From Heteronotia binoei (lineage: Eukaryota), in assembly GCF_032191835.1 (NCBI RefSeq), contig NC_083227.1, positions 167,090,001 through 167,154,000 on the forward strand: 64,000 nucleotides of DNA, in the 5' to 3' direction. How positions within the stretch are numbered: the first letter of the stretch is position 1; the number at the start of each line of letters is the position of its first letter. Positions 1 through 64,000 of the stretch are shown here, one piece after another. Made by a program: the position numbers and the translations under genes. Under the pieces are notes generated by a model. That model made no database searches. It was not told where the DNA came from and was given only the letters and a program-made list of their open reading frames with translations.

Positions 1-3000
1 TATCAGAATTCCTGTCTTCTTCCAGACCATCTCCAACTTGGCTGCATTCTCTGCTAGGTGAGCAGGATTAATTCTACTGTTACATTCCCAGACGTTGTGG
101 CCTGGCTGTGCCCTTCCTACCTAGTATTCATGAGTGACCTACACAGCAAATAAACCTTCAGTAGCAAACTGCACTCAACTGTGCTGCCCACAAGCAGTCC
201 CTTTGAGTAGCAGTGTGTGTGTGGTTTTGAAACAGGCACGGACCAAGGACACCAGACTGACAAAAGTCCCCAATTTTGGAAGCAACTTCATCTCTGTTAG
301 CAAAGGCCATCTGTGATACACAGGGCCTAGTTAACAGAACACAGATTAAGCCTTCCTTTTGGCTTCTCAGACCTAGAAAAGAACTAGCCTCCCATCTTCC
401 TAAACCAGACAGACATTTTAGTTAGTCCAGGGAGGAAAGTATAATTCACAGTGTTTGTGTTTGTATAGAGTTGTCTGAACAGCCAAGCCACTATACCACT
501 TCTAGGACACGGAAAAAATGCTAGATTATCTCTTCCCTCCTCTGAATTCAGTAATCCCTTCTCTAAAATTAATTCACTGTTCAAATAAGTGGTTTGACCA
601 GAGGACTGACGGAACGTTTAGCACCAGCATCCGTACAGAAAAGAACAAACAGCAATGCGGACCCTGCCAGTTGCCTGGAGTTCCCTTCTAGCTCATATGC
701 GCAGTGGTAATTCCAAACCTTTAAAAACTCCTTGAGATGCATGTGTGCGGCAGCTCCAGATTTCTGCTTATTGTGGTGACTGTGCAGCTCCAAGTAGGCG
801 TAAACTGGGCAGATACCTGCTGGAGCCCAACCCTGGCAGTTGAGTGGATGCATCTATGAGAACTCCTGCTAAGTGCTCTTCAAGTGATTGACCCAGCATG
901 GCAGCCTCTGATATTGACTCTGAGGCTAGGCATCAGGTCAGACCTTCTTTATTTGACATGCAAGAGTTTGTGGCAAGCCAGAACTATTCGGGTCTGATGA
1001 GGATGGTAGCTGTCAAGAAGGGATAAAACTAAATTATGAGCTAAGGCTCATATACTCTGTGGCATTATTATACCTAGGCTCTAACCTCCAAAACCAGATA
1101 TTTCCCAACCCCAAGACAGCAACTCTAAACTCAAAACAAGTGAAGTTGTTTATGTTTGCATGACAGAATCTATTGGCATAAACTCGTACAGCTTGATCTG
1201 TACAAGCCTTGGGACTGGATGGGCCATATCCCACTAGTTGTTTCAACCACAACCACACCCAGAAATCTTTGCTCCTGGCTGTTTGCTTTAGCTTTTGAAG
1301 TCCCTCTTGAAACAAAAGCTTATCCAGACTCAGTCACTCATTGTCCCAATAACGTGCTTTTCACAATGTAGTGTTTCGTTCTGTCATCAGCTGGTTTGTC
1401 TCCTCTAGCAACTTGTCCTTGGGCCTTGTAGCAGCTGACATCACAGCATAACGGATGAGCAACTGCTTGAGGGAAGCTATGCGCGACTGTAACATCTGCT
1501 TGTAAGGTGGAGCCAACACAATTTACTTCAAAAAGAAAACCATGACCAGTACCTGGGTGAAATGTGTGGGCAAAATCATTCTTCAGCAGCATACCCATTG
1601 ATGCAAGAGTTAATCAATACAGATACAAAGAAAGATCTTGGGCGTGCTCTACAAGGACTTTGTGTGTTCAGGGTGGCATGGGTACAGGGCTTCTGTATTG
1701 TCAAATCCTTAAAGTTTGCAGAGAAAATCACTGGCATAGAAGGACCATTGCTTAGATCCAGTTATGCTGCTTTGATCTTTGGTGATGTTGAAGAAAAAAA
1801 GAAACACTTTCTTTTTTCCACAGCATTTCACAATGGGAAGATGATGCTATTCAGATTAAAATGCTGTGCCTTACACTTACACAATATATTCTAAAACTGA
1901 TCTACATATATCAGAAACTGATTTCTCCAAAACCTTAATTGGCTCTAATTATTAAAAAAAAAAATCCAGGCAATTTTGCATTTCAGATTGTCAGATTTGG
2001 GGGGGGGGGGGGGGCACATCACAAACAAAATGCATTAACAGCCAGCAGTTACTACTGATAAGCTGTTTTACTTAATGGGAAAACTGCATTTTCCTTTGAA
2101 AAGTATAGTCTCCTGTGGCTATACCAGGCTTTTGGATGCTTGACTGAGCAGCTAATGCTAATGAGTTCTTCAGCCCCTTACTGGGGCAGACTTGAGTTCC
2201 AGACAGTGCCAGAAAGCAACTTACATAACCCCTGGGTGCCTGTCTGAGCCCTTCCACGCACACACACAGCAGCACACCCATCCACCCACCCCTGCAAGAT
2301 TGTGCGTTTCATAATCAAGTAGTGCAAATGCTAAGGCCAATCAGTTCTGGGAGAGGGAAGGAGTCGCAATTCTGTGGAGAACAGAGGTGAATCTTGCCAA
2401 ACACAGATGTTACCAAAAATGGAGTTCTACTCCTTGCCTAGAAATTGAAAACACAAATGTTGAACAAACTTATCCTTGCCTTTGTGTATCCTTCTCCATC
2501 TAAAAGACAAAAACAGGAACAATTGCTTTAACTTTTCCAGGGGAGTAGTAAGTGACAAGATAAGGCATCTTCCAAAGGATCTCAGGTTTGCATCAAGTTG
2601 TTAAGACAAAGCTACTCTACTACCTTTTGGTAGACTTTCTTTTATTTCTCAGATGTCTACAGTACCATTTACAAAGCATTGTTGGCTTGAGAAGCTTGGC
2701 CCTGTGCCCTATTTCTGAATGAAAAGGGTCATATTAGATCAGCATCTCAATATAAATAGTTCCGGTGAAATTCAGGATTGTACTGTCAGTTATGCAACAG
2801 GTTTGCCAAAGTATAATCTCTGTACCAGTCCACATATTTCACTCCATCTTTAAACATACTGCAATTAAAGTTTTTATTATTGTCCCTTGCTATCCTCTCT
2901 AAACTTAGCCTGGTATAAAGGACTTTTATAAGAATAAATACACATATGCTAGGGTGGGAGGTGATGGATGGGAAAAGGTCCAGCCTTTTTCCTGCAAGTC

Positions 3001-4230
3001 ACCTATCCCGTGTGAATGGCTGAAAAAAAAAAACAAATAGGAAGGGAATGTGAGAGAAAATTCTGTTACTGTCAGCTCAGCAGAAGTTTGTGCTTACAGA
3101 AGGGGTAGGCTCAAAATCCTCTCTCAGAATACTTTGGATACCCAAGGCTGTATTTTTGAGAAGCAGAATCACATAGTGAATGCTTTAGGAAGAGAATATA
3201 TCTGTCTCAGAGTCTATTTTCTGAGGGAAATTGGCTACAGATTTGTGGTTTCTGTGAGGAGCTCACGTCTACCCTGTGAGAATTTGGAGACTAAGGGAAG
3301 GCCAATGTTCACCTCAAGAATAAAAAGTCTGGCTAACTAAAATTTTATTGTTTAGTACGCCCAGCAAAAGCTATGTGTTACCTATATAGTTTTAAGTCTC
3401 TTTACTCAACATCTTCATTTCCTCTATCACTGGTAGTGAATAAAAGTTTTTAAAACCCAGTTTACCTGATGTCTCATGAAATAACTGCATTGAGAGAACT
3501 ACATGGGTTCAGTCTGTCAGGAGATATTTCAACAGGAAAACTGGGGTGCTGCAAACTAAGAAAACACGTTTATTTCTAGATCTAAAACAGGCCTCTAAAT
3601 TAACACATCAAGACCCTACAATCCTACAGATGACAGAAAAAGGAGATGGGAGAGGTAACACATTTCTACTCTGGTGATATCTGGTCAGAGCAAATGGTAG
3701 ACTAGAAATCAAGATCCTGACCCCTGCCTCTCAAATTACTGTCACAGAAGCAAGAGTCCATGCAGAGGGACACAATGTTGATTTGCACGTTTGCTTTATG
3801 CTAGGAATCCTGCAAACATAAGAAAACTTGGGCCCTAGCCTGCTGCTGTTCAACTTTTCCCCTTGGCTGTGGGCCTGAGAGAGATCCTGTTGGCAGCAGT
3901 TAAGAGCTGCCTGGATGATATATCTCTTAAATGGGCTGCAGATGTCTTTGTCATAAGTCATTCCTTCCCTGTCCCCTTCTTTGCTAATTAGATGTGCCCA
4001 GCTCTGTACCATTTTTGCAAATATTGATTCACTTAAGTAAAAGTAACTCCTGAGATCCTTCATTCAGGAGCCTGAATAATATATCAGCTGAATTACTTTC
4101 ATAGTGTATTACAAATTCACACACAGAAATGCTGCAGTTCTAAAAACACTGAGGAAAGTTTTTGAGGTCAAACCCAAACAGCTGATCTGTGAAAAATTCA
4201 CCTGTTGCCTGTAATTTGTAAAATGTAGTG

Positions 4231-4693
4231 TGTAAATATCACCTGAAACTCACTTGATACTCAGTAAATATTCATTGCACAAGTAGCCTATCAACCACAC
4301 ATACCTAGTGCATCAGGTTCCAAACTGTGACTTCCTTTTCACTTCCATTCAGAACAATGGTTGTTGGCTTCCCAGCTCTCTTGTTCTGAACAGTACCTTG
4401 CCAACTACCTCTCACTCTAGAAATGTACAACTGCAAGGCAACAGTGCACTGAAAGATGATAGAGCACTTTTCTCCCCTCCCTGCTTGTCCTATATCAGAA
4501 CTGGGCTGAAAGAAACATATGTCAGGCAACGGGACACAGTGATGCATCAGGGAACAGGGTAAAATTTAACTCCCCTCCTCTGTGTTTTTCGCAAAAAAAA
4601 AATCACCCCCCCCGCTCATAAACAGGGCAAAAAGGAAAAATGTAATTTGTAAATATCACCTGAAACTCACTTGATACTCCGTAAATATTCATT
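4231..4693. repeat. 46 bp dispersed direct repeat (4231-4276 and 4648-4693, one mismatch)
   Basis: TGTAAATATCACCTGAAACTCACTTGATACTC(A/C)GTAAATATTCATT occurs twice, 417 bp apart. Confidence 0.85.
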
Positions 4694-5491
4694 CTCACCT
4701 AACTATACACCCTGTATAAATCCTATTTATTTTCTGAAGAGCAAATTTCTCCATTTAATTAGAAAGAGGGCTGCAGATATAATACTTTATTGTATTAATG
4801 TGCTTCTAAGCTCTCTCTCACACATTCATCTTCACACTGGAAACAGTAACAGGAGATATTGCCATCAACTACCATGCAGAGTTGCTAGATCCTTACGTAT
4901 CAGTTTATAGCTTGAATTATAACAAAATTGATGGTTTGTAGGATGGATTTCTTAGCAGACCCGTCAGTTACGGGATCAGAACTATATTCTTGCTGAGGTG
5001 TTCATCTTTTGTCTCCAACAGATCTAATAGCCTTGGAGAGAGAAAGTACTATTTTTCTCCCTGTGCTGTTTCCATATAGGAAACTCCTCCTGTTCCGCTC
5101 CAAGTTATACCATAGGTGCTTTTAAATTAAAGACTGCAGAAGATCTGACCACAGGCCTCTCATATTGCATTTACTGAAGATATATGGAACTTGGAAAACC
5201 TTGTATAGCTCCTGAAAAGTCGGGGACTCGTGATGATTACAAATCCACATTTCTGATCGACTTCTGGGGAAAGCTGAAAAGAAACCAAAGGCATCTCCGT
5301 TCTTCATGCTTCCCTAGCCTTAGGAAAACAAAGCTTTCAAGCAGACGTCCAAAGATGCTTTAAGCTTTCCCTACAACAAAAGGACCCCCTACGGCACTCC
5401 CATATGTCCTCCAAACTCTGCTGAGATCTCCCACCAGAAGTGAAAACTATGACCTGGCTGAAGGACAGCAGCAAATTAGTTTCCCTTACTG

Positions 5492-5497
5492 TTTATT
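5492..5497 (-). terminator. candidate GET3 polyadenylation signal (AATAAA on minus)
   Basis: TTTATT on plus, ~420 nt downstream of the stop. It is the nearest canonical hexamer I noticed; no transcript evidence. Confidence 0.35.
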
Positions 5498-5913
5498 TAA
5501 ATACCACCCATTAGGATTGATGGCTTTGGGGTAAACAGTGACAGTCTTTTACCAAAGCTCCTGACTGGAACCTCAACCAAAAAAGGCCTTAGTCCCAGGA
5601 GATGATCAAAAGGAGAAGCTGGAGTGACAGACAGAAAATATGACCCATGTTTAAAACAGCTAGCTGGTCAGTGAGAGATAAAGATGCGATGCTGTGGCTG
5701 GGTTGAGGATGTCCCATGAAGTATCAGCATGACAGGAGAGAAAAGTAGGACCTCCAAATCCTACCTCTTCCAACCCCACCACAAGCCCATCAATCAACTG
5801 CAAGACGCAAATGAGGCTACTGGAAGGGGAGGAATCCCAGCAGGTCAGGGGTGAGGGAAGGGCACACATGGAATGGTTGACAGGGGAGTTAATGGGAGCC
5901 AGTCCACAAGGCT

Positions 5914-6045
5914 TCATTTTGCGCTAGGCGGCTTGTAGGGCTCCAGGAGCAGAGTTGAGAAAGTGTTGACTTTGTCAGCTCCTCGGACTTCATGGGGCAG
6001 AAGTGGCAGCTTTACAATGTGGAAATCTTCATAGAGGTCTTCCAT
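5914..6045 (-). CDS. GET3: GET3 coding exon 7 (stop)
   Basis: Polypyrimidine-CAG acceptor. [43 protein letters not shown]. The seven exons sum to 1047 nt = 348 aa + stop. Confidence 0.97.
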
Positions 6046-6904
6046 CTGGGGAGGGAAAGAACAGGATAGTCACAGGAGCACCGAAGCACTGCACCCCTAA
6101 AGATGCTTATATCCTATTTCTGCTTAGCTCAAGGCAGCTCACAGTTATGACTGGTCAAACTACTTGCACACAACAGTTAAAGAGAATACAAATCCACACA
6201 GAAAAATCACAAAGGCAGAACATGCTCACTGACAAGGAGTACAGGTAGCACAAGGCTGAGAAAGGCAGAGATGATCCTTCAGATATTACCAATTCATGAA
6301 CAGCTTTAAAAAAATCTCAAAACCAGAAGCAAAAAGGAAGCCACCTGCAAGTGCTTCAAGACTGGTGTTATGCACGCACAGCAGCTAAATCTTGTAAGCA
6401 AGTAGGCAGCCAGCTACCTTCTGCACTCACTGAAGCTTCTGGTCTTCTTCAAGGGCAACCCAATAAATCTAGTGATAGGACTGCAGTGTGCTGCAATAAT
6501 CCAGTCTACAGTACCATGGTCCAAAGTAGGAAAGTCAGCAGCATTTCAAAGGGAGGACTTTCTGAAACAAATGTAGGTGAAAACACCTTCCTAGTAGCGC
6601 CAGCCTTTTTAAAAAAATTAAATAGGCTGGATCCAAGTGCACTCTAAAACTCTTCATGTGACCTGATAATAGTAACTTCATTATTATCCAAAGTTAGTAA
6701 AAGAATCCCCTCCAAAACATCTGTTTTCTCAACCAGTATTACCTCCACCTTATCTGGATTTGGTTTTGGCTTGTGCCCCTCCACTTGACTGCTGCTTTGG
6801 GACACTGGTTTAGGACTGAGAACTGCTTTCAGGGGCTTAACAAATAGCATAAATAACTAGAGGTTATTAGCATGTTGAGGGCACCCACCTTCAATGGTGC
6901 AGTT

Positions 6905-7270
6905 GGCCTCATTTAGTAGTTTGACATAAAAGCTGAAAATCACTGGTGAGAGTACTGGGAGATGACTCCACGGTAAATGTCCATATCCTCTAGGACCGAA
7001 ATGACCCAAAATGTCCCTGAAAATCCCATCTCCTTTTCCAAGTGTCTCAACAAAACTGAATTATCCGGAGTGTCCAAAGCCACTGACAGATCAAGAAGAA
7101 TCAAGACTAAGGCACAGCTTGAATCCCACTGCAAGTAAGTATTATCCACAGCAATCAAAGCCGCCCTTGTTCTAGAACCAGGCTTGAAACCCAAGTGAAA
7201 TCGGTCAAGACCAAAGGAGTCATTCGAGTAAACCCAACACTGTTTTGTTGCCACCTGCTACACGATTTGA
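6905..7270 (-). mobile_element. LINE-2-like RT fragment
   Basis: GFKPGSRTRAALIAVDN...LILLDLSVALDT.DNSVLLRHL resembles L2 RT domains 2-3. Confidence 0.65.
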
Positions 7271-7469
7271 CCCAAGAAAGAAAGAATGGATATAGGTCTA
7301 TAGGGGACCAAATCTTTTCTTTCAAGAAAAAAAAAATCAATAGAGTCTTAGGCATGGGGCTTTCACAGTGGAACAGGGGTGCAACGGCAGTTGCTCCTGT
7401 TTCTTCTGTGTGCTCTGAAGTTCTTCCCGCTAATACAGCAGCAAGAGGCGACCACTAATACAGCAGCAA

Positions 7470-10240
7470 GAGGCGAACGCTTGATTGCTTGCCTTTCTTT
7501 TCTTTAACAAGCTTTTGATCTATCACCCCTCTATCTCAAGCATGACAAATCTGCAACGCAAGTAAGTTTGCTTTCAATTGCCAAGGGCTAATGGATCCTT
7601 TTTACATTCTAATGACTTAGTAGTTCAAAGGAAGGGAAAGAGATCGATATCTCTAATTTTCCTGTGAATGAAGCTGTGTAAAGTCAAAGAACATCTTTAA
7701 ATACTGGAAACAATTTAAATTAATCGGAATATGGACATTTAAATCGAGCAAGATCATAATTGGATATTTGTTAAAGAGACTATTATTTGACTGCAATACA
7801 GTCTGAACAAAATGAGATACCTGTTAGAGGGATTTTTCCTTGTTGTCTGATCTGAAATTCATACATTAACATCTAAAACTTCAGTTGGAGGAGACTGAGA
7901 AGGACGGGCTATCTAGGACTCTGAGCTACTTTTTAATCAGGATTAATGGACTGAGTTCGCTGACAGAGAAAAATGGCTTTGCTAAGCAAAATTTCTTATA
8001 AAAAAGACATTTTGAGCAGTTTAAAATCTCTGAAGCAAGATCTTGGTTTATTGGCTGACTTGGTTAAGAAGCAAATGGCAGCTTTTTTGCTGAAAACTAG
8101 CGGAACCTCAAATCTACATGAGCAGAGTGCTAAAGAGAACCTGGTGATGCCTGTGGAATCAAAATGGGAGACTGAGAAGTTGGGAAATCAATAAAAGAAA
8201 ATTAAATTGGAATCTTGTGGCGCACTTTAAAAAGAGGACCGGAAATAGAGACTGACTCAAGCTAGTTGAGAGGAACAAAGGCTGTGGAATTTTTCTCATC
8301 TCCTTTGAGAAGGATGACTGCATTAAGTAGTAAGAAGATGCATTTGTGGAAATCTTTCAGAAAGAAGAGTCTCCTGAACTAGATTTTTCTCAGTGGATAG
8401 CTGGACATGGATTTTGTAAGAAATTCCGACATGTGAAATTAGAAGGCTAAGTGAGACTTCTTTTATTTTGTTTTTGTTTGTTTTGGGCTATAATAAGCTG
8501 TCTTGTTTAAAACAATATGGATTTAAAAGGGCTAAAAAGTGTTTGAAAAGAATTTTATGTAAAAAGTTATTTTAGATTAATTTTTAAGAAGGCAGATAAC
8601 GTAATTTCCTGACAAATTGCTGAACTTGTTTTTTAATAGATAATATTAGTTTCTATGTTTGTTATAGATATGGGTAAATTCTACAAGTTAATCTATAACT
8701 CAGGAGATAAATTTCTTTTTAGCAAAGAAGGGTTTTCTGAAATGTTTTTATCTTGGATAGTTGGGTAGATAACTCTCAATAAGAACAGGTTTGAGACTTT
8801 CATTTTTGGGTCATAAAAAGTTGTTTGCTCTAGGCCAATAGGGATACAAGAGGTGCATTAATTGTTAAAAAAGGCAGACAACACAGATGTTATGAAAACT
8901 GCTAGATTTGTTTTTTTAATAATGTCCCCCAGGAGAAACTGTTTATATTGAAATAGACATAATACCAGGTTGTAGTTCTTTTTAGTTTTTTTTTAAGGAT
9001 AAAGATATGAATTTTTCGTGTCTCTGTTAATGATAGTGATAAACCAACAAATTAGTTTGTGTTAGTGAGTGGGCGTCAACGTGGCAGATGCGGTTCAATG
9101 TGGCCAAGTGCAAAGTAATGCACATTGGGGCCAAGAATCCCAGCTACAAATACAAGTTGATGGGGTGTGAACTGGCAGAGACTGACCAAGAGAGAGATCT
9201 TGGGGTCGTGGTGGATAACTCACTGAAAATGTCAAGACAGTGTGCGTCTGCAATAAAAAAGGCCAACGCCATGCTGGGAATTATTAGGAAGGGAATTGAA
9301 AACAAATCAGCCAGTATCATAATGCCCCTGTATAAATCGATGGTGCGGTCTCATTTGGAGTACTGTGTGCACCTCAAAAGGATATTATAGCGTTGGAGAA
9401 AGTCCAGAGAAGGGCAACTAGAATGATTAAAGGGCTGGAGCACTTTCCCTATGAAGAAAGGTTGAAACGCTTGGGACTCTTTAGCTTGGACAAACGTTGA
9501 CTGAGGGGTGACATGATAGAGGTTTACAAGATAATGCATGGGATGGAGAAAGTAGAGAAAGAAGTACTTTTCTCCCTTTCTCACAATACAAGAACTCGTG
9601 GGCATTCGATGAAATTGCTGAGCAGAAAGGTTAAAACGGATAAAAGGAAGTACTTCTTCACCCAAAGGGTGATTAACATGTGGAATTCACTGCCACAGGA
9701 GGTGGTGGCGGCCACAAGTATAGCCACCTTCAAGAAGGGTTTAGATAAAAATATGGAGCACAGGTCCATCAGTGGCTATAAGCCACAGTGTATGTGTGTA
9801 TATAAAATTTTTTGCCACTGTGTGACACAGAGTGTTGGACTTGATGGGCCGTTGGCCTGATCCAACATGGCTTCTCTTATGTTCTTATGTTTTTTAACAA
9901 GATTAAGCCAAAGTAGTTAGTTTCGTGCTGAGACTCCTCTGACTTGTTCATATTTGTGTGTGTTGAAAAACGGTTTAGACTTGTATTGCAAATAATAGCT
10001 TGGTAAAAATGTTTTATAACGGAAGATAAAGATGGCAAAATATATGGAGAATTTTATACTTGCAGGTAGAACAAATTGGATATTTTATTTGGAGGTAGAT
10101 TTAAAATTGATATATTTGTATTTTTCCTTCCCCCCCCCCGCCTTTCCCATTCTGTATATGCCCTCCCCCCTCTTTTTTTTTGTATCTGTGCGTATGCTTT
10201 TTCTTTTGTAGTTAAAACCAATAAAAATTACAAAAATCGA
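7470..10240 (+). mobile_element. old, heavily decayed L1-like element (split by the CR1 at 9063-9889)
   Basis: AT-rich degenerate ORF-like sequence and a pyrimidine-rich 3' end with AATAAA + A-run at ~10220. No clean diagnostic motif. Confidence 0.4.
9063..9889 (+). mobile_element. CR1 LINE 3' fragment
   Basis: WQMRFNVAKCKVMHIG...RGDMIEVYKIMHG...FFTQRVINMWNSLP; (TTCTTATG)n tail. Confidence 0.93.
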
Positions 10241-11210
10241 GTGGGGGGAAGCTTGGTCTAGTTCCCTTTACTTTGACGCAGTGCACACACTTCTCTGCAT
10301 CAGCACATTTGGTCATTAATACTCCTTTTGTTAAATTCTTGCTTTCAAGTTGTCTTACTGCATAATTGTCTCTGTGACCCAACCTTATTTGCCACAATCG
10401 GTTACAATTCCTGCAATTACACTGCTTTGCAAAGTTTATTTTCTTTACGTGACACTGGAGTGAGTGAAATCCTCACTTCTATCGCCAGTGCAATTAATTC
10501 ACCTGTGTCTCTGATAAAAACATTTATCTCCAACAATGACTTTTATTCCTTTCTTTGCCATTACTTTTACAGAGATAGGATTATTCTCCAACCTTGAGAC
10601 ATAACAAACAATCTGTAACAAGGGCTTTTTGATTTTCACCATTTGGAAGCTTGCAATGTAACGTCCCAGAGCCAATGCTTTCAGCCCAGATTTCCATCTG
10701 CAATATGCAATTTTGTGTTCCTTTGTGACACTAAGAAGTTTTTCTTTGTTGGTTGTTCATTAAGGAAGCTTTTCGGCTTCCCTCTCACTTTCGGGGAAAA
10801 CTTTTTTCTCTGAGTAATATCTGAGGTCACTACTCACTTGATATGTCCTGGTTTGCTGCAAGAATAGTAAATTAACCTGCCTTTGTTATTCAGAGCTATT
10901 TGACCCAGTCTCAGGTCTTTTATGTTTTCTTCTAGCTTCCTCCTCCTTTAGCTGACCAATAATTTACTTCAGGGATAAGTGATGTTTAGCTACTATTACA
11001 TGGATCACATTTTCATAGGATTCTGATAGGCTGATTAGAAGTAAAATGAACCTACCCTGATCTAGAATTTCCTTTTCTACAGCTCTCAATAGTTGAACTA
11101 AATTCAGCATGTCATCCAAGTGATTTCTCAAGTTATCATTCTCTTTCATTCTTCAATTGAACCTGTGTTTCTGAATATACATGTGACACTTTAGGGAAGA
11201 TCTAATATGT
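10240..11210 (-). mobile_element. decayed LINE ORF1-like fragment
   Basis: Coiled-coil-like, K/E-rich broken frame on minus (e.g. 10964-11149). Family assignment tentative. Confidence 0.3.
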
Positions 11211-11217
11211 AGTCTTT

Positions 11218-11415
11218 AGCGGGGCTTTTACTGCAGGGAAAGCCCCGCAGGAACTCATTTGCATAGTAGGCCACACCCCCAACATCACCATTTTTTCACA
11301 CAGGGTTTTTTTTGTAGAAAAAGCCCAGAAGACACATTTGCATATTAGGCCACACCACCCGACACCAAGCCAGCTGAAACTGCATTCTTATACGTTCCTG
11401 CATAAAAAAAGGGAC
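11218..11415. mobile_element. MITE-like element with an internal dimer containing ATTTGCAT
   Basis: Co-linear with 43401-43590 (AAAAGCCC..CAGGAACTCATTTGCATA.TAGGCCACACC occurs twice per copy). Confidence 0.6.
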
Positions 11416-11525
11416 GGTCTTTAGGATTCCTCTCACATCTCTTTGGCAGTTTGCATATTAAGGACCCCTTCATAGCTGATCATCTCAGGTGGGTCGCCAT
11501 GTTGGTTTGAAGCAGAACAGCCCAG

Positions 11526-12029
11526 TGGCACCTTTTGAGCGCAACGAAGTTTTATTCTCGGTATAAGCTTTTGTGTAAAAGCTTGCAATTGGTAAGACCT
11601 GTGAACAGCAGCAGATTAGCATAGAGCATAATAAAAGTTTACAAACAGATGTGAGAACTGAATGACATGAGCATGTGCAGAACTGTTAAACGCCGGGAGT
11701 TCCATTGCACTGAGTGTTGTAATAACTTGTAACTCAGGAATCTCCCACTTCAGTTTGTTTCTGAAATTCTTTTGCAATAGAACAGCTACTTTGAGGTCCC
11801 CCGTTGAGTTATCTGGGAGGTTGAAGTGATCTCTTACAGATTTCTCAGAATCACAAAACTGAGAAATCTGTAGGAGAATACTTCAACCTCCCAGGAGACT
11901 CAATGGGGGAATCTCAAAGTAGCTGTTTTATTGCAAAAGAATTTCAGAAACAGACTAAAATGGGAGATTGCTGAGATGCACACAAAAGCTTATACCCAGA
12001 ATAAAACTTAGTTAGTCTTAAAGGTGCCA
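11526..12029. mobile_element. fold-back Penelope-like 3' fragment (head-to-head inverted)
   Basis: Inner arms ~11739-11848 / 11859-11969 around a 10 nt loop; outer arms 11526-11576 / 11980-12029. The right arm reads VGEYFNLPGDSM...IAKEFQKQTK, resembling a PLE GIY-YIG C-terminus; the terminus AAGCTTATACC..AATAAAACTT.GTTAGTCTT.AAGGTGCCA is typical of reptile Penelope pLTRs. Confidence 0.7.
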
Positions 12030-13735
12030 GGGGACTCAAACTTTGTTCAATTGATGATCTGTTAGACTCAACACCATGGCTGATATTGCCTTACTGTTTA
12101 CAGAGTCCCAAGCTGTTTGCCTCTCATCTCTGTTGACTGGCTATCCAATCTGGGTGACATGCTATAGGTCTCTCGATTAAATGAGTCTTCATCATTTCTT
12201 TCCAAATTTGAGAATTTTCTCTGAGCCTCTCTCTCCAATGGCCATACAGTGCACCAAAGCAGATTACCATCTTTGATCCTTTGTCTTACCTGCTCCTACC
12301 TTGAGAGCACTCAAAGAGCCTCTGGCAATTTTCTACCTTTAATCAGACGTGCTTAACCAGGGCCCATAACCCTGTTGACTGTTTACCCAAGAGAAGTGCA
12401 CAAACTGACTGAAATGTAGACGAAGTTTTACTCAGGAATTAACACACTTGATAGTGAAGAGCAGAGACAGAGATAAGCTTCTAGCTACATCACTAGCTGA
12501 GAGAGCGAGCTGTGGAACTTTAGAGAAGCAGGATATTGCCTTAAGAGTCAGTTTGAAGACTGACAAGGAATGACACTTACCAGGAAAGAAGCTGCTGACT
12601 CCACTACTCTATCTAACTGGCCTTTCCTTTTGCTGTCCCTCTGCAGGGTTTTTCTTCTCTTCTTTTGTATACCAGACATTGCTTACTCCAACAACCTGCC
12701 CTGTGAAGTAAGGGAACTTCATCTTTTGCAGCAGGAAAGGGCAGCAGCAACCTCTTACACCACTGCCTAATGCAGACTGCATTCCTGTTTGCTGAAAGAA
12801 GGTTTCTTACACAAGGACTATCACATGCAGCCTCCCTTAATCAATGGCAGATCTACCCCACAATCTTAAACTAGTACCAAGGAGCTGTTATGTACCCCCA
12901 AAAGAAATATACAACAAGCACAGCTTGAATTTCATTATGGGAAGAATTCACTGTTACGAGAACATTAGCTCTCTCACCATCCAGCACTTGCTAGGCTGAC
13001 TGCCATGACATCTACACTGACTTCTGTCTGCACTGCAGACATGTTCAAAGAACACAGGAACATCCTGGCCAACTCCCCCACACAATTTCCAAATAGAAGA
13101 TTATTTCAATGTCGAGCCCAAAGTTGTTTCAAAAAGACAGGGATGCAACCTATCCACTAGCTAGGAAGGAGGGACAGATGATGAAAGAAAGGGAAGAGAA
13201 TCATGTTCTTGCTGGAGCAGTCGCTCTTCTTATTTCCTTTTATTTTCCTATTTCTTGGCAGTGCTTGGCTAAGAGCAGGGGTCTCCAATCTTGCTGAACA
13301 TGTGTGCACTAGAATTCTGAGGACCAGGGAATGGGCACCACCAAACAAATCACTGCCATGCAGGGCTAGAGGCAATTAAAAAACAGCTGCCATGAGGTAT
13401 ACTAGTGGGATCAATCACAACATGTTCGGAAGCTGCAAGTCAATCCCCTTCCTTCTCCTATAAAGACAGCTGTTTAGGATTCTCCTGCTCCAATGAGGCA
13501 AAGAAAAGCCAGGATTAGCTGCTGGGAAAAAAATAAATGGGCACCAGGGAAGCCACTGGCAGGTACCATGGCCACCAACCTGGGAATTGCTGGTTTAAAG
13601 GTTGAAGCATATCTGCAAACCAGAATCTTCCAGTCACTCACACATTCTTTATACTATTACTATTATGGACCTTCCAGAGTTCAGCTTAACGTTTAAAGAC
13701 GTTCTGAAGCAGGACTCCAGGAAGCTGGGCTTCCT

Positions 13736-14717
13736 GTGAGTAAGCAGTGGAGTGGCTAAGTTTGTGGATGACACTAAATTGTTCATGGCAGTAACAACCA
13801 GAGAGGATTGTGAGGTACTCCAAAGGGATCTGTCGAGGCTGGGGCAGTGTGCGTCAACATGGCAAATGAAGTTCAACGTGGCCAAGTGCAAAGTAATGTA
13901 CATTGGGGCCAAAGATCCTAACTATAAATACAAGCTGTTTGGGTGTGAACTGGCAGAGACTGACCAAGAGAGAAATCTTGAGGTCGTGGTAAATAACTCA
14001 TTGAAAATGTTGAGACAGTGTGCGACTGCAATAAAAAAGGTCAACTCCATGCTGGGAATTATTAGGAAGAGAACTGAAAATCAGCCAGTATCATACTGCC
14101 CCTGTATAAATCAAGGCTGCAGCTTCATTTGGAATACTGTGCACAATTCTGGTCACACCTCAAAAAATATATTATATTGGAAAAAGTGCAGAAAAGGGCA
14201 ACTAGAATGATTAAAGGGTTGGAACACTTTTCCCATGAAGAAAGGCTAAAACATTTGGGTTTCTTTAGCTTGGAGAAATGTTGACTGAGGGGTGACATGA
14301 TAGAGGTTTACAAGACTATGCGTGGGATGGAGAAGGTAGAGAAAGAAGTACTCTTCTCCCTTTCTCACAAATAAAGAATTCGTGGACACTCAATGAAGTT
14401 ACTGAGCAGTCAGGTTAGCACATGGAATTCACTGTCACAGGAGGTGGTGGCACCTGCAAGCATAGACAGCTTCAAGAGGGGATTGGATAAACATATGGAG
14501 CAGAGGTCCATCAGTGGCTATTAGCCACAGTGTATTTTTGGAACTCTCTGTCTGGGGAAGTGGTGCTCTGTATTCTTGGTGCTGGGGAGGGATTCTAATG
14601 TCCTGGCTCCACTGATGGACCTCCTGCTGGCACCTGGGGTTTTTTGGCCACTGTGTGACACAGAGCGTTGGATGGGCCATTGGCTTGATCCAACATGGCT
14701 TCTCTTATGTTCTTATG
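13736..14717 (+). mobile_element. CR1 LINE 3' fragment
   Basis: KFVDDTKLF...FNVAKCKVM; same 3' hairpin and TTCTTATG tail. Confidence 0.92.
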
Positions 14718-15012
14718 AGGAAGAAAGGTAAATAAAGAGAGGAGAGAAAAAGGGGGGGAAAGACAGAAAATAAAATATTGAGACTATAAAGCAGTAGGAG
14801 AAATGGGGCTAGAAGGACAGGGGTAGCCAAACTGCAGCATGGAAGTCATATGCGGCTCTTTCACACACATGTACTTTCACAGTACATGGATACTGAAAAC
14901 AGCAGCAAACAGAGCATACCAAAGTTCCACCTATACAGGAGATCATGGCCTTCTCCATTGTACCAGAGGCAGCAATTCAACAACTCAATCTGCAAAAAAA
15001 TAGGCAGATTTA

Positions 15013-16756
15013 CAGTATGTCACAGGAGTGAGTACACCCCGTCACATTTTGTAAATATTTAAGTATATCTTTTCATGTGACAACACTGAAGAAATGACAC
15101 TTGGCTACAATGTAAAGTAGTGAGTCCACAGCTTGTATAACAGTGTAACTGTGCTGTCCCCTCAAAATTACACAACTCACAGCCATTAATGTCTAAACTG
15201 CTGGCAACAAAAGTGAGTACACCCCTAAGTGATAACATCCAAATGGGGCCCAAAGTTTCAATATTTTGTGTGGCCACCATTATTTTCCAGCACTGCCTTA
15301 ACCCTCTTGGGCATAGAGTTCACCAGGGCTTCACAGGTTGCCACTGGAGTCCTCTTCCACTCCTCCATGACGTCACGTAGCTGGTGGATGTTAGAGACCT
15401 TGCGCACCTCCACCTTCCGTTTCACGATGCCCCACAGATGCTCAATAGGGTTTAGGTCTGGAGACATGCTTGGCCAGTCCATCATTTTTACCCTCAGCTT
15501 CTTTAGCAAGGCAGTGGTCGTTTTGGAGGTGTGTTCGGGGTCGTTATGTTGAAATACTGCCCTGCGGACCAGTCTCCGAAGGGAGGGGATCATGCTTTGC
15601 TTCAGTATGTCACAGTACATGTTGGCATTCATGGTTCCCTCAATGAACTGTAGCTCCCCAGTGCCGGCAGCAGTCATGCAGCCCCAGACCATGACATTCC
15701 ACCACCATGCTTGATGTAGGCAAGACACACTTGTCTTTGTACTCCTCACCTGGTTGCCGCCACACATGCTTGACACCATCTGAACCAAATAAGTTTATCT
15801 TGGTCTCATCGGACCACAGGACATGGTTCCAGAAATCCATGTCCTTAGTCTGCTTGTCTGCAGCAAACCGTTGGCGGGCTTTCTTGTGCATCATCTTTAG
15901 AAGAGGCTTCCTTCTGGGACGACAGCCCTGCAGACCAATTTGATGCAGTGTATGGTCTGAGCAGTGACAGGCTGACACCCCCCCCTTCAGCCTCTGCAGC
16001 AATGCTGGCAACACTCATACGTCTATTTCCCAAAGCAAACCTCTGGATATGATGCTGAGCATGGGCACTCAACTTCTTTGGTTGACCATGGCGAGGCCTG
16101 TTCTGAGTGGAACCTGTCCTGTTAAACTGCTGTATGGTCTTGGCCACCGTGCTGCAGCTGTTTCAGGGTCTTGGCAATCTTCTTATAGCCTAGGTTAGGG
16201 GTGGCCAATGGTAGCTCTCCAGATGTTTTTTGCCTACAACTCCCATCAGCTCCAGCCATTGGTCATGCTGGCTGGGGCTGATGTGAGTTGTAGGCAAAAA
16301 ACATCTGGAGAGCTACCATTGGCCACCCATGGCCTAGGTCATCTTTATGTAGAGCAACAAGTCGTTTTTCCAGATCCTCAGAGAGTTCATTGCCATGAGG
16401 TGCCACGTGGAACTTCCAGTGACCAGTATGAGGCAGTGAGAGCGATAACCTGCTCCCCCTTCACACCTGATACCTTGTACCACTAACAAGTCACATGACA
16501 CCAGGGAGGGAAAACGGCTGCTTGGGCCCCATTTGGACATTATCACTTAGGGGTGCACTCACTTTTGTTGCCAGCAGTTTAGACATTAATGGCTGTGTGT
16601 TGCGTAATTCTGAGGGGACAGCACATTGTTAAACAAGCTGTAGACTCACTACTTTACATTGTAGCCAAGTGTCGTTTCTTCAGTGTTGTCACATGAAAAG
16701 ATATACTTAAATATTTACAAAATGTGAGGGGGTGTACTCACTTCTGTGACGTACTG
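15013..16756 (-). mobile_element. Tc1-family DNA transposon (IR/DR type, DD34E), defective
   Basis: TA flanks at 15011-12 and 16757-58. ~235 bp TIRs (15013-15252 / 16523-16756) with repeated GTGAGTACACCCC. Frameshifted transposase from (G)TG-APHGNELSEDL through WSDETK, FQH-NDPEH (second catalytic D codon lost) to SPDLNPIE. Confidence 0.95.
16196..16331. mobile_element. 136 bp palindromic hAT-type MITE inserted in the Tc1 transposase gene
   Basis: Near-perfect fold-back (GGGTGGCCAATGGTAGCTCTCCAGATG... / ...CATCTGGAGAGCTACCATTGGCCACCC) with exact 8 bp TSD GCCTAGGT (16188-16195, 16332-16339). Confidence 0.9.
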
Positions 16757-16934
16757 TAAATCTGCCTATTTTTTTGCAGATTGAGTTGTTGAATTGCTGC
16801 CTCTGGTACAATGGAGAAGGCCATGATCTCCTGTACTCACTTCTGCGACATATTGTATATCCTGCTCCTGCTACCTCGCTTGAAGGACATGAAAGAGGCA
16901 GTAGAATTGGAGCACCATTTGCTTATAACCGTAC

Positions 16935-17132
16935 CTGGTCAAGGTATTTGGACTGGATCTTGTGCCGGGCCTCACACATCTTGCATGGCTTCTCTGGGTC
17001 AGGAAAGACCAACTGATTGACGATTATGTTGTGGGTGTCAATCTTGCACTTGGCCAGTTCCTGGATGAGCCGCTCTGTTTCATACAGGGAGAGGAACTCA
17101 GCGATGCAAACACAGATAAATGTAGTTTGCTC
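16935..17132 (-). CDS. GET3: GET3 coding exon 6
   Basis: [66 protein letters not shown] includes the CxxC zinc motif. 198 nt, canonical splice sites. Confidence 0.97.
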
Positions 17133-17198
17133 CTGAAGGAAGGAAATGGGAGAGTTAAATGTACCACAAGTTCAGCGACCCAAGAATACAGGGTTAGC

Positions 17199-17373
17199 CA
17201 ATGCTCCCTCTAAGCTGCGAGCTACTGGAATTTAAGTTGTGAGCGAGCGATTTGGCTACTGTATAAACCATTTTGCTCTGGGGCCATCCTTCCTGAACTG
17301 AGACAAAGATGGCTGAGCCAGAGGCTAAAAAACTATGAGCTAGCTAACACTAACCCAGCTTAGAGGAACACTG
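17199..17373. mobile_element. hAT-type MITE in GET3 intron 5
   Basis: TIRs CAATGCTCCCTCTAAGCT / AGCTTAGAGGAACACTG; TSD not preserved. Confidence 0.65.
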
Positions 17374-19615
17374 TTAGGGACTCATTCCTTGTTCTATTCA
17401 CCTTGCCCGCAGAGTTCCCTTCTAAGTTTCTCACCCTAACCCCCAACAGCACCCCCTGCTGCATGTCATCCTTTTGCTTTAACAGCAGAGGGAGAAGGGA
17501 TGGCTGTGGAGCACGGCTGGTAGCCTCTAAACAGCCGCAGTACTCCTGCTTACTTGTGCTGTACGTCTGAAGCTAGTGCTAGCAATCGAGGAGCCTTCTA
17601 GCCTTTACCTGATCATACAGGGTGCCAGATGCGGATACTCACAGGCTGATAGCTGCGGGAGTGCCTTGCTGCCTGCTCCATATATTTTATTTATTTATTT
17701 ATTCAAATGTATATTCCGCCCTCTGCGCAAGTGGGCTTGGGGTGGATCATAACATATATCTCACTGCCCCAGCCAATGGAGGGCTGCAAAGTATGCAGAA
17801 GAATATTCAGAACGTTACTAGTTTCTGCATCTCCCTTGGTGCTTTTTCTAGCCAAAAGATGGAGAAGAAAAAAACCATAACCAGACACTTCAGTCTCCAG
17901 CCATGCTGCCTAAGCCCCACCCCTGCAAACAGCTGGCCCTCTAGGCAGCCAGTGAGTTTTGTGTTTTTTCCTGTCTTCTTACCAGTGGGACAGAGAGGAA
18001 GACTGCGGGGCCAGTGGCAGGTATATACTCCCTCTTTGCCTCACATTCAGTTTTAGGCTGGAAGGAGTAAATCCTGGTTTTACACTCTCAAGTAGCTTTT
18101 AACCCAAAGCTGGATTTTGGAAGAGGGTTCAAAGCTGTTTTTCCCCTCCCCAGGAAGAAGGGAACTGCCTGATGTGCAGCCATCTAGCAAGGAATCACTT
18201 GAAGCTCCTTCAGGCTTGAGTACTGCCTGGAGACAATCGCTCCCTGTCCCAAGAGGCCAGGAAACTGGCTATTTGCAAGCCTGAACTAACTAGTTCATCC
18301 ACTGACATGCGTAGTGTCTCTTCCGACCGCTTTTGGATAACATACTTCCTATCTAAGCAACTAGCACACTTGTGCAATTGGTGGCAATGCGAAAAGACAC
18401 GAATCCTATCCCTTACCTGCTCTAGCATGAAAGATACAAAGGATACCAAGACAGACACACACACCCAATTGCTCTACATAAAGCTTCTGAGGCATTGGCA
18501 TATTTCTAACTGAAAATTCCCAGGACCATGAGCTGTTATAACTCCTTTGAGCTGCAGTAATTCCCCTCTTTTACAAGGGATGAGTCCAAAACTTAATGAG
18601 ACTGGGCCAGCTGGAGGTGTGCCAGTTCTGCCACACCAACAATTACAAAACGACACCTAAGAAGAGGTGTCCAGACAGTAAATGTTGACAGATTTCTCCA
18701 GGCACGTTTGCTATAACGCAGCAAAGAGGAGCACAATCTTCTATAAATCTTCAACAAAGCTCAGTTCTTTCCACGTGGATTGGAAAGAGTGGCTAAGAAC
18801 CTTGACAGCAAGAGTGCAGCAGATGCTGTCCGCTAGTCAAGATTCAACTTGCCCCCAAAATTACAGCCTACACCTAGCAATCAAAGCTGGAATGTATCGC
18901 TAGAAAAATGAGTGAGACTGACCGATGCACTTATTGCTTGGCTTCTAGGACCTTGCCAGCCTCAGTGAGAGAGGTTACAAAGGAAAGGAAGGCTGAACTA
19001 GGATGCCAAAGACTCAAGTTCGACTCTCAACTCTACTAGGTAGCTCCACAGATAACCTCAAGCGGTCATTGCATTTCCCTGCCATGAATGGAAAAATCAT
19101 TTAGACTCAAGGAATGTGGAATCCCAATGCTGCTCAGGACGAGGCGGATGTGAAACGAAGAGGATCCTTGTTTCAAGGCACTTTCTTCCCAGCACATACA
19201 ACGTGCATTCTAATCAGAGGATTCTTTCCGTTTTCCAGATCAATTCATTCCACAGCTGGAAGTGCCAGATGGAGCACAAAGATACAATTGTGCGTTTCTA
19301 TAAGAAAACCTTCCATTTGTGTGTTCATCCCCTCACTAGTCATCTATCCCAGACACCAACCAAAAGTTTACTGTAAGCTCCTTAGGATAAAAACCATCCA
19401 GGGCCTCGAGGCACAATCCTGTATTTAGCCTATGCGAAGCAGCTCCCAGCTTTTACCGCCAACTATGAGTACTCTGGATCAAGAACTTGCACCAAACTTC
19501 ACTCAACTTCTGCTTTCCTGGGGCAAGATATGACACTTGGCTCCTTCTCCACAGTTCCTCCTACCCTTTGCACCACCTCCTACTTTTTGCACCCCCATCT
19601 TTACAGAGTACTTGC

Positions 19616-19723
19616 CGGATCCTTGAATTGCTCGCTCACTGAGCGGATGACCGGGAGAGTCTCTTCCAGCTTGGAGGCCAGCTGGTCAGCATTCATGTCT
19701 CCCAAGCCAAGCATGTTGCACAT
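19616..19723 (-). CDS. GET3: GET3 coding exon 5 (ends at a GC donor)
   Basis: TAG| acceptor. [36 protein letters not shown], 108 nt, followed by GCAAGT. Confidence 0.95.
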
Positions 19724-19849
19724 CTAGTGAAGAACAGACAGACAGGCTTCAGGAAGGTGCAATGAAGGGCTTCTACCAACAGAGGCCCTACCAGAATTGT
19801 ATGACCAGAAAAGCTAAGAGAAAAGGGGAAAGCATTGAACTGGTAAGCA

Positions 19850-20135
19850 AAGGCCCCCTGTGCAAGCACCAGTCGTTTTCGACTCTGGGGTGACGCTGCT
19901 TTCACAATGTTTTCCCGGTAGACTTTTAAGGGGTGGTTTGCCATTGCCTTCCCCAGTCATTACACTTTCCCCCCAGCAAGCTGGGGACTCATTTTACCAA
20001 CCTCGGAAGGATGGAAGGCTGAGTCGACCTCGAGCCGGCTACCTGAACCAGCTTCTGCTAGAATCGAACTCAGGTCGTGAGCAGAGAGTTCCGACTGCAG
20101 TAGTGCAGCTTTACCACTCTGCACCACAGGGCTCT
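19850..20135 (-). mobile_element. Sauria-type SINE in GET3 intron 4
   Basis: On minus: A box TGGTGCAGAGTGG, B box GAGTTCGATTC, central GGTCGACTCAGCCTTCCATCCTTCCGAGG. Similar copies at 34126 and 45203. Confidence 0.8.
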
Positions 20136-20391
20136 GGTAGAGCAGCTTAATTCAGACTGAAGTCCTGGGCCCATATATTGTGGACTATGCATGATAAGTG
20201 GTAGAAGTACTCAACACCACACTTGACGAACAAGTTAACCACCCCCCAAACTGGGCATTTTTATATTGATCCCAAGGGCTGCAAAAACTCTGGGGACTAG
20301 GGTAGAGTGGCGTTTGAAGGAATTTATGATAAGTGCGTAACAGGGTCTTTTCAACAGGAGAGCATGGTGATTCTGATCCCTCTGTTTTTAC

Positions 20392-20542
20392 CTGTGATAT
20401 GAAGGGGCTGATCTGATTCTTTATTTGCATCAGGCGGCCTAGACCCCGCTCCACAATGGTAGGGAAGTTGAGCAGTCGTAACGTGTGCCCTGTGGGTGCT
20501 GTGTCAAACACCACCACGGAAAAATTCATCCCTTTCACCAAC
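20392..20542 (-). CDS. GET3: GET3 coding exon 4
   Basis: (R)[50 protein letters not shown] includes the switch II DTAPTGH motif. 151 nt, canonical splice sites. Confidence 0.97.
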
Positions 20543-21263
20543 CTGTGCAGACCAGGCAGAGAACCATGAGCAGCCCTTGGAGGCAAGAACACGCGAAATT
20601 GCTTTGTTTCTTAATATTCTACTCTGCCCCTTTTTGGGACACTAAGGAGGGCCTTCCCATAGCTCTTACTTCTGTTGAAGCGAACTTGCAATTCTACTGC
20701 AGTGGAAGACTAGTCTCTCCTTGTTGGGAGACAAAAAAGCATCGCACACAATCAGATGTTGTTCCTTGCTACAGTGATAAGGTCTAAGAAACCCATCACA
20801 GGTACCGTTGTACTACAGATTGGCTTGGCTATCACACATGGGCTCCGGGAACTCCAGCACAATTCTATCAGCCTGAACTTGCACAAATTTTTAACTGAAA
20901 ATACAGTACAGAAGGTGGTATCCAGCAAAGATGCAATTGCACCTTGAGCCCCTATTTCCCTAGCATTCAGTAAATGCTACTGCTTCCTCTACTGTGAGGG
21001 GGAAAAAAGAGTATGTGTGTGTACAAAATCTGACTTGTCCTCAATAAAAAGTGCATGCACAAATAAGACCAAGCTGCAGGATTTGCAGGAATCATACAAT
21101 AATGCAACTCTGGACGTCTTTACTTGAGATCAATACAGCTGAGTTTTTCTCACTTCTACTACGTCCAATCCCACAACAGACCTTTGTTCTTCTGCTTCTG
21201 AAATAAGACTTAGATAGGCAGAAGGGTGACAATAAGCCAAATGTCCAAAAATATAACCCTCAC

Positions 21264-21412
21264 CTCATCACTTCAGCATAGCTCATGGCTTCATCAATAC
21301 CAGGGAAGGCACTCATTGCCTCCTGCATCATTTTCTTGCCCATACTTAGCATGTTATCCTCTTCAAAGAATTCATCTGGAAGTTCTGCCACACCCAAGCT
21401 AGGATCAATCTC
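21264..21412 (-). CDS. GET3: GET3 coding exon 3
   Basis: [49 protein letters not shown](R). 149 nt, CAG|...AG|GTGAG. Confidence 0.97.
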
Positions 21413-21774
21413 CTGGAACAAGCAAGGACAGAAGAAATATGTTTAACATTCACAAAACAGTGGCAAGGTCAATTTGACTGTTCAACAAGAAGCAGTGATG
21501 ACTAAAAAAATATAAAAACAGAATTTCTGGTTTGTACAACTAATAATAGTTCTTGGACATTATGAACGCAACCCTGTCAAACTCTCACATTAATCACTTC
21601 ATACTCAAAATTATAAGAAATTGCACAATACTGACTCTATGATTTGAAACTAAAATTATTTATCAAATATGCTGCAGTGGTATTGTGCATGCTTAGGCAT
21701 CCTGGAAAGTAACAATTGGACTGGATCTATAGACGATATAGGTATTTATGTAACCCACCACATGCAACTGTAGA

Positions 21775-22050
21775 AGAAGATGAAGAAGCTATTGGATTTA
21801 TATCCCACCCTCCACTCCAAAGAGTCTCAGAGCGGCTCACAATCTCCTTTCCCTTCCTCCCCCACAACAGACACCCTGTGAGGTGGGTGGGGCTGGAGAG
21901 GGCTCTCACAGCAGCTGCCCTTTCAAGGACAACCTCTGCCAGAGCTATGGCTGACCCAAGACCATTCCAGCAGGTGCAAGTGGAGGAGTGGGGAATCAAA
22001 CCCGGTTCTCCCAGATAAGAGTCCACACACTTAACCACTACACCAAACTG
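21775..22050 (-). mobile_element. tRNA-headed SINE (same family as 26503)
   Basis: Reverse complement of the 26503 element; (GAA)n tail on plus. Confidence 0.88.
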
Positions 22051-22129
22051 TACACAAAACAAAAGGCACAATCTAGCCAAAAATTACATACAGAAGTTAT
22101 TTTGGTATTAAAGGGGAGAGTTAACAACA

Positions 22130-23880
22130 TTCTTAACTTCCCAAGTGATGATGATTATTATTATGATTAGCTTAATTGCACCATCCTGGCCTAGGCCAGG
22201 CTCTGGGCAATGTACAGCAAGTAAAATACAAGTCAAAACACAACACACAGTTAAAACAAAATAACAATATAAAATAAGCAATAAAGTTACAATACAATTC
22301 CCCTGATGGCGTCTTGCTAATTGAGTTATTCTTCCAGAATACTGGAGCATATGGGAGGGAGGAAACCTTTGGAGAGGGAGGGGGGCCAGGAAAAGAAAGG
22401 TGCCAGCCATCACTGTCCTCAATCAAAAGCCTGGTGAAACATCCCTGCCTTTCAGGCCCTGCGGAATTGCCTAAGGTCCCACAGAGTCTGGGTGTTATCC
22501 GGCAAAGAGTTCCACCAGGTTGAGGACAGGACTGAAAAAGCCCTAGCTCTTGTTGCTCACAGGTGGGCCTCTTCAGGGCCAGGGATCAACAGCAAATTGT
22601 TACCGGCAGAGTGTAACTAATAGGGTCATAACAGAGGAGGCAGCCTTGCAGATATGTTGGTCCCAGACCATTAAAAGCCTTAAAGGTCAAAACTAAAACC
22701 CTGAATCTGATTTGGTCCTCAACTGGAAGCCAATGCAGCAGGCGCAACACTGGCTGTATGTATGCTGTCCGTGGCGTTCCTGACAGAACTCAAGCAGCTG
22801 CATTCTGAACTCATTGGAGTTTCCAAGTCAGCCTCAAGGGTAGGCCAGTGTAGAGTGAGTTATAGTAGTTTAATCTGGAGGTGACCATCACATGAACTAC
22901 TGTGGCTGGGTACAAACAGAACAGGAAGGGAGCCCGTTGCCAAGTTTGATGAAGATTGAAAAATGCCACCTTGGCAATATGCATGATCTAGGCCTCCACT
23001 GAAAGGGAGGCATCCAGTGTCACACCCAGGCTCCTGATGCATGCTGGTATCAGTGGCACCTCATCAAGAACCAATAAGCTGCGCTCCAACTTCATCCCCA
23101 TTCCCCCCAGCCATAGAACCTCCGTCTTTGACAGGTTCCACTTCAATCTGCTCTTTCTTAACCAGCCTGCTGTCAAGGGTACTGGGGACCCTGCAGAAGA
23201 AGCTGAGCCTGCAGAATAAACTGTGCCCCTGCCACCTGCACCAGTGCCCCTGCCTCCTGCTGGAGAAGATCCAAGCCCCCCTGCCTCGCCCTCTCGGGTG
23301 GCTCGTGTGCGTGACCGCCTTCGTCAGGACATCAGGGATCGGAGGAGGGCGGCACGCTCACGAGCAAGACGCTCCCTGAGCCCTGAGTTTTGAAAGGATT
23401 CTGGCCCTTCTAGGAGTGAGGATGCTTGAGTCTCAGCAGGATCCTGGCTGCCTCTCTGAGCCAGCAATTAGCCCAAATGGGCAACAGACAGCAGAGGGCT
23501 ATATAGCTGTGGGCTTTGAGAGAAGGCTTTGTGGAAGCAACTAGTCACTTACCTGACGTTCTAGCATCCACTTCGGCTTTTGACTTTGGCTTCTGGACCC
23601 CCTGACTTTGGCTTTGACTTCTGGACCCCCTGACTTTGGCTTCTGAACCTCTGACCTGCGATACCTGGACTGTGATTCGGTTTTGGCACCTTGGACCCTC
23701 TTTGCTCACCAGCTACAGACCTTGGACTTTGCCTGACCCGGCTCCAGCCCGTGACACCTGCCATGGCCTCTAATCCCTTGGCCAGATCTCACAGGACAGA
23801 CTGATTGGTCACCCAGCTGGGTGTCATCCGCATACTGGATGGCACCCAAGTCTGAAACTCCATGCCAGCTGGGCAATGAG
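22130..23880 (-). mobile_element. LINE-2-like 3' fragment (interrupted by the solo LTR)
   Basis: AIQYADDTQL at ~23820-23850, then WLRKSRLKWNLSKTEVL and SLGVTLDASLS. (TAA/TCA)n-type tail near 22150. Confidence 0.8.
23171..23756. mobile_element. solo LTR (Gypsy-like or other LTR superfamily) inserted in an L2
   Basis: TGTCA...TGACA termini, 5 bp TSD CCTGC (23166-23170, 23757-23761), 586 bp, internal GACTTTGGC/CTGGACCCCCT repeats. The L2 reading frame resumes on the other side. Confidence 0.85.
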
Positions 23881-24614
23881 GCACATACACATGTTAAACA
23901 ACATTGAGGAGAGGAGTGCTCCTGAGGAATCCCACACAATAGGGGTATCTGGTGGACATCTCCGCATGCTGCACCACCGTTTGTCCCTGGACATTGTGGA
24001 AGGAGGAAAGCCTCTGAATTGCTACACCACATATTCAGTGAGTCAACCAATCATTCTCAACTGTGTCGAATACTGCTGTAAGGTCTAATAACAGCAGCAC
24101 CAACCTGCGTCTATCCAGCTGTCTACGGATATCATCTGTTAGAGCAACTGAAAAAGTCTCTGTAATCTCCATTAATGAGATCAAAAATGCCTAATACTGG
24201 TATCATCATGGCCTTAATATTCATTTTACTGACATTTTCTCGTAAGAATTGGCAAATTGGGATTATCCAAATTTTAATATTAAGCTAATAAACAGAATTT
24301 ATGTTCTTCAAAAATACTTTCCTAACTACCACAGAAAATCTTTTTATCTCAGTCTTTAGCAGTTTCCCTGTGAAGAGAGACCAAAAATAAGACTTTTTCA
24401 TTTAGAATGGTGTTAGGAAGAAGATAAACATTTTTAAAATTTATTCATAGTTAGAAAACAGGTATAACCTTTTCTCCCTCTTCTATACTGCCAGTGGAAC
24501 AGAGCCAGGAAAAGAAATATCATACCATAGCACACAACACAAAAAAGAAGTAACCACAAATTTTACATAAAAACAGCCCTTTGACTACACTATTAGAAGG
24601 AATTAGTTACTCAC

Positions 24615-24762
24615 CATAGCAAAAAGGTTGTCATAGCCCTTTACTTTGGTGGGAACCTTGGAAAATTTCTGATCAAAGGCATCTGAAATGTTATGAGCAG
24701 GATCAGTGGAGATGATGAGAACACTCTCACGTACTTTGGAAAGCTGCACAGCTAGGCTGCAA
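24615..24762 (-). CDS. GET3: GET3 coding exon 2
   Basis: CAG| acceptor. (S)[49 protein letters not shown] includes the switch I STDPAH motif. 148 nt, donor ATG|GTGAGT. Confidence 0.97.
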
Positions 24763-24810
24763 CTGGGTTCAGAAAGTGAAGAAAGGTGCAGTTATTAAAG
24801 GCATAGCAGT

Positions 24811-25668
24811 TAAGAAGGTAAGAGAAGCCATATTGGATCAGGCCAATGGCCCATCCAGTCCAACACTCTGCGTCACACAGTGGCCAAAAACCCCCCAGGT
24901 GCCATCAGGAAGTCCATCCGTGGGGCCAGGACACTAGAAGCCCTCCCACTGTCACCCCGCCCCCAGCACCAAGAATATAGAGCTTCATTGTCCCAGACAG
25001 AGAATTCCAACAATACCCTGTAGGTAACAGCCACTGATGAACCTCTGCTCCATATGTTTATCCAATCCCCTCTTGAAGCTGTCTATGCTTGTAGCTGCCG
25101 CCACCACCTGTGGCAATGAATTCCATTTGTTAATCACTCCTTGGGTGAAGAAATACTTTCTTTTATCCGTTCTAACCCAACTGCTCAGCAATTTCATTGA
25201 GAGTCCACGAGTTCTTGTACTGTGAGAAAGGGAGAAAAGTACTTCTTTCTCTACCTTCTCTATCCCATGCATAATCTTGTAAACCTCTATCATGTCACCC
25301 CTCAGTCAACATTTCTCCAAGCTAAAGAAACCCAAATGTTTTAGCTTTTCTTCATGGGGAAAGTGTTCCAACCCTTAATCATTCTAGTTGCCCTTTTCTT
25401 CACTTTTTCCAATGCTATAATATCTTTTTGAGATGTGGTGACCAGAGCCTATGCTGAGTCTTCCTCAATAGCTTTTGTTCATCGATGTGCATGCTAATTC
25501 TCTTTTTAATAATGGTTTCCACCAGCTTTCCCAATATTGAAGTCAAACTGACCGGCCTGTAATTTCACGGATCTCCTCTGGAATCCTTTTTAAAGATGGG
25601 GTGACATTTGCTACCTTCCAGTCCTCAAGAATGGAGGCAGATTTTAATGAAAGATTACGTATTTTTGT
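24811..25668 (-). mobile_element. CR1 LINE 3' fragment with internal deletion
   Basis: MIEVYKIMHGIEKVEKEVLFSLSH; 3' hairpin. Possible 12 bp TSD CAGTTATTAAAG (24789-24800, 25669-25680). Confidence 0.9.
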
Positions 25669-26502
25669 CAGTTATTAAAGTTCTGTCAAGAAAATAGCTT
25701 AAGGTGTCCAGTGGCCACAGTGGTCTGTCCGCTCTAAAGTTTATGAAACCAAGGCTACTGACATGGTTTGTGTCCAAAAACCATCAAAGAGGAAAAAAAC
25801 AGATACATTAGAGGATTCAGCCATCTCAATTTCCGTTTTTAAGTAAGTTCACAAAAGTTACCAAGCCACAAATGTTTCCATAGTTCGCCTACTCCTTCAC
25901 ACCAGTGGCAAAACAAATCAACCCACCAGCTGTTTTCTAATTTACAAATACTTCCCTACTTGGTCACCTGAAAGTGATTCTTCACAACGAATTAGAAGCT
26001 ACTCACAAGCGTGCTGTAGTTACATTCATATGTACTATGAACCCATGCATATTTACTCAGAAGTAAGTTCCATAAAATTCAGTTAGACTTAACACTTTAG
26101 CCTCCAGTCCTGCCCCATCCCTTATGTCCTAAACAGCATGAAATCTTCAATACAAAAGACACCATAATAAAAAGCTCATGTTATCATTACATGCCATAAT
26201 AAATCAGGTTAAAACATACTAAGAGCCCTGGCCTTCAAAAGCACAGTCGCCAAAAGGAAGCTTAATAACGACAAAGTCTACTATTTCTACATGAACGTTC
26301 AGGCTCATGATCTTACAAGCCAACAAGAACCCTATTCCTTACAATCAAGAAGGCAATATCTACAGGGATAGAAGGCTGTGATGAGGGTACAAGAGAGAAG
26401 GCTGACTTTAAGGCCCGCTGATCCAACTCATTTGGGGTGTGTATCAAACAAAACTAGCCCTTTAAGGAATATCTAGAAGACAATCTGCTAGTGGAGCACC
26501 TA

Positions 26503-27100
26503 TGCCAGTTTGGTGTAGTGGTTAAGTGTGCGGACTCTTATCTGGGAGAACCGGGTTTGATTCCCCACTCCTCCACTTGCACCTGCTGGCATGGCCTTGG
26601 GTCAGCCATAGCTCTGGCAGAGGTTGTCCTTGAAAGGGCAGCTGCTGTGAGAGCCCTCTCAGCCTCACCCACCTCACAGGGTGTCTGTTGTGGGGGAGGA
26701 AGGGAAAGGAGATTGTGAGCCCCTCTGAGACTCTTCGGAGTGGAGGGCGGGATATAAATCCAATATCTTCATCTACCTCACAGGGTGTCTGTTGTGGGGG
26801 AGGAAGGTAAAGGAGATTGTGAGCCGCTCTGAGACTCTTCAGAGTGGAGGGCGGGATATAAATCCAATATCTTCATCTACCTCACAGGGTGTCTGTTGTG
26901 GGGAGGAAGGTAAAGGAGATTGTGAGCCGCTCTGAGACTCTTTCGGAGTGGAGGGTGGGATATAAATCCAATATCTTCATCTCCCTCACAGGGTGTCTGT
27001 TGTGGGGGAGGAAGGGAAAGGAGATTGTGAGCCGCTCTGAGACTCTTCGGAGTGGAGGGCGGGATATAAATCCAATATCATCATCATCATCTTCTTCTAT
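26503..27100 (+). mobile_element. tRNA-headed SINE with 3' segment tandemly repeated four times (104 bp)
   Basis: Head GCCAGTTTGGTGTAGTGGTTAAG...GGTTTGATTCCCC; CTCACAGGGTGTCTG units at 26673, 26777, 26881, 26985; (TCA/TCT)n tail. Confidence 0.88.
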
Positions 27101-27451
27101 GCAAACCAGCAGACTCCGCTGAATTTCACCTTCGACTCACAAAGTCATGAATAACCAGCATTAAAAACACAAGTTAGAACTAAGTGGGAAGCAAGTTTCT
27201 AGCTCTTTCAGTAGGCTTCCTTCCTTGAAACGAAAAGGACTCCCTCTCATCGCATGAGACAGCTACACTCTAGTCTAGAGCACGTGTGTAGCGGCCCTAC
27301 TCGGCCAACAGATCCCACTGGACGGATCCAGCGACGCCTTCCTAGCCTGCCTCTGCCAGTGCAGAAGTTCCACAGGTGGAGGAGCTCCCGCCCGAGCATC
27401 CTTGCCCGCCCCGCAGCGGGAGGAAGACACCCTCCTCCTCCTCCAGCTGAC

Positions 27452-27612
27452 CTGCAGGTGGTCTTGCCGACGCCTCCCTTCCCTCCGACGAAGATCCACT
27501 TCAGGCTTCGCTGCTCGATGATGTTGCTCAGCGTCGGCTCCAGCGGCTCCACGTCAGGCGCGTCCTCGAACTCGTCCGCCTCCGCGAGCAGCGCAGACCC
27601 CGACGCCGCCAT
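27452..27612 (-). CDS. GET3: GET3/ASNA1 (TRC40 ATPase) coding exon 1 of 7
   Basis: [53 protein letters not shown](S), with the ArsA-family deviant P-loop. 161 nt, donor AG|GTCAG, phase 2. Confidence 0.97.
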
Positions 27613-28127
27613 CTTAGAACGAAGTCACGTGACGCGACTCCCGGCTACACCATCGCGAGGGGCGAGCGGAGAGAAGCGCTTACCGGCGGCGGCAAACGCG
27701 AGCAGGAGCTCCGGCCTTCCCTCCCGCGGGCCCTTTTCTCAGCTGCTTGGAAAACGACGGATGTAGCCGGTGAGTCTCAAAAAGGGGGGGAAGCTCAGCC
27801 ATAAAGGACACCCCTAACTGACCGGCTGCTATGGTACCGCCTAAACCCCACAGCTTCCCGCCTTGATTGGTTGGGAGCGCTTCAGAACCCCGCCTCTCGG
27901 ATTTCTAAGGAACGTTTTCCACACGGTCTTCTCTGGTTGGTGCAGGGGACCTGTCAATCATCTCGGACGAAGCGTGACGTCCGTGACGCAGCGACGTCTC
28001 CCCTCCTGACGTCTGCGGCGGCTCCTCCGAACCCCGTGGGCATCCCGGCGTGCCCCGCGGCGTCGCCCTATTCCCCCATCGTGCTCTGCGGCGCGCCGCC
28101 TCAAGTAGGAGGGGGGGACGGCGCAAG
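27613..28127. promoter_or_regulatory. CpG-rich bidirectional promoter/5'UTRs shared by GET3 and TRIR
   Basis: The divergent ATGs are ~515 bp apart. Motifs: GTCACGTGAC (E-box/CLEAR-like) 27624-27633, ATTGG (reverse CCAAT) 27866-27870, TGACGTC (CRE-like) 27975-27981 and 28007-28013. Dense CpG. Confidence 0.85.
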
Positions 28128-28364
28128 ATGGCGGCGCGAGGCGGTGGGCCAGGCGCTGAGGCGGCCGCGGGCGGGGTGAACGTCTTCGCCAACGACGGCT
28201 CCTTCCTGGAGCTCTTCAAGCGGCACATGGAAGAGGCCGCAGCGGCCGGCGGGAGGAGTGGTGCGGGAGCGCAGGGGACCGAGAAAGAGGCCGAGCCGCG
28301 GACGGAGCCGCCTGGGGAGCAGGAGCCTGCGGGGAAGAAGCGGAGCGGGAGCGCCCTTAGCTTC
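28128..28364 (+). CDS. TRIR: TRIR (C19orf43, telomerase RNA component interacting RNase) exon 1
   Basis: MAARGGGPGAEAAAGGVNVFANDGSFLELFKRHMEE...KKRSGSALSF carries the conserved NVFANDGSFLELFKR motif. 237 nt, donor TTC|GTAAG. Confidence 0.93.
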
Positions 28365-30107
28365 GTAAGGGACCCGGGCACTGACCTTCCTTCCTTTCCC
28401 TTGTAGCCTCTAGCTGCTTTCTTTGGGGAGCCGCCGCTTTCTAATAAATGACCCGGTGGCTTCTCTCAGGTTGCTCTCTTTAGCAAATAGTCGCTTTGCT
28501 CTGTGTAGGTAGAAGAAGAAGAAGGTAGGAATCCAGCACATGAGTCGGCTTCGGTTATCCTCCCGTCCGGTTGGCACCCTGCCTGCCCTTAAGCACATGC
28601 GGACTCTTCCGCTTCCTCCATCTCTCGCTCTCCTCTGCTGAGGGGTTCTTTGTTTTGAAGGGCCCAGTTGTTCACAGCAGGATTCTAGCAAGGGAGAGAG
28701 GGCATTCAATGCCTCTCTTCTGGTTTTCTTTAAAGCATAGATGCTTTTGAGTGTTTGTTTTGTTTTTAAACCCACCGACGTGCTTATAATGCTGTTGTGT
28801 TCAGTAAGAGTAACTGCTGTGCAAGTTAATACCTTGCCTGGGTTTCTTACTATTGGCTTTGAAGTGAGTGCAAAGTTTGGAATCGGTAACTGGGGGGGGG
28901 GGGGGGTGCTGCTGTCACAGTTGCTGAGGTTTAGGGAAGTTACTGTATATAAGGAGAAAATGTAATGTGCTCGGATACCACATTTGTTTAGTTAGCTCTA
29001 CTATCAAGTCTAAATGTGCAATTCATTTACAGGTTTTAATTATATCGTGCCTACTTATTCCGTTGCAACTTGTTTCCAATTTGATTGTAATTTTAGTCAG
29101 TTCTCTCTGGGTCCAGGTAATTCTGCCCCGGCCTCTACTACTTGATTGAGGCAAAATTTTTCAGTATTCGGGGCTGTAACTTAATACATTTTTTTTTAAA
29201 AAAAAGAAAGCCCAAATAACAAAACAAACCACCGGTGTCAAATGCTTTTCTTCTGTGGATCAAAGAAAGTTAGTTATAATGACATGTATAGAAGATTGCT
29301 TTAAAACAAAAGCAGTAGATGTGCAAGGATTTTTTGCTGTTTACATGCAGATGCCACAGCCTAATGCGTTATTTTACCTGGCTTCTGGAGAAATGTCTTT
29401 TGGATGGATACAGGCTTTGAAAAGCGGTTAGAGGAAGACAATAATAACTTGCTTGTAGTTATGTGAAAGCAGACATATTTTTCCTTTCTCAACTGCTGTT
29501 GCTGGAGAATATGACACACTGTTCCTGCCTATCCCAGGTAGAAGAGCTATTGTAGAAAGTTTTATTCCAGTATAGTTTCTGGAATGGAAATTAACCCCTT
29601 TCATTGTACTAACTGGGGTACTGTTTCTAGATTCTGCTGGTAAGCTACCAGTCTTCATGGTAGCCAATGCAGACGTGATTGCACAGTCTCTGGTGAGATT
29701 TTAATAACTCAGGGAGGGCATCCTGTTCTAATGGAATAGCCAGAAAATAAGCTACCTTTCCTGACATGATTTGATTGCCATTCTAACAGAATGTGTGTGT
29801 ATTTTATTTATTTGTGATATGGAGGTGGAAACATCATTGAAGTGACATTAGCAGGGAATAGATAGGCAGAGTATGGGACGTAAAACAACAGTTCACGGGT
29901 TTAAGAGGCAAGCGGGATGCTGTGGCACCTGTTTGTGATCACTGAATTCTACTCTTAATTTCTTATGTTTCTTATTTTGGATCGTGTATTTTTCCCCCCT
30001 TTGGAATAGAAATTATCTTTTTAAAAATGAAATATGAAACTTTGAATTTTAAGTTTTCAAATGCTGTTGGGAATCCAGGTTGCTTGATGCATGGAGATCA
30101 TGTGGAG

Positions 30108-30348
30108 CAGGGGTGGCCAAACTCGCTTGATGTAAGAGCTACATAGAATAAACATCAGATGTTTGAGAGCTGGAAGGAAAGAAGGTAAATAGATGGAGGC
30201 AAGGCAGGAGGGAGGGAGAAAAGTGGAAAGAAAGCAACTTTAAATGTGTTCTCCAAGCCACCCAGAAGAGCAGTTGGGGCTTTGAGAGCCACACAATACG
30301 TGTGAAAGAGCCACATGTGGCTCCCAAGCCGCAGTTTGGCCACTCCTG
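30108..30348. mobile_element. hAT-type MITE in TRIR intron 1
   Basis: TIRs CAGGGTGGCCAAAC / GTTTGGCCACTCCTG; 8 bp TSD ATGTGGAG / ATGTAGAG. Confidence 0.82.
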
Positions 30349-30858
30349 ATGTAGAGTGACATTAGCATGCACAGCACTGGGTATATAAATGAACAGCTCA
30401 TTCTTTAGCAGTCTGCATTTGGCTCGCGCGAATTTTATTAGTCTATGGGGCACAGTTCCATTGACTTAATTATCAGATAATCAAACCATTTCATATATAT
30501 GCCACAGTAAGACAGTGATGTTGAAAGGGAGTCAGTGAAAGTTCAGTGATATTATTTCATAAGTAGAAGCAAGTGTGGAAACAGTTTGGATACTTCCCTT
30601 TTCTTGCTATTTGTCATGTGTTTTTATGTTTGGGCTTAACTGTACAGATGTATTGCTGAACACTGCTAAGGTGCCATTTTACCCTCCTAGCGCAACGGTG
30701 TAAATAACGCTCGGCAGCTCTGTACAGACTGACAGGTGTGATGGCGAGTTAAGATGATCTAATTGAAGGACTCCCTATACCGTTATATAGTGGGCAACAT
30801 TCCCCTTGCAGCTTCCAGGGCTCCTATAACGGTTGCAGTCTTCTATCCCTTCACCCAG

Positions 30859-30936
30859 GTGGGCAAGCGGAGAGGGGGCAGCAAGCTAGCCCTGAAGACA
30901 GGAGTGGTAGCCAAGAAACAAAAGACAGAGGATGAG
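30859..30936 (+). CDS. TRIR: TRIR exon 2
   Basis: CAG|VGKRRGGSKLALKTGVVAKKQKTEDE|GTAAGT, 78 nt. Confidence 0.95.
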
Positions 30937-31603
30937 GTAAGTTGGGAGAAGGCTTGTGGTAAGTTTTAAAGACAGCCGACTGACAGGCCATAGCGCAGCA
31001 TCAGCCTCATAAAAGTGTGACTGAGAACCTCCTGTTTTTTCCAGCCAGCTTTAATGAGGGTGGAAGGTTAAGCTATGGCATTTCTGCCCTCATGCCATCC
31101 AAGATTGGTGGTTGTGTTGCACCTGTTCATGAAGAAAGCCGTATTTTTTCTGTTTGAATAGCTGCTGAGTAGTTGAATTTTGAGGACCAATCAGTTCAAA
31201 AAGACTGTCTGCAAAGATTGTCTTGTGAAAGAGAATAGTTGAACAACCGTGTTGCATGAAAGCCTGTTTTCTGTGGGTTAGCAAATGACAGTGTACTGAA
31301 GTTCCCACTCCTGCTCTGGTCAGCAGCAGACTTTGTTGTCAGAGGATCGTAAGACAAACCCTTCCTTCATGCTTTACCAATGGAGAAAGCATTTAATCTT
31401 CACGGCAGTCTTGTGTGGCCTGTTATGCTAAGAGTCTAGCCAGTTGCTGAGCAAGGGGCTTCTCCAGTTGAAGTCCCAACAAGGAGTATACTGTAACTTG
31501 CTTTCCTAGGCAGAGGCCCTAGGCTATGTATGGGCTCTTAACTATGAAAATGCAAGTATTCTGTATAATTTCTGTTTTTCCTTCCCATTCTTGTCTCTTG
31601 TAG

Positions 31604-31711
31604 GTTTTGACAAGTAAAGGAGATGCATGGGCCAAATATATGGCTGAAGTGAAAAAGTACAAAGCCCACCAGTGCAGTGACGATGATAAAACCCGCCCCT
31701 TGGTGAAATAA
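31604..31711 (+). CDS. TRIR: TRIR exon 3 (stop)
   Basis: TAG|VLTSKGDAWAKYMAEVKKYKAHQCSDDDKTRPLVK*, the highly conserved C-terminus. Total 140 aa. Confidence 0.96.
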   Translation, partial: VLTSKGDAWAKYMAEVKKYKAHQCSDDDKTRPLVK

Positions 31712-34125
31712 CCTTCGGCTGGACTGTCTCTGATGTACATAATTATTTAAAACAGAGAAGGAAAATAGCTCTGCCCACAGACTGAGTGCTGCCATGGCAG
31801 CAGGTGACTTGCCATACTTTTATACCTGGGAGAGCTTCCTTCATTGGTTCATTTATTGTTTTCTTCCCCCCATCCTGAGAACTAAGAACTTTGACTTAGT
31901 TGCTGATTTTTTTTAAACCTGTAATCCCCAAATAGTGGAAGTGGTCTGTCATGTTTTTCCTTGAATCACCCAGCAATATACCTCTCCTATTGCACCACAA
32001 GGCACACAGCCTTTGCTTAACATTACTCCTGAAGTTTCCGCCATGGGGTCATCCAACTGACTTCATCTCTGCCAAATGATATCTTCCTATTGAAGGTGAA
32101 CTTAGATGCAGTCACAGCTAGCTGATCTGTGCTGCTGGCTGTAGTAACCCACTTTCAGCTTTCCTTATCTGTAGCTGATGAAAAATGACTGCTGTGGAGT
32201 TTCTTGGTATGCAGCAAGTTTGTGACTGCATTTCTGCCTTTTTTTTTACCCATTTCTCTTTAATATTGCAGTGGGTTGTGGGGGTTTCATTTTGAATTCC
32301 AGTTGCTGTTGCTTAAACCTGTTCTAGTTTTCTGCTGTGCATGCTCCAATCCAGCACCAGGGATTATTCTGTGCCTCTTTCCTAGCTAAGGAGGTAGAAA
32401 CTTATTCTGCACTTAATTCTGTACCATCAGCATATTAGAGAAAAACTGGTTAAAATTACCAAAGGCTTGCCTAGGACAAATGGAACTCCAAGTATCATGA
32501 TTTTAGCCTTTGACCAGCCCTTATGTCCTTGTTTTGAATTGTGTGCCTAGAGTTCTTGGACTGCAACCACAGGTCTGTGGCTGTTGGCTTGGTAATAGCC
32601 TGCTGTGGACATGACCTGCTTTTTTATCTATCCTTAGTGCTGCCAATTGGATTCTGTATGCTATTCTTGTTAAGTGTTCTGAGTGCTGAGATGTAATCCC
32701 TGGCACAGACAGCCATGAATTGTATTGTTGCTGTGAGTGGCTGGACTCGACAGCTTTGTAGAAAAGCCTCTGGTATATTCCTTGCAATTGTAATGAAACT
32801 GAAAAATGAGAATATTAATTAGATCTTCCAGAGATCTAATTATATCACTTCCAGTTTTATTCTGGGGTGCAACGGGAACAACTTCTGAATTGCTCCTTTG
32901 TTTTAGGGCTTTTTAATGGAACAGGCACCTTTGTTGAGGACAGAAAAATACCTGTAAGTGTTAAATGTGCAACTCATATACTACAGGAGCACCATTTGAG
33001 CTAATCTACCATCTGCTGTGATAAGGCTATCTGGATGGTTAATAAATCAAAGTGTTTATAAAAGAGCATACATCCCAGATATTCTATATACACTCTTTTA
33101 CAAAATGTCACTGGTTTCTGGCTCTTAGAACATCTTTGGAACCTATGTAGGATACTTAAAGATCCTTGAAGTGGCGAGAACAATGTTCTTTTTTAAAAAG
33201 AAAACATTAAGAACACTTGATGGGATTTCAGCCAGTTGGAGGCACTATCTGCTGTTGAATGTCTGAAGCAGCAGTAGAGGCTTGAATATTTCACTAGTGT
33301 TTGGTTATAAGCAGTGGCAGTTTGCTTCCCTGTTATATGGTTAGGCTCACGTTATTGCTTTTGACCTACACAGGTCAGCATTCAATGCCGAAAATCACTC
33401 AGAATACTGACTTTTAAAAATAAAAACGTATTGTGGATATTTGTCAGTTTTAACTGCAGTCTTTTTACCCCACAGTTGGAAGCACAGCATGGGGCATCTC
33501 CTATTAGGGGACTAATTATCTCCCTTACAATAATTGGTAGTAGTTACTTCTCAAAGTCCCACAATTGGGTAAGCCGTAATATTTTTGGATGGAAATAGCC
33601 AGTGTAGGATAACTGTTGGTCCAGGATCATTACTGAATAACAAACATGCACTAGAAGGGTAGGAAAAGGAGCAGTCTGACTGTCCTACATGTGTAGTTTA
33701 TCATAAATTATGCAATTACGTAGGCTAAACTCCTCTTATAGTTCAAGCAAAAAGAAACAGCTGTTAACCTACCTGTAACTCACTGAGATTAGTCCCAGTA
33801 CAACTGTCTTTGAGATGTATTTTTAACATAATCACCAGATAGTGTCAGAGACGGTATCAGTTGCCTGCAGTGCAGGGGCAGTTCAGCTTATTGATGAAAA
33901 GAATGGCTATCAGCCATGCAGCTATTCATTTACCTATTTGTTCTAGGTGATCCAAATTGATACAGTTGTTTCACACAAGCAACTAGCACTTATTTTATCT
34001 GTTCTGGGTACATTACCGTATGGAGAAACTTTTACATAAACTTACTGTTTATAGGGTTATCATTTGTATGACAAGTAGCTAAGAAAAAACTGACATATAA
34101 ATAGGTACAGTTAAAAAAAAAAAAG

Positions 34126-34412
34126 GGTAAAGGTAGTCCCCTGTGCAAGCACCAGTCATTTTTGACTCTGGGGTGATGTTGCTTTCACGGCAGACTTTTT
34201 ACGGGGTGGTTTGCCATTGCCTTCCCCAGTCATCTACACTTTCCCCGCAGCAAGCTGGGGACTCATTTTACCGACCTCAGAAGGATGGAAGGCTGAGTCG
34301 ACCTCGAGCCGGCTACATGAAGACCCAGCTTCCCCCAGGGATCAAACTCAGGTCGTGAGCAGAGGGCTCTGACTGTAGTACTGCAGTTTTACCACTTTGC
34401 GCTACGGGGCTC
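34126..34412 (-). mobile_element. Sauria-type SINE
   Basis: GGTAAAGGTAGTCCCCTG on plus = (ACCTTT)n tail; co-linear with the 19850 copy. Confidence 0.82.
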
Positions 34413-36964
34413 TTAACAGGTCCACTGAGTCCACTGTAAGCAGCCAGTTCATACTAATATTAATGTATGTTGTAGAGCGGGAAAAAGTAAATGCTGCTTG
34501 TGTGAACAAACTAGATTTCTTTAATGACGGGTAGAAATGTTTAAAGAAGCAATTGTATTTTGCATTGAAACACTAACAGAATATTTTAGATATATCTGCT
34601 TTATAATGAATCAGAGCATTAGTCCATCAAGGTCAGTACTGTCTACTCAAACTGGCATTCGCTTTCCAGGGTCTCAGGCAAAGGTCTTTCACATCACCTA
34701 CTATCTGATCCTTTCACCTGGAGATGCTGAGGATTGGAACTTTTACAAGCCAAGCTGATTCTCTACCACTGAGCTGTTGCCCTTCCCTTAAAATGATTTC
34801 TTTCCAAGTGTATTTGCATGTGAGCATTAAACATTTGATTGATACTTTACCCACTAACTCCTTTAATCCTGCTAATTTGTAATTTAGGGCTTCCTCCTGA
34901 ATGGACTTAGTCCATGGAGTCTCAGAAGTTCTGTGATTCTATAGGAGTCAAACTTCCCTCGAAAATCTGAGAAATAGCTTTTTTTAAGTATAGTCTCTTC
35001 TGTTTACTCTTTTGCTGTATTCAGCTTCTCATGTATTTCTTGTACTTCATCCCTTCCTTTACCCTGTTTGATGCTTTTTATTGTCTAGCATTTCTTCCCC
35101 ATCATAGTAAAGGAGAATGGCTAGAAATGCTCTGGAATTTTTTGGTACCACAGCAGACAAAGCCTTGCCTGAATGGTAGTAATCACTTACATTTGGATGT
35201 CTGAATTGCCTAAGAACTGAAATGTATTAGGTGTGGGGGAGGGAGGAGCTGCAGGAGGATTAGTAGTTCAGGGGCCAACGTCAGACTTTATCCTCTCATT
35301 ATCCCTGATGGCAACACACTGTATTCAGGACTACAACTGATTCTTATCACTCCCGAGAAACAGAAAAGCAGAGCAGAACGGAGTCCCTAAGGATTCACCA
35401 TTAGAAAAACTGGTTCACTGTAATAAAAAAAAAATGATGGAAGGGATGGGAATGGTCATTTTAATAAGAAAAGCGGAGGGGGGGGGGGGAGAATCCAAGA
35501 GGTTATAGGCAATCTGTTTTATTTAATTGAATGCAATATACATTGGTTTTACTTTCAAGTGCTAAATCCTTGTTAAGGATAATACATAATAAGAAAAGCA
35601 CTTTCACGCCTCTCCACTTGCAAGGCAATAAACAACAAAGTATAACTAAGGACAGCCTTTCCAAATGGGGTGGATTGCTGCTTGGCACTAAACAATGGGC
35701 TGCGCTGGCAGTTTCCTATGAGACAAGAGCTTTTTACTTGAGCTTGTGTAAGGCAAACACTGGGAAAACAGCCAAGCAAGAATGCCGTCACTCTTTATAG
35801 TAGTGCACTTAAACGCCTTAACCCACAGGCAGGTCTCTTGAAAGGACTTCACTGCACTGAAGCACCAACCTTCTATAAAAATTCTTATTTACAAATAACT
35901 TTGCAAACTCTCACTGTACACGCTCAAATGGTCTAAAAAGTGTCAATGCTGCTTTTAATAATTTCATGGAGAAATTCTGAACTTCGAGCCATCTTCACTT
36001 GTCAAGCAAAACCCTGTTAGCTACACCTGAATGAGTACTTGAGTGTGGGTGAGAAAATACCCTTTGCTTCACTAAATCCGTTCTAGTCATGTGACGAGAT
36101 GAAATCATTCTCTATTGACCCTGTGCACTTTTTATTCCTATGAACTTTAGAATATTAGTACTGGAGCCTAACCTGCAAATACGGTACTTCAGAAAATATT
36201 AAAATAACCCATCCTGATTGAGAAAAACACTTTAAAAGCAGGAAAGAGAAGGAAGTGTTCCTCTAGGCAGTCTCCTTAGCTGAAACATCAGCTTTCAAAG
36301 AGAACCACTCTTCCTCCAGCTGACCCCGGATCAAGCTATAGCCCCACCCCAATGTTTCTGCTCCACAAAGTGTCTCACAAAGAACTGTTCTGTAGGTTTT
36401 CTGCAGTGCAGCACATATACTTCAATAGTGGTCAACATAAACACTGCTGCCGTTGCCACCCAGTTATTCTAAGCACCATCCCTTTCAATCAATGAGAGTG
36501 CTCAGAATGCTTTGAGAAAGCCCCAGTTTCCACCACAAACCAACCAAAACCCTAGAGTTCCTCTAACTAATTTGAAATCCCAAGGTTTCTGCCTCTGAGA
36601 TCAGTGAATAAAACCCTACTCGCAAACTCAGCGAGGAATTAGGACATGAGAGCTAAGAATTATTTCAGAGAATCTTAACCTAAAAAAAATAGTTGGGGAA
36701 GGAGTGAATGGACAGCTCCAGCATTGCCTTTTTTCCTTAATTGTCATTGGGTACAAATGCTCAGTTATGGCACAAGTCAACCTTTAGCACAGCCAGTCAA
36801 GCCGAAATGGCTCTGTGTTGTCTTTGAGATCTGGGATCAGGGTTCTTCAACACAGAATTCTTTGGTGTATCCCGGAAGTGTGCAAATAAAAGTGTGTGCC
36901 ACCTCCCAGCCTCCCACATAACCCTAGCCTGGAAGCATAAACATGAGTAGGGCATGGATCCACC

Positions 36965-37136
36965 TCAGTTAGTCTCATAGGAGGACAGCAGAGCAGCATC
37001 AACTGGCTCCATGCACGAAGGACATGTGAATGATCGCATCAGCCAGTCATCAATGCAGTGTACATGGTAGATGTGCAAGCATGGCAGGAACCGAATGGGG
37101 TCTCCATATACAAAATCCAGCATGCAGATCACACAC
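36965..37136 (-). CDS. RNF11-like exon 3 (RING-H2, stop)
   Basis: (E)CVICMLDFVYGDPIRFLPCLHIYHVHCIDDWLMRSFTCPSCMEPVDAALLSSYETN*, a C3H2C3 RING. Total 456 nt = 151 aa + stop. Confidence 0.96.
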
Positions 37137-37384
37137 CTGGAGCCAGGCAGAGAAAAAAAGTGGGGGAAAGATGGCATTAGCAGATGAAAGCCACAAATAG
37201 GTTTCTAGTCTTCTACATCCCCTGCCCAAATTACATCGTAACAATTCAGAGCCACTAGAAAGCAGCACTAGTTACTTGCTATCTTGCCCGATGCTTATAA
37301 AACTTTAAAAACTAGTCCCCAAAGCCATTAACATTAAACTCCATTTGTAACAAGTAATATTGCAAAGTTCTCAAAGAGAAAGGA

Positions 37385-39856
37385 CACAGTGGTCATGAGA
37401 GATTTCAGTTACCTGGACATCTGTTGGAAGTCCAGCTCTGCTAAAAATGAAAGGTCAAATAATTTCCAGACTTGTCTTGCTGACAATTTCATTTTCCAGA
37501 AAGTGGAGAGGGAAACAAGGGGATCTGATACCTTGAGTCTCACCAATAGGGAAGAACTGGTTGATGAGGTGGGAATAGTGGGCACCCTGGGTTGACAATG
37601 TGATTTGGGAATTTACAGTCTTGGAGAAAGGAAAAACTACATAGACACATAGGTTGGACTTCAGGAAAGCAAATTTTGACAAACTTGGAGTGATGCTGGG
37701 TAAAATTCCATGGTCATAAATACTTAAGGGAGTTCAAGAGGGGTAGGAGTTTATTAAAAGTGAAATACTGAAGGCACAATCACAAACAATTCTTATGAGA
37801 AGGAAAACTGGGAGGAGCCTAAAGAAGTACAGGTGGAATGGAAAGAGGTCTTATAGTCAACGATGAATATAAACAACCAGTGCTTATAGAAAAAGTTAGG
37901 AAAACTAAAGCTCGGTATGAGCTTAGGCTAGCAAGAGATGCTAAAAACAAAAACAAAAAAGGGTTCTTATGTACAAAGTAAGAAAAAGAACAAGGGCATG
38001 GCAGCCCCATTACAAGGACAGGAAAGTGAAATTGTAACAGATGATGAAAGGGCAGAACTGCTCACTTCTTACTTTTCCTCAGTCTTCTCTTGTGAGAGAC
38101 AGTGCTCAACATGGCAAAAACAGAACATATGATGAGAGAAGAGAGTTGCAGCCTAAGATCAGCATAGGGACAGTACATAAATACCTAGTTTCTTTAAATG
38201 AAACTAAGTCCTCAGAGCCACATGAACTGCATCCAAGGATACTAAAAGAACTTGCAGATGTAATTTCTGAGCCTCTGTCCATTATTTTTAGCATTCTTGG
38301 AGAACAGGTGAGGTGCCAAAAGATTGGAGGTAGGCAAATATCCCCATCTTCAAGAAGGGGAAAAAGGAGGATCCAGCTGACTCATCAGCTTGATGTCTAT
38401 ACCTAGGAAAGTTTTAGAACAAATCATCAGTCAGCTCTGGAACAGTTAGAAAAGATGGCTGCGATTACTAAGAGCCAGCATGGGTTTCAAAAGAACAAGT
38501 CATGTCAGACTAACCTGATCTTTTTTTTTTTTAGAAAGTTACTGCCTTGCTGGATCAGGAAAGTGCTGATAGTTTATCTTGATTTCAGTAAAGCTTCTGA
38601 TAAGGTTCCACATACTGTTTTTGTTGACAAGTTGGTAAAATGTGGTTTGGATTCTGTTACTGTGAGGTGAATCTAACTGGTTGACAGATTGCACCCAAAA
38701 AAGTGCTTGTGAATGTTTCCTTATACTCTTGGAGTGACAAATGGAGTGCCTGAAGGATCTGACCTATGACCTGTTTTGTTAAACATCTTCATAAATGATT
38801 TGGATGAAGGAATAGAGGGAATGCTTACTATATTTGCAGATGATACTAAATTGGGAGGGGTTGCAAATACAGTAGAAGACAGAAACAGTTTACTGGATGG
38901 TCTTGACAGGCTGGAAAACTGGGCTAAAACCAATAAAATTACTTTTAACAGGGATAAATATAAAGTTCTGTAGGAAAAATCATAATTGGGGGGGGACTTG
39001 TCTTCTCAGTAGTATGTGCGAAAAGGATCTAAGGGTTTTAGTGGACCATACACTGATCATGGGTCAGCAGTGTGATGCGATGGCTAAAAAGGCAAATTCA
39101 ACTGGGCTGTATCAAAGTATAGTGTCCCAATCATGGGAAGTGCCTCAGGTAGAATATAGTGTTCAGTTTTGGCACTCCAATTTAAGGATACGGACAGGCT
39201 GGAACATGTTCAGAGGGCAGCAACAAACATGGTGAGGGATCTGGAGACCAAGTCCTATGAAGAAAGGCTGAAGGAGCTGGGTATGTTTAGCCTGGAGATA
39301 ATTTAACTGAGAGGTGATATGATCACCATCTTCAAGTGCTTGAAGGGCTGCCTTACAGAGTGCAGAATGGTTTTCTGTGGCCTCAGAAGGTCAGACCAGA
39401 ACCAATGGGTTGAGATTAAACCAAAAGAGTTTCCAGCTAAACATTAAGAAGAACTTCCCGACAGAGTGGTTCCTCAGTGGAACAGGCTTCCTCGGGAGGT
39501 GGTGGGCTCTCCTTCTTTGGAGGTTTTTAAACAGGCTATCTGGCCATTTGACAGCAATGCTGATTCTGTGAATTAGGCAGATCATGAGAAGGAGGGTGGG
39601 AAGGGTTGCATCGATGCTTAGTTCTTGTAGCCCTTTCTTACCCAGGGAAATGCTGATCGCCACTTTAGAGTTGGTTAGCAATTTTTCTCCAGGCCAGGAT
39701 TCTGGAGGTTTTTGCCATCTTCTGAGCATAGAGCAGGGGTCACTGGGAATGTATATGCGGGGGGGGGGGGGGAGAGGTATTTGTAAATTTCCTGCATTGT
39801 GCAGGGGTTGGACTAGATGGCCTTGGAGGTCCCTACCCACTCTTAATTCTATATTT
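37385..39856 (+). mobile_element. CR1 LINE, long degenerate fragment (second subfamily)
   Basis: GDFSYLDICW, QHGFQKNKSCQTNL, YLDFSKASDKVPH, FADDTKLGG remnants; 3' end GTTGGACTAGATGG...ATTCTAT. Confidence 0.9.
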
Positions 39857-41243
39857 TAGAGTAGTGAACTGAAGGTACTGCATCATTTCCCTTCTGGCAA
39901 CACTAAGCATGCAGCATGCCCCAAATGCGGTGCTTGCTGATGCGCTCTCTGGCACCTACTTAATGGTTCCCTAAAGCAAAGAGCCAATCTTGCCTTTCCT
40001 CCACTTCCCTAGAGCAGAAGGCATTTTAGAGAAGCCCAAGAGGCCTCACCTTGGTAACTAGCAAGCACTCATTTGGATATAGCTGTCTCTATCATAGCAG
40101 CGTGTTTGCGCTTGGCACTGCTAACATTTTTTGGAACCTCCGAACATTGTCGTGAGGTCCAGCCCTCATCTCAGCCATTTTATGATCACTCCTACTTCCG
40201 GCATGGCAGCCACTTTGTTGTAGTGCCTCTTGTTACCAAAATGCCAAAAGAGCCCACAGATTATACAAGACTAGGGATCCAAGATCTAGCACATTCAGGA
40301 TTCTCCACCCAAAGAATCCCCAGAAAGTGAGGTTTTCAAGGGAATATTTTCTGTACCCTACAGTCTTGGTATTCTGGCATCAGCTCCTTTGTTGTTCATA
40401 AGCTGAGATAAGAAAACAACACACTTAGTTTGGAGGGGACGGAGGTATGATCTACTCATTCTTCCCCGCCTCCCAAATATTTCCATGGCCAAATGACTAT
40501 GTGACAACACTTGCTATACAGCAAGCGAATCACTGCCAGCCAACATCCATTTTGTCCAAAATCCCATTTCTTACGGGGGCCAGCAATTGTTAATCTACTG
40601 CAAATCAGAAAATTCCTCCATCACAACTTGTTCCCTCCTGTCTTCCAAAGCAGAAATGTTATGTGTCTTTGGGGTGTTTTTTTTAACAACCAGTATTAGT
40701 ATCTAGATAGCAAACAATTCCAGAGATTAAATGTATGTAGATGGAGAAGAAAGCAAAAGAAAATTTTATTTCATTTTAAGTATGTTGGCTTTTGAGGAGA
40801 AAATAATGGCTCCCAGCTGGGGGAGAATAGATGCACAGCGGGGGAACAGAAGTTTAGACACATCCAAACGCTATGATAACTCTCCAGAAAAAAAAATCTC
40901 CATTTCAAAAAGCAAAAAGGCAAAGTTATCTAGATGTGACTTCCATAATCATAAACAGCCCAGTCTTCCTTGGAGCGGGAAAAACCCAATGGAATAAACT
41001 CATCTGGGTAATAATGTAACTCATCTCTGTGCTCCCCTTAGGAATCAGCTACTTTCTGCAGAAGTCCTCTTCCAGACTCCATCTGAGCTTACTGGTTAAG
41101 AGCACTGGTTCCCCACCTTTTCAAGTATAAGGAGAAATTTGCATCTCCCACACCCCACCCAATATTAGTTGCACTATCAGTATCTGTTGATTGAGAAAAT
41201 ATGTAATGACAAAAAGATCAAAATAACATTGTTTGGTACACCT

Positions 41244-41805
41244 GGGCCCTGTTCACACAGCGTGTTGAGTCCGTGTCAAACTGACCCGGTTCTGTTCCGA
41301 ATATCTTTGTTCCGGATATTATCAATCAGACTGCCATGCTGCAATTCGAATCACTCCGCGGTGAAACTGTCCTTTGCCGTCCACATGATGGCACCATGCA
41401 GTTCTTTTTTTCCTCCACTTTTATGTGCATTATGCGTATGTGTGCGTTATGCGCATAGGTTAAAACATTATGTGGTTATGCAGTTATGCGCATATCGCTA
41501 AGTAGTAAAAAAAATTGGCGACCATAAACCGGGTGTCTGAGGCTCCTTTTGTTCCGGGACACCCTTCAGACATCCAGAAGTTGGTCGAGAACTATCCAGA
41601 CGGGGAAACTACGAGGTGAAACCGGAGAATTAAAAACACCACAAAGGAGCAGGTAACAAAATACCCCAGTTCCGAGAAGGATTTGGGGGGGGGGGGGGCT
41701 ACTAAGAGTTAATACTGGGAGGTAGATGTTGCTGTCTGATCGGCCACTTTTAATCCGGTATGAAACAGCAGTGACAACTGATTATACTGTGCGTCTGAAC
41801 AGCCC
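41244..41805. mobile_element. PIF/Harbinger-type non-autonomous element
   Basis: Termini GG(G)CCCTGTTCACAC / GTCTGAACAGCCC; CpG-retaining interior with TTATGCG repeats. Confidence 0.6.
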
Positions 41806-42650
41806 CATGGATTTGCAGGCCCCTTGCACAAACTCTAGAGCTCCTCAGGGAACCCAGGCTGGGAACCACCAGCCTAGCATGACAGTCCTAGAAAATAAGA
41901 GATGGGCCATGCTATGGAGGAGTGGTTACTGGAAAGGAGGCACCACATTGCCTGAATGGACAAGTAGCCACAGTGGTTGGAAGACTGCAGTGGGGAGGGA
42001 GAAGGGGACAAACTGGCTTTCTTCTTCTTCAGTAGACACAGAAGTTTGCCCCATTCTTCCTCTTCGCTACAGTCTCTTGACCCTTGGTGGCTATTACTCC
42101 ATATGGGCCCGATGACCACAAGAATAAACTTCCCCAGTGTTGGAATAGAGCTGCTGGGGAGAGGGGAATGCAGGAAAAATCTACAGCCATTGCATCTGCA
42201 GATTACAGATTCTAAGCCATAGTTCCTGAGGTGAAAGAAGCCAAATCCAGAGGGCATTTGTGTTTGTACATGCAGAGATCATTCTTTCAGTCAGAACGGC
42301 CTCACACATTTCTCTAAAGGAGCATTTTGATCAACAACAACTGCTGCCCCCCCCCCATCTGACTTCCTGCTTTTTTTCATATTTCTTCTATAATTGGAGA
42401 ATCTTGCTATCTCCTCAATAAGTTCAGCCAGTCATCAATGCATCTTGAGAAGAAGACACTTGCTTCATTTAGGAAGTGGGATGCCATATAGCTTTAAGGG
42501 ATCTAAAATAAGTGGACAGGGCCTATACAGGTGCGTAGAACAACACGCTGCACACAAGCCAATGAAGTGTACAGCCTCTAGGCACTATTAGCAAATAACG
42601 GCAATGGAGCTAGCAGGGTAAATACAAGGCATGGCATGTGAAGAACATAC

Positions 42651-42820
42651 TCTTTAATTTTCTTTTCTGAGGGCTCCGAACCCGGATCAAAGATTCCTTT
42701 GGGAAGGTGTTGGATTAGCCCAATCCTCTGCGCAATACGGATCTGCTCCTCTTCCGTCAGTTGTGTGGCGAGACGCGCCTGGCTGGGCGTTGGATGATAC
42801 ACTGGAATCGGTGCATGTTC
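42651..42820 (-). CDS. RNF11-like exon 2
   Basis: TAG|EHAPIPVYHPTPSQARLATQLTEEEQIRIAQRIGLIQHLPKGIFDPGSEPSEKKIK(E)|GTATG, 170 nt. Matches the RNF11 central/UIM-like segment. Confidence 0.95.
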
Positions 42821-43400
42821 CTAGAAAGTCAAAAGACCAATCAGCTCTTTTAGCCAATCACACGCCGATGTACGCATACAGCGACCCTGTCAGCAACAGA
42901 TCCCTCTTCTTATTAGCCACTTTGACCTTTCGAAAGATTTGCAACTTGTGTAATATTTTTGCAAATGCGGAAGTACATATAATTACATAATCTTGAGCTC
43001 ACGCGTGCAAATTTAACATTTTGGTATATGGAGGGCTGAAAACGTCAGGTAAGAGCTGCTCTGCTGAACACCCATAAGGGTAAACTGGAATACTGCTACC
43101 TGTTTCAGACTCTCAGTTCAGGTTTTTTCAGAACATACACTCACTCAACAAGGGTGTAATTTGCAGGTGCAGAGAGTCTTAGAAGAAAAACGACCTTCCT
43201 GCATGAGCACTCAATAACAGGGCATTGGAGAAATGATTCATGCTGATAAAAAACCTGGTTCGTGACAGTTCTTGGTCTAAGGGCAATGCTGTGTATTGCC
43301 GCATGCAAACATCCTTGCCTCTGTGGCATGTGCGCCATGCGCGTCACTAGTACTGTGGCTCTGCAGCAATGTTATATTTGAATGTGTAGAAGATAAATGC

Positions 43401-43590
43401 AGGGCTCTTTTTTTGTGGAAAAAGCCCAGCAGGAACTCAATAGCATATTAAACCACATCCCCTGACGTCATCATTGTTTAACATAGGGCTTTTTCTACAG
43501 AAAAGCCTAGCGGGAATTCATTTGCATATTAGGCCACACCTCCTGACACCAAGCCAACTGGAACTGTGTTCCTGTGCGTTCCTGCTAAAA
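43401..43590. mobile_element. second copy of the ATTTGCAT-dimer MITE
   Basis: Co-linear with 11218-11415; starts CAGGGCTCTTTTTT. Confidence 0.6.
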
Positions 43591-44315
43591 AAAAAAGAAG
43601 CAATCCTGGATAAATGTATTTATTTACTTCATCTATACCCTGCCTTTCTCCCCACTGGGAACTCAAACGGACTTAAATAGCTATTTTCTCTTCCATTTTA
43701 TTTTCATAATAATCCTGTTGAGGCAGGTGAGGCTGGCTCAAGGTTACTCATCGAACTCCATGGCAAAGTGGGGATTTGAACCTAGGTCACCCAAATCCTA
43801 ATCTGACACTCTAACCACTATAGTGATAAAATCTTTGAGGAACCAATAAACTCCTCCTACCCAGGGATGCATCTAGATAGGGACAGTGAGCCAATAGTAG
43901 TATACTGTTAAGAGTGCGAAGATCACATCCCAGTTCCTTTCACACACTGGTGTGCCTTTGCTCCAGAGCCATGGCACTGTTTTAGCTAGCCATAAACTAC
44001 TCTGTACTGAAGTGTACATACCTCTATGGCATGTGGCAGTATAAAGTGCTGTCCCCAAAAGGTTTTTTTATTAGTATGAATAATTTCTCCTGTCCTTGGT
44101 TTCTCTCCCCTCGCCAAAGTAGTCTGTCCATGTTTGTTTCTTCTAAGACCTGCAGTATTTTCTGGGCACAGAATTTATTTTATTTCTTTATTTAGTAGGC
44201 TTATATCCTGCCTTTTCCCATAAATGGATTCAAGGCGGATCACAACATATAATAATAACAGTAAAAAAAAACCCCTACACGTCAAAGTTAAAACACCATA
44301 TTAAAATTAAACAGT

Positions 44316-45001
44316 TTAAGGCCAGGGTGAAAGCCGACCCTCTATGCTGGAGGGGGTGTGGGCTACCAGGCACATTTATCCACTGTTGGTGGGAGTGTCC
44401 GAAGATACACAAATTCTGGAAGTCTATCCTGGAAACGACATCAAAAATAATAGGGGTTAGTATCCCTTGCACACCCACAGTAGCCCTGTTAAACCTATGG
44501 CCGGATCAGAAGCCCCCGACCTTGAAACAGGAGCTAGCTGCATTGCTTTTCCTAGCAGGCAAAATAACTATAGCCTCATACTGGAAACAACCTGATAGCC
44601 CACCACTCCAGAACTGGTGCAAAAAGGTATGGGATATCTTGATACAGGATAAACTGACAACGGCTATCGCTATGCTAGACAATACCAAAGAGGGAGATTG
44701 GTTCCTACAAAAATGGTTTGACTTCCTTGAACACGTGAATAGCGCTGACGCTATGTTTGGGAAAATGCCGGCAAAATATGTGAACTTCACGATCTATTAA
44801 CACTGAATTGGACACAACCCATTGATCACTAACTCTGTTATATTTGCACTGTGTGAGAGACTTCTCTTTGCTGTAAAAGCTGTTTAACAACAATGAACGT
44901 GACGGCTCATGTAAGGTTAGGTCTTGGACCCCGTGTTGGGGTGTGTTGTAGTTGTTGAAATGTTATTTAAAATGTTAATAAAAATTTTAAATTTAAAAAA
45001 A
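44316..45001 (+). mobile_element. 5'-truncated L1 3' end
   Basis: ORF 44327-44800 is clearly homologous to the 48104-49341 ORF2 C-terminus (ADPLCW.GCG..GTF.HCWWECP). AATAAA + polyA; TSD AAAATTAAACAGT (44303-44315, 45002-45014). Confidence 0.88.
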
Positions 45002-45202
45002 AAAATTAAACAGTAAAAACAATAAATAAATGAAATAGAAGCCTATTTTATTCCACTCCCTTGCCTGAGAAACATTGTGCTGCCTCTCACATGCATATAG
45101 CTTGAAGCAGGTTCTGTGGTAACACGAAAGGACAAAACCATAAAAACCCAATCCTACTTCTTTCTTCATAGAAGAACAGCCAGCCAACTTTGAAAAAAGA
45201 TA

Positions 45203-45485
45203 AAGGTAAAGCTGGTTCTCTGTGCAAGCCCCAATGCATTACCAACCTGTGGGGTGATGTCACATCACAACATTTTCTTGGCAGACTTTTTACGGGGTGG
45301 TTTGCCATTGCCTTCCCCAGTCATCTACACTTTTCCCCCCAGCAAGCTGGGAACTCATTTTACAGACCTCGGAAGGATGGAAGCCTGAGTCAACCTTGGG
45401 CCGGCCACCTGAACCCAGCTTCTGCTGAGATTGAACTCAGGTTGTGAACAGAGTTTGGACTACAGTACTGCAGCTTACCACACTA
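45203..45485 (-). mobile_element. Sauria-type SINE
   Basis: Co-linear with the 19850 and 34126 copies. Confidence 0.8.
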
Positions 45486-45504
45486 CCTTCCTCTAATTGA
45501 CCAC

Positions 45505-45915
45505 CTGGCCCTGACATGGATAGCCAATGCTAGGCTATTCTTTTAAGCTCTTAGAAGCTAAGCAGAGTCAACCCTGGCTGGTAGTTGGATGGGAGACCTC
45601 CAAGGAATACCAGGGTCAATGGCAATCCACCCCTGAACATCTTTTGCCTTGAACATCATACAGGGTCACCATCAATGTTCTTTCTCAACTGAGTTAATGT
45701 GAGCTAGCTCACAGTTTTGTAGCCTCCAGCTCACACATCTTTGTCTTAGCTCAGGAAGGATGGCCCCACAGCAAGCTAATTTATGCAGTAGCCAAATCAC
45801 TTGCTCACTATTTTAATGTCAGTAGCTCACAAAGTAGAATTTTTGCTCACAGGATTCCACAGCTTAGCGGGAGTACTGGTCACCATAAGTCAGAAGTGAC
45901 TCGACGGCCAAAAAC
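45505..45915 (+). mobile_element. 5S rRNA-derived SINE with RTE-type tail, split by a MITE
   Basis: GAAGCTAAGCAG.GTC..CCCTGG..GTAGTTGGATGGGAGACC..CAAGGAATACCAGGG matches 5S internal promoter boxes A/IE/C. The tail GGTCACCATAAGTCAG..GTGACTCGACGG resumes after the MITE. Confidence 0.75.
45673..45878. mobile_element. hAT-type MITE inside the 5S-SINE
   Basis: 8 bp TSD GTCACCAT (45665-45672, 45879-45886); degenerate TIRs. Related to 17199-17373. Confidence 0.75.
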
Positions 45916-46563
45916 AAACAAACAAAATCTCATACTTGGATTTCCCTTCCTTCCTTCCTTCCTTCTCTAAAGTGACGTTTTATGCTGCAGGCAGGACATC
46001 TCATATTTTAAGCTGCTGTACGAAGCCTAGCAATTTGAAGTGCTAATGACTAAATGCAAGCAGCCCTACGCACGCAGCTGTTCCTCTACGAACAAGTCAG
46101 ACTCGATATTTTTCACACTGTGACGGAATGGAGATTTATTCTTTCTGTTTCTATTCCACTCTCCCCCACTATTGTGGGACTCAGAGCAGATTAGCGCATA
46201 TAATAAACAGTTTAAAATATAGTTTAAAACATACATCAAATTCAGGCATGTACAAGTAATCAGATGATATATAACGACATTATCACTATCCCAAGGGAAA
46301 TAAAAAAGGAGGGAGAAGAGGCATGAGGAACTATATACATAGGAACTACCTTGGATACACCTGTATGCTTGGCAATACATCTGTTTTTCTCAACCAATTT
46401 ATCCCTGTAATTCTTAAATGTCCTTCAAAGCAAGTAAACAGTCCTTAGTAGAAACTCAAACTTTAAATGTTGCCAAGTATGAAAATCTGCTATCGTCTTG
46501 TTTTTCTGTTGAGAGACACAGAGAGCCCGGTTGTTCCTCTTTGAAGTAATTCAATAGGTGTAG

Positions 46564-46624
46564 TAGCAGCAACACGAGTCCTAGGTTCAAATTCGTGTTT
46601 CCTTTACACTTCCTCTGGCCGCTA
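46564..46624 (-). ncRNA. second copy of the hammerhead-like motif, in the inverted pseudo-LTR
   Basis: Reverse complement of 51509-51569 with the same CAGAGGA core and one extra stem III mismatch. Confidence 0.6.
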
Positions 46625-47908
46625 TTTTTACACTCTGGAACTTAACATGCAAATAAACATGTAAATAAAATAAATATATAGAGTATGTTTTTACAGAAGT
46701 TAACCTTCCAACATTTTCAGTGCATGTAGTCGCACAGCATCTAACACCCCGTGCTTAGGCAACAGCTCACAGCCATATCTTATCAGTTTGCACAAACGGT
46801 TCTTGCCATAGAGCAATCCAAGCATGCGTTATACCGGCTATCCCAGCTGATGTCAATTACATTCTGATTCATGTGGTACAACTTAACAGTTATTACACAA
46901 ACATAAAAAAAATCTAAGGAAGCATTCAAACTTTTTCCTTATTTACCAAGTTTCCTTATTTACCACATTCCTATTTTGGAAACATGTCAATGTTTAATTA
47001 TTTGTTCTCTTTTAGTGAAGCTGATAAAGCGAGTATTTTGGCCACTATGTCCCCAATTATGGACACAGGTGGTAATACACAGGATGAGGAATGGAATAAA
47101 GTAACTATGTTAAATAAGAAAAAGATACGCATGCAGTTACTTGCTGCGTCTTTAATAGACTATTGTCGGGCTTCCAGGATTCCGTGGGGTCTTAGATTCC
47201 ACAAGGCACTGCCATGTTTTTAGACTCCAATGATTTTAAAAAACGATGGATAGCGATTGTTAACAAATATTCAACTGACTTCATGTTACTGATTATACAG
47301 AAGTCTCAAGAGGAAATTGTTAAAACAGATGAGGAGATAGAGGCTTTACAAAAAAAAGATAGAGGGAACGCTAGCCAAAGATACACTAGAATAGAAAATA
47401 GTAGACCTTCAGAGTATGTTAAAGGAATCTGTGTCTAAAATTAAGGAGGTGAAAATTAAGGAATGTAAACGTGATGCTAGGGATTATGAGAACTCAAAGG
47501 TTTACAGATGGTTTTCAATGGGAAATCAGTTCAATAGGAAAAGAGTCTCGTGGGCAGATCTCACGACACCTAATTCTGAAAATGAAATAGGTGATGTCAC
47601 TACAGTAACTTCAGGGGATGAGGGCATGTTCTACAGATTCAGGAGACCCATTGTGGACCGTAATTCTAAAAGGAAAATAGAGGAATCAAACAACTCCAAG
47701 GAACAGGCCAGGAAGGCAAAGAAGAAAACTTAGTTATTAATCTTTCTTTCAAAATGCTTACACAAAAGGAGCACCAGGTTTTTAATTTAGGCTTGGGCTT
47801 TGCTCCATTCGAGACTTATGATTCATTTCAGACCAGAATTGATTTTTACAAGTTCATGCATTCTTTAAAACTGAAATTTTGTTTGGTACTAGTGTAAGGG
47901 TCAATTTC

Positions 47909-49341
47909 TTTTTTTATAATTTAAATTTTATTGAAAAAAAAGGAATTTTTTACAAATAACATTCCCTATCATAGGGAATCACAACAAAAACTTTGTATGA
48001 ACCGTCACATCAGATATTTCTAGTTAGCATTTGGATACAAATACAACAAATGCTGTATAAATGCCAGTAAGTCATTAGGCCGAGGGTTACAGACAGTCAA
48101 AGGTTAATAAATCATAAAGTTCAAATATTTAGCCGGTAGTTTCCCAAATATGGTATCAGCACTATTCACGTACTCAAGGAAGTCAAACCATTTTTGTAAG
48201 AACCAGTCACCCGCCCTTACATTGTCTAGCAATATTATAGTTGTTGTCATCTTGTCATGGATTAGTACATCCCACACCTTGTTACACCAATTCTGGAGTG
48301 GGGGGCAATTAGGTTGTTTCCAATAAGTGGCTATAGTTATCTTACCAGCAAGTAAAAGTAATGCGACTAGTTCCTGCTTTAAGGTAGAAAGCTCCTGGTC
48401 AGGCCATAGATTTAATAGAACCACTGCGGGCGTAAATGGAATACTAACCCCTATTATTTTCGATATTATTTCCAGGATAGATTTCCAGAATTTATTTACC
48501 ATCGGACATTCCCACCAACAGTGGACGAATGTACCCAGTTGACCGCAACCTTTCCAACATAATGGATCAGCCTTTGCCTTGCCCTTAAAAAGTCTATGGG
48601 GAGTCGCATACCATCTTGCGAATATTTTATAATTTTGAAGTCGAAAATAAAGTGATTTGGATTTAAATAAAGGAGATAACCAGAGCTTACTCCATTGGTC
48701 GTCATTGATTGAAATTAGACAGTCTTTTTGCCAATTGTTTTGCTGGTTGGAGGAGCAGTTCCAAATATTTTGATTTAAAAGGGTATATAGCAAAGAAATA
48801 ACACCTTTAATAGAGGAGATGCCTTTTTTTATCAGTTTCTCAACCGGGTTTAGTGGTCTGTTGTGCATTACAATAGGTATTACTTGATGCAATGCATGGT
48901 GCACCTGAAGATACTGAAACCACGGAATAGAGGTCTTGATTTTATTTTCCAATTGAGGGTGAGAACACAATTTCCCATTGATTGTAATATCCGTGAGTTT
49001 AAAAATGTTATTCTCCCTCCAAATTCTAAATTGAGTCTTGTCTCTACCCGGGGGGAACCAAGATTGGCCTAGGAATGCCATAACTGGTGATGAAGCTGGA
49101 GAAATAACATTCCTCCATTGGTCCCAAAGCTGTAGGGTGAACTTCAGAAAAGGGTTTGAGATGGTATACTCTCTTCTGTCTGCTCTCGAGCACCAAATGA
49201 ACTCATGTAAGAGTAAGTTAGGTATGCTAGCCTTTTCAACTTGTACCCATGCCGGGTTAGAGTATGGGGAAGCATATAAAACAATAACTCTCAATTGTGC
49301 GGCCAAAAAGTATTTATCCACTAGTGGAACAGCCAGACCTC
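47909..49341 (-). mobile_element. 5'-truncated L1 retrotransposon nested in the Penelope ORF
   Basis: 16 bp TSD TGTAAGGGTCAATTTC (47893-47908, 49342-49357), AATAAA plus polyA tail. Uninterrupted ~410 aa ORF2 C-terminus (GLAVP..KYFLAAQL, CWKGC..GTFVHCWWEC) ending at 48104. Confidence 0.92.
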
Positions 49342-51508
49342 TGTAAGGGTCAATTTCAACCCCAATCATCATTTATACTAAATGTAAGTGAACCCCTCCT
49401 TGTAGCATTTGAAAAAAATAGTTCTTAGGGACTTAGAGAAGAAGGAGGCAATAGCACGCATAAAGGCGGTGAGGTAATTTCAATGAACAAAATTGATTAT
49501 TGTAATATGGTAAAAAAATTGTTAGAGGTTCCTGGACATTATAAAAAACTGGCAGGAGATCCAACAGAGTCAGTGATGAATATAGTTAAAATGATGGTGA
49601 CAGTAGCAATGATGCTGGGTTATATAAATGAGCAGGCAGCTAAGTTTCTATATAATGAGTTTCCGCGATGCCCAGTTATAGTTGTGCTCCCAAAAATCGC
49701 CCTATTTTGAGTCCGTCCAAGGTCTAGATCCACTAGCACAGTATCTGAGTATTTTTCTGCACCCATTTGTGCCTTGTATTAAGTCATTCATTAAAGACAC
49801 TAAGGATTTTATCCAGAAAGGGGAAGGCATAGCAATTCACCCTGATGAAGTCTTAGTAACCATGGATGTGTCTGCGTTATATACTAACGTACTGCATGAA
49901 GAATCAAGAATAGCAGTTGAAGGGTGCTTGAATAGAAGGATAGACAAAATGCATCCCCCTTTTTGTTGGACATACTTGATCTGGTCTTTGAACATAATTT
50001 TTTTAGGTTTTTGGATGATTTTTATTTGCAAATGTCAGGAGTGGCCAAGGGTTCTCCATGTGCACCAGATGCGGCAAACCTGTTCATGGAATACTTTGAA
50101 ACGACATTTTTTATGAATGCGCAAGTAAATCCATTCTATGAGAATATAGTACAATATTATCGATACATCGACAACTTGTGTCTTGTGTACAGAGACCAAA
50201 GTACTATAGATGCATTCACAACTTGGTGTAATGATCTTCACCCAACCATCAAGTTTGAAGTTTATTGTAACCCGAATGAAATTAATTTCCTAGATACTGT
50301 TGTATTTAGAGACACAAATGACAGATTCGGCATCAGATTGTACTCTAAACCCACAGATAGAAATTTCCTCCTTCAATTTGACTCTTCCTTCCTCCTCATG
50401 TTAGGACCAGTTTGCCTTATGGGCAACTAATGAGAATTAAGCATAATTGTACTAGAGAGTCAGATTATGTAGAGGCTAGCAGCAACCTCTGTAAACAATT
50501 AGAACGACAAAGCTATCCTAAAGAAGTTTCACAAAATGCCATGATCAGGGCTCAGGATAAAGATAGGAAAGAAGTGTTGCAGGACAAAAAGGAGTCAGAA
50601 CAGAATTCGGACCGTAGGTTTGCCTGTGCTTTCCAATATTCAACTAGAGCCACACAAATAACTAAGATACTGAAAAAGTACTGGCATCTGACAGAGGATC
50701 TGCCAGGATGTTCTTCATTTCCAATAACTGGCTGGAGAAGTGCAGAACGTTAAGGGACATGTTAATATGTTCAGATATTGCAGAAGAGGCTTCCAATGTA
50801 CAGGATATGCCCATAGGTAAAACGTAAAAATTGTTCAATCTGTGCTAATACTTTGGAATAGAGTGAAATTACCATTAATGGTTTTCATTGGAAATTTACA
50901 CATTTTTCAACCTGCAGTACATCTAGAATAATTTATATTTTAAGGTGTCCATGTCCGAGATTCTATGTCGGTTCTAGAATGCGTAGCCTAAGGGCACGTT
51001 TTTTGAACATAAGTCTAGAATTCGTCAGTCAAATACAGATGCGCCGACCATGCAACACTGTGTTGATTTCCAGCACTCCTGTGAGGAGATACAATGTACT
51101 GTGGTGTATGCCTTTAAGGGCCATCGTTACAATGCTGAGAATGTATCTAAAATTGTATTACAAAAAGAAGCCTTTTTTATTCACAAATCCTGGACCATGT
51201 CCGCGTGGGGTTTGAATGCTTCCTTAGATTGTTATGTTTGTGTAATAACTGTAAGTTGTACCACATGAATCAGAATGTAATTGACATCAGCTGGGATAGC
51301 CTGTATAACTCATGCTTGGATTGCTCTATGGCAAGAACCGTTTGTGCATACTGATAAGATATGACTGTGAGCTGTTGCTTAAGCACCGGGTAAATTAGAT
51401 GCTGTGTAACTACATGCACTGAAAATGTTAAAGGTTAACTTCTGTAAAAACATACTCTATATATTTATTTTATTTATATTTTGCATGTTAAGGTCCGGAG
51501 TATAAAAA

Positions 51509-51569
51509 TAGCGGCCAGAGGAAGTGTAAAGGAAACACGAGCTTGAACCTAGGACTCGTGTTGCTGCTA
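51509..51569 (+). ncRNA. type I hammerhead-ribozyme-like motif (variant core) in the Penelope 3' pseudo-LTR
   Basis: Stem I TAGCGGC/GCTGCTA; core CAGAGGA (consensus CUGANGA); 9 nt linker; GAAA; stem III CACGAG/CTCGTG with palindromic CCTAGG in the loop; UU cleavage doublet at 51561-51562. Confidence 0.65.
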
Positions 51570-52029
51570 CTACACCTGTTGAATCACTCTTCCAAGAGGA
51601 ACAGCCGGGCTATCTGCATCTCTCAACAGAAAGACAAGACGACAGCAGATTTTCATACTTGGCAACATTTAAAGTTTGAGTTTCTACCAAGGACTGTTTA
51701 CTTGCTCTGAAGGACGTTTAAGAATTACAGTGATAAAGTGGTTGAGTAAGAGTGTTTTGCACTTATATGGCAACATTTGGTGCACTGTGTTTTTCTTGCT
51801 TTTCCTAAACTCCACACAAGTTTCCTTATTTACCGAATACATCTGTTTTACAGGCCCTGCAGAATTTACCTAAGTCCTCCAGGGCCCCGGATCTTGCTCA
51901 GAAGTGCGTTCACAAAACTGGAGCTACTGCCCAAAAGGCTCCAGCTCTAGCTGAGGTTGGGTGAATATTCCTTGGCCCTGGGACCTTCAGGAGAAGTGGT
52001 CCTGACTATGTGTTGGTCTCAGACTGAAG

Positions 52030-52280
52030 AGAGCCAGTCTGGTGTAGTGGTTAAGTGTGTGGACTCTTGATTCTCCACTTGTAGCTGCTGGAATGGCCTT
52101 GCATCAGCTATAGCTCTCACAGATTTGACCTTGAAAGGGCAGTTTCTGTGAGAGTTCTCTCAGCCTCACCTACTTTACAGGGTGCTTGTTATGGGGGAGG
52201 AAGGTAAAGGAGATTGTAAGCCACTCTGAGATTTTGCGTATAAATCCAGGGGTATAAATCCAACATCATCTTCTTCTTCT
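52030..52280 (+). mobile_element. tRNA-headed SINE (same family, diverged)
   Basis: GCCAGTCTGGTGTAGTGGTTAAG head; (TCT)n tail. Confidence 0.82.
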
Positions 52281-52299
52281 TGGTCAAAACCAACACCTG

Positions 52300-52622
52300 A
52301 AACTTAATCTAGTATTCAATTCGAAGCCAGTGCAGCTGGTGGAGCACCGGTTGGATATGGGCTCTATCAGGGATTCCTCTAAGGACCCACACCACTGCAT
52401 TCTGGATCAGTTGAAGATTCCGGGTCAGTCTCAAGGGTAGCCCTTTGTAGAGTGAATTAAAGTATTCTAGTCCGGAGGTGACTATTGCAGGAATCACAAT
52501 GGCTAGATCAGGGTGAGATAGGAAAGACGCCAGTTGCTGGACCTGGCATAGATAGAAAAACGCTGATCTAGCCTTATTTGTGATCTGGGCTTCCATTGAC
52601 AAGGAGGTATCCAGAATCACAC
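52300..52622 (-). mobile_element. LINE-2-like fragment
   Basis: GVILDTSLSMEAQI...AFFYLCQVQQL...LEYFNSLYKGLP...LQLIQNA...LHWL. Confidence 0.75.
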
Positions 52623-52623
52623 C

Positions 52624-54479
52624 CATAGAATCATAGAGTTGGAAGGGATCTCCAGGGTCATCTAGTCCAACCCCCTGCACAATGCAGGAAACTCAGATAC
52701 CTCCCCCTAAATTAACAGGATCTTCATTGCTGTCAGATGGCTATCTGGCCTCTGTTTAAAAACCTCCAAGGAAGGAGAGCCCATCACCTCCCGAGGAAGC
52801 CCGTTCCACTGAGGAATTGCTCTGTCAGGAAGATCTTCCTAATGTTGAGCTGGAAACTCTTTTGATTTAATTTCAACCCATAAGTTCTGGTCCTACCTTC
52901 TGGGGCCACAGAAAACAATCCCACACCATCTATATGACAGCCCTTTAAGTGCTTGAAGATGGTGATCATATCACCTCTCAACTGCCTCTTCCCCAGGCTA
53001 AACATACCCAGCTCCTTCAACCTTTCTCCATAGGACTTGGTCTCCAGACCCCTCAGCATCTTCGTCACCCTCCTTTGGGCCTGTTCCAGCTTGTCTATAT
53101 CCTTTTTAAAATGCGGTGCCCAAAACTGAACAGGTGAGGTCTTACCAGAGCAGAGTAAAGCAATACCATCACTTCACGTGATCTGGACACTATACTTCTG
53201 TTGATACAGCTCAAAATTGCATTTGCCTTTTTAGACACCACATCACGCTGTTGACTCATGTTCAGCATATAATCCACTAAGACCCCTAGATCCTTTTTGC
53301 CACTGCTAAGTACCCCCCATTCTATAACCATGCATTGGATTTTTCCTACATGCATAATTTTATATTTATCCCTGTTAAAATTCATGTTATTGGTTTTAGC
53401 CCAGTTTTTCAGCCTGTCAAGGTCACCCTGTATCCTGTTTCTGTCTTCTCCTGTATTTCCAGCCCCTCCCAATTTAGCATCATCTACAAATTTAATAAGC
53501 ATTCCCTCTATTCCTTCATCCAAATCATTTATAAAGATCCTGAACAAAACAGGTCCCAGGACAGATCCTTCAGGCACTCCACTTGTCACTCCTCAAGAGG
53601 ATGAGGAACCATTCACAAGCACTCTTTGGGTGCAACCTGTCAACCAGTTACAGATCCACCTAATGGTAACAGAATCTAAACCACATTTTACCAACTTGTC
53701 AACAAAAATAGTATGTGGAGCCTTATCAAAAGCCTTACTGAAATCAAAGTAAACTATGTCTACAGCATCCCCCTGATCCAGCAAGGTAGTCACTTTCTCA
53801 AAAAAAGAGATCAGGTTAGTTTGACATGACTTGTTCTTGAGAAACCCATGCTGGCTCTTAGTAATCACAGCTATCCTTTCTAAATGTTTCAGAACTGACT
53901 GATTTGTTCTAAAACTTTTCCAGGTATAGACGTCAAGCTGATGGGTTGGTAGTTTCCTGGATCCTTCTTTTTCCCCTTCTTGAAGATGGGGACAACATTC
54001 GCCCGCCTCCTATCTTCCAGCACCTCTCCTGTTCTCCAAGAATTCTCAAAAATAATAGCCAGAGGCCCAGAAATTACATCCGTGAGCTCTTTTAGAACCC
54101 TTGAATGCAGTTCATCTAGCCTCGAGGACTTAGTTTCATTTAACCTGATCCCAGGTTGGAACTTTATACCCTCATTATATGTTCTGTTTTTGTCATGTTG
54201 AACACTGTTTCCTTCAGAACTGAGGAAAAGTAGGAATTGAGCAGTTCTGCCTTTTCTTCATTACCTGTTACAATTTCACTTTCCTGCCCTCGCAATGGGC
54301 CTACCACGTCCTTGCTCTTTTTCTTACTCTGAACATAAGAAAGGAACCCTTTTTTGTTGTTTTTAGCATCTTTGGCCAGCCTAAGCTCATACTGAGATTT
54401 AGCTTTCCTAACATTTTCTCTGCAAGCACTGGTGATTTGTTTATATTTATCCCTGGTTATAAGGCCCTCCTTCCAGTTC
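52624..54479 (-). mobile_element. CR1 LINE fragment
   Basis: QHGFLKNKSCQTNLISFF, TSGVPEGSVLGPVLF, KFVDDAKLGG; CATAGAATCATAGA tail at 52624. Confidence 0.92.
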
Positions 54480-54830
54480 CTAAAGGAGACTCTTTACTGT
54501 TGGTGCTGGTATTAAAGGAGCATTATCCCGAGTCGGGAGCTGGATACTCAATCTCAGATTCCCTTCCCGAGCCACAGGACCTCTGTCTTTGGTGGATTTA
54601 ACTTCAGCCTGCTCTGTTTCAGCCAAAGCATCCAATCCTTTTGTCAGATTTTCTGAGGTGGTACCTGGCCAGCCACCCATCAACAGATATAGATGGGTGT
54701 TATCAGCATACTGGTGACAACCCAGCTTGAAACTCTGCACCAGCATGGTGAGGAGGTGCTTACAGATGTTAAACAGCATTGGGGAGAGTCGTGCATCTTC
54801 TGTCCCAGTACAGCATAGCTCTTTCTCACA
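54480..54830 (-). mobile_element. LINE-2-like RT fragment between two CR1s
   Basis: LSPMLFNIC...HQYADNTHLY...KSTK. Confidence 0.7.
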
Positions 54831-54831
54831 A

Positions 54832-54976
54832 ATAAGAACATAAGAGAAGCCATGTTGGATCAGGCCAATGGCCCATCCAGTCCAACACTCTGTGTCACAT
54901 AAGAACATAAGAGAAGCCCTGTTGGATCAGGCCAATGGCCCATCCAGTCCAACACTCTGTGTCACACAGTGGCCAA

Positions 54977-55034
<58 letters not shown>

Positions 55035-56170
55035 TGTGGCTAATAGCCACTGATGGACCTCTGCTCCGTATTTTTATCTAAACCCCTCTTGAAGGTGGCC
55101 ATGCTTGTGGCCGCCACCACCTCCTGTGGCAGTGAATTCCACATGTTAATCACCCTTTGGGTGAAGAAGTACTTCCTTTTATCCGTTTTAACCTGTCTGC
55201 GCCGCAATTTCATCGAATGCCCACGAGTTCTTGTATTGTGAGAAAGGGAGAAAAGTACCTCTTTCTCTACTTTCTCCATCCCATGCATTATCTTGTAAAC
55301 CTCTATCATGTCACCCCGCAGTCGACATTTCTCCAAGCTAAAGAGTCCAAAGCGTTTCAACCTTTCTTCATAGGGAAAGTGTGCCAGCCCTTTAATCATT
55401 CTGGTTGCCCTTTTCTGGACTTTCTCCAATGCTATAATATCCTTTTTGAGGTGCGGCAACCAGAACTGCACACAGTACTCCAAATGAGAGCGCGCCATCG
55501 ATTTATACAGGGGCATTATGATACTGGCTGATTTGTTTTCAATTCCCTTCCTAATAATTCCCAGCATGGCGTTGGCCTTTTTTATTGCAAACGCACACTG
55601 TCTTGACATTTTCAGTGAGTTATCTACCACGACCCCAAGATCTTTCTCTTGGTCAGTCTCTGCCAGTTCACACCCCATCAACTTGTATTTGTAGCTGGGA
55701 TTCTTGGCTCCAATGTGCATTACTTTGCACTTGGCCACACTGAACTGCATCTGCCACGTTGACGCCCACTCACCCAGCCTCAACAGGTCCCTTTGGAGTT
55801 CCTCACAATCCTCTCTGGTTCTCACTACCCTGAACAATTTAGTGACATCCACAAACTTAGCCACTTCACTGCTCACTCCCAACTCTAAATCATTTATGAA
55901 CACGATAAAGAGCATGGGACCCAGTACCGAGCCCTGCGGCACCCCACTGCTTACCGTCCTCCACTGCAAAGACTGCCCATTTATACTCACTCTCTGCTTC
56001 CTATTACTCAGCCAGTTTTTGATCCACAAGAGGACCTGTCCTTTTACTCCATGACTCTCAAGCTTTCTAAGGAGCCTTTGATGAGGAACTTTATCAAAAG
56101 CTTTCTGGAAGTCAAGGTAAACAACATCTATCGGGTCTCCTTTGTCCACGTGTTTGTTCACCCCCTCAAA
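54832..56170 (-). mobile_element. young CR1 LINE 3' fragment with an open 373 aa RT reading frame
   Basis: ORF 55040-56161 has no stops (YLDFQKAFDKVPH, GVPQGSVLGP, FVDVTKL). The 67 bp 3' end is duplicated (54832-54898, 54899-54965), followed by (TA)n(CA)n. Confidence 0.95.
54983..55035. repeat. (TA)n(CA)n microsatellite inside a CR1 3'UTR
   Basis: Direct reading of the sequence. Confidence 0.95.
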
Positions 56171-56832
56171 GAAAGAATACTTGTTATTATTTTCATTTCT
56201 TTCCTTGGAATCTTGCCCTTCCTTAAGAAAATTCAGGTGATGAAGATGGGATTATCTGTTTTAACTAAACAGCTAACCAATCTGTGAGGTAAATACAGCT
56301 GTCTCTTCTTTGCCCAAAGCTGCCCAGTGAGAGCATTTTTACACAGTGACCCAGATTTGTCTTCTGATTTTATTTTCAATAGGGAGCTGCGGTTGATCCT
56401 GCCTTCCTGAAGATAACAGTGAATGCACATGTTTGTCATATTCGCAACTTACATTTTAAAAGAATGTTCATAAACATGTCAGGTGTACATTTTTTAAAAG
56501 ATGAGGCACCCCTTAGCTTCTACATCTGAACAGGAATTTCAGTTTAGAGTTTTGCAATCCAAGTTTACCATTGTCCAATAAATCACACTAATTAGGATGA
56601 TTTAGTTTCTCAATATGAGGCGGCACCTTCCACAACTGATGGACAAACCTTATGCCTCGAATGAAACTGCACTCCATGGTCTCAGCCTCTGACCCTCAAT
56701 CCAAATGTTTAAACTCTGCCGACAGAGTAGTAGCTAGACCAGTAACCCTACCCTTTTGTCCCAGCAGCCCAAAAATTCATGGTGCAGAGGGAGATCTAGC
56801 TGCATTCTTTCCCCAGTATCAGCTCACAAGGT

Positions 56833-57505
56833 TAGGGTTGCCAAGTCCAATTCAAGAAATATCTGGTGGAGCGAGGAGACTTGAACATATATGAACATAC
56901 GAAGCTGCCTTATACTGAATCAGACCGTCGGTCCATCAAAGTCAGTATTGTCTTCTCAGACTGGCAGCGGCTCTCCGGGGTCTCAAGCTGAGATTTTTCA
57001 CACCTCCTTGCCTGGACTTCGGGGGTGGAGCCAGGAGACTTCGGGGGTGGAGCCAGGAGACTTTGGGGGTGGAGCCAAGATCAAGGCTGTGACAAGCATA
57101 ATTGAATTCCAAAGGGAGTTCTGGCCCTCACATTTCAAGGGACTGCACATCTTTTCAATGCCTTCCTTCCATAGGAAATAATGAAGGATAGGGGCACCTT
57201 CTTTGGGGGCTCATAGAATTGGACCCCCTGGTCCAATCATTTTGAAACTTGGGGGGTATTTTGGGGAGCGGCACTAGATGCTATGCTGAAAATTTGGTGC
57301 CTCTGCCTCAAAAAAAACACAGCCCCCCCAGAGCCCCAGATAACCGTGGATCAATTCTCCATTATTTTCTATGGGAATAAGTCTCCCTGGGGAATAATGG
57401 AGTGTCCAGCAGACCCTTCCCCCGCTTTCTGACGGCCCTGGAGCGGGGGGGGGGGGCCTCCAACCCGGGGGATCCCCTGCCCCCACCTGGGGATTGGCAA
57501 CCCTC
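56833..57505. mobile_element. non-autonomous DNA transposon (TAGGGTTGCC TIR family) with nested tRNA-SINE 3' body at ~56890-57012
   Basis: TAGGGTTGCCAA ... TTGGCAACCCT termini; 22 bp GGGGGTGGAGCCAGGAGACTT minisatellite; closely similar to 62266-62780. No TSD found. Confidence 0.75.
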
Positions 57506-57960
57506 GCTGCCCTTCAGTGCAGCAAACCCAGTCCTGGAGAGAAGCCGCCGAGCCCTCGGCACTACCTGGTAAGGGGGCGGCGGGGCTTGATCCCCAGGCC
57601 CGAGGCTCGCTCCGTCGCCCGTGGAGTCGTTGAGCAGCGAGAGGTCGTCCGCCGCCTGCGAGGAAAGGCAGCCCCCCATGCCCCCCACCCCCGCTCGGGC
57701 CGCAGCCGCCACCGGGACAGACCCGGGCGGCCTCCGTCGCCAGCTCCGGAAGAGTGCGCGGGGCTCGTCGGGAGTTGTAGTTCGGCTACCCAGCACTCCG
57801 CGCTTGCGCACTGTCAAGCGGGGCTGCAGGGCAATGGGAGGGCGAGAAAGGCAGCCTGTTAAGACACACACACACACACACCCCACGTTCGCTTTCTAGG
57901 AGAAGCTGCACGACAGGCGCCGTCTCAGAGGGCGCGTTCTTTGCTTTCATTGCTTCGTTT
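57506..57960 (-). promoter_or_regulatory. CpG island/promoter of the RNF11-like gene
   Basis: High CpG around exon 1. GGGAGTTGTAGT (reverse ACTACAACTCCC, ZNF143/SBS-like) at 57770-57781, CCGGAAG ETS-like site, (CA)n at ~57864-57882. Confidence 0.7.
57566..57679 (-). CDS. RNF11-like RING-H2 protein, exon 1
   Basis: MGGCLSSQAADDLSLLNDSTGDGASLGPGDQAPPPPYQ has Gly2/Cys4, an acidic dileucine DDLSLL and a PPxY motif. 114 nt, donor CAG|GTAG. The N-terminus differs from canonical RNF11 (MGNCLKSP), so it is treated as a paralog. Confidence 0.9.
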
Positions 57961-58129
57961 TAATGTAGGGTTTCATATACTGTAGAGTTAAGGGTTACAA
58001 TGTCAGTTGTTCATTTGCAGTGATCTCTCGGGCTTCAGGCCAGGGTGGTCTTCCTCCCATCGAAGTAAATAGCAAAAGGAAAGTGATTCCGACGAAGAGA
58101 GCTTTGACCCTCGAAAGTCTTGAACCTAT

Positions 58130-58960
58130 GAAGCTGCCTTCTACTGAATCAGACCCTCCTGGGTCCATCAAAGTCAGTCTTGTCTACTCAGACTGGCAGC
58201 GGCTCTCCAGGGTCTCAAGGAGGTTTTTCACGCCTATTTACCTGGACCCTTTTGAGTTGGAGATGCCAGAGATTGAACCTGGGACCTTCTGCTACTAAGC
58301 AGATGCTCTGCCACTGAGCCACCGTCCCTCCATCACCTACTGCCTGGACCCTTTTGAGTTGGAGATGCCAGAGATTGAACCTGGGACCTTCTGCTTACCA
58401 AGCAGCTGCTCAGCCACTGAGCCACCGTCCCTCCATCACCTACTGCCTGGACCCTTTTGAGTTGGAGATGCCAGAGATTGAACCTGGGACCTTCTGCTAC
58501 CAAGCAGATGCTCTGCCACTGAGCCACCGTCCCTCCATCTCCATCACCTACTGCCTGCACCCTTTTGAGTTGGAGATGCCGGGGATTGAACCTGGGACCT
58601 TCTGCTTCCCAAGCAGATGCTCTGCCACTGAGCCACCGTCCCTCCATCACCTACTGCCTGGACCCTTTTTAGTTGGAGATGCCAGAGATTGAACCTGGGA
58701 CCTTCTGCTACCAAGCAGATGCTCTGCCACTGAGCCACCGTCCCTCCATCTCCATCACTTACTGCCTGGACCCTTTTGAATTGGAGATGCTGGGGATTGA
58801 ACCTGGGACCTTCTGCTTCCCAAGCAGATGCTCAGCCACTGAGCCACCGTCCCTCCATCACCTACTGCCTGGATCCTTTTTAGTTGGAGATGCCAGAGAT
58901 TGAACCTGGGACCTTCTGCTACCAAGCAGATGCTCTGCCACTGAGCCACCGTCCCTCCTC
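58130..58960 (-). repeat. tandem array of 7 tRNA-Ala-derived SINE heads plus one 3' body
   Basis: Units start at 58241, 58343, 58446, 58554, 58657, 58765, 58868 (periods 102,103,108,103,108,103). Each has A box TGGCTCAGTGG and B box GGTTCAATCC/T. Confidence 0.9.
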
Positions 58961-59514
58961 CACCGTCCGTCTTGGTCTCTATGGTACCACAGGACTTTAA
59001 TCTAGCTCTCCTACTGCAGACCCAGGGCCAACGTATCCATTAGGCACAGCAAGCACAGTGCTAGGGCCCAGATAGTTTCCGGGTCAATGCAAATGTTTTA
59101 ATTTATAGTCCGGGGGTGGGGGGAGAGAGCATTTAGGGTAAATAAAAAGTTTAATTTTTCTCTCACATCAGAAAAAAATGAAATGTTTAGGGCTCACTAC
59201 AATTATTAGATTTTGCCTGAAACAGGGAAAAAAATGTTGAAGTATTTAAAGGTATATCCAGAATAATTTAAAATGTTTTTTTTTAATGGAAGGGAGCAGG
59301 CCCACAAAGGCCTAAGGCCCACGAAAGTCATAATGGTTTTTACACCCTGCTATTCTCTACTTTTTAAGGAGTTTCATAGTGGTTTGTAATCTCCTTCCCT
59401 TTGTCTCCCCACAACAGCCAGCTAGTGACACAGGTGGGACTGAGAGAGTTATGAGAGATGGTCCCAGGAAACTCACATGCGGACAAGTGAGGAATCAAAC
59501 CAGGTTCACCAGAT

Positions 59515-59790
59515 TCGATGAGGAGGAGATGAAGAAGAGAAGGAGGAGGAGACTGGATTTATACCCCGTTGCTTATAATCTCCTTTCCCTTCCCCTCCTC
59601 AAAACAAACACCCTGTGAGATAGGTGGAGCTGAGAGAGCTCTGACAGAAACTACTCTTTGAGAGAAACAGCTCTGTGAGAACTTGTTGTTGACTCAAGGT
59701 CACATCAGCAGGTATATGTGGAGGAGTGGGGAATCAAACCCAGTTCTTCCAGATTAGAATCCATGCACTTAACCATTACACCAAACTGGT
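59515..59790 (-). mobile_element. tRNA-headed SINE (same family, diverged)
   Basis: Ends CTTAACCATTACACCAAACTGG on plus; GAAGAAGAG/AGGAGG tail. Confidence 0.8.
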
Positions 59791-60157
59791 TTTCAGCATC
59801 TGCACAGGCACTTGTCTCTTGCTTATGTGCCACTAAAATAAATGCAAGAACAAATCACCCAAAGATAAGCTAATCGAAGGTGAATAATAGCAAGTGTGTC
59901 TGCCACTAACCTGAATAGCATCATTTACTGCATCTTCTACGCACTGAACCCACTATAAAATCTGTCATAATCAATATGGATAGCAAATGCAGGCCACCCC
60001 TTTTCCTGGGAAATAAACCGTAGCATATCCAAACAAAACTACACAACTTCTATAACTGTATGTCAAAGGCAACAACATTCTCATTACCATCAGAAGATTC
60101 AGTTGCAGGGCAAAATATTGCTTGACAAGGCCTGAAGATTGTTGGCTGTGTGACAGG

Positions 60158-60745
60158 TAGAATCGTAGAGTTGGAAGGGGCCTCCAGGATCATCTAGTCC
60201 AACCCCCTGCACAAAGCAGGAAACTCACAAATACTGCCAACCCCACCCCCCCAAATTCACAGGATCCACATTGCTGTCAGATGGCCATCCAGCCTCTGTT
60301 TAAAAACCTCCAAAGAAGGAGAGCCCACCACCTCCCGAGGAAGCCTGTTCCACTGAGGAACCGCTCTGTCAGGAAGTTCTTCCTAATGTTGAGCCACAAA
60401 CTCTTTTATTTAATTTCAACCTGCTGGTTCTGGTCCTACCTTCTGGGGCCATGGAAAACAATTCTGTACCATCTTCTATATGACAGCCTTTCAAATACTT
60501 GAAGACGATCATATCACCTCTCAGACGCCTCCTCTCCAGGCTAAACATGTCCAACTTCTTCAGCCTTTCCTCATAGGACTTGGTCTCCAGACCTCTTACC
60601 ATCTTTGTTGCTCTCCTCTGGACCCGTTCCAGCTTGTCTATATCCTTCTTCAAATGCGGTGCCCAAAACTGAACACAATACTCCAGGCGAGGTCTTACCA
60701 GAGCAGAGCAAAGTGATACCATCACTTCACATGATCTGGACACTA
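60158..60745 (-). mobile_element. CR1 LINE 3' fragment
   Basis: [35 protein letters not shown]; CR1 3' hairpin/tail. Confidence 0.92.
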
Positions 60746-62265
60746 AGGCAGGTAGTGAATCTGCGTGACAGTTAGTGAACCTATGTCACCATGTCATACT
60801 CAATATACAAGGTATTCACTTTGTAGATTTGCTTAAAAGCTGTTCCCAATATTTTATCCCTTTGGCAGCAATTTTCCACATACTGTCGCAATCAATGTGG
60901 ATAGATCTAAGTAAGATCTACTTAAATAAGTGAAAGTTACTTCCACAAAGACATGCAGTTTGTTCCTCTTCCCTAACACCAGTGTAAAAGCTCATGAAAC
61001 ACAGTATGTGCTTCTTTCCTCCAGACGTATACACCTCTGGAACACTTCTGTAGAGCAGAATTGCAGTTCTGAAATGTGCTTTTGATGCAAAGGCTGCTAT
61101 ATGCGATAAGCTGCATCATGCTCTCATGGCACTCTGCTCTTCTCCCCATGAAATGTATGTCAGCACCAGTGTATGTAAAGTGCCACCCAGCCACAGCTGA
61201 CTTATGGTGACCCTGGGGATTTTCAAGGCAAGAAATGAACACGCCTGCTTCTGCGAAGCCGCACTGAGCCCGTCAGGAGAGGGGGCGGGATAAAAATATA
61301 ATAAAATAAACATAAGAGTGCCTGGACTTCCCTGGAGGCCTCCTGTCCAAGTACTAACCAGATGAATTTATTTATTTATTTATTTAAGATTTATATCCCG
61401 CCCTTCCCACAAGTGGCTCAGAATCTAGGCGGGCTCTTCCTGAATAATGAGCCATGTTATCATTTCTGTGAAGAATATAGCACTTGGCTTTGTTCACAGA
61501 ATAACTTAAATTTATTTTGACTCTGTTAATACCTTTAAGTATTTTAAAGAATCTAAACATAAGAGTGAGAATAAAAGTCATATCAGTTACTCAGAGAAGG
61601 TGCCGATCAATATACTGCAACAACAAAAAATCACTCAGTGGTACCATCCAATCCAGGATTCTGCTACTGTAGGAAGACTAAGGTGTTATCTTGTCCTCAA
61701 GATAATTATTGGATAGGATTGCTCTGTTACATATCTTTAGTATATTGAAGATTTGGCCTCTGAGGGAGCCAAAGAGAGAGAAGGGATATTGGCAATGAAG
61801 ACACACAGTTTGTCTACTAGAATTCTTGCTCAGCTCCTTTCTGTATTAGAGATTTCCCTAGATATACTGCCTTCACAGATATCACTGTTATCTACAGTCA
61901 TAAGGACTAGAAACCTGCTTTCAAATCTTCAGTTCTTTGCTGGTGAAACTCTTCTGTAGCCTTCAAGAATTCATAGAACCTCAACAATTGACTGGTTTCT
62001 TCATCCCATCACAATACTCTACCCATTTCGGTCCCGAGGTCTGAGGAAAATGGGCTAGTCTATGACATCCAGGTCCGGGTGTAAATATCTAGCCACTGCT
62101 ACACTTCTGCATAGCTGCTGGGAGATTCACAGCCTAACCTTATGCATGTTTACTCAAAAGTAAGTCCTACTATGTTTAATGGAAGTAACTTCCAACTCCG
62201 GGCAGAAGAAATAAACCTTTTCCCCATGTTTAGATTTTTAAGTCCGTTCGGAAATAACACCCGCC

Positions 62266-62780
62266 TAGGGTTGCCAAGTCCAATTCAAGAAATATCTGGG
62301 GACTTTGGGGGTGGAGCCAGGAGACTTTGGGGGTGGAGCCAGGAGACATTAGGGTTGGAGCCAGGAGACTTTGGGGGTAGAGCCCGGAGACATTAGGGAT
62401 GGAGCCAGAAACAAGGGTGTGACAAGCATAATTGAACTCCAAAGGGAGTTCTGGCCCTCACATTTAAAGGGACGGCACATCTTTTTAAATGCCTTCCTTC
62501 CATAGGAAATAATGAAGGATGGGGCACCTTCTTTTGGGGCTCACAGAATTGGACCCCCTGGTCCAATCTTTTTGAAACTTGGGGGGTATTTTGGGGAGAG
62601 GCACTAGATGCTATACTGAAAATTTGGTGCCCCTACCTCAAAAAACAGCCCCCCCAGAGCCCCCGATACCCGCAGATCAATTCCCCATCATTCCCTATGG
62701 GAATCGTTCAGGGAGGCGCATGAGGGCTGTGGGGGTGGAGCTTCCCCCCGGCCAGTTGGGACCTGGGGATTGGGAAGCCT
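62266..62780. mobile_element. second copy of the TAGGGTTGCC non-autonomous transposon
   Basis: Co-linear with 56833-57505, with ~5 copies of the 22 bp minisatellite and a degenerate right end GGATTGGGAAGCCT. Confidence 0.75.
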
Positions 62781-63310
62781 CCGCAAAAAAAAGTGGGCGG
62801 GGCTCGTGGGGGCCGAGCAGCTGAACTGATTCAGGGCTGGAGGAAGGAGGCGGAGCCGCTCTTCCCCGGCACCACGTGACGCGCTGTCCTTACCCCCCCC
62901 ACGTGCGCAGGCGCAGCCTCCCTTTCCTTTTCACCGTCACGTGAGCAGGGGAGACGGCGGCCGGCGCAGCTCATCGCGCGCGTGTCGCGTTCGTCTTCCG
63001 CTGGCGCCCCCTCCCTCCCTCGGAGCTGACGCCGCGGCCTGTCCGTGGGCACGCGGGGAGCGGGCAGGTACCGTGCCGGGAGGGAGGGAGGGAGCTTGGG
63101 CCTAAACGGGAATCCTGGAAGGAGCCGGGCCGGGGAAGCAGGGAAGGCCGGGGGTGTGCGGGGGAGAGGCCTAGCCTGCAGGGGGGCGGCATCCGGGCCT
63201 GGCTTGGGGGAGCTGCAGAAGCCGGGAGGGAGCAGGGCTGTACGGCACGGGGCGGCCGGCGCCGGCTCCAGAAGCTGAAGGGCAGGCCCGCATCGTGCTT
63301 TCAGGAGGGT
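62781..63310 (+). promoter_or_regulatory. CpG-island promoter with probable non-coding first exon of an unidentified gene (donor CAG|GTACCG at 63067/63068)
   Basis: Dense CpG, GC box, CACGTG E-boxes (~62873, ~62900, ~62938) and an NRF1-like TGCGCAGGCGCA. No recognisable coding sequence; strand inferred from the donor site and synteny. Confidence 0.55.
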
Positions 63311-63493
63311 ATTCGGCAGCCTGCAGTAGCCCCTCCCCGTTTTTGTGATTGCCCTGTTTCTTAGTCGCAGATATACTGCCTTGCAGCGTGGAGGTTCGAG
63401 CATGGCTGTTAGCCCCAGGTAGACTTACATGCTGTGAATTTTGGTGCTTATTTTCCCTGAATGGGATGATGAGACAGACGGTAAGATCTGCGG

Positions 63494-64000
63494 GTGGCTC
63501 GGTGGCAGAGCATCTGCTTGGCAAGCAGAAGGTCCCGGGTTCAGTCCCCGGCATCTCCAACTAAAAAGGGTCCAGGCAAATAGGTGTGAAAAACCTCACG
63601 CTTGAGACCCTGGAGAGCCGCTGCCAGTTAGGGGAGGGACGGTGGGGCTCAGTGGCAGAGCATCTGCTTGGCAAGCAGAAGGTCCCAGGTTCAATTCCCG
63701 GCATCTCCAACTAAAAAGGGTCCAGGCAAGTAGGTGTGAAAAACCTCAAGCTTGAGACCCTGGAGAGCAGGGGAGGGACTGTGGCTCAGTGGCAGAGCAT
63801 CTGCTTGGCAAGCAGAAGGTCCCGGGTTCAATCCCCGGCATCTCCAACTAAAAAGGGTCCAGGCAAATAGGTGTGAAAAACCTCACGCTTGAGACCCTGG
63901 AGAGCCGCTGCCAGTTAGGGGAGGGACGGTGGCTCAGTGGTAGAGCATCTGCTTGGCAAGCAGAAGGTCCCAGAATCAATCCCCAGCATCTCCAACTCAA
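63494..64000 (+). repeat. tandem array of the same tRNA-Ala-derived SINE (>=4 units, runs off the window)
   Basis: Units start at ~63494, 63642, 63781, 63929 (periods 148,139,148). The head ends GGTTCAATCCCCGGCATCTCCA, as in tRNA-Ala. Confidence 0.9.

Follow-up and report, generated by a model that had tools for sequence, protein, structure and literature searches.

We propose that a hammerhead-like motif on the + strand of Heteronotia binoei DNA, at 51509-51569 of the 64,000-nt stretch analysed here (the window), is the degenerate descendant of a type I hammerhead from the 3' tail of a Penelope-like element (PLE), and that it was an inactive or very weak relic already in the RNA that was inserted. 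We give this full explanation about an even chance. Its first part, descent from a PLE hammerhead, is probable: it is favoured by the position and strand of the motif, by its C-N-GA-G-GA-A-G string, GAAA, A15.1-U16.1 and H17, and by the flanking stem. Our model suggests that stem I, C3-G8, G5, A6, A9, the bulged A and then G after A9, G12-A14, A15.1-U16.1 and a cleavable U17 would have been retained from the ancestral ribozyme. The CUGA uridine turn would have lost its U, which is A4 today, helix II would have disappeared entirely, and helix III would have become a stable 7-bp hairpin.

Anatomy of the motif and its inverted copy

The + arm was read directly and folded. Stem I is formed by TAGCGGC (51509-51515) and GCTGCTA (51563-51569), which make 7 bp including one G-U. 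Between these strands follow the core CAGAGGA (51516-51522), with A4 at 51517, the unpaired 9-nt spacer AGTGTAAAG (51523-51531), and GAA (51532-51534) at positions G12-A14. Stem III pairs ACACGAG (51535-51541) with CTCGTGT (51555-51561) around a 13-nt loop (51542-51554) that contains CCTAGG; its 7 bp comprise 6 bp and the A15.1-U16.1 pair (A51535-T51561). The T at 51562 stands for U17, so that G12, A13, A14, the A15.1-U16.1 pair and an H17 before stem I are all in place, with the notional cleavage site between 51562 and 51563. An extra A followed by a G is also found after A9.

The whole 61-nt motif returns in reverse complement at 46564-46624 (-), where A4 is 46616 and the notional cleavage site lies between 46571 and 46570. 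This inverted copy departs from the + arm only at two neighbouring positions, where AT replaces GC in the loop-proximal end of stem III, and its stem III has 6 bp, one pair fewer than that of the + arm. Both arms have A4, and the remaining five fixed core positions are correct. When each copy was folded alone with ViennaRNA, stems I and III formed and all 18 junction nucleotides were unpaired. No Watson-Crick pair closing a helix II is possible within the 9-nt spacer, and there is no C11.1. Direct reading of both arms thus agrees with what an earlier note on this DNA had described, namely the order of the parts, the inverted recurrence (here with its two adjacent differences), A4 in the two arms (51517 and 46616) and a stem II lacking Watson-Crick closure, the spacer being left unpaired by ViennaRNA. 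The same note had called CCTAGG palindromic and had given a palindromic stem III that allows dimeric cleavage as background on PLEs. We rejected CCTAGG as a dimerisation palindrome: it is out of register for a dimer that swaps stem III, and a 6-nt palindrome is expected by chance in a 13-nt loop in about 1 case in 8. Two further readings, of the hairpin as helix II and of the motif on its opposite strand as a type III hammerhead, were discarded because neither has CUGANGA or GAAA in the required places.

Beyond stem I, a possible closing stem would join GTATA (GTGTA in the - arm) at 51500-51504 (+) to TACAC at 51571-51575 (+), set off from stem I by an internal loop AAAA/C. It is predicted in a 111-nt fold of the - arm and is weak in the full tail. 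We speculate that UACAC (51571-51575) could alternatively pair with the GUGUA of the spacer; both pairings are conjectural. Folding of the full tails gave stem III pair probabilities of up to ~1.0 in the + arm and ~0.47 in the - arm, and stem I pair probabilities of 0.01 in the + arm (506-nt tail) and ~0.7 in the - arm. Between the arms, the motif is no better conserved than its flanks, with 2 changes where 4.1 were expected (P = 0.22). We also observed that CC(A/G)GAG...T(A/G)TAAA occurs twice, ~23 nt apart, within 51494-51531 of the window and likewise within 46602-46639 (-). One copy of the repeated CCAGAG...TGTAAA string lies just upstream of stem I, and the other makes up the core and spacer; part of the hammerhead-like 'core' may therefore derive from a small internal duplication.

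A match of this strength is rare by chance. A descriptor that allowed one core mismatch, did not require helix II, and asked for a stem I of at least 7 and a stem III of at least 6 gave 0.05 matches per 64-kb window on both strands (60 dinucleotide shuffles) and none in 660 kb of real PLE loci, and the expected number per 540-nt tail on the sense strand is ~2e-4. The bare topology of two helices and GAAA, with the core ignored, is common, with 24 listed matches in the 64-kb window, several of them overlapping. Consequently, the weight rests on the near-core heptamer being in register and on the location. No convincing canonical or U3-A8 minimal hammerhead was found elsewhere in the tail or in the 64-kb window. 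An exact-pattern scan with core and spacer gave no match in metagenome and viral contigs and three in bacterial genomes, which we judged to be chance. None of 80 other PLE loci showed the architecture that lacks helix II and has a long hairpin as helix III; a relaxed architecture search in them returned chance-like matches only, mostly antisense.

A decayed Penelope-like insertion in the RNF11-like intron

The region from 46.4 to 51.8 kb is one old composite PLE insertion. Its + copy carries a decayed ORF for reverse transcriptase (RT), a CxxC linker and a GIY-YIG endonuclease (IIYILRCPCPRFYVGS) at 49462-51250 (+), broken up by several stops and by four or more frame changes, with an N-terminal piece of the ORF at 47742-47876 (+). 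The 3' tail of this copy (51210-51757, +) comprises a ~500-nt 3' UTR preceded by the final ~40 nt of the ORF. A 155-aa RT piece matches 7675 proteins in a representative protein library, and its best long matches, from Anolis carolinensis and the gecko Paroedura picta, carry RVT_1 and GIY-YIG and reach up to 47% identity. A homology search confined to a range of protein lengths that leaves out full ORFs gave no match for this piece or for a 72-aa C-terminal piece. With the gecko protein P0006, tblastn aligned residues 44-650 over 49462-51238, again across at least four frame changes, and the GIY-YIG motif and CxxC linker can be read in frame at ~50.9-51.1 kb. The RVT_1 and GIY-YIG relatives, the in-frame GIY-YIG and the tblastn span place the element among the C-terminal-endonuclease PLEs, and so identify the Penelope-type element that had been recognized earlier. 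The Neptune clade is marked by a Zn-finger-like CX2-5CxxC linker between RT and endonuclease; here the window copy shows just C-S-I-C, beside a stop, and the relatives P0006 and P0003 have CxxCxxC ahead of GIY-YIG.

An inverted, 5'-truncated PLE copy that consists of tail only (46380-46931, -) abuts the 5' end of the + copy. The two motifs sit in the tails of these two linked copies, one in the 3' tail of the + copy and the other in the tail of its inverted, 5'-truncated neighbour, and not in the two pseudo-LTRs (pLTRs) of one element, as had been assumed before. A layout with an adjacent inverted 5'-truncated copy has been drawn for PLEs (PMC8557442) and is matched by this locus. Of 539 aligned nt, 34 are mismatched between the arms (6.3%; Jukes-Cantor distance 0.066). 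With a presumed rate of 1-2e-9 substitutions per site per year, this old insertion would date back very roughly 15-35 million years.

The PLE ORF is split by a nested foreign insertion at 48103-49372 (-), a 422-aa C-terminal fragment of a LINE-like ORF2 that is named solely from its CWxGCG...HCWWECP motif; no Pfam domains were found in this 422-aa ORF. The locus itself is an old dead insertion made up of a full-length copy and an inverted 5'-truncated copy, with a broken ORF and a nested LINE fragment. Two LINE-like ORF2 C-terminal regions with CWxGCG...HCWWECP, 48103-48596 and 44308-44801, form a 494-nt inverted repeat of 77% identity, and the former copy is the one that sits inside the PLE ORF. 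Adjoining the PLE on the right, at 52309-53868 (-), ORF pieces with RT motifs (FVDDAKLGG, NRSIVSRSREV-type tails) are another decayed non-LTR retrotransposon.

The insertion is flanked by exons of an RNF11-like gene, all on the - strand and with approximate borders: coding exon 1 (MGGCLSS...PPPPYQ) at 57566-57679, exon 2 (PVYHPTPSQ...IGLIQHLPKG) at 42650-42815 and the last exon (RING-H2, ending in ...SSYETN and a stop) at 37007-37144. Since the - strand exons lie at ~57.6, 42.7 and 37.1 kb, it is intron 1 that holds the PLE, and the pre-mRNA carries the - arm motif in sense orientation, which bears out what had been claimed for its context. The dead PLE insertion has no function in the RNF11-like intron and, as a single dead locus, it is of no consequence for the RNF11-like gene.

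Other repeats occur in the window. Just upstream of RNF11-like exon 1, two tRNA-like tandem arrays run in mutually opposite directions at 58241-58958 (-) and 63496-63997 (+), one with a period of 103 nt and 6.9 copies and the other with a period of 137 nt and 3.4 copies. Their units score 36-61 bits with the Rfam tRNA model, and ARAGORN reports several tRNA-Ala(GGC), tRNA-Pro or tRNA-Thr with odd anticodon loops; the arrays are probably satellites derived from SINE heads. A 22-nt unit, GACTTCGGGGGTGGAGCCAGGA, is found in tandem at 57015-57077 (2.9 copies) and, 5 kb apart, at 62301-62408 (4.9 copies), each array lying ~1.1 kb below one of the tRNA-like arrays, at lower coordinates. A 67-nt unit is tandemly duplicated at 54829-54962 with 97% identity.

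Comparison with Penelope-like hammerheads

As controls, we collected 80 PLE loci from metagenome contigs with an alignment of 12 RT-endonuclease proteins. A plain descriptor identified 26 hammerheads in these loci, all taken from the sense strand, lying 166-406 nt after the ORF match in the nine loci measured; some were repeated as pLTRs. The window motif, on the sense strand and ~260 nt past the end of the PLE ORF, fits this position, which speaks for its descent from a PLE hammerhead. The control hammerheads have a stem I of 4-6 bp, the core CUGANGA or its U3-A8 variant, then mostly one extra A and a G, a helix II that spans 3-7 bp with one exception, GAAA, a helix III region of 4-9 nt that is mostly a 4-6 nt palindrome, and H; these stems are partly imposed by the descriptor, and the G-C identity and the extra A are not. 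U4 is invariant (26 of 26, U3-A8 variants included), and G10.1-C11.1 is present in all 16 controls scored, with covariation at the other pairs. The C-N-GA-G-GA-A-G string of the motif corresponds to CUGA(A/G)GA-A-G in the controls, down to the additional A that precedes G10.1, a signature also described in PMC4209133.

When run on 66 held-out loci, a covariance model built from 16 controls, R1, picked up ten more matches, nine of them on the sense strand, at 17.8-48.5 bits. Searched over the whole window at E<=10, R1 did not list the window motif; when forced onto 121 nt, it aligned the motif in the expected register at only 2.9 bits. The Rfam 15 hammerhead models detected nothing in the window motif, either at gathering score or at E<=10 in 301 nt. 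However, the same models also detected none of the canonical-core controls, whether at gathering score (20 loci) or at E<=10 (a stretch of 301 nt); the PLE loci missed include L009, L013-L017, L020, L021, L029, L039, L041, L046, L051, L060, L063, L064, L069 and L079, among others. The silence of Rfam on the window motif therefore carries no weight and, since none of the canonical PLE minimal hammerheads tested was picked up by its models, blanks in such scans are not to be taken for absence. In one of these loci, L021, two tRNA genes of equal score (56.8 bits) lie just downstream of the PLE hammerhead, at 4325-4397 and 4684-4756 (-).

The fetched loci closest to the lizard proteins, L001-L007, share 34-36% identity with them (for example L003:3249-4244 and L004:3450-4597). 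Neither the descriptor nor the model found a minimal hammerhead in the available tails of these nearest PLE relatives, which reach ~1 kb only in L003-L006. The canonical ribozyme may be missing from this clade or lie elsewhere, and the finding lowers the prior that the clade ever carried one.

Judged by the features tested, the motif cannot be counted as a member of either the hammerhead family or the PLE minimal-hammerhead family. Against the type I core C3 U4 G5 A6 N7 G8 A9, both arms have A at position 4. Helices I and III are present, and a third helix, helix II closed by G10.1-C11.1, is missing. From the helix II of metazoan PLEs (4-8 bp, G10.1-C11.1 and an extra nucleotide), only the extra A and then G is found, and instead of a vestigial palindromic helix III of 4-6 nt that works in dimers only, the motif has a 7-bp intramolecular hairpin with a 13-nt loop. 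Its covariance score, 2.9 bits, compares with 17.8-48.5 bits for the held-out cases. In metazoan PLE hammerheads it is helix II that is long, with a conserved G10.1-C11.1, and helix III that is a vestigial palindrome (PMC4209133), as in our controls, so that the vestigial stem II that the earlier note had given as background is the reverse of what is seen. Given this known form, a missing helix II together with a 7-bp helix III is a double departure.

Metazoan PLE minimal type I hammerheads are reportedly also the subject of Lunse et al. 2017. With those described by Cervera and de la Pena (2014; PMC4209133), the motif shares its place in the sense-strand tail a few hundred nt past the ORF, the type I order, the C-N-GA-N-GA core with the extra A and G, GAAA, A15.1-U16.1, H17, a short stem I, and recurrence in inverted truncated copies. 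Where these have U4, a 4-8 bp helix II and a 4-6 nt dimer palindrome, however, the motif shows A4, lacks helix II and forms a 7-bp helix III as a monomer. In this last respect it resembles, by description, the type I hammerheads of the Coprina-type endonuclease-less PLEs of fungi and protists, which have a large stable helix III and a monomeric fold (PMC4209133); neither has recognisable loop-loop contacts. The Coprina-type hammerheads keep the canonical core and helix II, unlike the motif, and belong to other hosts and another PLE clade; that of Serpula cleaves at 0.16-2 per min (PMC4209133). The 'HHR_core' remnants of Naiad elements (Craig et al. 2021, PMC8557442) share the core boxes, a short spacer (7-17 nt) and a location in a PLE 3' UTR. 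These remnants misfit the hammerhead stem descriptors, and the elements proliferate anyway (PMC8557442). The endonuclease is N-terminal in Naiads and C-terminal in the window element, and the exact CUGANGA of the former contrasts with an A4 box, accompanied by good stems I and III, in the latter. Finally, PAc (Poseidon, from Anolis carolinensis; PMC11167929) also provides a lizard PLE hammerhead. Unlike the motif, this one keeps helix II and a canonical core and overlaps the start of the ORF; it cleaves when the element's protein is supplied.

Origin and expected activity of the motif

We hypothesize that both defects, A4 and the missing helix II, would already have been in the RNA or cDNA that made the insertion. 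For A4 this follows from its presence in both arms, as the earlier note had argued in dating it before the insertion. The defects are probably shared by a lineage of the PLE family, the two linked arms counting as about one sample.

In a hammerhead, helix II stacks on the G12-A9 and A13-G8 pairs, and without it there is nothing to stack there. A broken U-turn together with this lost stacking would leave the motif inactive or very feeble, and we predict such a state from the constancy of U4 (26/26) and of G10.1-C11.1 (16/16) in the controls, the missing helix II stacking, and mutagenesis of the CUGA turn. In a comprehensive mutagenesis, single and double mutants of this turn all had low activity, save for a C3/G8 swap, and no second-site rescue was found (PMC9901934). 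Core mutations mostly cause a drastic loss of activity, and the phosphate between A6 and N7 contacts U4 (PMC3088659).

Such defects would be tolerable, because PLE retrotransposition does not depend on hammerhead cleavage; that a PLE lineage could spread with a tail of this kind is supported by published work. Catalytic mutants of the PAc hammerhead left insertion in vitro unchanged, no RNA-seq reads ended at its cleavage site, and it cleaved only upon addition of the element's protein (PMC11167929). The earlier note had left a choice between a family that transposes without self-cleavage and an active non-canonical core. The former is favoured and is already in the literature (PMC11167929, PMC8557442); the latter is unlikely (PMC9901934).

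Two other origins have to be weighed, each of which we consider unlikely. The active elements of the family could be canonical, with CUGA and helix II, and the defects confined to the source copy or due to an RT error copied into the second arm. The arms come from one event or from adjacent events and a fold-back copy would inherit errors of the first cDNA, so that together they amount to roughly a single sample; the invariance of U4 and G10.1-C11.1 among the controls also speaks for a canonical family. Yet this decay would need two lesions, a substitution and a deletion of ~10 nt or more, and the full ORF in the inserted copy suggests the RNA of an active element. Alternatively, the motif could be a look-alike that was never a ribozyme, in which a strong hairpin after GAAA, a 7-bp flanking complement and a near-core heptamer came together by chance. 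Consistent with this are the low R1 score (2.9 bits), the common two-helix and GAAA topology, the nearest PLE relatives in hand that show no hammerhead, the disfavoured stem I in the full + tail, and the local duplication of CCAGAG...TGTAAA. That Rfam finds no hammerhead in the motif would point the same way, but this blank is weightless, canonical controls having been missed too. Against chance stand the expectation of ~2e-4 per tail at such match strength, the strand and ORF distance, which are both right, and the register, which is correct for the additional A and G that follow A9, for A15.1-U16.1 and for H17.

It is very unlikely that the A4 core without helix II is an active non-canonical hammerhead, aided in cleavage by the element's protein, by the closing stem, or by a pairing of the spacer GUGUA with UACAC that replaces helix II. 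The PAc hammerhead does need its element's protein to cleave (PMC11167929), and some activity persists in natural hammerheads whose helix II has just one pair or whose positions 10.1 and 11.1 are mismatched (PMC3088659). A stable helix III would also remove the need for dimerisation, and the spacer GUGUA is indeed complementary to UACAC at 51571-51575. However, chance alone would supply a nearby 5-nt complement in roughly 3-10% of cases, and UACAC pairs better with the upstream GURUA. The inactivity of CUGA-turn mutants other than the C3/G8 swap, the failure of second-site changes to rescue them (PMC9901934), the invariant U4 of the controls and the absence of a conservation signal between the arms all argue against cleavage as well. 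We see only a slight probability that the form with A4, no helix II and a long helix III is a conserved, covarying state of a squamate PLE lineage of hundreds of copies, cleaving as a monomer with protein or through a spacer-tail pairing. Were it conserved and cleaving, it would represent a two-helix hammerhead class with a non-uridine turn; the motif is of modest interest unless the variant is conserved or active.

Under the reading that we favour, a degenerate relic of a PLE hammerhead, defects shared across the lineage would mean that another PLE has spread with a crippled hammerhead, here in the C-terminal-endonuclease clade. If true, this case would join the in vitro result for PAc and the hammerhead-less Naiads in suggesting that cleavage is dispensable for PLEs, most clades of which keep the ribozyme.
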